Source of the DNA: Octopus vulgaris
Lineage: Eukaryota
Length of the DNA: 64,000 bases
Assembly (NCBI GenBank): GCA_951406725.2
Contig: OX597824.1
Coordinates: forward strand, 22,010,001 to 22,074,000
Direction: 5' to 3'
Shown piece by piece: positions 1 through 64,000 of this stretch (positions are counted from its first letter, which is position 1; each line of letters starts with the position of its first letter). Position numbers and translations under genes: made by a program. The notes beneath the pieces were generated by a model. The model did not search any database and had not been told where the DNA came from. It was given only the letters and a program-made list of their open reading frames with translations.

Positions 1-446
1 TTTAAGTATGACACACCTACGTTGAGTCATTATACTTGCAGTAAAAACACTGGTGAGCTATAGTTTTAACCTGTTAAATGCACAAATATTTTGTCTAGCA
101 ACAAAGCATATGTCATTGGAGCCGAGCTTTTATGGTGAGAGGTCCTTCCAAGTGTCAATCATTTGTCTTATATATTTTTACTTGTTATATATGTTTACTT
201 GATTCGGTTGTTTAGACTGTAGCCATGTTGCAGAAACTGCTTTGAAGAATTTTAGTTGAACGCATCAACCTCAGTGTGTGTTTCTTTTAAGCCTGGTACT
301 AACTAATTTTATCGTTCTTTTCTGTTGAACCGCTAAATTACAGGAATGTAAATATGCCAACACTGGTTGACAAACAGTGGCGATGGGGATGTAACAAACA
401 CAGACACAAACACACACACACACACATATGGCTCATGGCTGTGTCG

Positions 447-520
447 TATGTTCTTGAGCAAGACACTTTATTTCACATTGCTCCAGTTCACTCAGCTGTA
501 GAAATGAGTTGTGATGTCAG
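447..520 (+). mobile_element. SINE family F fragment (central domain)
   Basis: GTTCTTGAGCAAGACACTTTATTTCACATTGCTCCAGTTCACTCAGCTGTAGAAATGAGTTG is shared with the copies at 24465-24790 and 53700-53910. Confidence 0.6.
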
Positions 521-543
521 ACTACAATTACAAGGGTAAGGGT

Positions 544-703
544 ACTCTTTTACTTGTGTCAGTCATTTGACTGTGGCCATACTGGAGCACCTCTTTTAAC
601 CCCAGGACTTATTCTTTGTAAGTTACAGGGATGTAAACACACCAGCATTGGTTGTCAAGCAATGGTGGAGGGGACAAACACAGGCACAAAAACATATCTA
701 CAC

Positions 704-764
<61 letters not shown>

Positions 765-965
765 CATATGTACGAAGGGGTTCTTTCAGTTTCCGTCTAC
801 CAAATCCACTCACAAGGCTTTGGTCGGCCCGAGGCTATAGTAGAAGACACTTGCCCAAGGTGCCATGCAGTGGGACTGAACCCAGAACCATGTGGTTGGC
901 AAGCAAGCTACTTACCACACAGTCACTACTACGCCTATGCTTACCACACAGCCACTACTACGCCT
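544..965 (-). mobile_element. tRNA-derived SINE family A (CORE-like), duplicated head
   Basis: Reverse complement of the copies at 16464 and 60029. Has the internal (TA)n. The head segment TTACCACACAGYCACTACTACGCCTA occurs twice. Confidence 0.85.
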
Positions 966-1189
966 AGTGGTATTTCGTCTGTCCTTAAATTCTGAGTTCA
1001 AATTCTACTGAGGTCAATCGACTTTACTTTTCTTCCTTTCCAGGGCCAACAAAATAAATACCAGTTGAGTAATCAACTTACCCCAACCCCTTGAAATTGC
1101 TAGCCTTGTGCCAAAATTGGAATCCAGCAAAATCAACTAGACCCCTCCCACCCAACAAAATTTCAGCCCTTGTGACCCTAAAAGAAAGA

Positions 1190-1220
<31 letters not shown>

Positions 1221-1222
<2 letters not shown>

Positions 1223-1704
1223 GAATGAGAGAGCAGAGCATGCAATCAAAGTGACATTGGGGTAAAATATACAGAGCCCTGTATACCCATCATGACTACC
1301 TGTCTGATAAGGGTACACTAGGCACATGCATCACAACCATATGTACACGACATAGTGATCTCATATCAAGATAAACAGCGCATGACCTTGCAGGTGGGGG
1401 CTAGTTAGAATTTTCTCCTGGTCAAGTAGCCCATCCCATTCAAAAGGTCCATGAATAAGGATTGTTTAAGGATGTTGAACGAACCACCCATGTTTCCAGA
1501 TGTGAATTATCAAAACCTCTAAGAATTCCTCTCAACACATGGCTATAATGCTCCCCGACTACTTCTGCTCATGATCAGAGATGCACATATTGTCAGCCAC
1601 TAAGGGACATGCTCAAAGACAAAACAATGTACATGATAACACTTCCAATCAGTTAAGATCAGCAGCCATGAGAGCCCACTGCCTGGTACGGCATCAGGGC
1701 ATTT
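1221..1704 (-). mobile_element. ~500-bp interspersed element family E inside (TAA)n
   Basis: Reverse complement of 18829-19367 with one internal deletion. Same 5' end (AAATGCCCTGAT) and a (TAA)n tail; both flanks are TAA/TTA repeats. Confidence 0.85.
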
Positions 1705-1733
1705 ATTATCATTATATATCAGGGCATTTATTA

Positions 1734-1764
<31 letters not shown>

Positions 1765-2479
1765 CATCATGATCATTATTATCATTATTATCATTATTAT
1801 TAATATTGTTGTTGTTGTTATTGTTGCTGCTGTCGTTTATCTAATTTTGCTTTCTTTGCGTTCATGTTTCGACACTTGAAGAAAATTTAGTGGATGTTCC
1901 GCAAAACAAATTCATTTTGAAACACTATTTACATTTTTATGTTATCATTGTTGTGTGTGGTTGTAACAGAAAGCAACACCATCGCCCTCCTTCCCACCCC
2001 TCTCCACCAACCATCTCACCTGCCTGCCTGCCTGCCCTGACAAATTTGTCTCTAATTGAATAGTTTAAGAGAGTTAGTAGGAAAAACTAAGTATTTGTCT
2101 GTCACAAGATTCTAAAAACTGAACATTTATCAACTGAACCAGAACATCAAACATGTCAGATTTCGTATACAGTGATTTGTGGCTCAATACATTAATTTCA
2201 AATAAAATAAATAATGTAATAAACGAAAAATAAAAAAAAAAGAAAGAATAACAAAATTAAAAATAAAATGAAATGAAATGAAATGAAATAAGGAAAATAA
2301 GTCAGTGCCAGACAAAAACCCTGAAATTCTAGTGACCCATGTAAGAGGTAAGTTGATAGAATTTGGAGAAAAAACAAAACCAGTGTAGGAAGAATTTTAT
2401 GACAAAGATGGTGAGACAAAAAAACCCCCCAATTTTTAGAGCAAGTGAAAGAATTTCACTGGAAGCCTAAATTCAATCC

Positions 2480-3090
2480 ATTGGTAGTGGTGGCAGTGGT
2501 GATAATGGTCATAGCAGTGATGGTGGTAGTGTGGCAGTGGTGGTGGTGGTGATGGCAGTGATGGTGGTGGTGATGGCAGTGATGGTGGTGGTGATGATGG
2601 CAGTGATGGTGGTGGTGGTGATGATGGCAATGATGGTGGTGGTGGTGGTGTTGGTGGTGGCCGTGATGGTGGTGGTGGTGATAATGGTCATAGCAGTGAT
2701 GATAGTAGTGGTAGTGGTGGCAGTGATGGTGGTGGTGGTGATGGCAGTGATGGTGGTGGTGGTGGTGATGATGGCAATGATGGTAGTGGTGGTGGTGTTG
2801 GTGGTGGCGGCGACAATATTGGTGATGCTGATTGATTAGTGATGGTGATGTTGGTGTGTATGTGTGTGTGTATTGTTAGTTGTAATAGTGGTGGTGGTGA
2901 TGGTGGTGTTGGTGATGTGTGTGTGTGATAGAGTTGGCAGTGGCATTGTTGATGATGATGATGATGACGATAATGGTGAGAGCAGTGGTGATGAGTTGGG
3001 GGAGGGGGTGTATGTTGGTGTTGATGATGATGATGATGATGATAGTAGTGGTGTTGGTGAAGATGGTGGCAGTGGTGGCGGTAGTGGTTG
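2480..3090. repeat. (GGT/GAT)n low-complexity triplet tract
   Basis: Direct reading of the sequence. Confidence 0.9.
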
Positions 3091-3214
3091 ATGGCAATGA
3101 CAGCACTGGTTTTATAATGGAAGTTTAATCTCTTCAAGGCAAAAAAGCAAAAAAAAATAACAAAAAAAACACAAAAAAAAATTCAACAAACACATGCCTA
3201 CAAGATGTGTTTGG

Positions 3215-3990
3215 ACTGCTGTTGCTGCTGCTACTACTACCACAACCCTCACTACATCTTCTATAATTACCACCACCACCACCACCACCACCACTACAAC
3301 TGCTACTATTACCATCATCATTGCTGCTGTTGCAGCTACTACTCCTACTACTACTACTACTACCACCACCACCACTACTACTACAAATACTACCATCACT
3401 ACTATTACTACAATCAGCATAACACCACCAACACTACTGGTACTAACACCAGCATTGTAACCAACACCCACCACCACCACACCAGTACCACCACTACTAC
3501 TACTACCATCACCACTATTACTACAATCAACACAACACCACCACCACTACTGTTACTACCACCAACATTGTAACCACCACACCTCTACCACTACCACTAC
3601 AACTACTACCATCACTACTATTACTACAATCAGCACACCACCACCACCACTACTACAGTTACTACCACCAACATTGTAACCACCACCAACCACCACTACC
3701 ACCATCACCACTATTACTACAATCAGTACACCACCACTACTACTATTACTACCACCAACATTGTAACCACCACCAACCACTACTACCACCATCACCACTA
3801 TTACTACAATCAGCACACCACCACAACCACCACTACTACAATTACTACCACCAACAGTGTAACCACCACCCACCACTACTACCACCATCACCACTATTAC
3901 TACAATCAGCACATCACCACCACAACCACAACTGTTACTACCACCAACATTGTAACCACCACCCACCACCACAGCTACAACAACAATATT
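3215..3990. repeat. (ACC/ACT)n-derived minisatellite, ~90-110-bp unit, about 6 copies
   Basis: The anchor CTATTACTACAATC recurs at about 3401, 3514, 3618, 3711, 3798 and 3893, each followed by CCAACATTGTAACC or a close variant. Confidence 0.85.
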
Positions 3991-4051
3991 AAACATCTAA
4001 TATTCACTTAGCTTTGTTTTGTTTATTACTTTTGTTGTAATTGACACAAAT

Positions 4052-4109
<58 letters not shown>

Positions 4110-4369
4110 TCTACATATGGAGGTTATATTGGTTGCATGTATGTAATGCACTGCCAATGACTTATGTGCATTTCTATGCATGCGCAGACATAAGAGCATC
4201 TATTTAAATGGGTATATGCATATGTATGATTGTGCATACGATCACATGCATGAACGTGCATGTATACATGTGAGCGATGCATGCCTGCATGCACCATTGT
4301 GAGTACGTGTATATGGATCACATGGGTGTACAGTTATGCACATGAGTGCACACACAAGTGAATGCATGC

Positions 4370-4505
4370 ATTTATATATACATATATACATACATATATA
4401 TATACATACATATATACATACGTATATATATATACATATATATATATACATACATATATACATACATATATATACATATATATATATACATACATATATA
4501 CATAC

Positions 4506-4538
<33 letters not shown>

Positions 4539-4795
4539 CATACATATATATATACATACATATATACATACATATATATATACATACATATATATATACA
4601 TACATATATACATATATACATATATATATATACATATATATACATATATACATACATATATATATACATATATACATACATATATATATACATACATACA
4701 TACATACATATATATACATACATACATATATAAATACATATATATATATATACACATACATATATATACATGCATATATATATATATATATACAC
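4370..4795. repeat. (TA)n/(TACA)n compound microsatellite
   Basis: Direct reading of the sequence. Confidence 0.95.
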
Positions 4796-5366
4796 GTTTG
4801 TGCATGTGTGCATCTACATTAGGCCTGTATGTGCATATGTTATGAAGAAATAAGTGCATGTGGTGTTCGCATGTTTACACAAACAACCATGTATATGCAT
4901 GCATTTGCACACATGCATCGCTTCCATGTTGATGCAATTTGAATATGCATGCATGCATGCACTCATGCATTTATTGTGTGCCCTGAAAATACATGTGTTG
5001 TGTGTAGATGTAATGCAGTAAACATGATGGATAAGCTTTCTGCTACATGGTTACATATGAGTGTGTATACAGGATTATATAAGAGTGTGTATACATGCAT
5101 GCACATAAACATGTAATTGCTAGTTTGAGTACGAACATGTACAGACATGTGGCTAAGTGCTTGGGGGCGTTTGGATCATGACCTTAAAGACAGGAGTTTG
5201 ATTCCCTTGAGCAAGACACTTTATTTCATGTTGCTCCAGTACACTCTGCTAGCAAAACTATATTGCACCTGTAATTCAAAGGGCGAGTCTTGTCACATCC
5301 TATGTTCAGCTGAATTCTGTGTCATGCCGGTGGCACGTAAAGGGCACCATTCAAGTATGATCATTA

Positions 5367-5598
5367 CCTATTTCTTTACTACCAACAAGGGGCTAAACAC
5401 AGAGAGGACAAACAAGGACAGACAAACAGATTAAGTCGATTACATCGACCCCAGTGCGTAACTGGTACTTAATTTATCGACCCCGAAATGATGAAAGGCA
5501 AAGTCGACCTCGGCAGAATTTGAACTCAGAACGTAATGGCAGACAAAATACGGCTACGCATTTCGCCCGGTGTGCTAACGTTTCTGCCAGCTCGCCGT
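5367..5598 (-). mobile_element. tRNA-derived SINE family B, near full length
   Basis: Reverse complement of 42520-42752, with head GGCGAGCTGGCAGAAACGTTAGC and B-box-like GAGTTCAAATTC. Confidence 0.85.
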
Positions 5599-5639
5599 CT
5601 TGTTATTATTATTATTATTATTAGTAGTAGTAGTAGTAG

Positions 5640-5925
5640 TGATCATTACCAGCATCACCTTACTGGCACCTGTGCCAGAGCATGTGTAAAAGATTCGAGC
5701 GAGGACGTTGCCAGTACCACCTGACTGGCCCCGTGCTGGTGGCACGTAAAAAGCACCCACTACACTCTCGGAGTGGTTGGCGTTAGGAAGGGCATCCAGC
5801 TGTAGAAACTCTGCCAGATCAAGATTGAAGGCTGGTGCAGCCATCTGGTTTGCCAGTCCTCAGTCAAACCGTCCAACCCATGCTAGCATGGAAAGCGGAC
5901 GTTAGACGATGATGATGATGAGGTG
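5640..5925 (+). mobile_element. RTE-tailed retroposon family D
   Basis: GTTGGCGTTAGGAAGGGCATCCAGCTGTAGAAAC...CCATGCTAGCATGG...(GAT)n tail; at least 7 related copies in the window. Confidence 0.8.
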
Positions 5926-6426
5926 ATGATGATTCTGAATGTCACAAGGGCTAGCCAGGTCACATCCTGTGTCCTGCTGTGTCCCGAGAACTACGTTAAG
6001 GGTATGCGTGTCTGTGGAGTACTCAGCCACTTGGACGTTAACTTCATGTGCAGGCTGTTTTGTTAATTGGATCAACTGGAACAATGGTTGCTGTAACCAA
6101 CAGAAAGCCTGTTATACTCGTGCAGCTAAACTCGTTTGAGTGTGAGTGCATGGAAAAAGCACACATATACACATGAGTAAGTGTGTGTACAAGTATATGC
6201 ATAGGTGTATGTACATGCATTAGTGTGTCTGTTTGTGTGTGTATGTGTGTACTGGAGATTTCAGAAGCTAACCAGCATTTTTGGTAACTATACAGTAAAA
6301 TCCCAGATTACAGATAGACGCTGGACTGTTTAGTTTAGTAAATCACTTGAAAATACTTAGTTAAAAAACTACTACTACTACTACTAATAATAATAATAAT
6401 AACAATAATAATAATAATAATAATAA

Positions 6427-6458
<32 letters not shown>

Positions 6459-7009
6459 AAACAACACATGGTGAGAGGTTTTGGGTGGTGCAGGAAGAAC
6501 TCTTAGAAAAAAAGGCAGAAATGCTGTTAAGATTGGTAGTTAAGAATGGGTTGGTGTAAGAACCCACCCCACTTTCTCTTCCTCTAGCAGCATCTTATCT
6601 CCTACCATCTGTTTTCATTAATTATAACCAGAATATAGGAATGTTTTCTATCTAACTGTACTAGAAGTGCTTTCTAACTAAAGCAGACAGCTAGCTAAGC
6701 TTTTTTTTCTTTTCTTTTTCTTTCTCTTCATCCACAAAGAGAAGGCTGATAAAACGGAACTTGGCATTGCACAAGTGCTGTGATAATGGCTTCCTCTACA
6801 GTCACAACACTTCAAAGGGAAATGTAAGTTGAGCCGTCCGTACGTTTCCAAAAAGTTGGTGTACATGAAAACAGTTCCAACTAGAAATTGAAACTAGTCT
6901 AAGAACTTACACTTTTAATAAGTCGATACAGAAACATATATATATATATGAAAAATATTGAGAAAAAGTTGAAAATGTGTCAAAATTTTCTTTTATATAT
7001 ATCTATATA

Positions 7010-7077
<68 letters not shown>

Positions 7078-7112
7078 ATAAAGATGTATATATATATATA
7101 TATATATATATA

Positions 7113-8063
7113 CGTTTAAATATTTGTTGTGCAAGATTTTTTATGTGAAGTCGTGTGTTGAAACAGATATTGTTATATTTCGGAATGGTCATATTGCCAG
7201 TTTAGCCAATAAAAACACACGCACTATATATTTGGTGTTATTTTGCTTCAGTGATATTTATTTTTTACATTAATCTTAATCTTATTTCGGCCAAAGTTCT
7301 TTCGTCACACTCCTGTGACCGCATCAGTGGTCCTTTGTTTTCTTCTCACTTACTTGTGTCTCTCCTTACTAACCGTCAGCCATTTTGTATTTCTATTGTA
7401 TGTCTTCATTTGCGCATGCTTATATCTCTATGTGCGTCTATGTTTATTTAGTGTGTGGGGGGGGGATGCCTGTAATATTTGTATCTTCTGGTTATATACA
7501 TTCTTGTAATTTGTATTTTGTTTTTGTTGTTGTTGCTTTTGTTCTAATTTTATTCATGTGTTTACATCCACCCATTATTATCATTACATATGCTTGTATG
7601 TATGTATAACAACAATATTAGTAATAATAATAATAAATCTAATCGAGAAAAAAAAAAAAAAAAAAAAAAAGAATATACATATACATATATATATATATAC
7701 ATACATATACATATACATATATATATATATATATATACATATATACACACATATATACACATATACATATATATACACATATACATATATATAGATATTC
7801 ATTTCTATTTCTTTAATTACCTGTGTATTTATTATGTTTGCAGGATCCACTATTGTCATATGTTGTGGTGTGCGCTATTGCTCCATTCTAGATTTCTATT
7901 CAGGCTAGGTTTATTTTCTATTCAGGAGTGTGACGAAAGAACTTTGGCCGAAATAAGATTAAGATTAATGTAAAAAATAAATATCACTGAAGCAAAATAA
8001 CACCAAATATATAGTGCGTGTGTTTTTATTGGCTAAACTGGCAATATGACCATTCCGAAATAT

Positions 8064-8071
<8 letters not shown>
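7113..8071 (-). mobile_element. Putative Penelope-like element end with an inverted terminal copy
   Basis: 7167-7315 and 7923-8071 form a perfect 149-bp inverted repeat flanked by (TA)n, with a hammerhead-like core at 7289-7333. Confidence 0.55.
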
Positions 8072-8141
<70 letters not shown>

Positions 8142-8734
8142 ATATATTGATAGAAATGTTAAGACAACAAAAGAATGAAAGAGACACCTCGATATTATGT
8201 AAATAGAGGAATTTATCTGTAAGAATTTATATATATATATATATAGAATTAAGAGACAGATCTTCCATAAAGTAATTCAATTAATAATGAAAGATATTCC
8301 TCCTCATCATCGTTTAACGTCCATTTTCCATGCTAGCATGGGTTATAATAAAATATTAATTTAAATATACTCTTTTACTCTTTTACTCTTTTACTCTTTT
8401 ATTATTAATATTTTATATATTTTATATAAATATATTATTAATATTTTACTAAAAATGACTATACTAAAAAATACACATTAAAACGATGACGTGCGTTTTC
8501 ATATATATATATATATATATGTATGTATACATATACACACATATATATATATTTTTTCTTTTCTTTTATTCTTTTACATGTTTCAGTCATTTGGCTGTGG
8601 CCCATGATGGAACACCATCTTAAAGGGTTTTAGTCGAACAAATTGATCTCAAGACTTATTCTTTGTAAGCTTAGTACTTATTCTATTGGTCACTTTTTAT
8701 TGGTCACTGTTCATTGTTTGAAGGACTAAGTGAA

Positions 8735-9100
8735 ATATTATCCTGCTTTGAAACAGGTGAAAGGTAGCAACAGGAAGAGCCTCTGGTTGTAGAAAATCTG
8801 CCTCAACAAGTTTTGTCTGACCCATGGAAGCGTGGAGAGGTAGATACTAAACAATGGTGATGTACATCACCATCGTTATCATTTTAACATCCACATTTCC
8901 ATGTTTCATGGGTGAGATAGAGTTTATTGAAGCAGACTTTCTATGGTTGAATGACCTTTGTGTCCATAACCCTCACCTGTTTCCAAGCAAAATATTTCCC
9001 CATGGCCAGACACCTTTTGCAGAATATTGGAAATGAACAACACCGCTTGTATGATGGTGACACTCATTTACAACAATCATGACATACTGAGACAAAGAGT
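8735..9100. mobile_element. Two tail-to-tail copies of RTE-tailed family G
   Basis: 8735-8863 (+) and 8864-9100 (-) both resemble 24815-25060. The junction is the palindrome ATGGTGATGTACATCACCAT. Confidence 0.7.
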
Positions 9101-9177
9101 CACAAAACACACATGTACTCTCTCTCTCTCTCACACACACACACACAAACACACGCACAAACATACTTCCTTCAGTT

Positions 9178-9408
9178 TCTTATTTCTTTACTACCCACAA
9201 GGAGTTATACACAGAGGGGACAAAAAAGGACAGACACACAGATTAAGTCGATTATATCGACCCCAGTGTATAAATGGTACTTAAATTATCGACCCCGAAA
9301 GGATGAAAGGCAAAGTCGACCTCGGCGGAATTTGAACTCAGAACGTAACAGCAGATGAAATACGGCTACGCATTTCACCCGGCATGCCAACGTTTCTGCC
9401 AGCTCGCC
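9178..9408 (-). mobile_element. SINE family B
   Basis: Closely matches 5367-5598. Confidence 0.85.
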
Positions 9409-9797
9409 GCTCTTCAGTTTCTGTCTGCCAAATCCACTCACAAGGGGTTGGTTTTGGTTAGGCCAGGACCACAGCAGAAAATATTTGTCCAAGGTGCCAT
9501 GCAGTGGGACTGAACTCAGAGCCATGTAGTCAGGAATGCTTGCATGGAGTGGATGAAATCTGCAGCACAGCATCTTGCCACATCCTTTTATTCTTTCTCA
9601 CAGCATATAAACACTTTGATGGCTATGCACACAAACATTTCACATCCAGCAGAGCATGCTCCCCTAATTTCCTCCCAGTCTTTGCATTCAATGTAAATGT
9701 ATCACAACCATGCAACAGCACATGTCATACACAAGGATGTGTTGCACTAAAGACAGTCATGTTTTCCCTATGACATATTTAAATGGAAAGCTGTTCT

Positions 9798-10235
9798 ATA
9801 TATACATACACATGTATACACACACATATACACACACATATATATATACATACAAACATATACATATATATGCATATACATATAGATATACATATACATG
9901 TATACATGCATATATATATATATATACATACACATATACATGCATAAATATATATACATACGTACATATACATATATATATACATACATAAATATACATA
10001 TATATATACATACATAAATATACATATATATATACATACATAAATAAATACATATACATATATACACATATACATACATGTACACACATATAATATACAT
10101 GTGTACATATACATATATACATACGTACATATACATATATATATATATATTCATACATAAATACATATACATATATACACATATACATACATGTACACAC
10201 ATATAATATAGATGTGTACATATACATATATATAT

Positions 10236-10275
<40 letters not shown>

Positions 10276-10340
10276 TTGTGTATGCATGTATATATATACA
10301 TACACACCCACCAACACACACACACACACACACACACACG
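9798..10340. repeat. (TA)n/(TACA)n/(CA)n compound microsatellite
   Basis: Direct reading of the sequence. Confidence 0.95.
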
Positions 10341-10773
10341 TGTGTATTAGATCAATCTCAGTACTTAACTGGTGCCTATTTTATTGAAAATAAAAGGATG
10401 AAAAGCCAAGTTGAGCTCAGCAACATTCAAACTTAGAAAAGAAAAATATAAAGGAACAAAAACTTGAAAAGGAACCCAAAAAAGAAAAGAAAAAAAACAT
10501 AAAGGTATATTTTATCCATGACTCTATCAATCTTGCCATTCCATCCATCACATTCTTTTAATAATAGTAATAATTTCTTGCCAAAGCATAAAACCTTTGC
10601 ATTATAAAAGAAGAGGTGGGTAAATTGTGATTCTCAGTTTTCCCCCCTTGAAAAAAAAAAAATGTTTGTGTTGTAACTAGAAATGAAAAAAGGAAAAAAA
10701 GCAGTTTTTCCTTTTTGTTTTTTTTTTAGATTTGTTTAATGGAGAAGTCCCTACTGCAGCCTTGAATCAGTTA

Positions 10774-10775
<2 letters not shown>

Positions 10776-10842
<67 letters not shown>

Positions 10843-10918
10843 CATAGATATATACATACATATATACATGCATATATATATATACACATATACATACATA
10901 TATATACACATATATATA

Positions 10919-10952
<34 letters not shown>

Positions 10953-10995
10953 CTATATATATATACACACACACATATATATATATACATATATA

Positions 10996-11061
<66 letters not shown>

Positions 11062-11094
11062 CATACATATATATATACATACATATATATATAC

Positions 11095-11148
<54 letters not shown>

Positions 11149-11292
11149 ATACATATATATACATATATATATATACATACATATATATATATATACATAC
11201 ATATATATATATATACATACATATATATATATACATACATATATATATATATACACATATATATATACACCTATATATATACACACACACAC

Positions 11293-11329
<37 letters not shown>

Positions 11330-11428
11330 CACACACACACACACATATATATATATACATACACACACACACACGCACATATATATATACATACACACAC
11401 ACACATGCACACGCATACATACATATAT
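10776..11428. repeat. (TA)n/(GA)n/(TACA)n compound microsatellite
   Basis: Direct reading of the sequence. Confidence 0.95.
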
Positions 11429-11570
11429 GGAGCAGTAATGTTGAATTGTGATGTTCTCAAAGGTATTGTTGATAGCTTCATGGAAATGAATCCATTTCCA
11501 ACAGGGAATCCACACTGAACCATAAGTCGTTCACTAAAATCTTATTTTTGTACAACATCATAAAATTGAA

Positions 11571-11885
11571 CGCAGGCATGGCTGTGTGGTTAAGTGGGGT
11601 CAATTTGCATTCATGTGGTTATAGGTTCAGACCCACTCCATGGTAACCCTGCTGTACTCTTTCATCACAACTTTCTCTCACTCTTTCTTCCTGTTTCTTT
11701 TGTACCTGTATTTCAAAGGGCCAGCCTTGTCACATTCTGTGTGTCACGCTGAATCTACCCGAGAACTACGTTAAGGGTACACGTGTCTGTGGAGTGCTCA
11801 GCCACTTGCACGTTAATATTACGAGCAAGCTGTTCCGTTGATCGTATCAGCTGGGACCCTCATCGTCGCAACCGACGGAGTGCTC
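11571..11885 (+). mobile_element. Chimeric SINE: family A head with family C body and tail
   Basis: GCAGGCATGGCTGTGTGGTTAAG head joined to CCCTGCTGTACTCTTTC... and the tail also seen at 35260-35444. Confidence 0.7.
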
Positions 11886-12461
11886 CTATATTATTATTAA
11901 AACACCTTGGTTCAGATGAATCTTACAATTAATTAATTACATATGTGTTAGTGTGTACATCTATATGTCAGTGTGTGTGTGTGTGTACATCTACATGTGT
12001 TTGTGTGTATACATGTATATGTATGTGGATGTATGCCTGTGTGTGTGTGTCTGTGTGAGTGTGCGTTCAAATCCTGCCAAGATAAACTTTACTTTCATCC
12101 CTCTGGGCATTGATAAAAGACTGTATCAGTCATGTACTGGGGGTCAGCAAAACCCTCTTCTTGACATTGTTGACTTGGTTCCTAAATTCGAAACAATTAT
12201 TAAAGACAGTGATCTGAATAAATGCTTTGTGGTGCATGTTCCAGCACTTAACGTTCTGAGTTCAAATCCCATTGAAGTCAACTTTGGTTTTCATCCTCGA
12301 GGCCTTGATAAAATACAGAACCAGCTATCTACTGAGAGGTGAGGTTCACTGGTACTGACTAACCCCCTCTCCTCAAAATAGTAGCTAAGTCTTCATCAAA
12401 GCACAGCTTACAGTCTTAAAATATGAAGGACACATTGATTGATGTAGCCCAAGGTGCATTC

Positions 12462-12853
12462 TCTCTCTATTTTACTTGTTTCAGTCATTTGACCACGGCC
12501 ATGCTGGAGCACCGCCTTTAATCGAGCAACTTGACCCCGGGACTTATTCTTTGTAAGCCCAGTACTTATTCTATCGGTCTCTTTTGCCGAACCGCTAGGT
12601 GACGGGGACATAAACACACCAGCATCGGTTGTCAAGCAATGCTAGGGGGACAAACACAAACACACACACATACACACATATACATATATACGACAGGCTT
12701 CTTTCAGTTTCCGTCTACCAAATCCACTCACAAGGCTTTGGTTGGCCCGAAGCTATAGTAGAAGACACTTGCCCAAAGTGCCACGCAGTGGGACTGAACC
12801 CGGAGCCATGTGGTTGGTAGAAAAGCTACTTACCACACAGCCACTCCTGCACC
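12462..12853 (-). mobile_element. SINE family A, full length
   Basis: Reverse complement of 60029-60428. Confidence 0.9.
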
Positions 12854-13192
12854 TACAGGAGTGGCTGTGTGGCCACATTACATCAGAACAAAAAAAAGTT
12901 GAAATTGCTATGGGCTGAATGCATTTTGTAGTAGGTAAGCTTAATCAGAACTAACCTGCAAGCTATACAACAACAACAACAATAATAATAATATAGAGGG
13001 CTACATTGGATAATGTAGTCCTAGACATACTTTGCCTGATAAAAAAAAAAAAGAGATACAAAGTTGTCAGTGGTGAAATGTCTTTGATCATTGGTCTATA
13101 GGATCAGGGCAAACCATGGGCTAAACAACAGCAACCTTCACTTGAGCTCTCTTTCAACTGAGCCGGCACCACAAACACTCATAACCGGTGAT

Positions 13193-13193
13193 A

Positions 13194-13231
<38 letters not shown>

Positions 13232-13365
13232 TGATGATAATAATAATAATAACAATAATAATAATAATGATGATAATAATAATAATAACACTAATAATAA
13301 TAATAATAATGATGATAATAATAATAATAACAATAATAATACTAATAATGATGATAATAGTAATG

Positions 13366-13420
<55 letters not shown>

Positions 13421-13739
13421 AATTACGGATGCTGACATCAGAAAAGGCTAATGCAACAAAAGGGAAACATTTATTCATATAATTTTCAATTTCAAAAAGA
13501 ATTTTTCACCATTTCATTTTTTTTCGTTTGTTTCTTCGTTAATGTATGTTCACAAGCGTGAACAACATCAATACATAAATAATATTAATAACATTACAAC
13601 AACGCCAACAACCATAAAGTCGATATCAATAACAGAAACATCATTAATGATAATAATAACAATAATGATGATGGAAACATCATTAATAATAATAATAATA
13701 ATGATGATGATGATGATAATAATAGTAATAATAATGATG

Positions 13740-13784
<45 letters not shown>

Positions 13785-13800
13785 TGATAGTAATAACATA
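13193..13800. repeat. (AAT/GAT)n triplet tracts
   Basis: Two blocks, 13193-13420 and 13640-13800. Confidence 0.9.
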
Positions 13801-14136
13801 CAATACTGTACATTTATAAAATTAATAAGGCAAAGAAAGACAGATTTTTGAATTCAAGTGTTTCACGTGTGTATATGGATGGACACACACACATTCACAC
13901 ACACATTCACACACACACACACACATTCACACAGACACACACACACACAGACACACACACACCGAAAAACAGACACAATGAATGTGTATATGCGTGTTTG
14001 TGCACGAAATGATATTCGTGTGTAAGTATAGGAGCTGGTATGCTTGTATGCACAAAAGAACATGTGAGTGTGCACATGCAGATACGTGGAAGCATATGTG
14101 CACGCCCACCAGTTCACGCATGTTCAAGAGTGTGCG

Positions 14137-14185
<49 letters not shown>

Positions 14186-14187
14186 GC

Positions 14188-14361
14188 AGATAGATTGATG
14201 GATAGACAGATAGGCAGACGAAGAGCAGATAGACAGATAGACAAATAGATAGAAAGATATCACTATACAGACAAACAGACAGGTAGATGGATGGATGGAT
14301 GGATAGACAGACAGACAGAAATATAGATAGATAGATAGACAGACAGACACAGAGAGTGACA

Positions 14362-14406
<45 letters not shown>

Positions 14407-14568
14407 GTATACATATATATATATGTTGGAAGAGAGAGAGAAAGATGAATAGACAGATAATCAGATAAACAAATAGGAAGACAGACAGATGGAGAAATAG
14501 ATAGACAGGTAGATAAACAGACAGACAGAAAGCTACACAGACAGACAGACAGACAGATAGATAGATAA

Positions 14569-14599
<31 letters not shown>

Positions 14600-14620
14600 A
14601 ATAGACAGACTGACAGATAG
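14188..14620. repeat. (GATA/GACA)n tetranucleotide tract
   Basis: Direct reading of the sequence. Confidence 0.9.
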
Positions 14621-14732
14621 CTAAATTAGCCTACACATGCAAATGTGTGTATATATATATATGTATGCACGTATGAATATATTATATACTCATTTATCAG
14701 TATATAGATATATACAAGAATGACAGAAAGAC

Positions 14733-14782
<50 letters not shown>

Positions 14783-15350
14783 CGAGGAAGAAAGTGGTGT
14801 GTTTTAAATTACTTTTCAAATCTATACTTTTGTTGTGTTAATTTTATGAACACATGCAATAATAACCTGCACTCGTTACTTTTGCCACGACTACAACAAT
14901 AACAGCAGCAGCAACAACAACAACTGCAACAACAACAACTGCAACAACAACAACTGCAACAACCCCAACTCGTTGCAGCCGTCGTTTCAATAAATTGTTC
15001 CATCTGGTGCATTATAAGTATATTGTTTCAATTTCATAACAAATTACACACTGAGTTAATTAAACTTTGAAATAAACAAAAGAATTGCAATACATAATAA
15101 TAATAATAATAATAATAATAATATTTTGTAAAGTGTTGAAAGTGAAATTTGATTATTTTTCAGTTCGACATTTGTTTCAAATCAATTGGTAACATCCAAG
15201 TAAGAATATTGCTGAATATTGTAACATACCTCCTACTGCTCTGGGAGAGGTGAAAGTTTATGGAAATGGGTGTTTGTGGGTGAGTGTGTGTGTGTGTGTG
15301 TGTGTGCAAATATATGTGTGCGTATGTATATATATGCATGTATTTGCATG

Positions 15351-15381
<31 letters not shown>

Positions 15382-15649
15382 CTGTCTATCTGCCTGTCCA
15401 CTCACTTATATATATGTATGTATACATACATGCGTGTGCTTATCCATATGAATGCGTGTGAGTGCTTGTGTGTGTATGTCTCTCTCTCTCGCTCTCTCAC
15501 AGTATACACACACACATACAGACACACACACACAAACACACATGCACCATACACATCGATCTATACATTTGCATATACATGCATGCATTTGTGTGTTTGA
15601 GTGTGAGTATATTTGTGTATATGTGTGCATGTCCCTCACTCTTTCTCTC

Positions 15650-15658
15650 TATATATAC

Positions 15659-15737
<79 letters not shown>

Positions 15738-15846
15738 TATATACACACACACACACACATATATATACACACACACAGACACACATATATACACACACAC
15801 ACACATATATATATACACACAGACACACATATATATATACACACAG

Positions 15847-15897
<51 letters not shown>

Positions 15898-16048
15898 TAT
15901 ATATACATATACATACACACATATGTGTGTGTGTATATATATATATATACACATATATAAACACACATAAATATATACACGCACACAGACATATTTATAT
16001 ATATATATATAAAATAGAACAAAAAATGCAATAGAGGACAATAAATAA

Positions 16049-16088
<40 letters not shown>

Positions 16089-16110
16089 GTATGTATGTAT
16101 ATATATATGC
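15650..16110. repeat. (TA)n/(CA)n compound microsatellite
   Basis: Direct reading of the sequence. Confidence 0.95.
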
Positions 16111-16463
16111 ATGCATAAGTTAGATATGTGTCAGCATGTGTTGTACATATGGTACTTGTAAGTGGAAAGAATCACACTTCAACAAAAATCTTTGATTTAT
16201 TAGCTTTTAGTAATTCATAAATAAACACCGAAGGCATACTTAAGCTATTTGCAGCATGAATGATCAATGTAATAATAGTTGTTGAATAGTAAATAGTCAT
16301 ATCAAACTGTCTGATCATCCTTCTTCTCCAACCCAAACAAACTCGGCTTTACCGACCAGATATATTTATGCAAACAGAAGTCTTTAACCATCTTTGGACA
16401 CCTTGTCTTTCAGTTTCAAACTTCAGATGAACATCATATACTATATATATATATATATATATA

Positions 16464-16862
16464 GGCGTAGGAGTGACTGTGTGGTAAGTAGCATGCTAAC
16501 GAACCACATGGTTCCGGGTTCAGTCCCACTGCGTGGCACCTTGGGCAAGTGTCTTCTACTATAGCCTCGGGCCGACCAAAGCCTTGTCAGTGGATTTGGT
16601 AGACGGAAACTGAAAGAATCCTGTCGTATATATGTATGTATGTGTGTGTATATGTTTGTATGTCTCTGGTTGTCTCCCCAACATCGCTTGACAACTAATG
16701 CTGGTGTGTTTACGCCCCCGTAACTTAGCAGTTCGGCAAAAAGAGACTGATAGAATATGTACAAGGCTTACAAAGAGTCCTGGGGGTCGATTTGTTCAAC
16801 TAAAGGCGGTGCTCCAGCATGGCCGCAGTCAAATGACTGAAACAAGTAAAAGAGTAAAAGAG
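16464..16862 (+). mobile_element. SINE family A, full length
   Basis: tRNA-like head (TGTGTGGTAAG...GGGTTCAGTCCC), CORE-like GGCACCTTGGGCAAGTGTCTT, internal TA/TG microsatellite and (GTAAAAGA)n tail. Confidence 0.9.
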
Positions 16863-18564
16863 AAGTAGATTGGTAGCACTAGGGTTAGAGTACCATGTGA
16901 CATTTAGCTGTGTTCTTCTAGGTTTTGAGTTCAAGCCTGCCCAGGTTGACTTTGCCCGTCCTCCTTTCTGAGGTCGTTAAAAATAAGTAGTTGTCATACA
17001 CTGAGGCTGACATAATTAATTGACTATAACGATGGAGGTGGTCCTCAGACATCGTCACAGTTCAATGACCGAAACCAAAAAAAAATAAAAAGTAAAAAAA
17101 AAAAATACAAAAGAAAATCTAAAGAAAAAGAGAAGAATTGAGAGAGACAGAGAATGTTATCTGATCATATCTGTATGGGAGGAGGTGAAGAATAATTATT
17201 AGCAGTCTTGTTATATACTAATGAATTCATTCTTGCCCACAAATGGGAATCAAAAGAAATAAATAAATACTAGAAGGAATAGATAACGGCGCCTGGTTAT
17301 TTGCTCTTGAAATTTGGAAGCAGTAAAAAGGGTTTTGTTAAGAATATTTTATGAATGCTGTTGGAGTTTAGAGAAAGTTAATGGCCCATAATATAGCTGA
17401 CAGGCAAATCTGATTATCACAGTTGAATGAAGAATTTCCTTCTAATGGCTAGCAAAAGAACCTTAATGTTTTTCCAAATCACTGAAAGCGAAAAATCTTT
17501 GATGCCAAGAAACTATTGTATTGATTAATTATCTCCATGCCTGATAAGATTTTAATTATTGTCTAATCTCGACACAATTGGAATTCCTTATACTTTTGCT
17601 GGAATGAAAATCACAAATTTGTCATTTTACTACTGTAACATTAAAGACGGCAATTTATATGACACAAGATTCTGCTTTCTCAGAATGAAATATAATTGAA
17701 AAATTAGACATTTTAAATATTCATTTAAAATTGGACATCTTAAATATTCATTTGTCTCTCCATTAGCTTATTTTCAAATTCTTCTTCTGCCCTTCCTCCC
17801 TTACCCTCTCTCTATGTCTCTGTCTGTCTGTCTGTCTCTCTCTGTGTCTCTGTCTCTGTCTCTCTCGTGTGTTCTATATTTTTTGTTTTCATTGTTGGAA
17901 ATAAAAGATTTGTCCTTATCATAAATAAGCAAGACTCTTCTTTCCTGATTGTTCTAATTGAAGTTTGAAAAAAAAAAAATTTTTTAAATAATGGTGAGAA
18001 GAAAGATTTAAATAGAAACGGGCAGAAAGTATTTTATGTCCAGCTACAATAATAATCAATTAATGCTCACAGACTGGGGAAAGAAACTGCAAAGCTAAAA
18101 TACAATGTGGATGGGTGGGAGGAAAGAGTGAGAGAGAGAGAGATATCATTATTACTTTAGTGCATCGTAAATAAAAGTAAGTCAGAAAAATCTTTGTTTA
18201 CAACTATTAGTTTTAAATAAGATATTTTATATTTTAAAAGCATTAATTTACCTTTAATACAAAGAAGAAAAAAAACATTAAAAAAAAAACACAAACCCAC
18301 ATATATGACAAAATGTGTTAAACTGAAAAACACTAAAACGGTGAAAGCAATTAATCGATAACTTGTCAGTATATAAGGAGTGGAGAATCTCTCAAATACA
18401 TCAATCTAAACAATTTTAAAACAATAATGATGATAATAATAATAATAATAATAATAATGATAATAAGTATAAAAGATGAGCTACAGCAAATATTCTGCTC
18501 AATACCACAGATTTGCTCATCGGCTGTTTGACCGTAACCACTTGAGCATGTAATAATAATAACA

Positions 18565-18770
18565 ATCCTTTCTACTATAGGCACAAGGCCTGAAATTGTG
18601 TGGGAGGGCGATGGTTGATTACATCGACCCCAGTGTCTCACTGGTACTTAATTTATTGAACCCCAAAAGGATGAAAGGCAAACTCAACATTGGCAGAATT
18701 TGAACTCAGAATATAGGAAAATATTGCTAAGCATTTCATCCAGCGTGCTAACAATTTGGCCAGCTTGCTG
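18565..18770 (-). mobile_element. SINE family B (short-tail variant)
   Basis: ACATCGACCCCAGTG...GGATGAAAGGCAAA...GAATTTGAACTCAGAA, in a (TAA)n context. Confidence 0.75.
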
Positions 18771-18828
18771 TCTGAATAATAACAATAATAATAATAAGAA
18801 GAAGAAGAAGAATGATGATAATGATAAT

Positions 18829-19367
18829 AAATGCCCTGATTCAGTACTAGGCAGTGGCTCTCATGGCTTCTGATCTTAACTGATTGTTTTCTCTTGGTAG
18901 AAAAGATGGGCTACAGCAAATATTCTGCTCAATTCCACAGATTTGTATGTCACTTGTTTGACCTTAACCAGTCGACCATGTCCCTTCGTGGCTGACGATA
19001 TGTGCATCTCTGATCATGAGCAGAAGTAGTGGGGGAGCATCATAGCCATGTGTTGAGAGGAATGCTTTGGGGTTTGAATAATTCACCTCTGGAAACATGG
19101 GTGGTTCGTTCAACATCCTTAAACAACCCTTATTCAGGGACCTTTTGAGTGGGATGGGTTACTCAACCTGAAGAAAATTCTAACTGGACCCCACCTGCAA
19201 GGTCATGCACTGTTAATCTTGATATGAGACCATCATATCGCACACATATGGTTGTGATGCATGTACCTTGTGTACCCTTATCAGATGGGTAATCATTATG
19301 GGTATACTGGGCTTCGTATATTTTACCTCAGTGTTACTTTGATGGCATGCACTGTTCTCTCATTCAA
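18829..19367 (+). mobile_element. Family E element, full length, inside (TAA)n
   Basis: Matches 1221-1704 in reverse; a partial third copy lies at about 18470-18550. Confidence 0.85.
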
Positions 19368-19385
19368 TAATAATAATAATAATAA

Positions 19386-19600
19386 TGGTTTCAAATTTTG
19401 GCATAAGGCCAGTAATTTTGGGGGTGAGGTTGAGTCAATTACATAGATCCCAATGTTCAACAGGTACTTATTTTATTGACCCTGAAAGGAAGAAAGTCAA
19501 AGTCAACCTCAGTGAAGCTTCAACTCAGAACGTAAAGACGGATGAAATGCTGCTAAGGATTTTGCCCAGCAAGCTAACAATTGTTAGGTTGCTACCTTAA
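19386..19600 (-). mobile_element. SINE family B (short-tail variant)
   Basis: Similar to 28078-28300. Confidence 0.75.
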
Positions 19601-20559
19601 TAACAATAATAAAAATGATAATAATATAATGGTTCATTCTAATTTACATACAAGGCTAGCAATTTTGAAGGGAGCAGGCAAGTCAATTATGTAAGTTCAT
19701 CAGGTGCTAATTTTAATAACCCTGGAAGGATAATAAGTATATGAAGTATATATGACACTGAATCGAATTCTATAAGCTATATTGTGCTGCCTATCCTTGG
19801 TGCTACAGTTATCATTCTAATGCACATATTGATTTCCTTATATGGATGTCACTAGATTAACAGAATGTCACACATATATTTGTCTGCTAAGAGGCAAATA
19901 CATGTGTGACATTCTCAACTCTCTCAAGAGCATTATTAGTTACTAACCAAAGTGATTAGGTAAATTCATAAATTTTGGTTCAATCCATAAAATACTTAGC
20001 GCTACCTTACAGTGTCCAGCTAAACTTAAGAATAATCATATATATATATATAATTTTTTAATTTCCTTAAAAATAAATGTTTCTAATTTAGTGCATAACC
20101 TATCTTAAATTCGATATATTCTTCAGTATGACAACTGGTAAACAATTTCAGATGACTTCTTTCTAAGCTCATTATTTTGACAAAATATTTTTTATCTTTT
20201 TCCTGATTATACAGGTTCTGTTCATCTAATATGGACTTTCAGCTGTCTACAGTAGTTCTAAGTAAACATGTTTTGCATTCTGAGAAAGAAAGATTCAACA
20301 GCTACTCCCCACCACCATTCATAAAGAGGTTATTTTAATACCTGACTCAAATAACTAATTCTGCATTTTGGTGAATATTGATTATGTTTTCCTATAATCC
20401 TTATTAAGAAAAACAACTCAATGTCATAGCATTCCAAACTTGGTGTTACATACACCAAACTGCAGTTATTGAAGATTTATTTTCCTGTAGTTCATAGAAC
20501 ATTGAAGGAAGGGCTTTAAAGACAATCTAAGGTGCCAAAAATATCGTTGAATTCTGTCT

Positions 20560-20855
20560 AAGAAGAAAGGTCACTTGGTACTGTTTGAAGTACAAGGTCA
20601 CTGAGTATAGTCTAAGAAAGGTCACTGAGTACAACCAAATGAGAAAGGTCACTGAGTACAGTCTAAGACAGAAGAAAAACTATCATGTGCAGTTTAAGGT
20701 ATAAAGAAGGTCATTCTGAACTGTTTAATGGAAAAGGTCACTGTGTACTGGAAAAGTCATAGGGTACAGTCTCAGGTAAGAAAAAGGTCACTGGGTACAT
20801 TCTTGGATAAGGGAAAAGTCAGTGTGTACAGGTGAAGACAGAAGAAAGGTTATTT
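20560..20855. repeat. Degenerate ~25-30-bp minisatellite with an AAAGGTCACTGAGTACAG core
   Basis: About 10 diverged units. Confidence 0.75.
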
Positions 20856-21692
20856 TGCACATATTTTGAGATGACTGACTTGGATTCAAAATTATGAGAA
20901 GGAAGAATGCGCTCAGTATAGTTAATATGGTGATCTAAGAGCTGATAATTTTGCATAGCAAAGCAATGGTCAGCAGAATAAAAGATTGGGTAAGAGAATG
21001 AGTGAAAATGTTCAACAGGAGATTAGACGCAATATACAGTAATACTGAAAAGAGAGAAGTAAAGAAGGGGGAAAGTTTGAGAGAGAAGCGTGTATTGTAA
21101 GAGAGAGAGAGAAGTGGGTATGTGGAGAAGTGTCTGGAGTAGGAAGATAATGTTGGAGATACATAGTTAATGAGAATAGATGAGTTGATGAAGATTTATA
21201 GAGTTAGGGCAATGTCGAGAAGCAACAAAGGTAAGGATGAAGTTAAGCCAGTTAATATCACATGGATTTGTGTACACACACACACACACACACACACAGA
21301 TACACACACAAGCAAACAAACACACAAATATTCACACAGGTATACATCAATTGGAAGGTGAGGCTTCACTCCGTTTCTACTATGAATTTACGCTCGTAAG
21401 TCTTCTCCGCAATGAAAACAACCAACCCAAAGCTTTAACTGAAGCAGGGTTGAAGTGGGGGGGAGGGGTTGTCTCAGTTTGAAAATGCATGAATAAATTC
21501 TATATCTGCTGTATTGTTGATCTGACTTGCTTATAAATGGGCATATAAACTTGTATGCATGTATTTCACATTTGATATCTAAATCATAGAACACGAATTA
21601 TTTAATAATAAATGTTTCTCCAATACAAACAAGTGTGTACCTGCTGATAACGGTTAACAATAGTGCCAGTATATCACGTGATCACGTGATAT

Positions 21693-21917
21693 ACTCGCGG
21701 TCGTAGGATCGCGGTTTCGATTCCCAGACCAGGCGTTCTGAGTGTTTATTGAGCGAAAACACCTAAAGCTCCACGAGGCCCCAGCAGGAGGTGGTGGCGA
21801 TCCCTGCTGTACTCTTTCGCCACAACTTTCTTTCACTCTTTCTTCTGTTGGCCTGCTCACTTAGCCAGCGGGGTGGTATAATTTGAAGGCTAAAGCAATT
21901 CGAAGCACATTGTGGCC
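21693..21917 (+). mobile_element. SINE family C, 5'-truncated
   Basis: Matches 56712-56992 from ACTCGCGG onward. Confidence 0.85.
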
Positions 21918-22346
21918 ACACCTTAGTCACAATTTATGCTCCTAACACTAGCTTAATTATAACGAAGTTATTTATCTAAATTCTTTGTTATAATTAAAAT
22001 TAATTGAAAGAAACATAGAGCATGACACAAATTTAGAGAAGTAATATAAAATATAACCTAAATGAAATTACAAATGCAATCAGGGAAGATTTACATTTGT
22101 TTGTTTGCATAACATCTGCTATCTTCCTAAATAACTCCCCATGGGTTTGGACAGGAAGTTATTTTGAGAGGATTTTATGGCCTAATGCTGTTACCTGTCG
22201 CCAATCTTCGCCTTTTGTTCAAGTAAGTGATTTCTTTATTCCACAGGTTTACAAAAACACAGTGTGACCTGTCATAATGTCAGTTATTAATGTCAACATC
22301 ATACAGTGACAAACATGAAATATTTATATTCAAGTAGGTTTTTGAA

Positions 22347-22392
<46 letters not shown>

Positions 22393-22942
22393 TACACACA
22401 CACTATTGCATACATACGTTCATAGATACATATGCACACACATAGACACATATACACGTGTGTGTGTGTGTGTATGTATGTGTGGGGGAATACTGCAGTT
22501 TATCAGCCTTTCAATGTGCTTATATGTGTATATGCTTTAAGTATATACACAGATTCCTATTTGGAACCAATATGATGCACAACAATTACCAGGAAGGTCA
22601 TGTTGCGCTAGAATAACTGCATCAATAAATCGCATCTAACCCATGCCGGCATGGGAAACAAATGTAAAAATGATGATGATGGTATTTTGATATGCATTCA
22701 TTTGACAACTGAAAATCATAAGAATACATATTAAAATGCCTATATTCCACTGGTCTGCCATATGTCAGAACTATGGAACTTTTGAACTTTCATTTACTGA
22801 AGAATGTAAAGAGAATTACCATTTTTTATCAAAGGATTTTCCATCAGAACTCCAACTTTGAACTCTACATTGAATTACCACTGGGATTACTGTGGATATC
22901 TTTTTACTGATCTACAAAACTTTGTGTGTTTGTACATGCACA

Positions 22943-22978
<36 letters not shown>

Positions 22979-23140
22979 CATACACACACACACATATATA
23001 TTTTATTATGTTATTTTTAAATAGCAGAAGTTAGAAAGTGACTCAAGAGCTGGGAGTTCCATGCACTGGCACTTACCATCATGATATTTATTCTTTTACT
23101 ATAAAACCTCTTTTACTTGTGACACAAACCAAATTGTATA

Positions 23141-23200
23141 CCGTAAATCCTCGAGTATAATCTGCATTTTTTTCCTAAAATTTAACGGTCAAAATCCCTG
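23141..23200 (+). mobile_element. Possible Tc1/mariner (Tc2/pogo-like) terminal fragment
   Basis: TA followed by CCGTAAATCCTCGAGTATAA resembles CCGTA...TATAA termini. No partner TIR was seen. Confidence 0.4.
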
Positions 23201-23337
23201 GAAACTGTATATATATTCAGCCTGAGGTTAGTTCCTCATTTTTCAGTCATTTGTTTATATTTAAAAATTGTCATTTCAAATCGGAGAATAAATATCATTA
23301 TGATATATATTATATATAGTAATACTATATATGATAC

Positions 23338-23369
<32 letters not shown>

Positions 23370-23411
23370 GAAAGAATGGAGTCGAACGAAGATGTTAACA
23401 AATTTCCTTTA

Positions 23412-23493
23412 CTCTCGACACATGTTTCGAAGACAGAATGTTCTCATTCCAAAGGAATAAAGGGTGCATTATGCAATCTTCTCATCAGGAAAG
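23412..23493 (-). ncRNA. Type I hammerhead ribozyme (Penelope-like pLTR)
   Basis: Minus strand reads CUUUC-CUGAUGA-GAAGA...UCUUC-GAA-AC(AUGU)GU-C-GAGAG. Full canonical core with a GUC cleavage triplet, and all three stems pair. Confidence 0.8.
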
Positions 23494-23564
23494 AAAGGGA
23501 GCCTCTCTCGACAACAAGACAAACAAAAATTTCGATGATTGCCTACATAGTAAACAAAGTGATA

Positions 23565-23614
<50 letters not shown>

Positions 23615-23904
23615 TCAGTTATATCATACTATGATCCTTCCGTAGTAGCTTTCTCTCTGTAACTCACAAAGCCTTTTGGGTTTGTTTATGAAAATATAAT
23701 TTATGTAGTATCAAGACAGTTTAAGCATATATTAACTAAATTTGACTGAAATTGATATGTGAGCATTTGGCCAATCAGGTTCGCAAGGAGGTATGAAAGT
23801 CCTGATTTGTTAGTTTGATTCAGCCTCAGATTAGCTCATCATTTTTCAATAATTTGTTTAGATTTAAACTAATGTCACTCCAAATCTGAGAATAAATATC
23901 ATTA

Positions 23905-23943
<39 letters not shown>

Positions 23944-23974
23944 TAAATTAGAGATAAAACCACTATTAGGCAAA

Positions 23975-24292
23975 TCATCATCATCATCGTTTAACGTCTG
24001 TTTTCCGCGCTAGCACGGGTTGGACGGTTCGACCGGGGTCTGGGGAGCCAGAGGCTGCTCCAGGCTCCAGTCTGATCTGGCAGTGTTTCTACAGCTGGAT
24101 GCCCTTCCTAACGCCAACCACTCGGCGAATGTAGTGGGTGCTTTTTACGTGCCACCTGCACAGGTGCCAGAGGGGTCTGGCATCGGCCACGATTGGTTGG
24201 TGCTTTTTATGTGCCACCGGCACAGAAGCCAGTCGAGGCGGTGCTGGCATCAGCCACGTTCGGATGGTGCTTTTTATGTGCCACCGGCACAG
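23975..24292 (-). mobile_element. Family D retroposon inserted in an AT-rich (TA)n-flanked element
   Basis: (CAT)n tail and repeated GGTGCTTTTTAYGTGCCACC units. Confidence 0.8.
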
Positions 24293-24464
24293 AGTGAAAA
24301 ACATAAGCCAATACATAAAATTAATAAAAAAATATAAAAGTTAATTAATTTAATATAATATAATATATTTATACTATAAAATTGGATTTAATCCTAAATC
24401 TAATTTTTCCCTGTAAGTTTGGACTTATTCCCTAATATTATTATATATATATATATATATAAAG

Positions 24465-24790
24465 GGTAAAGACCTCCTTTGGTCATAAATGACCATGTGA
24501 TTGCACCTAGAAAGTTCCCCTCCGAAGTTCAAGGCCAGGCAAGGTTGTTTATGGAAGGCCAACAGTTTCCTATGCATACCAGCTTCCCCTCTCTATGACA
24601 CCGATGTTATCCAAGGGAAAGGTAATGGCTGACACAGCTTGGCATCAGTGATGTTGCAACTCATTTCTACAGCTGAGTGAACTGGAGCAGAATGAAGTGC
24701 CTTGCTCAAGAACACAAGATACAGCACAGTCTAGGAATTGAACTCACTACCTCATAATTGTGAGCCTGATGCTCTAACCACTGAGTCATG
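24465..24790 (-). mobile_element. tRNA-derived SINE family F
   Basis: Minus-strand head CATGACTCAGTGGTTAGAGCATCAGGCTCACAA...GAGTTCAATTCC followed by a GTGTTCTTGAGCAAGGCACTT domain. Confidence 0.75.
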
Positions 24791-24814
24791 TGTGTGTGTG
24801 TGTGTGTGTGTGCC

Positions 24815-25060
24815 TATGTCAAGACATTACATGATGGCTGTAAATGAGCATCCTTGTTATACAAGTGGGGTTGTTTACTTCCAGTCTTCTGTGAATAACA
24901 TGTGTGTCCATTGGAAAATATTACCTTGCTTGGAAACAGGTGAGGGTTGGTGGCAGGAAAGGCATCCAGCCATAGAAAATCTGCTTCAACGAATTCTGTC
25001 TGACTCATGCAAGCATGGAAAACTGAACAATAAAATGATGATGACGATGATGGTGATGTA
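24815..25060 (+). mobile_element. RTE-tailed family G
   Basis: GCTTGGAAACAGGTGAGGGTTGG...GGCATCCAGCCATAGAAAATCTGC...(GAT)n. Confidence 0.7.
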
Positions 25061-25556
25061 TTGCATTAGAAAATTTAGTTCCAAAATGAGGTAAACAGCA
25101 AATTGTGTTGATAAACCTACAAAGAAATAGCTTAAAGCTGATTGACAACTGACAGAATTAGTATTACTATAGTGATAGCTGTAAGTCTGAAAACAGATTG
25201 AAAATTTTGAAGCTGTTATCATAACAAAACTGTAAAACACAGCAGGAAATTGCTAATGAGTTTGTAAACAATGTATTGCTTGAACATTATAAAAATAAAA
25301 TGTGAACATGTACAGCGCTGTTCAATCAGAAAAATGTCTGTTTAATCTGAAAAAATATCTTTCATCAGAAATGTGGCTCTGTCTGAGAGTCACTGATATA
25401 AGTTGATTTGTAACTGGTTGATCATATATTTAGCAGTATATGCAAATACATTGGTCACTAATTGTAGGGAATTAAAGATTATTGTGCAAAGAAACAAAAC
25501 ACAATGGATTTATAGATAATTTTTTGTTTATTATTTCGTTTATTTTCTATAAGTAC

Positions 25557-26050
25557 AGGCATGGCTGTGTGGTTAAGAAGCTCACTTTGGAACCATGAGG
25601 TCTCAGGTTCAGTCACACTGCAAAGGCTGACCATTGCTTTGCGAATGAATTTGGTAGACAGAAACTGTGTGAATCTCTGCTATGTGTTTTCATATATATA
25701 TGTGTGTGTGTGTGTAGTACAGCCTGACTGGCACTTGTGCCAGTGGCACATAGAGAGCACCATTCGAGCGTGATCAATGCCAGTGCCGCCAGACTGGCTC
25801 CCATGCTGGTGGCACATAAAAAGCACCATATGAGTGTAGTCGATGCCAGTTCTGCCTGACTGGCTCTGTGCCGGTGGCACGTAAAAAGCACCCACTATGC
25901 TCTCGAAATGGTTGGCATTAGGAAGGGCATCCAGCTGTAGAAACCCTGCCAGATCAGATTGGAGCCTAGTACAGCCTCCAGGCTTGCCAGTCCTCAGTCA
26001 AACTGTCTAAGCCATGCTAGCATGGAAAGTGGATGTTAAATGATGATGAT
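25557..26050 (+). mobile_element. Family A head followed by family D body and tail
   Basis: GGCATGGCTGTGTGGTTAAG head, a TG tract, then GGTGGCACRTAAAAAGCACC units and a (GAT)n tail. Confidence 0.7.
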
Positions 26051-26131
26051 AGTATATACAGATACGTAAATGTCAGACAATGAGAATGAGTGCTCAAAAT
26101 TGCATTGGTTGATGAAATTTTATTATTTGCA

Positions 26132-26300
26132 TATTAAGGCTACCATTGGTTTCATGTTAAGAAAAAATATCTTAATAATCCTAATAATTTTTTAAGCTGA
26201 TCACATGGAGGAGACAAACATTCCTCCATGTGATTGGCTTCAAAAGTTGTTAATATATTAAGATATTTTTCTTAACATCAGACCAATGATAACCTTAATA
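26132..26300. repeat. Imperfect fold-back (MITE-like) with ~80-bp arms
   Basis: TATTAAGGCTACCATTGGT...ATCACATGGAGGA pairs with TCCTCCATGTGAT...ACCAATGATAACCTTAATA. Confidence 0.75.
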
Positions 26301-26309
26301 CACAAAAGT

Positions 26310-26329
26310 ATCTCTCTCTCTCTCTCTCT

Positions 26330-26372
<43 letters not shown>

Positions 26373-26468
26373 TCATAATGAGATAAAAAACCAAGGCTGA
26401 GTAGATTTTAGAACATTTATGTACATATATATATATATATATATAAACATATATATATATACATATAA

Positions 26469-26510
<42 letters not shown>

Positions 26511-26780
26511 ACATATATATAAGTATATATATAAACATATATATATGTATATATATAAACACATATATATATAAGTATATATATATAAACACATATATAT
26601 AAGTATATATATATATAAAAACACATATATATATACACATATATATACATATATGTATACACATATATATATATATATACATACACACATATATATATAT
26701 ATATATACATACACACATATATATACACAGATATATATATACACACATGGACGCACATGCACATGCACATACACACACAC
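26310..26780. repeat. (TC)n/(TA)n compound microsatellite
   Basis: Direct reading of the sequence. Confidence 0.9.
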
Positions 26781-27811
26781 AAGGAAGCAAAGATGAATCA
26801 GTAGCAGAGAGTGGGGGGGTGGTGGTTGTATAAATCAGAGATTAGTTTTTTAGTGTTTGTTTCATCAGAATTCATATAATGTTGTTCCAGTAACATTAGA
26901 CAACTCCATATACCTCCTTTATATTTAACTAACACACATGTAACATATAACCAATTTTATTAGTTGCTTTTTTGCCGTTATTTTTGCTTTTTTTTTTTTT
27001 GTTGAAATTATTCTTAATGTTTTTTTGGTTTTTTTTGAAATTATTCTTAATGTTTTTTTGTTTTTTTTGCTTTTTTTTTTTTTTTACACAGATATTCTAC
27101 ATCTCTTTCATGGCGCCTGCTTAAAAAGAATTTGTTTCTTTCTGAATTAGTCATCCACCCACCACACTTTTTTTTTTCTCTTTTTACCGAATGCCCTTTG
27201 CTCTTTAATGGTTGCTTCAATCATCTTCATTGTTTGATTGCCTTTGTCATGTTCTTTCACACTACAGTTATATAGAACACATTCCATCTATTCTGATAAC
27301 TTTTCTAATTCTTGCATTCATTTATTTCGGCGGGGGGGGGGGGTATTTATTTACATATTTATTTATTTATTTCGAAATTTAAAGCAATGAATCTGCCAGA
27401 GGCATCTTGATTCAGGCTGACCTTTAAAAAGCTTACTTACAACTCTAAGCTTTTCCTTTCTCTAGTTAAAAAAAAAATATCTAAAAAAAATATCAAAAAA
27501 AAAAAAAAAAGAAAAGAAAAACAGAACCCATAGTACTGGCAAAATGAAGAAAAAGCTAGAAGTCTACCTTTACAGAAACAACATCAAAACACATTGCACC
27601 TAGTGGGTGTTTTGTTGGAACTATTCAGATGTTCCATTCATTCATTTAGTCAGTCAAAATGAGTTGTTGTCAATATATTTGGTAAACTCTAGCAGTGTCC
27701 TCATTCCTTGTAGACAGAAGAACCGTCCCAACTTGAACATTGAAAGACCGATCGATTGTTTTCCATGTAAGATATTGATTGATTCACATATTCTTATTCT
27801 AATCATAATCA

Positions 27812-28060
27812 TCATCATCATCATCGTTTAATGTCCGTTCTCCATGCTAGCATGGGTTGGACGGTTCGACCGGGGATCTGGGAAGCCAGAAGGCTGCACC
27901 AGGTTCCAGTCTTATCTGGCAATGTTTCTACAGCTGGATGCCCTTCCTAACGCCAACCACTCTGTGAGTATAGTGGGTGCTTTTTACGTGCCACCTGCAC
28001 AGGTGCCAGGCGAGGCTGGCAACGGCCACGGTCAGATTGGTGTATTTTATGTGCCACCGG
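27812..28060 (-). mobile_element. Family D retroposon
   Basis: Matches 48119-48510 and 23975-24292. Confidence 0.8.
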
Positions 28061-28077
28061 AATGATAATAATAATAA

Positions 28078-28675
28078 TGGTTTCTAATTTTGCCACAAGG
28101 GCCGCAATTTTGGTGGTGGGTGGCCGACGAGTCAATTACATCAACCCCAGTGTTCAGCTGGTACTTATTTTATTGACCCCCCCGAAAGGATGAAAGGTAA
28201 AGTTGACCTCGGCGGAATCTGAACTCAGAACGTAGGGACGGGTGAAATACCACTAAGCATTTAGTCCAGCATGCTAACGGTTCTACCTGCTTGCCACCTT
28301 AATAATAATAATAATATTATAATTTCTACTCTTGGCACAAGAACTTGAAAATTTTGGAGTGGAGGAAGAGGGCTAGTTGATTACATCGGCCTCAGTGTGT
28401 AACTGTTTTTACCTTCATCAATCCCAAAAGAATGAAAGGCAAAGTCGTCCTTAGCAGAATTTGAACACAGAATGTAGCAGTAGACGCAATACTGCTAAGC
28501 ATTTCACCTGGCATGCTAACGTTTCTGCCAGCTTGCCACCTTCAGTAATAATAAGAAAGGCAAAGTCGTCCTTAGCAGAATTTGAACACAGAATGTAGCA
28601 GTAGACGCAATACTGCTAAGCATTTCACCTGGCATGCTAACGTTTCTGCCAGCTTGCCACCTTCAGTAATAATAA
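28078..28675 (-). mobile_element. Tandem SINE family B copies
   Basis: Copies at 28078-28300 and 28322-28554, plus an exact 121-bp duplication at 28555-28675. Confidence 0.8.
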
Positions 28676-28684
28676 TAATAATAA

Positions 28685-29186
28685 CACTGGAAGCTATGCC
28701 AACACTATGGAATAACAACAGAAAAAAGATAGTATAGGCACATGCTAGAAAAGGTCACAGAAAATGAGAAAGCAACAATACTATGGGATATGCCAATTCT
28801 TACAGATAGAGAAATTAAGGCCAATAGGCCAGATATAGTTGTCAGAGATCATGAAGAAAAAATGCTTTCTAATTGATGTATCACTAACAACAGATAACAA
28901 TGTTTCTCTAAAAGAAATGGAGAAACTTTCAAAATACAAAGACCTGGAAATAGAGGTAAAAACAGAAACAATTCCGCTCATTAGGTATGATAAAAAAAGT
29001 ATTCAGACAAACACATAACAAAAACACCAGGACTAACATACAGAAAATAGCACTAATAGGCACTGCACACATCCTATGTAAAACACTTTCAATACAGTAA
29101 CTATAGGAGCATCACAACAAACTACAGCACATACCCAAAGCACTCAGAGCTGCACTCACTAGTGCAGTGAAAACATGAATTAAAAA
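28685..29186 (+). pseudogene. 3' end of an R4/Dong-clade non-LTR retrotransposon (restriction-like endonuclease domain), decayed
   Basis: My translation gives HWKLCQHYG...ENEKATILWDMPILTDREIKANRPDIVVRD /frameshift/ CFLIDVS...KEMEKLSKYKDLEIEV...IQKIALIGTAHIL*, with an internal stop and frameshifts. (TAA)n on both sides. Confidence 0.85.
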
Positions 29187-29202
29187 TAATAATAATAATA
29201 AC

Positions 29203-29235
<33 letters not shown>

Positions 29236-29448
29236 TTCTTTTATTTGCCACCGGGGCGAAGGATGAGGGGGGGACAATACCAAGTTATAATAATGACAAA
29301 ATAGTAATTATAAAATAATAGAGACAACATAATGATGACGATAATAATAATAAAATAATAATAATAATAATACTCTCTACTTGAGGCTTGAAATTTTGGG
29401 AGAGGGGACTAGTTGATTACATTGTCTCCAGAGCTCAACTAGTAATTA

Positions 29449-29768
29449 TTGGGTTGTCCAGAAAGTTCATGCCGATTTATCGTAGCTTACTTTTCGACTT
29501 ATTTTAGAACATGGTTGAGTCCATAAAATAGGATTTGACAACACTTCCATTTAAAGCACAGTTTAAGCTATCTTTGCATGAAAGAAGGTTTATGTTCCTA
29601 TAGCCTGTGTTAATTCTGTAACCCTTTAAAATGGAAGATAAGAAAGTTCATTTTCGGCACTTGATGCTTTTCTTTTTCCGTAAAGGGAAAAATGCCTCAC
29701 AAGCAACCAAAGAAATATGCACAGTTTATGGTGATGTTTCTTTATCTGAAAGAACTGTACGGAAGTGG
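29449..29768 (+). mobile_element. Mariner transposon 5' fragment (TIR plus transposase N-terminal HTH), mellifera-subfamily-like
   Basis: TA followed by the TIR-like TTGGGTTGTCCAGAAAGTTCATGCCGATTT. ORF from 29631 reads MEDKKVHFRHLMLFFFRKGKNASQATKEICTVYGDVSLSERTVRKW, then truncated. Confidence 0.9.
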
Positions 29769-30817
29769 CATTGCAAAGCAAGCTTCTTAACCACCCAGCC
29801 TATATATGTAACATACACGCATCCTGTTATTCACTCACTCATTCACACACACACACACACACTCTCTCTCTCTTTCTATCTATCTTTCTCTTTAAAAGGG
29901 AGGCCTCTTTTAAAAGGAAAGAATATGAAAGTAAAAGAAATACTGATGGAAGACAGATGAAAGAATGGGAAAATGATCTGTATTTCGAATGTTAATATGA
30001 AAAGTTGGGTAATCCAGGAATATTGGGTATGGAGAAGCGGGGATCGTTCAATGGATTAATTCTGGTTTTCATTAGAACTTCCCATAGTTTTGAAGGGAAT
30101 GCTTTGAGTGGAGGCAAAGGTAGACGAAACCATGGCGCGGCTCTTCAATAGTTGCTAACCAGGGTTGAGTCATGCATGCATTCATATGAGTAGCTTCATA
30201 AGAAGTTAATACAAAGGAGACTAGTTACAAATGGGGTGGGAAAGGAGCAGATACAAGATTATGCATCAGATGACAGGGTAACCTTTCATGGTATGACTCG
30301 TGAATTTAGGTCCCTTGTACTACTCGACAATGATCTTTGCTGGGAAACCTTTTTTCTTGTACTATGCAAGGAAAGGCATAGGCAGAAGCAGCACATCAAA
30401 AGACTGCGTTATCTGTAACAGAGGCAATGCTAATGCTAAACACTTTGAAAAGACGGCATATAGGAAAGTGTGATGTTTACCGTTTTTTACTGAGGATGCT
30501 AGTGATATAAGTGAAATGAGCTGAACTAAAATGAGAGTCACAACCCAAAGTTGAAGAATCAGCTGAGAAATTATCACTGTTTTACTAAGAAGTTTTTTTT
30601 TGTTTTTTTTCCAATTTTTAAAACTAAGCAGATGAGATGAGGAAAAGCAACTGTATAACAAGCTGAACAAACAGTGTTGGGTCAGGGGTTATCAGGCTTG
30701 ATTGCATGCAGGCAAAGAAGAAGAAATAAAAGAACAAAAAATAAAACATAAAAACGACAAAAAAGTGATGTTATATCTGGAGAAATTTCCTCTTTGCGAG
30801 AGGGACAGGCAGAAATA

Positions 30818-31088
<271 letters not shown>

Positions 31089-31379
31089 TACTGTTAATCT
31101 TGGTTTTAACCAATTGAGAAGGATATCATTAAAGAGTGCAGTAGAAAATAGTTGAAAAGAAATTAAATAAATAAAAAAAAAAAAAAATGCTTATTAGACA
31201 ACCTCAGTTTGACCTTTCAGCATTAAGGCAAGGGAAAAATGCATTTAGAGAAGATTATTGTCAATAAGATTAGCTTGATCATAGCCGATTACTCTGCTTT
31301 AGATGCTCGCTATACAGGATCTTTCATTCTTGTAAATTAGATTCAGTAATGCATGGAAATAATAATAACAATAATAATG

Positions 31380-31411
<32 letters not shown>

Positions 31412-31974
31412 AAAATTATGAGGATAACAGTGAATATGATGATAGCAATGACAATGATAATAACAATAAGGATGAAAGCCTTCTCAACGATTTCTCATTT
31501 CTTGGATCATATTTCTCTGGGAAATTTTGTCAGTTGAAAGAACTGACGCCGACATGAAAAATGATGTGAGATGAAAGAATATTGAATGTTGTTGTTACAG
31601 CTATTACAGTAATATGCCATTCAACCGTGGAACATTGAATGCCGTTATGCTAATGTGTCGTCAAGCCACAGAAAAAGCAGAATATTAAATTATGTTTTTT
31701 TTTTTTTTATATATATATAAAAGAAAAAAAAAACAAAAAAAAAACACACACCAAGTAATGACACCTCAGTTTCAAAGAAGGAAGAAATGGGAGGTTGAGA
31801 TATTAGTATTTTGGGGATGGGGGGTGGATATCAGTGATGTAAGTGAGGTGGGCCCTAAAAGGTTACTGAGAATCAAATCACGTCAGGTACTTGTTTCACC
31901 GAAATGTCATTGACCACTTAACGCCGTTGAAATAATGGCAATGATGCCTAACATTGTCGTGTGGTTTTGAATTT

Positions 31975-32363
31975 GGTGAAGGATTTAGATGATTAAAAGT
32001 AAAATGAAAAGCAAAGCCAACCCCAGAAGGATTTTAATTCAGAATCTAACTAAATTCTTTATAGAGAAGGATTTGGTAAATTAAACGAAAAACTAAGGGC
32101 AAAGTCAAGCCAAGCAGGATTTTAAGCCCGAATGTCACTTGGTACCTCATAAAGAAGGAACTGATTGATTAAAAGAAAAATGAGAGAAAAGTCTATCCAA
32201 GAAGGATTTTAAGTCAGAATGTCACTAAATACTACATGGAGAAGGAATTGGTTATTTTAAAGGAAAATGAGCAAAGTCAACCCCAGCAGAATTTTAAGTA
32301 GTGTCACTAAATACAACATGGAATAGGAATTGGTTAAGAGACAAATACAAAGCAGGATTTTAA
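31975..32363. repeat. ~87-bp degenerate tandem repeat, about 4.5 units
   Basis: The anchor GRATTTTAA occurs at 32029, 32117, 32204, 32289 and 32355. Confidence 0.8.
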
Positions 32364-32587
32364 CCCTTTTGATACCAACATGCCTGGTATCAAAATACCT
32401 CTGGTTCTATGATACAAACTTCCTGTTTTAAGGTGACCCTAAATTAAAGCTTTCCACCAAAATTTCCTGCTTATTTCTATTCCAAACATCAGCTTAATAA
32501 GGACAAAGTTATTTTACTAAATTATTATTTTCAACATTTATTGAAACAAAACTAGTGTATTCTAAGAGAAACATGGCAACAAAAGGG
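32364..32587. mobile_element. piggyBac-type MITE
   Basis: TTAA-CCCTTTTG...CAAAAGGG-TCAA. The interior is related to 37430-37878. Confidence 0.75.
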
Positions 32588-32703
32588 TCAAATCAGAATT
32601 TGATCCCAGCAGTACCATTTTTGTGATCCATTATCTTCTTTGACAGTAAAAATACTTTAAGAACTGTGATAATTTCAAAAGAAAATAAAACGCATTTCTT
32701 CTT

Positions 32704-33080
32704 AGGCAGAGATGTGGCTGTGTGGTTAAGAAGTTCGCTTTGCAACCCTATGGCTTTGGGTTCAGTCCCAACTGCATGGCATCTTATGTAGTAGTCTTCA
32801 ACTATATCTTCAAGTTGACCACTGTCTTGTGAGTAAATTTGGTAGATTGGAAACTGTGTGGAAGCCTCTCTGTGTGTGTGTGTGTGTGTGTGCATATCCC
32901 ACTCCCACTGCTTAAAAACTAAGGCTGTGTTGTTTACGTCCCCGTAACTTAGTGGTTTTGGTAAAAGAAACTGACAGAATAAGTACTGGGGTCAATTTGA
33001 TCATTTAAACCCTTTAAGGTGGTGCCCAGCATGGCCACAGTCCAATCACAGAAACAATTAAAAGATGAAAGATAAAAGAT
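32704..33080 (+). mobile_element. SINE family A (older copy)
   Basis: Collinear with 60029-60428. Confidence 0.8.
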
Positions 33081-33661
33081 TAACTTTGCACAATTTTGGT
33101 GGAGAAACTATTGAATATTTATTACTAGAATGATTGGATTCTGGATAGTTTTGTCTTTTTTTTTTTATATTTATCAATTTCCAGGAAGATTTTTCAGAAA
33201 ACAAAGTCATCAAAAGTATTTAAAAGCCCCCAGTGCAGTACAAAAGCTGGTTGTGCAATCCTGTTATCTATTTAAGTCACCAAACTGTAATAACAAACCA
33301 TTAACACAGTTTTGGTTAAGGAGGGAAGAAAAATATTGGCATATCTCGCAAAGTAAGATTTCACTCTCTCCAGGATAGTGGAAACAGAACAATATCTGGC
33401 AGCCTTTCCAGATTTTGGCAGAAAGCTTAATAAAATTTCAAACTGTATTGCATATCCATAAAGATCAACATTATGTTATTAATGGATGTAGTTATTTATG
33501 GATATGGAGGTCAATCAAAAGAAAGACCAAAAACTGTTATGAAAGATAGAATTTAAAGAAGGAATAGACTTATAGTCACAGCTTCTGCTGCCATTGTATT
33601 GATGATAGTGAACGACTGAGAATACAATTACAGTTACATCCCCAAACCATCTTCTCATTTA

Positions 33662-34070
33662 TACTCTTTTACTTGTTTCAGTCATTTGACTGTGGCCATG
33701 CTGGAGCAACGTCTTTAGTCGAGTAAATCGATCCCAAGACTTATTCTTTGTAAGCCTAGTACTTATTCTATCGGTCTCTTTTACTGAACCGCTAAGTTAC
33801 AGGGATGTAAACACACCAGCATCAGTTGTCAAACGATGTTGGGGGGGGGGGGACAAATGCAGACACACAAACATATACACACACATACATATATATATAC
33901 ATATATACGACGGGCTTCTTTCAGTTTTCGTCTACCGAATCCACTCACAAGGCTTTGGCTGGCCCGAGGCTATAGCAGAAAACACTTGCCCAAGGTGCCA
34001 CAAAGTGGGACTAAACCTGGAAACATGTGGTTGGTAAGCAAGCTACTTACCACACAGCCACTTCTATGCC
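33662..34070 (-). mobile_element. SINE family A, full length
   Basis: Reverse complement of 60029-60428. Confidence 0.9.
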
Positions 34071-34832
34071 TATGGAAAAATATTTAAGTAAGATTTTCTG
34101 ATGGTGTTTATTCCATCTTTCAAAGCATCAAAGAAAACAATGTAGCAGATAAAAGAATGTTATGACAAAGGATTTTGACTAAAGCTGAATGCAACACGGA
34201 ACAGCTTCATAATGTGGAATGAGACCCAAAACATTCATCAAATATTTTTTTTTTAACAAAAATAAAGAGAAATAATATAGTATTAAAAAAATATAAGGCA
34301 TAGAAACTGTGCCACTATTTTATCTCTTCTGTCATATCTGTTTATTATAAATACAGTGTCTGTTTATTGTATATAATACAAGAGGCAAGTTGGTAGGGAA
34401 AGTATGAGAAAATTGGACAGATATTTTCAGCTGGTTAAGTTTGGTTTTCTAAAATAGATATCAATGATAAACTAAAAGCTGTAGTTTCTTAGGGAAGAGT
34501 GTCTCTCATCACCAACATGTTGCACTCAAACACTTTGTCCAAATATTTATCACTAAGACTGCAACCATATCAAACTTTAACGTTTTCTTTTTTTGTTCTT
34601 TTTTTTTTTGTTGTTATGGTTGAGACTTCTTAGCTTGCAGAAATTCCAAATAGTTTCAACCACCTCAACTTCTGCGTTGTAAGAAACAGAATTTGAACTG
34701 ACTCTAGATGTTCTTCCTCCACTAAATGAAAATATGCAATTGAAAGTATGCTTAGCATCTACTTTTTGAATCTATAAATTACTCAAGCTTTACAGTAGAT
34801 TGACAATTTCCACAGTGTATAATATATGCACA

Positions 34833-35444
34833 GTGGAGGCACAATGGCCCAGTGGTTAGGGCAGCGGACTCACGGTTGTAGGATCGCAGTTTCGATTCCC
34901 AGACCGGGCGTTGTATGTGTTTATTGAGTGAAAACACCTAAAAGCTCCATGAGGCTCCAGCAGGGGGTAGTGGCAACCCCTGTTGTACTCTTTTGCCCCA
35001 ACTTTCTCTCACTCTTTCTTCCTGTTTCTTGAGTAATGCTGTGATGGACTGGCATTACATAATGTGGAGGTGCAATGGCCCAGTGGTTAGGGCTACGGAC
35101 TTGCGGTCGTAGGATCATGGTTTCGATTCCCAGACCGGGCGTTGTGAGTGTTTATTGAGCAAAAACACTTAAAGTTCCACAAGGCTCTGACAGGGGATGG
35201 TGGTGAACCCTGCTGTACTCTTTCACCACAACTTTTTCTCAATCCTTCTTCCTGTTTCTGTTGTATCTGTATTTCAATGGGCCAGCCTTGTCTCACTCTG
35301 TGTCACGCTGAATCACCCCTAGAACTACATTAAGGGTACAGGTGTCTGTGGAGTGCTCAGCCACTTGTACGTTAATTTCATGAGCAGGCTGTTCTGTTGA
35401 TTAGATCAACTGGAATCCTCGTCGTCGCAACCGACGGAGTGCCA
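34833..35444 (+). mobile_element. Two tandem SINE family C copies
   Basis: Heads GTGGAGGYRCAATGGCCCAGTGGTTAGGGC...GTTTCGATTCCC (A and B boxes) at 34833 and 35064. Confidence 0.85.
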
Positions 35445-36198
35445 TGACATAACATTTACATAATGTATGCCTTCAAGAAAGGCATGAATATCACAACTTT
35501 TATTCTCCTCAACCTGAAGTACATAGAGCTTTCTCCTTTGAAATACATTTTTAACCAGAAAAAGTCAAACAATGACAGTTTTCCAAACATGTATGAAATA
35601 AATAGAACATTTTGTTTTTTATATTTCTGAAATCTTCTAACAAAAAAAAAAAAAAGCGTTCAAAATATTGCTTTATTCAAAAAACAAAAATGGAACCTAT
35701 CATTCATTATAAACCATTCTCTTCTCTTTGTCTGCTACATCTTATTGTATTCAAATATTCACAAACAATACTGGATCTCTGCTCTGTACTTTCAATACCA
35801 TATTCCACCCACCAGAAATCTCTCAGTCAACCAAAATTTCTTCATCATTTCCATTACCGTTGCCATTGACAGCGTTATCATCAGCATTGTCATCATCTCC
35901 ATCATCATCATTTAATGAGAATATACGAAATATATGAATAATACACGAACGTGTTAGATAGACTAGTGAGTAATTTATAAAGAGGCAAGAAAATATAAGT
36001 TGGAGTCATTCGGATGACATTAATGAAAATTATACATTGATTATCATTAGGTAAAAATACAAAATGATAACTATTTGGCAAACGAAAGATTAATAATAAT
36101 AATAATTGTAATGATAAAATTATGAGGTTAACACTGAATGTGATAATAATGAAAATGGTAATAACAGTGCTGAAACACTTCTCAAAGATTTCCCAATC

Positions 36199-36245
<47 letters not shown>

Positions 36246-36911
36246 TAAGAAGAAGAAGAAGAACAAGAAGAACAAGAACAAGAAGAAGAACAACAACAAC
36301 ATTAATAATATATATATAATAAAAGAAAGAAAGAAATGTATTTTAAAATCCTATAAGATCCAGTTATCCAGAAGAAATCACTTCTAACTTCGTTTGCAAA
36401 GTAAAAAAAAACTAATTCTAATTTTGTGCTAACAAAACTTTCTAATTAAGTCTGTAAAAATGCTAATTCAGCAAAGAATTTCTTCCCCCCTCAAAATTAA
36501 CCTCTTCTGTCTTGAAGCCATCATTAACACTGATTCAACAACCATTTTCCTCTATATTGGTATGGAGTGGGTTGGATAGAAGCTAGCTACACTTCAGTAA
36601 ATCACAAGTCATTCTGATTCCATGCCATCTCATCTGCGAAGTCCAACATTTTGAGGCCAAACTACACCACTTCCAATGATGCTGTTTGCTGACAACACAC
36701 AACACTTTTCACCCCATCGAGTATTCATTGATTGTTAAGTGGTGTTAAGAATTCTGTCTCCTTAAATGAGCAAGACATAGCCAGGCAACTGACCAAATAA
36801 TCACTTCAAACGAGATCCTGTGTCAGATTAATGACTTAGTAACTGATTACTATAATTTATGTATTCAATTTCAAACCTTTCAGTTACGAGATCAGATTTG
36901 TATCGTAGTCA

Positions 36912-37075
36912 TGCAGATATGGGTGTGTGGTTAAAATGCTTGCTTTGCAACTAAGTGGTTTCAGGTTCAATCCCACTACATGGTACCTTGGGCAAGTGTC
37001 TACTACTATAGCCTCGGGCCAACCAAAGCCTTGTGAGTGGATTTGGTAGACAGAAACTGGAAGAAGCCTATCATA
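36912..37075 (+). mobile_element. SINE family A, 5' half
   Basis: Head plus CORE-like domain. Confidence 0.75.
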
Positions 37076-37429
37076 TATATAAGACCCTGGGTTGAATCCC
37101 AAGTTGGTTAAGTGCCTTTTACCGTAGTGACAGATTTGAGTATTCTAGGTACACTCAGCCATTTTTATGTTAATTTACTGATTAGGTAACCCAGATGATC
37201 AAAGAACTGAACACCTATTGTTGGAATTGATGAAGATCCATTTCCTTCTATACTATGTTTCTTCTTCGGTATGACACAGCCCTTGTTAACAGAGGGACAC
37301 GGATGTTAAATAAGATGATGATGATGATTATGTCACAGCCCTGTGTCTCAGTAAATGAAACTTCAAAACATGTACTTAGCTTCTTCAAGTTGGTGTTTTA
37401 AACAGAAAAAAGATTTCAGCAATTGACGC

Positions 37430-37878
37430 CAACCTGGCTGAAACTGCCTCTGGCTCTGTAGTACAAATGTCTTGTTTTCAAAGGTTTTGATTTAAAATCT
37501 TCCACCAAACCTTAGTCACAGTTTATGTTCCTAACACTAGCTGAATGATAACTAAGTTATTTTACTAAATTCTTTGTTATATTTAAAATTAATTGAAAGA
37601 AACACAGAGCATCTCAACAGAAATATGGTAACTAAAAGGTTAAAGTCACCATGATATTTTAAACCAACCCAACTTAAACCGCCTCTGGCTCTGTAGTACA
37701 AATGTCTTACTTTCATAAGTATTGAATTAAAATCTTCCACCAAACCTTAGTCACAGTTTACGTTCTTAACACTAGCTGAATGACAACTAAGTTATTTTAC
37801 TAAATTCTTTGTTATATTTAAAATTAATTGAAAGAAACACAGAGCATCACAAAATAAATATGGCAATGAAAGGGTTAA
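37430..37878. mobile_element. Two tandem piggyBac-type MITE copies
   Basis: A ~200-bp direct repeat whose units end in AAAAGGTTAA and AAAGGGTTAA. Partial copy at about 21920-22030. Confidence 0.7.
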
Positions 37879-39804
37879 ACAAGGAGAAAATTTAACTTAA
37901 CAAATGGTGATCACACCTGTTTACTAACAAGGAGTTACTGGAGATGCTGCAACTTCAGTGCACATCTGTACATGTCTAGTCCTCTACTCAGTGGAGATGG
38001 ACACACCAATTGTCAAGAGGTGGTAGGGGACAAACACAACGCACACACATATATGTAGATAAGTATATAATAGGTTTGTTTCGATTTCTGTCCATCAAAT
38101 TCACTCATTAGGCTTTAGTCAACTCAGGGCTATAGTAGAAGACATTTGCCCAAGGTACCATGCAATGGGACTGAACCCAAAGCTGTATGATTGAGGAACA
38201 AGCTTCTTAACCACACAATCTGTAGCTGTGTGGTTAAAATTTGAAAAACCATTTAGCTTCTATTGATGTGTTATCTAATTCCTGGCCAACCATGATAGCA
38301 TGGGCCTATAATTAAAGGTACTCTAGCTTTGACTACACTTATCTTTTCAGACTACATTGTCCATTATATCTTTTTCATTTTTCTTTTTTATTTTCATTCA
38401 GGATGATAGGATGTGATTTGAAACACATCATACTGCTATTTCTAGCAGATCAAGCAAAGAGAGAGAGAGAGAGAGAGAGAAAGTCCCTTATCTTGGCATA
38501 TGTAACAATGGAAAGAGCACGTAAAAACTGCTGAAAAATCAATCTCATTTTACGAATCACATTTCTACAAATGTATCTAGATAATTCCACTAATCCAAGT
38601 CTTAGGTCACCATATGGTAGGAACAAGATGAGAGTAAATTCCCGAAAGCAAAAAAAACGGCAAAAATGCAAAGTCCTTCCTGCATGATTATAGATATTAG
38701 CAACTAAACAACAATAAGAAAAGAAAAAAGAAAAGAAAAGAAAACAAAACAAACCAAAAAGAAAGCAGCAAACTAATGGAAAATCCCAAAGCAGTGAGAT
38801 GGTATTGTAAGATGTTATTTCCAATGGCTACGTTTTGGTTACTAAGAAGAAATAAGTGGTATATTGCAAGGAAAGACGGCAGCGGTAGGATAAATAAAAT
38901 AGCATTGGTTGGAAGAGAGAGAGGAAAAGTTCATATTTATTTAAAAAGTACAACATATTTTAGATCTTTGTAAGAACAGGGAATCACAAATGCTGTATGT
39001 AGATATATATACATACATACGTACATATACATACATGTACATAAACACACACACACTTGCATATACGTACATATACACACAACACATACATATATATATT
39101 TATATATACATACATATATAAATATATACAGACATACATAAATACATTATATATACATACATTTATAAATATACATATATAAACATATGTACATGCATAG
39201 ATATATACAAACATACATACATAAAAGACAGACAGAGGTAACATTTCTAGATTTTTTACTTCTATATTGATCTTCACTGCGAGTATAGGAAAAGATTAAT
39301 CAGATATTCATGTATTTTATATACATTTAATTCCCATTTATACATCATATGATTGTCTTCAGGCACCAAATTTGGAAAATATTCTCTCAACAGGTCATCA
39401 TATTGGCAATTTTAAAATTCTTTTTTTAAAAAAAAAAATTTTATCCATCTCCTCAGCGGTTTTATTCTGATAAGGCATCTGAGAAATATGGAACTATTCT
39501 TAAACATTGTCTAGATATTAAATCAAAGAAAAGAAAGAGACCCAGAAGTAGTGGGGGTGGAAGAATTGGTAAGTGTAAAAGAAATCAGCTTAGTTTTATA
39601 TGGAAAGCATTTTGTTTCCGGCACACACTAGGGTGGATTTTCCGATTCCTATAAACTTTAAAAAACCAAAAACAAAAACAAAAAAAAAACCCCCACAAAC
39701 ATCGTATGCAAGTAGGTAAAATATATGTTTGGGTAATACATCATTTTGTCAATACTTAAGCATTTTATTTGTCTGAAACATGAAGATAAGAAATACAAAT
39801 ACAC

Positions 39805-40210
<406 letters not shown>

Positions 40211-40859
40211 CAATACCAAAACCAAAAAAAAAAACCATCGTGGGACATTATGGCAGCAACATACTAAAATGTCATAAACAACTGATACAAAACAAACACT
40301 TTCCATTTCAATATTTTTCCATTGGCTTGTTGGCTTCTGAAAGTACAGATTATTTTTATGGATAGAATTACAGCTAATAAATAAATACATAGATAAATAA
40401 ATAAATATATAAGCTTCGGAAACAACAAGCTGCCAGAAACATCAGATAGTGTAATCTATTTAGAAATACCTTCTAAGTTAAAATTGCCAGACATTCCATA
40501 AAAGTTTATGTATGGTGCTAAACATATTTGAACTCTCTGAAACCGAGTACAGTTTGTACAAGTGAAGTGTTTCAATATCAGTTGGTTACAATTTTTTCAA
40601 TGTATTTAAAGCAGTATTTACCTACGTCCCCCCTGAATAGCTTTCCGAAATAATTATACAATAACATAGCTATTATTATTACTATTATTATTATTATATT
40701 AATAATAATAATAATAGTCGTTGTCGTCGTCGTCGTCATTGTTATCACTACAGTTGCCTTTACTGCTTCCGATACTAGCACCACCAACCGGTAGAACAAA
40801 CAACATTTACACAAACGCTTATCCAATATTGATTGCTTCATGGTGTAAAGCCTAAAGTC

Positions 40860-41070
40860 CTCCACTCCCATTTAACTACCTCATATCAAATTTTCCTTGG
40901 TCTAATGCTTCTCTTCTAATTTTCACACTTTTTCACATCACATGTCCACAACGGTGTAATTATCACTCGACTGCATACAATGCTTCTAATATCGATCATT
41001 TGGTCAACTCATTCACATGCAATCTAAATCTTAAGTTCACACAGCATATCCAATAAATCATATTTGGATC
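40860..41070 (-). pseudogene. Highly decayed RTE-clade LINE C-terminal fragment
   Basis: Minus-strand remnants NMIYWICCV, RCGHVM and RPRKI*YEVVK appear in the order of the RTE motifs MLRWMCGV, RWYGHV and GRPRKTW. Confidence 0.5.
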
Positions 41071-41447
41071 ATTTATCTACCTTCCCTGCTCTTACAATGT
41101 AGCACTTATAACAACATCATAAGGGCAAAAGTTCACCAAACTAATACAGTCACCTAGAACCAGCAAAGGTGTTTACCTACTTCCAAATAGCAATAAATTT
41201 CACAACAAATTCCCTAAAACTGGAAACTACATACTTGGTTTCAGACCTGATACAGAATTCCTATCAATAAAGACAGCCTACTCTCAGCAAGAACAAGGGC
41301 GAGACAATGAAGACCATTTTACATTTGATAAGGCTGTGACAAAGTACTATAATGACCCATGACCCCAGTGCAAAGTTCATGCTACCAATGGTGATTGCCT
41401 TTCATCATCATCACCATCACCATCATCATCAGCAGCAGCAGCAGAAA

Positions 41448-41830
41448 GTGGAGGCGCAATGGCCCAGTGGTTAGGGCAGCGGACTCATGGTCGGAGGATC
41501 GTGGTTTTGATTCCCACACCAGGCGTTGTGTGTGTTTATTGAGCGAAAACACCTAAAGCTCCGCGAGGCTCTGGTAGGGGGTGGGGGTGGCGACCCCTGT
41601 TGTACTCTTTCGCTCCAACTTTCTCTCACTCTTTCTTCCTGTTTCTTGTCTCCGACTTCCTACACAACTGCTGACCCTGGATGTGCATTCATCCATCCGT
41701 CGATGCTCTCGGTGTCAGGGGTTGACCTGCTTTCGCTTCTGCAGGTCTTATGAATAGCAAAGGACCATGTTTTGGACTTCTCCTATCTTGCGAGCTCTGG
41801 GATGAAGACCGTTCGCTCAACAGCAACAGC
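41448..41830 (+). mobile_element. SINE family C with an alternative tail
   Basis: Same head and body as 34833, followed by a different 3' ~180 bp ending in CAA/CAG repeats. Confidence 0.8.
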
Positions 41831-42519
41831 ATCAGCTCCTTTCCAAATAGGCTACCATGGGTTTTATAACTAACTTTTACCTGTTTTCAGTGCCACATGT
41901 ACACTTAAGTCCTTATTGCTTTGTTTTATCTATTATAAGGTTCTTAATACTCCATTCTAGTTTCAGCATTGCATTTTCTGATAATATATGGTTGGCCTTT
42001 TTCATTCTTGGTCAATGGTAATATACATTGCAGAAACAGTAACTTAGCCCCTTTTACAGTGTATAAGCTGTTTCAAGAAGCAAGTGCCTAACCTCAGGTA
42101 CACCTACCACCTCTCCACTTATGGGTAAGCTATGAAGGAAAGACAAGTCAATACATTCCCAACATTTATGGAGCTGCAGGGGATGCCAGGTATTGGTTAA
42201 TTAAAACTGTACATATTTGCCTTGGAGTCCCTGCCTCTAGATTTTCTGCAGAGGCTTACTCCCTTAGCCTTTTTAAATACTCACTAAATTACTCCACAAG
42301 GCAGTATGCACATGTTATCATTTGGTCCTTCAAACTTGTGTTGATCTAGTGCAACAAGTACCATGGGTCTAGTAGTTATCAAGATGCAGGATTTGTATGG
42401 GGCTACATTCTTTTAGATGAGCAACTAAATATATTGAGACTTAAAGAAATGCACCACTACCACCATAAACTAAATTAACATTATTCTAGATATTATACTA
42501 TAGGGTGGCAAGCTGACAG

Positions 42520-42972
42520 AAGGCGGTGAGCTGGCAGAAACGTTAGCACGCCGGGCGAAATGCTTAGCGGTATTTCGTCTGCCACTATGTTCTGAGTTCA
42601 AATTCCACCAAGGTCAACTTTGCCGTTTATCCTTTTGGGGTTGATAAATTAAGTACCAGTTATGCACTGGGGTTGATATAATCGACTTAATCCCTTTGTC
42701 TGTCCTTGTTTGTCCCCTCTATGTTTAGCCCCTTGTGGGCAAGAAAGAAATAAGAATTGTTAGCATGTTGGGTGAAATGCTTAGCCATATTTTGTCTGCC
42801 ATGACATTCTCAGTTCAAATTCCACCGAGGTTGACTTTGTCTTTCATCCTTTCGGGGTTGATTAAATAAGTACCAGTTATGCACTGGGGCCAATGTAATC
42901 GACTTAATCTCTTTATCTGTCCTTGTTTGTCCTCTCTATGTTTAGCCTCCCTGTGGGCAATAAAGAAATAAA
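42520..42972 (+). mobile_element. Two tandem SINE family B copies
   Basis: AAGGCGGTGAGCTGGCAGAAACGTTAGC head and AAAGAAATAA tail, repeated at 42757-42972. Confidence 0.85.
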
Positions 42973-43584
42973 TATTATTCTAGATATAATCTCCAACAAA
43001 GACTTGAAACTGTCCTGTACTAAGTATAGTAAAAGTCAAGTTAGGCAGCATAAAACAACATCTCTTGAAATCTTACATGTCAATTTCAAGAATAAGAATG
43101 TAAAGAACTGTTAGTTCTGAGAAAAGGTCAACAGAAATCTAAATTTAGAATTTATCAAAATATTTTTAGAGCTTGTTGCAGTTAGAGAAAATTGAAAGGT
43201 TATATTATTTTTTATCGAAATAGATATGAAGATCAAGGATTGATTCTTTGTATTCCTGCAAGGAATTTTAACTAAACGACACAAAAATAAACTAATTTTT
43301 AACTTACTAAATTTGGTTTGTATTGATCTGGTGAAAATAAGAGGTTTATTTTAAAAGATGAGCTGATAATATTTTACCATAAGATTTAATCATCTGTTTT
43401 CTACATTAGGGAAAAAAAACTATCTAAAGAATTCTAAACAATGGTTACTAATCAAATTGGGTTATACAAGTACACAGGAGTTTTAATTAACAAAAAATAA
43501 ACTGGAAGCAAAATGAATAACAAGATATAAAGATTTCTCATAACAGCAGTCTGAATTAAAATAAAAAATTGTTAATGAAAAAAA

Positions 43585-43960
43585 ATCATCATCATCGTTG
43601 TCATTTTAATACCCCTTTTTTATGGACCATGGGTTTGATGGGTTTGCCATGAAACATATCAGTTCATATCTTGTTTTTTTTTTTTTGTTATTTTTTAATT
43701 TTTTTTTGTGAAGCTCATCCTAAGATCTAACTGTACAACTCATTTTTTCTTGATCTTTCTCTTCCACAAACATTTCACCTCCAACAACACGTGGCACTTT
43801 TGAACTGGAACTTATTCCATTCACCTCTCATGTCCAAACCAGCACCTAGCCATTTCTTCTGCATACTAGCTACTCTCTCAGCTCACTTGGACTCTATCTT
43901 TTTCACAGTTTAACCATACACTATGTAATAAGTCATATTTGCTTAACCATCTAAGTCATA
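43585..43960 (-). pseudogene. Decayed RTE-clade LINE 3' end
   Basis: Minus-strand RCWFGHER*M and GRERSRK remnants lie upstream of a (GAT)n tail. Confidence 0.5.
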
Positions 43961-44108
43961 TTCATTTCATTTCTCTCAATCTTCCTCGATTTTTTTTTTA
44001 CAATCAATGCTCCTACCCACGCAGTATAGTTATATAACACTCCTCATATATATTGTTCACTCTACATTTTGTATAAATGCCTTTGTATAAATGTGAGGGA
44101 TGCCTTAA

Positions 44109-44325
44109 CCCTTTAGCAGGTTTCTCTGTTAAATGTAATGCTTATTTATTCACATTATTTCGAATGAATCATACATTATTTTGAAGCAAAGACATTTTCA
44201 TGATGTGATTGCTTAGTTCTAGAAAGACATTGTATGATAAGGTGTGAGAGGCCAGATTTAGTCTGTTTTAACATAAAACTGGTAGAAAATTTAGGCCGGA
44301 TATGATCAGGTTCAATGCTATAGGG
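44109..44325. mobile_element. piggyBac-type MITE
   Basis: TTAA-CCCTTTAGCA...TGCTATAGGG-TTAA; reverse relative of 58728-58948. Confidence 0.85.
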
Positions 44326-44529
44326 TTAACAGCCAACTGACACAATGATTACTTTTTCAGCTTATTGAGCTTTGATATGGGAAAAATTTACAACCTTCTA
44401 CACCAACAAACCACTGTTGTTCCTGAGAATTATTTTTTATACCATCTATGGACTGCTTGAGGCTTACAAACTTCCTAAACCTGGATCATTGGATCTCACT
44501 TTTACATATATATATATCATCATTATTAT

Positions 44530-44680
44530 CATCATCATCGTGTAACATCAGCTTTCCATGCTAGCATGGGTTGGATGATTTAACTGAGGTCTGGAGAACC
44601 AGATGGCTGCACCAAGCTCCAATCTTCATCTGGCAGAGTTTCTACAGCTGGATGTCCTTCCTAATGCCAACCACACAGAG
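44530..44680 (-). mobile_element. Family D 3' fragment
   Basis: (CAT)n, CCATGCTAGCATGG and CTACAGCTGGATG. Confidence 0.75.
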
Positions 44681-46559
44681 ATAATTATAGTTATCTCACT
44701 TGAAATGCGGCATCAGTTGCCCTAGATTCTGCTTCAAATTTGGATGTGTATCATCACCATCATATTCAAGCTAAACCTAACATAATTATAACTCAGTTAC
44801 ACTGGAAACTTGTTCCAATAGATTGAGGTTCCTATCTTTATATTCTTTCCTCTGTGTCTTTCCACTTGTAGAAAATGACAAATTCTGCTACTGTGTAGTT
44901 GTTAGGAATAACACCTTACCTGCACCAAGATTTAATCTAGAATGGAATCATAGTAAGAATATACTACAATTAAAAATAAACATCCTTTTCAAAATATATA
45001 AATTTAATTTAAAATAAACACGAGATATATATTTTTCTAAATTTCTGATTAAAAGAAAATTATAGTATTTTATTTTCTTAATCAGAAAAAGAAACTGATC
45101 TAAAAATCTTGCAGCAAAAAAAAAAACACAAAAAAAAACCAAACAACATTAAAAAGTGAGACTGTTAATCCTGTTAGCATAAAGGATCTTACACTCCATT
45201 TCCCTGTCATATTAGATTGTACTCTTTAACAATATAATCCCTTTAGCTTATTCATTTCTGGTTTTAATCTAAAAAAAAGACATAAATAAAAACAGCAAAG
45301 CCATTTATTAAAAGTTAACCTTTTTAGTTTAAGTGCACATACTATCTGTATGATATAGGCAACAATAATACTTTAAAACTCCACTGTTTACACATTTATT
45401 TACGAGATGAGATTAGATTTTGTGTGAGTGACTATTGAGTACAGAATAGAATATAAGTAAATATATATATATACTGACATGCATGCATTTATTTTTGATG
45501 GGAATTTTAATTTAAAATCATGTTTTGAAACAAATATTGTTGTGCTGTAAATGGCCAAAAGAATTTTATCTTTGATACTACACTGTAGAATGGTGAGATG
45601 ATGAGAGCAACAGAAATTGATAAATACATTATCGAAGAAGCAACAAACTTTAAAAAGCAACTAAATACTCAAAACGAACTGTTAAATAAGTTTTATTTTA
45701 GAAAGAGAGAGAGGTGAGAAAGGATATGGTTTCTCAGTTATAAAACTAGAATATATTTAAAAACAGGAATCTATTCATAAAATAGACAAACAGATACTGA
45801 AAGTAATTGTAAAGCTAGTATAGAATGAATGAACAGTTGCTAAACTCTTTTCTAGAATTGTGTTCTGTGGTAGAATATTTCTTCAAAAAACAGATACTGT
45901 GGAATAGATTTCAGTTCCCAGCAGCTTTTAACGTGATATAAGTGTAAAATTAAATGCATGCAAGGAGTGACTCACAGCAACTGTTGTTCGTCTGTATATA
46001 GGAGAAAATTCCAAAGTCGCTACCAGAAATGAATGCTCGTTTAAAACTCCTTTCACATCTTCAAAAAAATATACTGATTTACCACTTCTTTTATCATTAA
46101 TGCTATAAAGCTTTATGGAAGGCAAGCTAGAGTTTCATTGCACTCTCACGCTTCACTTGTCTCTTGTTGAAATATCACAAAACACTAAGCCTTTCTCTCC
46201 ACTTCTGAAATTATTTTTGTTTCATCTGTGAAAATAGTTTTTTTTTTCATCTTTTTTTGCGTGTGTGTGTGTACGTGTGTATTTTTTTTTATTTGATGGA
46301 GGTGTTGGTTGTGATTTTCTATGTCTTTCCTGTAAATCTAGCAGTGTAGATAGATCAATAATGCTGAATTATACAATTCTTAACAAATGATAAAGGATCT
46401 TTACATTCTTACGATGCCTGAAGCCAGAAACTTAACTTGAGATATATTTAAAGAGTCATTTCTCTTTCTCAGCAAAACAGAACAAACGGAAAAAAAATTA
46501 TTTCTTAAACTTGATCTCTTGATATAATTTGTGTTTGTGCGGTATATATAAATATATGA

Positions 46560-46808
46560 ATATGTGTGTATACATATATATACATATACATGCATATTTA
46601 TACATATATACACACATATATGCATATATGTAGATATATATATGCATATATATACATGTGTATATGCATATATATACATATGTATATGCATCTATATGCA
46701 TATATATACATATGTATATGCATCTATATGCATATATATACATATGTATATGCATATACATATACATACATGCATATATATATATATATATACATATACA
46801 TACATGCG

Positions 46809-46840
<32 letters not shown>

Positions 46841-47205
46841 TATACATATATATACACACATCATCATCATCATCATCGTTTAGCGTCCGTTTTCCATGCT
46901 AGCATGGGTTGGACACACATATATATAAATATATATACATACATACGTACACAATTACGTATATATATATATATATATATACATACACAATTATTTATAT
47001 ACATATATATATATATACACTTGCATATAAATATACATGTATGTATATACATATATATATATATATATACATATATATACATACATATATATATATATAC
47101 ATACATATACATATATATATGCATACATACATATACATATATACATATACATACATACATATACATACATACATACATATACATACATACATATATACAT
47201 ACATA
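46560..47205. repeat. (TA)n/(TACA)n/(TATGCA)n compound microsatellite
   Basis: Direct reading; contains a ~50-bp family D insertion at 46862-46912. Confidence 0.9.
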
Positions 47206-47283
47206 CGAGCGTTATACTAATACATCTGCTTGTTTTATATACCACCTGTCTTCGTTTTTTGTTTTTTTCGTGAACTCTCTACA

Positions 47284-47314
<31 letters not shown>

Positions 47315-47369
47315 AATACATACATATAAATAAATAGAGTTAAATGTAGGTGTTATTCAAATTCTTTTA

Positions 47370-47456
47370 CTTCCGATACATGTTTCGAAGATATCACTGG
47401 TATTATTCCAAAGGAATAAAATGGTGTAAAACAATGTAATCTTCTCATCAGGGAAA
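47370..47456 (-). ncRNA. Type I hammerhead ribozyme (Penelope-like pLTR)
   Basis: Minus strand reads UUUCC-CUGAUGA-GAAGA...UCUUC-GAAACAUGUAUC-GGAAG. Homologous to 23412-23493 with stem I changes that preserve pairing. Confidence 0.75.
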
Positions 47457-47658
47457 TGAAGAAATGAAACTTGCCAATAAGACATTTTAACAGAAAATGA
47501 TGGATATGTATAGTGATTAACTGAATGCTATTAAGCTTTTTTTAAAAAAATATTAGAGGATATAATATCAAAGGTAGCCTATAGAAAGAGGAGGGATAAA
47601 GGAAAGAAAAAAACATATAAATGAGAAGTATATAACGATATGTAAATTAAATAAAACC

Positions 47659-47913
47659 CTAAAATCTTGTGAAAAAGATATATCCAGTGAATGTGGAATG
47701 TAAGAAGAAAATTAATGTGTAAATTATATATAATGATAGATATCGCTTATATGAACTAAAGGTGTGTTTCTGCCAATGTTTACATTGGTATGCATGTTCT
47801 ATAACCATGTTTAAAAGGGGAATTTTAGAAAAAAGAATAAAAAGTAGTTCAGAATTACAGAGAAGACAGAATTCCTGGCCTTTATCATAAGGTATCAAAA
47901 CTGAGAGAATCTT
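47659..47913 (-). pseudogene. Penelope-like element (Naiad-type) GIY-YIG endonuclease C-terminal remnant, 5'-truncated
   Basis: KILSVLIPYDKGQEFCLLCNSELLFILFSKIPLLNMVIEHAYQCKHWQK fits the PY..CxLC..E...I...LLN...E...CxH..K pattern. It is followed by a 3' region containing a hammerhead and ending in (TA)n. Confidence 0.7.
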
Positions 47914-48118
47914 TGTTTCATTTCCTTTTGAAAATAATGAAGCTTTTAGTAAAATAATTTTGTCATTATTATGCTGGTGTTCAAGATGGTAAAGTGGTAG
48001 TATTGCATTTCATCCGTCTTTGTATTCCAGGTTCAAATCCTGCTGAGACTGGTTCTGCCTTCCAGGGCTGATGAGATAAGTACCAGTTAAGCATTGGGGT
48101 CAATGTAATTGACTAGCT

Positions 48119-48510
48119 CATCATCGTTTAGCATCCGCTTTCCATGCTAGCATGGGTTGGACGGTTCAACTGGGGTCTGGAAAACAAGAAGGCTGCACCA
48201 GGCCCAGTCTGATCTGGCAATGTTTCTACGGCTGGATGCCCTTCCTAACGCCAACCACTCCGTGAGTGTAGTGGGTGCTTTTTATGTGCCAGATGAGGCT
48301 GGCAAATGGCCACGATCGGATGGTGCTTTTTATGTGCCACTGGCACGGGGGCCAGGTGAGGCTGGCAATGGCCACGATCAGATGGTGCTTTTTATGTGCC
48401 ACCGGCACGATGCCAGTCAGGGCGGCGCTGGCAACAGCCATGTTCGGATGGTTCTCTTACGTACCACCGGCACTGGTATCACAGCTGCAATTTCCATTGA
48501 TGTTGATCGA
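48119..48510 (-). mobile_element. Family D retroposon inserted in a family B SINE
   Basis: Family B sequence lies on both sides (47985-48117 and 48520-48550). Confidence 0.8.
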
Positions 48511-48649
48511 TTTTGATTTTAGGCCTTGTGCCTATATAGTAAAAAGGATTATTATGCTAGTATTTGGAACATAGATTCACACGGAATTTTGAAGGGAACT
48601 TTTAAGTTACATCACTTTGAAACTCTGAACATGAACTCTACACCTCAAA

Positions 48650-48950
48650 AGCAAATGACTATGGCTTCAGCATCCATGTAATCCATGGACAACCATCAGA
48701 CGTGTGATCAGCGGTGAACTGAATGGTTGGGGCTGGCTCAAGAGGACTATGGCTACAATGTCCACATCATCCACAGCTGACTGTCAGATGTGATCAGCAT
48801 TTGCAAGGGACACGGTGAACTCAGTGATTGGAGGTGGCTCAAGATGACAATGGCAAAAGCATCCACATCATCTGCAACCAACCAGCAGATGTGGTCAGCA
48901 TTTGTGATTGTGATGGATGTGGTGAACTCGTTGGTCAGATCTGGCTCGAC
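48650..48950. repeat. Degenerate triplication of a ~90-100-bp unit
   Basis: GACWATGGC...TCCA...CAGAYGTG...TCAGC...GGTGAACT occurs three times. Confidence 0.7.
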
Positions 48951-49521
48951 CCACCCCGGGGAGAATGCTCCTGCACAAGTACAAGTAACTAAATAGTACT
49001 TTAAAACCGGAAGCTCGTACTACAGGATCAAGGGCAATATCAGGCAGATCGTTTATATCAAAAGAGTTAATACAACCAAACACAAACCCACTCTCCCCAA
49101 CCCCACCACCACCACCACCACACACACACACATGCAATATATAAGCTCATCTACAACCAGAAATACTAATCAAATCTCTTCTAACCTTGTGTTACTTTAT
49201 CTAAACCAGGTAATAAAATTTATACAATGAATATTCACAATCATATTTTCCATTAATATCTTAAATGCTGAAAGGATAAAAAGGAATGGTATTTACATCT
49301 GTTTGTTGGTTATAATAATAACTACAATGTGTATTCAGCATTTATCACATGGTCTTTCTTATTCCATGCATTCTTCCATTTTTCCTTTCTTGATGGCTTT
49401 TTTTTTTTTTTTTTCTTTTTTGTCAGTATTTTCGTTTCTTTGATGGAATGTTTTTATAAATATTTACATTGTTTGATTATTCTGTTCTGTTCTGTTCCGT
49501 TTCTATTCTGTTCTACTCTCT

Positions 49522-49565
<44 letters not shown>

Positions 49566-51082
49566 CTCTCTTTTGTTTCTCCTTTTCTCTTTCGCAAGTT
49601 CAATTCCCAACAGAATCATCGAAATAACTTACAAGGGTCAGAATGCAGCAGATGTAAAAATTCATGAAAAGCATTAAAAAAAAAATGGAAAAGAAAAAAA
49701 CCCTCAACCAACCAAAACAAACAAAGACACAAACCAAATTTAGAGAAATGATCACATCAACACATTAAAAAAAACAACTAACAAACAATAAATTAATACA
49801 GTTACAACAGCGATGATGATGGTGATGATGGTAGTGTTGAAGGTGGGGGGACCTTGCCATTTTAAAGTGAGCATAATTTCTGTTCATTATCTGACATCCT
49901 TTAATTAATTAGATTTGCATATTCATTTTAGATCTAGTTTCATTTTTTTAGATTTGCATATTGATGCTTTAATAGTCTCCAACAAACACAGCACTTTCTC
50001 TTTTTGCTGTTGTTGTTGTTGTTGTCGTTATTGTTATTTAATTATTAATAAAACCTTATGTATCTTGAAATTATGGTTTAATGATTTTTCACACAACGCC
50101 ATTTACTGCCTCACCATTATTTCAAAGTTCTTCCTTAATTTGTACATATTTTTCAGTGAATGGTTTATAGTAATAGATAGACATATTGAGAACTAATAGT
50201 ATAGCATGTGTGTATGTGTGTGTGTGTGTGTGGAGGGGACAAGTTATGAAATTTTCTATTGAAATTCAAACTTCCTTTGTAGCTATAATTCCAACTTCCT
50301 TTTATGCTAACTATAAAAATTGACCAAAAAAAAAGAAAAAAAAACAAAAAACAAAGAAAAAATACAAAAACCAACATTTCTATTAACAATTCTAGGAAAC
50401 TTCAAAACTAAAATTTTAAATAAAATTTTAGAAATAATTTGATAAAATTAGTAATAAAGTTTAAAGCCAATGACATTGCTGTTCTCTCGCAATCCATAGA
50501 AATGCCGACTTCCACATAATTTTTATTAAGTAGATTCAAAATTCTCTGAAACATTTTAGAAATTGTAACTAGTCACAAACAGAGATGGAGATAAAGAATA
50601 ATTATCAACATCATCATTGTTTTAATGTCCATTTTTCCATGTTTGCATGGTTCGCATGGAATTTGTTGAGGTAGATTGGCAGATTTTTTTTCCACGACTG
50701 GATACCTTTCCTGTTGCTAACCTTCATCTGTTTCCAAGTGAGGCAATATTTCCCCATGACCAGACACCACTACAAACTTATGAAATGCTCCAAACTGCTT
50801 ATGAATTAACTCGTATAAGCTGGGCATCTGTTTTATGCTGGCACAGGGGGTTTAAGGATGGTAGAGAGGAGGAGAGATGATGAGAGTTGTAGGAGAGAGA
50901 AAAATGTCAGGGCATCAAAGCTGGTTGAGAAAATTCAAAATTTTCTGGACCTTATGCATCTATAAAGACAATAAACATAGTTTGAAGTTGGTGGGGCTAC
51001 TATACACAGAATTATTCATGAAAGACTGAACATGTGTAAAGTTTGTGCAAAATTTGTTCCTGGGGTGTATACACATATGTAT

Positions 51083-51246
51083 ACACAAGTCTGGCTTCTT
51101 TCAGTTTCTGTCTTCCAAATCCACTCACGATGCTTTGGTGAGCCTCGGGCTATAATACAAGACACTTGCCCAAGGTTTCACGCAGTGGGACTGAGCCTGG
51201 AACCATTTAATTAGGAAGCAAATTTCTTACCACACAGCCACGCCCG
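51083..51246 (-). mobile_element. SINE family A, 5' half
   Basis: Head plus CORE-like domain. Confidence 0.75.
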
Positions 51247-53440
51247 CAACTATGTATATTAATTTTTTAAATTTTCGTTTTATATTTGAGGGTGGGGTGC
51301 AGAAAAACGGTGGGAATTGTTAGTGTTTTATTTCATTTATTTCTATTTTTTAATTTGTTTTTGAAATATGATGAGTTATTTTATATATAAAAACTGTTGT
51401 TTCTTTAATGAAACCTGCTGATTCAGTGCAGAGCAGCAGAATGAAAGCAAAACAGATGAAGAGAAAATGAACTGAACTGACAGTATTTTATTCAGCTTGT
51501 TGTTGTTATTTATTTAGTTTGTTGTTGTTGTTGATGGTGGTGTCGGTGTTGCATTCACTACTGACACAGCAGTCAAAAGAGAAAAAGAAAAAAAAATTAG
51601 AACAATAGAAAAAAACCAAAAAAGATACATGGAAACAGATATGTCCTTGTAGTTCCCAAATGTCTATAAAAGAGACACTGAACTAAGTTGATTCCAACGT
51701 GAAGAGATACATGAACTAAAATATTAGTAAAAAGAAAATAAGGAAAGCAAAGTCTTGAAGTATAAAACTAAAAACACTTGTTTTGCCTTGAAGCAGGAAG
51801 ACATTGGTGGGGTAGGGGGTGGGAGCTGAGAAGGAGAAAAAAAAAACACAGAAAATTCTGTAATATCTCAAAAATAAATCTCAAGTAAAATATAATAGAA
51901 TAGAATTTAAATGCTAGTGGAAATAATCAAATCTCTACAAATTAAAACTAATTTCCTGCACTGAATACACACACAAAAAAAAAAAAACTACCCCGAAAAG
52001 AAAAACAAAAACAATAATGAAAATACTTAAAACAATAAAAACCAACCGAAGAGATTGAAGTAAATATTAATATTAATATTACATCATATTTATGTTATTT
52101 TTGGATAATATCTAAAGAGACATAACACAGTGGTGGTGGTGGTGGTGGTACTGGTGGTGGTGGTGGTGGTGATAGGTGGCGACGGTGTGGGTGGATAGGT
52201 GGAGATAGGAAACGACGATGACGATGCACCAAGGCAGCAAATAGAAAATGTCAATACATTTTCATGCTGAATCAGGAAAATAAATGAATGAATCAGTGAA
52301 ATAAATGGAGACTGACAATGACAGTGGGGAGACCATTTAAGCATTCATAAGAAAATAACTTAACGTCTAGACATCAAATCAAAAGATTGGAGCCGACGAA
52401 AATTTCTTATTTCGACCATTTTATAATCCTGTATTAACAATGGAAATTTAACATTAAAGAAATTTTAAGTCTATGAAAGATTGAAAGATATAATACTATC
52501 AAAGTCACTGAAATATATGCTTAAGCAAACTAAATGTTTCTCTCCTCCACCACTGCATCACTGTTATCATCATGTTGGCATCCAATTTTCCATAAAAGCA
52601 TGAGACAGACAAATCTCAATGAGATAAGCTTTTTAGGGTTGATTGCCCTTTCAAGTACCAACCTTCATTTGTTTCCATTCAAGAGCCTATGTCTCCTAGG
52701 TTTTCAGGCACCAAAAACCCAGGCATGATTTCACAGCAGATGCAGATAAAAACCAATATTTATACAATGGTAACATCGTTTAATTGATAAACAAACAATG
52801 CCAAGACAATGGGTAGACAAAAACATACACACACACACACACACAGTGGTTGGTGTCAGGAAGGGCATCAAACTGTAGAAACAGACCATTTCAAAACAAA
52901 CAATGGAACCTGGTATTGCCAGCTCCTGTCAAACTGTCCAACCCATACCAGCAAAAAGAAGGGATATCAAATGATGATGATGATATGTGTGTGTATAGAT
53001 AAATGTGTGTGTATATCCATACATATATATGTGTATACATGTGTGTGCATGTGTATATATGTATATGCACATATGTATATTTGTATATATATATGTGTGT
53101 GCTTGTATATATGTAGATATATATATTTATAATAGTATAAAATACAATTAAAATTAAGGGCACAGAGATTTCTATGCCTATATGCTGAAGACAGATGCTA
53201 AGTCTGTCTAACCACTTCAAAATATCACTTTATAATTTACACGTGTTGAGTTGTCAAACATTTGAACCAAATTTTCTCAAAACAACTTGTCCAACCATCC
53301 CATAGGCCTCCCCTTTGAGAAACACTGATTTAACCAAAATTTGAGACACCAGCAAAAGAAGAAATAAAGATAGATTTTTTTTCTATTCCAAAGAAAAACG
53401 ATTTTATTCACACAAATATGCAACTTAAGAGTTTAAAATA

Positions 53441-53617
53441 CCAGTAATGATAAGGCTGTTGACTGGGAGAACACAATCGATTTTTGTAATTTTTTCAAGA
53501 CTTATAATCGCCCTGATACCGTCAGTATCTACATATCAAATTTGAGTGCAATCGAATGGAGGATGCCCAAGATCCTAGAAGACACACAGACAGACAGAAC
53601 GGATTTTATATAATAGA
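53441..53617 (-). mobile_element. Short non-autonomous Helitron (degenerate)
   Basis: Minus strand starts A|TCTATTATATAAAATCC, has a (TGTC)n tract and ends CTGG|T. Confidence 0.6.
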
Positions 53618-53699
53618 TATTATGGATTTTCATACCATTCTCAGTCAAACAGAGCCATGTACAATGTAAGCACTATCTTGAGACCAAGGACACATAGAG

Positions 53700-53910
53700 C
53701 TTGGTAACCCAATTTCCATGGCATACAAGTTACTGAGATCACAACATGGCCTTTGAACAGGATACCAGTCTGTCGCAGGGTCAATCATTCATAGATGAGT
53801 TGGCTGAAGCAATTTGAAATGAAGTGTTTTGCTCAAGAACACAACACTCTGGGAATTGAAACTGTTGATCTGGTGACTATGAGTGCAACACCCCAATCAT
53901 TAGGTCATAT
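53700..53910 (-). mobile_element. SINE family F relative
   Basis: GAAATGAAGTGTTTTGCTCAAGAACACAAC and a tRNA-like head on the minus strand. Confidence 0.6.
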
Positions 53911-54499
53911 GCTTTCACCCCACCCATGATAGAAAGATATGTAAATCCCTGCTCTCCCATGAGGATTACAGCCTATTATGGTTATTCATGTTATTCATAC
54001 AGACTCATATGTATCCTGACACCAAATTGATCGCCCTGCCTACCTCCATCCCATTCCAACGGGAAATCCACACATTACAGAATGTCAACTATCTGACGCC
54101 AGCATTTGGCTGACCAAACCATGTGCAGTATTCATTGGAAAGAGCTGATATCCTAGAAATATCACGTCTGGGCAGAATGCTGACAAAGTGAGGCCAACAT
54201 CATGTCTGCTCGACAACTTGAACCTACAAATAAAAGTAATTGATGTCATTTAATGTCAAAAACAAAACCATATAAACACATGTGTATGTGTGTGTGTGTG
54301 TGCGTGTGTGAGTGTGCAGTCACACACATATATGTATTACAACATATGAATATATTGATATCCATTCATATGTATACACATATGAATACATATTTGTAGA
54401 TACACATGTATATACACACATTTATATATACATTTATGTTTTATATATATATGTATGTGTATATATACATATATATATATATATAGAGAGAGATGTATG

Positions 54500-54534
<35 letters not shown>

Positions 54535-54584
54535 AAGTAAGTATATATGCATATATATATATAAGTACGTATGTTTATATATAT

Positions 54585-54617
<33 letters not shown>

Positions 54618-54766
54618 TATGTATAAGTAAGTATATATGCATCATCATCATCGTTTAATGTCCCTTTTCCATGCTAGCACGGGTTGTATATATAAGCATA
54701 TATGCTTATATATATATTTACATACATATATATATTTACATACATACATATGTATATATAGGTATG

Positions 54767-54818
<52 letters not shown>

Positions 54819-54840
54819 TAAGTATATGAGCTTACACACA

Positions 54841-54873
<33 letters not shown>

Positions 54874-54888
54874 TAAGTATATGAGCTT

Positions 54889-54920
<32 letters not shown>

Positions 54921-55252
54921 GCCATACATGCATATACATCTCATGGACTCTCCCGTTGGTTTTGTTCAACTAGTGCTTCATGTGTCGAAGCATTGGACCT
55001 ACTTACTCAAATTTACTCAATGCATCTTAGTATTAAGTGGCTAAGTATCTCAATGACACTTGTACTCTTAACATAAATTCTTAGGCTTAATCAACATGAC
55101 AATGCAAGACAAGGTGTACATGCATGCGTGTGCAGTGCTTGTTGTTTGTGCCATATTATGGCTTCGTGCTGCTGTCCAAGAATTGCAACAAACAAATCTT
55201 CTTCAGAATTTCCCAGTGGTTAAGGAAGCGAAAAACTACACACATCCATTTT

Positions 55253-55292
<40 letters not shown>

Positions 55293-55299
55293 TCTTTTA

Positions 55300-55678
55300 T
55301 GCTTTATCTTTTATTTGTTTCAGTCTTTGGACTGTGGTCATACTGGGGCACTGCCTGGAAGGGTTTTAGTTTAACGAATTGATCTTGATACTTGTGTATT
55401 TATTTATTTATTTATTTTTTATTCATGCCTAGCACTTGTTCCCTTTGTGAGTTCCCTTCATGTGTTCTGCTGAACTATTAAGTTTCAGGGATATGAACAA
55501 ACCAGCACGACTTTTCAAGTGGTGGTGGAAGACAAATACAAACACAAAGACATATATATATACAAATACACACACACACACACACACATTTATATATACA
55601 CATACATATAATATGTATATATATATACATATATATGTATACAAGGAGATATATATGTGTGTGTGAGTGTGTGTGTGG

Positions 55679-55712
<34 letters not shown>

Positions 55713-56195
55713 ACATGCAACATATACATATATACATACATATATATACATAAATACACACACACGCATATATATATATGTATACAAAGACATATATATT
55801 TATATATATGTGTGTGTATATATATGCGTACATGCAACATATACATAAATACAAACACACACATACATATATATATATATACAAGGACATATATATATGT
55901 ATGTGTGTGGATATATATATATGTGCATATATATGTGTATATATATGTGTACATGCAACATATACATATATACATAAACATATATACATAAATACACACA
56001 CACACAAACACACACATACAAATATGACAAGCTTCTACACAGTTTCCGTCTACCAAATTCATTCACATGGCACTTGTTGGCATCCTAGAGCTTATAGTGC
56101 AACAGAAGAAGACACTTGCCCAAGGTGCCGCACAGTGGGATTGAACCCAGAACCATACAAATACAAAGTGGACTTCTTCAACCACACAGCCATGC
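55300..56195 (-). mobile_element. SINE family A with its internal microsatellite expanded to ~480 bp
   Basis: 3' half at 55300-55545, 5' half at 56025-56195, TA/CA tract between them. Confidence 0.75.
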
Positions 56196-56711
56196 CCACG
56201 ACTACATCAGCGTTCAAAAATAGAAAATTTATGGTCTGGCAATTTGGATGAATTTAGCAACAGCCAAAATCTGTTGCATGCTTTTGAACCAGGTCACAAA
56301 AGTCTGAGAGAAAAAAACTCAATATATTGATAAGCTACATCCTTCTGCAGTAAGCCATGAGTCATGGATTCCAATTCCCTTTTCAATCCACTAGTTCTGA
56401 ATGCCTCCCAAAGATTTTAGACACAGTACACCACTAACTGGCCGAGACATGATAGTTCGTGTTTTTCTTCAAACAGACTCCTTGCTGTTTACTCCTGCTT
56501 CTTTCTGTGTTGTATTTGTGTGTGCTTGGGCATAATTTTCACTTTGGTAAATAGCATCTCAAGTGTTATAAATTAGGACTGTATGCTAGAAGACTGCGTA
56601 ATTTATTTGTGTGATAGATGACTATAAACTACTGAGATGAAAGTGAAAACAGGAATTATGGGGTTTCTATATACAATGCCAATATTCCCAAATTTATATA
56701 TATGTATATAC

Positions 56712-56992
56712 GTGGAGGCGCAATGGCCCAGTGGTTAAGGCAGTGGACTCGCGGTTTCAATTCCCAGACCGGGCGTTGTGTGTGTTTATTGAGTGAAAAC
56801 ACCTAAAAAAGCTCCATGAGGCTCCAGCAGGGGATGGTGATCCCTGCTGTACTCCTTCACCACTCTTTCTCTCACTCTTTCTTCTGTTGGCCTGCTCACT
56901 TAGCCAGCGGGGTGGCGTCATTCGAAGGCTAAAACAATGCATTGTGACCAGCGATGTGTAGCAACATCTGATGGTCTGGTCGGTCACGTGAT
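56712..56992 (+). mobile_element. SINE family C with CACGTGAT tail
   Basis: Head as at 34833; the tail ends GGTCGGTCACGTGAT(AT)n. Confidence 0.85.
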
Positions 56993-57094
56993 ATATATAT
57001 AATAATAATAATAATTATTTGAGGGAATATTAATCCTAACTTACAGGGAAAAAATTCAATTTAGAAATACTAAATCAAATTTCACACAATATAA

Positions 57095-57386
57095 TATATA
57101 TATATATAAAATTAGAAAAAAACCCACCTTTTATCAATTCAAAATGAACAATTAAATTACACCATCTAGAAAATTACATATAATAGAAATATTAAAATTA
57201 AAATAACAATAAAATACCAATGATTAAGTAAATTGCAAAAAAATAATAAAAGCGTCTATAATTAGTATTTTATTATTATTTTAATTTTAATATTTCTATT
57301 ATATGTAATTTTCTAGATGGTGTAATTTAATTGTTCATTTTGAATTGATAAAAGGTGGTTTTATTTCTAATTTTATATATATATAT
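57095..57386. repeat. Near-perfect inverted repeat, ~125-bp arms, ~40-nt spacer
   Basis: 57095-57221 pairs with 57261-57386. Confidence 0.9.
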
Positions 57387-57492
57387 ATAAATTTATATAA
57401 ATAAGGAGAAGATCATTAATTTAAATATCGATCTTATCAAGTGGCCAGCATGGGAATAAAAACCTTCAAAGGTAATAATTTTTATTAAAATC

Positions 57493-57672
57493 ATAATTTG
57501 GGGTATCAAAGAGATACCACCACGCTGGAAATATCAGCCAAAACTTGACACTAAAATCACATTAAATGTTCATACAGCACCAGGAGAGAAGCTACTGTAT
57601 GAACATTTAATGTGGTTTTAGATTCAAGTTTTGGCTGCTATTTCCAGCGTGGTGGTATCTCTTAGATACCCT

Positions 57673-57679
<7 letters not shown>
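57493..57679. repeat. Inverted repeat, ~85-bp arms, 17-nt spacer
   Basis: 57493-57577 pairs with 57595-57679. Confidence 0.9.
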
Positions 57680-57708
<29 letters not shown>

Positions 57709-57910
57709 CATATATATATATATATATATACACATATATATACATCTTTTATTTTTAACTTGTTTCAATCATTAGACTATGGTCGTGCTGGGACATCACC
57801 TGGAAGAATTTTAGTCAAATGAATTGACACCAGTAATTACATATAACACACAAATATACACATATATATAATACAAATATATATACATATACATTTTCAT
57901 AAATATACCT

Positions 57911-57951
<41 letters not shown>

Positions 57952-57999
57952 CACGCATATATACATACATACACCTAATTATTATACAAGCTTCTATTT

Positions 58000-58185
58000 A
58001 TACCTACCTACCTACCTAATCTATCTATCTACTTACCTTCTACCTACCTAATCTATCTATCTACTTACCTTCTACCTACCTAATCTATCTATCTACCTAC
58101 CTTCTACCTACCTACCTACCTACCTAATCTACCTACCTACCTACCTACCTACCTAATCTACCTACCTACCTACCTATCTATCTAT
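58000..58185. repeat. (CTAC/CTAT)n tract
   Basis: Direct reading of the sequence. Confidence 0.9.
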
Positions 58186-58197
58186 ATACATATATAT

Positions 58198-58293
58198 CAC
58201 GTGATCACGTGACCGACCAGACCATCAGATGTTGTTACACATCGCTGGTCACAATGCGTTCGCATTGTTTTAGCCTTCGAATGACGCCACCCC
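58198..58293 (-). mobile_element. Family C tail fragment
   Basis: Reverse complement of 56908-56992. Confidence 0.8.
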
Positions 58294-58727
58294 ACTTATA
58301 TATGCAATCACACACCAACACACACACACTGATATGAGTGAGTGTGTGTGTGTGTGTAGCTTTTAAATTTAGCTGTTTCATGCTGGCATGAGTTGGAGAG
58401 AGAGAGAAAGAGAGCGAGAAAGAATCATTCAAAGACAGAGGGAGTGGTCTTACTAGACATACATTTCTTCTGTATATTCTTATGTATATTTTGACATACA
58501 TTTCTCTTATGTATATTTTGACATATATTTTGACATACATGTTTTCTCCTTTGTCAAAAATTATAAATTTGTTCAGTTTAGTTTATAACTGAATTTAACA
58601 ACAGTGTAATCTTTCATTTCATGTTCACCCATTTCATTTATAATTTAACACCAGTTTTGCCACATAGTGATCTGCTCTGCTACAATTGCCATTCACATGT
58701 CTTCTTGTTTCAGAAAAACTTATTTAA

Positions 58728-58948
58728 CCCTTTGTGTTTAAGCCGGCCATATCCGGCCCAAATATCCTACATGTTTTTACATTCAAACTGGCCATATTTA
58801 GCCTCTCACACCTAACCTACATTGACATTTTAAGAATAAACTATCATACCATTGAAACTTCAAAGCTATAAGATAATGTATGATTAATTCAAAACGATTT
58901 GAGTGTAAAAAGTCTTACATTTAACAGAGTAATCTGAACACTAAAGGG
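58728..58948. mobile_element. piggyBac-type MITE
   Basis: TTAA-CCCTTTGTGTT...AACACTAAAGGG-TTAA. Confidence 0.85.
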
Positions 58949-59144
58949 TTAAACTGTTTTACATAATATGAATCCAACTTCAACCTAATTTTTTTTATAA
59001 ACAAAACCTGGTTAAACATTTTTTTTCTCTAGTAAAATAAAAGTTAAACAAGCAACAAACAGATAGCTTATAGGGTTAATTAATGTATTTTTTAGACTTT
59101 TTTGTGGACCCTCTCACACACATACATTTTTTTATATTCATTGC

Positions 59145-59305
59145 ACCACCTTCAAGAATGTTTTGTCAAATGAATAGACCTCAGTTCTTATTTGTTTTTA
59201 AGCCTGGTGCTTATTCAATCATTCTCTTTTGCCAAACCACTACGTTATGGGGACATAAACACAGCAACGCCGGTTGTCAAGTGGTAGTGGGGACAAACAT
59301 AAAGA

Positions 59306-59355
<50 letters not shown>

Positions 59356-59735
59356 CATATATAAGTTCATCAAAATTTAGATTCAGATGAATATGGTACT
59401 TAAGTTAAAGGCACCAGAAATTTGTATGGTATTATCCATATAAATCAAATGGGGTGACTATAATCAAAACAAGTACAATTGTTTCATGCTACTTCAGTGT
59501 TTAATAAAATGAAGTAGCATGAAACAATTGTACTACTCTACCTTGGATATCCTTGTTGCTTATTTGGATTATATATATATATATATATATGTATATACAT
59601 TTACTTCTTTCAGTTTCAGCTACCAGATCCACTTACAAGGCTTTAGTAGGTCTGGCTATAGTAGAAGACATTTATTTGCCCAAGGTGCCATGTAGTGGGA
59701 CTAAACCTAGAACCACGTGGTTGGGAAGCAAGCTT
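59145..59735 (-). mobile_element. SINE family A split by a ~200-bp insertion in its (TA)n
   Basis: Halves at 59145-59310 and 59603-59735; foreign sequence at 59362-59570. Confidence 0.7.
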
Positions 59736-60028
59736 CTTATTTCTTTATTGCCCACAAGGGGATAAACATAGAGGGGACAAACAAGGACAGACAAACAGGA
59801 GCACCCAGCATACTCTGTTAAGTGGTCAGCATTGGGAGGAGAATCCAGCCATAGAAGCCATGCCTCAACAGACAACTAAAGTCCGGCCAGCTCTATGTGA
59901 AACTGTCCAACCCATACCAGCATGGAAAGCGGATGTTAAATGATGATGATGAGACGATGATGATGATTTTCATTGGATTGACAGAATCATACAGCATCAA
60001 ACATAATGCTTTGTAATATCTAGATACA

Positions 60029-60428
60029 GATGCAGGAGTGGCTGTGTGGTGGTAAGTAGCTTGTTTACCAGTCACATGGTTCCAGGTTCAGTCCCACTGC
60101 GTGGCACCTTGGGCAGGTGTCTTCTACTATGGCCTCGGGCCAACCAAAGCCTTGTGAGTGGATTTGGTAGACGGAAACTAAAAGAAGCCTGTCGTATATA
60201 TGTATATATATATATATGTGTGTGTTTGTGTGTCTGTGTTTGTCCTCCCAACATCGCTTGACAACCGATGCTGGTTTGTTTACGTCCCCGTAACTTAGCG
60301 GTTCGGCAAAAGAGACTGATAGAATAAGTACTAGGCTTACAAAGAATAAGTCCTGGGGTCAGTTTGCTAGACTAAAGGCGGTGCTCCAGCATGGCCGCAG
60401 TCAAATGACAGAAACAAGTAAGAGAGTA
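60029..60428 (+). mobile_element. SINE family A, full length
   Basis: Same structure as 16464-16862. Confidence 0.9.
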
Positions 60429-61194
60429 TACAATACTCTACGTTCTAAGTTCAAATCTTGCCAGAGTGATCTTATGCTGTCAGCAACCTTTAAGGGTTAA
60501 TGAAATAAGGTCAAGTATTTGGGCTGAACTTATCAACTAGCCTTCCCCCCCCCCCCGCTTCAAAACTGCTGGCCTTAAGCCTATATTAGAAACAACACTT
60601 TGTGTGTGTGTGTGTGTGTGTGTGAGTGAATGGGGTGGGTGTGTAAGTAAGAGTAAGTAAGAGTTTATGCAACCTAGTAATTCAATGGCAGCGGTTACCG
60701 CATGGCAAAAACAGCAATTAACACAATCCAGAAAAAATAAGTGGTTTTTAGTGTGTTTATTCTGCTTTGCATTTCTAAACAAACACTTAATAAAGACGAT
60801 CATAACGTCTGAACAATCCTAGTTTAAGCAACTCTGAGAAGAAAGCTAAATTCAATACACACATACATACAGACATAAACACATGCACATATGCATTTAT
60901 ACATGTATAAAGCAATGTCAGACAGATAAAGCAATGTCATGGTGTCAGTACAGCTTCGGTCGTAGAGCAAAATGGTGCGAAAGTTTGCAATAAAGAAGTA
61001 GCCGTGTAAATGGATAGACTAAGACACAATGTCCAGCATGGGGTGGGGGGAGAAAAGTACTATAGAAAGAGGAAAAGGAAGAGAGGAAACTAGAGAGAAA
61101 ATCTATGTATGTCCAACAAAGGACATTGTCTGGAGATATCAGATACTAACTGCAACTGTTTGTAGTCAGTCGTCATGGATCTATCAACATATAG

Positions 61195-61645
61195 ATGTGT
61201 GTGTATGCCTGTGTGTGCGTGTGTGTGTGTGTGTGTGTGTAAAGTATGTATATTTATGTGCATATAGACATGTGCATATATTTATATGTATATATATACA
61301 TATATATACACATATATATATATACACATATATATACATATATATACACATATGTATACATATATATATATACATATAAATACACATATATACATACATA
61401 CATATACATATATATACATACATATACATACATACATATACATATACATATATACAGATATACATATACATATATACATATATATATATACATATACATA
61501 TATACAGATATACATATACATATATACAGATATACATATACGTATATATACATATATATATATATACATATGCATATATACATATGCATATATACATATA
61601 TATATATATACATATATATACATATATATATATACATATATATAC

Positions 61646-61677
<32 letters not shown>

Positions 61678-61690
61678 ATGTATATATACG
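61195..61690. repeat. (TG)n/(TA)n/(TATACA)n compound microsatellite
   Basis: Direct reading of the sequence. Confidence 0.95.
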
Positions 61691-62175
61691 TCAATGAACA
61701 GGAAGATGTGAGAAAGCCGACCATCAGAAATTAATGTACAACAACTATAATAATAACAATAACAACAGCAATAACAACAATAATAACAACAACATTCACA
61801 ATTATGATCTAGATAAAGCAGGAACTGTTGGAGAGTAAGAATACAGGAATATAGTATATAGTTGTATTTAAATACACACACACTTGGTGAGATTTTCACA
61901 GGCAGTCTGTCCGTCCGGCCCTTTGATGCAGAGAATGGCAGGTTTTTAAGAAGAGGTTGTGTGTTCAGACAGACATGAGAACAAAAGTCACAGACAAAAA
62001 AACAAAAACAAAAAAAACCCAAAAAAACAAAAAAACAAAACAAAAGGGAAAGTCAAGGAAAAGAAATAACCCGGTTAGAAGAATGCTTTTCATCACAATC
62101 TGCTGAAGCAGGACTAAACAATAACACAGATGTGAAGTGCAGACCTTATTCACCTCGTATGAATTTTATGTAATA

Positions 62176-62577
62176 CTAGCAGTATCGCCCCGGCGTTGCT
62201 CGGGTTTGTAAGGGAAATAACTATATAAGCATTTTTAGAGATGTAAAGTATAATAGCCATCTCAATATGGCTAACCACAAAGGGGGGGAGGTGTTACTGT
62301 AGCTTTTTACGTTCTGAGATTTAATAATAAATTTTTAGAGAGTTTACTTCCCTTATATATGCCAAAAATGCATTAAAAATGGGAAAAATTGATGGTAAAT
62401 TTTTTTTTTTAATCGTAGAATCATCGTAGACATGCGCTAATACCCAGAAGGGCTCGATATGAATCACGACTATAAGATACCCGGTTTTGGTTAAACTGCA
62501 CCGCAAAATGTGGGAGTAGTTAGGAATCTAAATCGTAGGAGACAGACAGCACACAACCTCTCTTTTATATATAAAGA
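62176..62577 (-). mobile_element. Non-autonomous Helitron, intact termini
   Basis: Minus strand: 5' end A|TCTTTATATATAAAAG, GC hairpin CCCGAGCAACGCCGGG just before CTAG|T, inserted at an AT site with no TSD. Confidence 0.85.
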
Positions 62578-62682
62578 TTTTATCTTTTGTTTATTTCGTT
62601 CATTGGACTGCAGCCATGCTGTGGGGGTGGAGGGCAATGCTTTGATAGGTGTTAATTGAAGAAATCAATGCCAGTACTTCTT

Positions 62683-62845
62683 CATCATCATCATCATTGT
62701 TTAACGTCCTTTTCCATTCTGACATGGGTTGGACGGTTTGACTGAGGTCTGGAGAGCCAGCACCTGCACCAGGCTCCAATCTGATCTGGTAATGTTTCCA
62801 TAGCTGGATGCCCTTCCTAACGTGCTTTTTACACGCCACCAGCAC
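62683..62845 (-). mobile_element. Family D fragment
   Basis: (CAT)n tail and GCTGGATGCCCTTCCTAACG. Confidence 0.75.
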
Positions 62846-62847
62846 AG

Positions 62848-63103
62848 GATCAATAAATTAAGTACCAGTTGTATACTGAGGTAGATCTAATCGACTGGCC
62901 CCTACCTCCCGCTAAATTTCGGGCCTTGTACCTAGAGTAGAAAAGACTATTTAAGGCGGTGAGCTGGCAGAATCGTTAGCGCGTTGGATGATATGCTAAG
63001 CGGTATTTCGCCTGTCACTACGATCTGAGTTCAAATTCCGCCGAGGTCGACTTTGTCTTTCTGCCTTTTGGGATCAATAAAATAAGTACCAGTTATGCAC
63101 TGC
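62848..63103 (+). mobile_element. SINE family B copies
   Basis: A 3' half followed by a new head at 62953. Confidence 0.75.
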
Positions 63104-63624
63104 TGACTTACAAACACATTAAGACCTCATTTACAATAATCAGTCCCCTCCGACAAAATTTCAGGGCCTTGTGCCTATAGCAGAAAGGACTATGATACGT
63201 TACACTGTAAATATATAAAACCCGACCATGATGATGATGATGATGATGATTATGATGAGTAGGAGAGTCATTATCATTATCATGATCATCATCATCATTG
63301 TAAATGAGGTCTTAATGTGTTTGTAAGTCAGGAGTTTTTGTATTAAACAATGAATTTATTTTAAAGACCATGCCTCTTTCACGAATGCATAGTTTCCATA
63401 CATTCCTTTCCCAGCCAAGCATAAACTAAATGGAGTTGGAGTATTCTTAATGGTATTACTAACAATGTTAGATAATAAAAAGAAAAACCACCACCATCTC
63501 CAAACCCCACCACCACCACCGTGCCGCCACCCCCATCCCCATCGCCGCCACCACTACATCACATATGGTTCTACATATACAAAGTTCTGAAGGCTCTTAT
63601 TTTCAATCGGTTAAGCGAGACATG

Positions 63625-63884
63625 TTTTACTTGTTTCTTAATCATTAGACTGTGTCCTAGCTGGAGTACCACCTCAAAGAATTTTTAGTTGGATGAATCG
63701 ACCCCCACCCCACCCCAATACTTGTTTTTGTTTTTTTTAAGCTTGTTACTTATTCTGCTGGTCTCTATTACTGAACTGCTAAGTTACAGGGATGTAAACA
63801 CACCAACACTGGTTGTCAAGTGGTACTGCAGTACAAAAACAGGCACAAAGACATGCACACAAAGGTACATACATATGTGTGTAT

Positions 63885-63900
<16 letters not shown>
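63625..63900 (-). mobile_element. SINE family A, 3' half (older copy)
   Basis: CTAAGTTACAGGGATGTAAACACACCAACACTGGTTGTCAAG. Confidence 0.65.
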
Positions 63901-63963
<63 letters not shown>

Positions 63964-64000
63964 CACACACTCATATATATACATACATATATATATATAT

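What the first reader, a model, noticed from the sequence alone, without database searches (positions are those of the whole stretch)
47327..47913. Naiad-type Penelope-like retroelement end: endonuclease CxxC...CxH remnant, 3' hammerhead, (TA)n target
Seen on the minus strand, in order: a coding remnant KILSVLIPYDKGQEFCLLCNSE...ILF...LLN...E...CKHWQK, about 200 nt of U-rich UTR after the stop at 47659, a type I hammerhead (47456-47370), then (TA)n. Known: Naiad PLEs have a C-terminal GIY-YIG domain with this Cys/His pattern and hammerheads in their pLTRs. This links the orphan ribozyme at 23.4 kb, and probably the TA-embedded fold-backs, to a ribozyme-carrying, microsatellite-targeting family that may be uncatalogued in this genome. 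Novelty is unverified.
Basis: partly seen in the sequence, partly recalled or inferred. Interest (0 to 1): 0.75.

Follow-up and report, generated by a model that had tools for sequence, protein, structure and literature searches.

The report
Hydra retroelement lacking its targeting finger
This is the broken tail of a very abundant octopus jumping gene of a known group (Hydra-type Penelope elements, not Naiad); its lineage has lost the small cysteine finger thought to aim such elements at TA repeats yet still sits in TA repeats, and it carries a predicted self-cutting RNA with an unusually long arm.

Summary
The anatomy is real, the label is wrong. 47327-47911 (-) is a 5'-truncated, decayed 3' end of a Penelope-like element whose longer copies read RT, then C-terminal GIY-YIG with CxxC/CxH, then a hammerhead and (TA)n. 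That is the Hydra clade; Naiads have an N-terminal endonuclease and no canonical hammerhead (Craig 2021). The true stop is 47745-47743 (mutated here); no selenocysteine. The lineage has at least 10,470 hammerhead ends genome-wide and intact 778-aa copies. Two departures from described Hydra families: (1) the CxCX5C linker, proposed to direct (TA)n insertion, is absent in 10 of 10 long ORFs from this genome but present in 48 of 48 library relatives with a readable endonuclease, yet 29 of the 30 youngest copies end in (TA)n; (2) helix II is 53-58 nt (10-24 in published Hydra rows), covaries, and helix III is a self-complementary 8-mer. The youngest subfamily carries a U4C core. This copy's ribozyme is probably dead. 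The scan noted long-helix-II Hydra hammerheads before, here and on other DNA; linker loss was not found in its notes. New variant of a known kind; cleavage and empty target sites untested.

The parts
47327..47911 (-). 5'-truncated copy (585 bp) of an older subfamily of the Hydra-clade element; about 5.6% from the majority of 30 copies
47746..47911 (-). C-terminal 55 codons of the GIY-YIG endonuclease: CxxC at 47868-47857, conserved E at 47850-47848, N at 47811-47809, CxH at 47784-47776
47743..47745 (-). decayed stop codon (CGA here; TGA in 22 and TAA in 3 of 30 copies)
47469..47742 (-). U-rich 3' UTR / pLTR part before the ribozyme
47356..47468 (-). type I hammerhead with extended, bulged helix I; core at 47451-47445 and 47386-47375; predicted cut after 47375
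47387..47444 (-). 58-nt helix II: 6 bp, 2x2 loop, 5 bp, asymmetric loop, apical hairpin (z -2.9 against 200 shuffles)
47376..47383 (-). short helix III, a self-complementary 8-mer in the family; broken in this copy by G16.2 to A
47327..47341 (-). short fixed 3' terminus, one of two fixed ends of the lineage (inferred start site of reverse transcription)
47283..47326 (.). (TA)n microsatellite at the 3' end, likely the target
23355..23566 (-). 212-bp 3' end of a younger sister subfamily with an intact-looking hammerhead (23371-23520, GUC site), (TA)n on both sides

Best explanation
The stretch is a 5'-truncated, decayed 3' end of a high-copy Hydra-clade Penelope-like retrotransposon whose lineage lacks the cysteine linker finger, likely inserted by target-primed reverse transcription into a TA microsatellite and carrying a hammerhead that is predicted to cut only as a dimer. 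Shown: domain order RT then GIY-YIG; tandem and inverted copies; two fixed 3' ends about 170 nt apart; (TA)n at 3' ends; linker absent; helix II of 53-58 nt with paired changes; self-complementary helix III. Inferred: the endonuclease cuts (TA)n, reverse transcription starts inside the RNA at one of the two A/U-rich fixed sites (as shown in vitro for the anole element PAc), both cut strands can prime and give inverted two-armed copies, and early stops give pieces like this one. Inferred: TA choice rests on the nuclease domain itself (with its CxxC/CxH site) and perhaps on pairing with the A/U-rich start site, not on the linker finger; ribozyme cutting is weak or dispensable.
For: RT motifs upstream in longer copies of the same subfamily; intact 778-aa ORFs and sister ORFs of 646-885 aa open frame; model pLDDT 84, best fold matches telomerase RTs; Hydra features DKT, RW, CxxC/CxH, no CCHH; the 10 own ORFs form one group (support 100, quick tree) inside linker-bearing relatives; linker CxC...C in 48 of 48 library proteins with a readable endonuclease (of 150 hits), 0 of 10 own ORFs; (TA)5 within 45 nt at 84 of 118 3' ends versus 8.8% of random window positions and at 29 of 30 youngest copies; about half of plain 5' ends of the youngest copies also touch TA (7 of 12, by eye); 10,470 exact matches to a 15-base core motif versus 36 for the control, 29 of the first 30 being this element; covariation 34 double-change cells versus 15 shuffled on a MAFFT alignment; helix III variants keep the 8-mer self-complementary; U4C core in 25 of 30 youngest copies, 0.7% apart, 515 exact matches.
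Against: No empty target site was seen (contigs stop at the microsatellites), and only 10 of 35 5' ends in the broader sample have TA, so part of the (TA)n could be made during insertion or expanded later. The genome is very rich in TA repeats and the 3' ends in my library end in a few TA units, which favours TA calls. The covariation controls do not correct for relatedness, and alignment A2 was fitted to the structure. The whole hammerhead region of this copy folds only at z -1.3 and several copies prefer other folds when unconstrained. U4C is reported to keep enough activity in vivo in a viroid (Perreault 2011, passage), so it does not prove loss of cutting. Pfam gives no domain hit for the ORFs and the GIY-YIG fold was not confirmed by a separate structure search. 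The tree is the quick one and holds no named reference elements.
Confidence: 0.85

Rival explanations
1. It is a Naiad element end, possibly encoding a selenoprotein.
For: (TA)n preference is shared by Naiads, and Naiad families are listed for octopuses; the subfamily stop is TGA.
Against: Endonuclease is C-terminal; no CCHH; canonical-order hammerhead present; the TGA is the terminal stop, TAA or TAG in sister subfamilies; intact ORFs have no internal TGA.
Confidence: 0.01
2. The (TA)n tails are largely made by the element's telomerase-related RT, by repeated copying of the short UA-rich start site, so there is no microsatellite targeting to explain.
For: TA is at nearly all 3' ends but at only 10 of 35 5' ends; both fixed ends lie at A/T-rich internal motifs; the RT fold is telomerase-like.
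Against: 7 of 12 plain 5' ends of the youngest copies also touch TA; many 3' flanks are compound repeats (TA with CA, GA or TATG) that differ between copies; unrelated families end in the same tracts.
Confidence: 0.15
3. The long helix II is a protein-binding or start-site signal and the ribozyme core is a decaying passenger; the RNA works as a scaffold rather than a catalyst.
For: Helix II architecture is kept across subfamilies about 70% alike while the youngest subfamily has U4C and often GUA; hammerhead mutants did not affect insertion by PAc in vitro (Frangieh 2024, passage).
Against: The core and the self-complementary helix III are conserved in all other subfamilies, which points to selection for cleavage. 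Not exclusive of the best explanation.
Confidence: 0.3
4. It is simply a copy of the catalogued Hydra-1_Obim family.
For: Craig et al. list one octopus Hydra family, 2507 bp, (TA)n.
Against: That family has a CSCR...C linker, a 22-nt helix II and a different RT sequence.
Confidence: 0.02

Closest known systems
Hydra clade of C-terminal EN+ Penelope-like elements, incl. Hydra-1_Obim (Craig et al. 2021, PMC8557442; passages, sections 11 and 12, supplement hits and part 2 of 59 read)
   Same: Single ORF, RT then GIY-YIG; DKT; RW; no CCHH; CxxC and CxH around E and N; hammerhead near the 3' end; (TA)n insertions; about 3 kb.
   Different: No CxCX5C linker (replaced by a low-complexity N/S-rich stretch plus a conserved cysteine-free peptide); RWL instead of RWK; helix II 53-58 nt versus 10-24 nt in the 26 Hydra rows of File S2; optional 3' extension about 170 nt rather than 30-40 nt; U4C core in the youngest subfamily.
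Naiad clade (same paper)
   Same: (TA)n preference, tandem and inverted insertions, present in cephalopods.
   Different: Naiads have an N-terminal endonuclease, CxC and IFD domains, CCHH, and no canonical hammerhead.
Minimal type I hammerheads of metazoan PLEs (Cervera and de la Pena 2014, PMC4209133; parts 1-2 of 4 read)
   Same: Type I, short palindromic helix III, predicted dimer cleavage, pLTR location, thousands of solitary copies.
   Different: Published helix II is 7-8 bp; here it is a three-segment arm, and helix I is long and bulged. A long loop II has a precedent in spike-moss PLE-X1 (File S2 of Craig 2021).
PAc, Poseidon element of Anolis (Frangieh et al. 2024, PMC11167929; passages read)
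   Same: Two fixed genomic 3' ends explained by internal RT start sites; AT-rich targets; hammerhead in the pLTR.
   Different: PAc starts in an AC-rich stem loop inside the ORF with no homology to the target; here both ends lie in untranslated A/U-rich motifs that resemble the TA target (pairing is inferred, not shown).

Membership tests
Naiad PLEs | GIY-YIG endonuclease N-terminal to RT | tested here: not met
   RT precedes the endonuclease in all long copies
Naiad PLEs | no canonical hammerhead | tested here: not met
   canonical-order type I core present
Naiad PLEs | CCHH motif in the endonuclease; DKA motif | tested here: not met
   no CCHH; DKT in 3 of 3 ORFs that reach it
Naiad selenoproteins | in-frame TGA at conserved cysteines plus SECIS | tested here: not met
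   778-aa open frames without TGA; terminal stop varies among TGA, TAA, TAG. SECIS itself was not searched with a dedicated tool; Rfam found none in the window
Hydra PLEs | single ORF with C-terminal GIY-YIG, element under about 3 kb | tested here: met
   L071 unit about 3.0 kb with 778-aa ORF
Hydra PLEs | DKT motif and RWK motif | tested here: met
   SDKT in L071, L072, L073; RWL (K changed) in L071, L073
Hydra PLEs | no CCHH; CxxC and CxH on either side of conserved E and N | tested here: met
Hydra PLEs | CxCX5C linker before the endonuclease | tested here: not met
   0 of 10 own ORFs, 48 of 48 library relatives; filed as a derived variant because it nests among linker-bearing relatives
Hydra PLEs | canonical hammerhead near the 3' end | tested here: inconclusive
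   core canonical, but helix II 53-58 nt is outside the published range; U4C in the youngest subfamily
Hydra PLEs | insertion into (TA)n | tested here: met
   84 of 118 3' ends and 29 of 30 youngest copies; empty sites not seen
Hydra PLEs | RT phylogeny with named Hydra references | tested here: inconclusive
   tree built only with unnamed library relatives that show Hydra motifs
Active hammerhead ribozyme | self-cleavage after NUH | not testable with these tools
   needs an in vitro assay; this copy has a broken helix III pair

The most novel reading that the evidence does not exclude
An octopus Hydra lineage, recently active and present in over 10,000 ends, has discarded the linker zinc finger and finds TA microsatellites by pairing the cut DNA with UA-rich start sites in its own RNA, while the enlarged hammerhead serves as a folded docking scaffold that stays useful after its catalytic core weakens.
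Probability: 0.2. Interest if true: 0.7.

Novelty: new variant of a known kind. Interest (0 to 1): 0.42.

Why it matters
The linker finger has been proposed as the part that directs Penelope-like elements to microsatellites (Craig 2021, passages). A young lineage without it that still ends in (TA)n, with intact 778-aa copies, is a natural test case for that idea and can be assayed as the anole element was. It also adds at least ten thousand hammerheads whose long helix II escapes Rfam and short-spacer descriptors, and a recent expansion with a U4C core bears on whether PLE ribozymes are needed for mobility. The window copy itself is a fossil.

Tried and rejected
Naiad and selenoprotein readings: rejected. 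Link to the window's TA-flanked fold-backs: no hit to a library of 12 lineage references and 12 extensions; 57094-57388 matches another family. Rfam: no hit. Pfam: none for two full ORFs, one weak unrelated hit for the window peptide. PDB sequence search and a single-sequence fold of the endonuclease part were uninformative (pLDDT 35). Expression: no RNA holder listed; no evidence either way. Empty-site test on L106 with four runs: contigs end at the microsatellites, no joint across the element; whether other labelled organisms carry the U4C subfamily stays open. Full-length protein search on the linker plus endonuclease region: none of 289 candidates scored; the short search gave 1 of 14. In one search two loci (L155, L163) were read on the wrong strand and were left out of the 5'-end count; one search repeats the 3' counts with strands set by translation. 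Literature: six searches found no description of a linker-less Hydra lineage or of this hammerhead in octopus; Repbase, Dfam and the repeat library of Bonar et al. 2026 (PMC13282606; part 1 of 3 and a term search read, supplements not read) could not be or were not checked and may hold the family as an unclassified Penelope.

Full report
Observation. The minus strand reads the quoted peptide, then a U-rich stretch, a hammerhead core at 47451-47445 and 47386-47375, and (TA)n at 47283-47326. A second hammerhead at 23.4 kb is 75% alike over 123 nt; a model built from 15 copies finds just these two in the window (both were in its training set). Rfam finds neither.

Family. A 621-base query gave 3271 first-look candidates in the 2.8-Gb genome; all 40 scored matched (the window itself, and 39 others at 88-92%), from query position about 50 onward. 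So the window copy is cut at 47911. Other copies are cut at other places, often with an inverted piece, and share one 3' end. The longest carry RT motifs upstream of the endonuclease. A protein search led to sister subfamilies with open frames of 646-885 aa, three of them complete 778-aa ORFs. The model of one is confident (pLDDT 84) and matches telomerase RTs best. The host is likely an octopus: the one named relative is an Octopus sinensis protein, which also lacks the linker; the flanking SINEs looked octopus-like from memory only.

Clade. Craig et al. 2021 (passages, sections 11-12, supplement hits and part 2 of 59) define Naiads by an N-terminal endonuclease and no canonical hammerhead, and Hydra elements by a C-terminal endonuclease without CCHH, CxxC and CxH around E and N, DKT, RWK, a CxCX5C linker, a hammerhead and (TA)n. 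This element fits Hydra. Their one octopus Hydra family has the linker and a 22-nt helix II, so it is a different family. There is no sign of selenocysteine.

Linker loss. Of 150 library relatives, 48 have a readable endonuclease; 45 match a strict linker pattern and all 48 a relaxed CxC...C one; none of 10 long ORFs from this genome does. In the alignment the four linker cysteines are replaced by a conserved cysteine-free peptide after an N/S-rich stretch of variable length. In a quick tree of 63 proteins the 10 form one long-branched group (support 100) whose nearest relatives keep the linker; no named references were in the tree.

Target. In 81 loci, (TA)5 lies within 45 nt of 84 of 118 3' ends and 10 of 35 5' ends, against 8.8% of random window positions; some of those 10 are short inverted 3' ends that the library missed. 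Among the 30 best matches to the youngest endonuclease (0.7% apart), 29 end in (TA)n; the other has a deletion and was not parsed. Of 12 plain 5' ends there, 7 touch TA by eye. Compound flanks differ between copies. This favours pre-existing microsatellite targets with frequent target loss at the 5' side, but an empty site was not seen. There are two fixed 3' ends: one about 50 nt past the cut site, and one about 170 nt further, some 60 nt before the start codon of the next tandem unit; both lie at A/T-rich motifs (13 short and 16 long among the youngest). This parallels the two internal RT starts of PAc (Frangieh 2024, passages).

Ribozyme. Across 15 copies from about ten subfamilies helix II is 53-58 nt and folds as 6 bp, a small loop, 4-5 bp, an asymmetric loop and an apical hairpin (z -1.6 to -4.0), against 10-24 nt in the 26 Hydra rows of File S2; spike-moss PLE-X1 rows there have a long loop II, so length alone has a precedent. 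Helices I and II covary (34 double-change cells against 15 shuffled; 93 against 38 on a model-fitted alignment of 47 rows); the apical hairpin is conserved but shows no double change; relatedness is not corrected for. Helix III is two pairs around a four-base loop whose common variants all keep the 8-mer self-complementary, the dimer design of Cervera and de la Pena 2014 (parts 1-2 read). A 15-base motif of this end occurs 10,470 times (control 36); 29 of the first 30 are the element, and many come as outward-facing pairs. The youngest subfamily has U4C in 25 of 30 copies and mostly GUA (515 exact matches); U4C lowers activity in vitro but sufficed in a viroid (Perreault 2011, passage). The window copy has G16.2 changed to A and is likely inactive.

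Mechanism. Shown: anatomy, copy structure, TA association, linker absence, RNA pairing. Inferred: a tandem transcript is trimmed weakly by dimeric hammerheads; the protein cuts (TA)n, starts reverse transcription at an internal UA-rich site, on one or both strands, and often stops early. With no linker finger, TA choice must come from the nuclease domain, from RNA-DNA pairing, or from tail synthesis; these were not separated.

Novelty. Six paper searches showed no account of this lineage; Bonar 2026 counts 31 recently active Penelope-like families in an octopus without naming clades (part 1 of 3; term search); Li 2026 (bioRxiv, part 1 of 5) concerns retrozymes. Repeat databases were not available. 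Earlier notes of this scan already report long-helix-II Hydra hammerheads in this and another genome; a word search for linker loss found no note. Verdict: new variant of a known kind, interest 0.42.

Noticed in passing
window 47206-47280 (+): 3' end of a different repeat family that elsewhere carries a short-helix hammerhead-like motif; it ends in the same (TA)n tract from the other side, tail to tail with the finding (15 blast rows in held loci).
   Followed up: partly
window 57094-57388: TA-flanked fold-back that belongs to another multi-copy family (93-96% to pieces in L092 and L112), not to this lineage.
   Followed up: partly
L069, L070, L071, L075, L079; L149-L178: Youngest subfamily: 31 copies with an identical 120-aa endonuclease, U4C core and frequent GUA site; three complete 778-aa ORFs.
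   Followed up: yes
L121, L123, L127, L131, L134, L136, L137, L140, L144, L148 (extension after the short end): The optional 170-nt 3' extension keeps a conserved central motif across subfamilies only 65-80% alike; its structure was not analysed.
   Followed up: no
L093:1983-2100, L107:700-800, L125:2030-2200: The 5' side of several copies joins directly to outward-facing ends of other hammerhead-like repeat families, suggesting template switching between RNAs or nested insertion.
   Followed up: no
P0152: A piece of this retroelement is annotated as an uncharacterized host protein in Octopus sinensis.
   Followed up: partly
L072:2235 and 2795 (-): Two identical short hammerhead-like motifs 560 bp apart, unrelated to this lineage; possible retrozyme-type tandem.
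   Followed up: no
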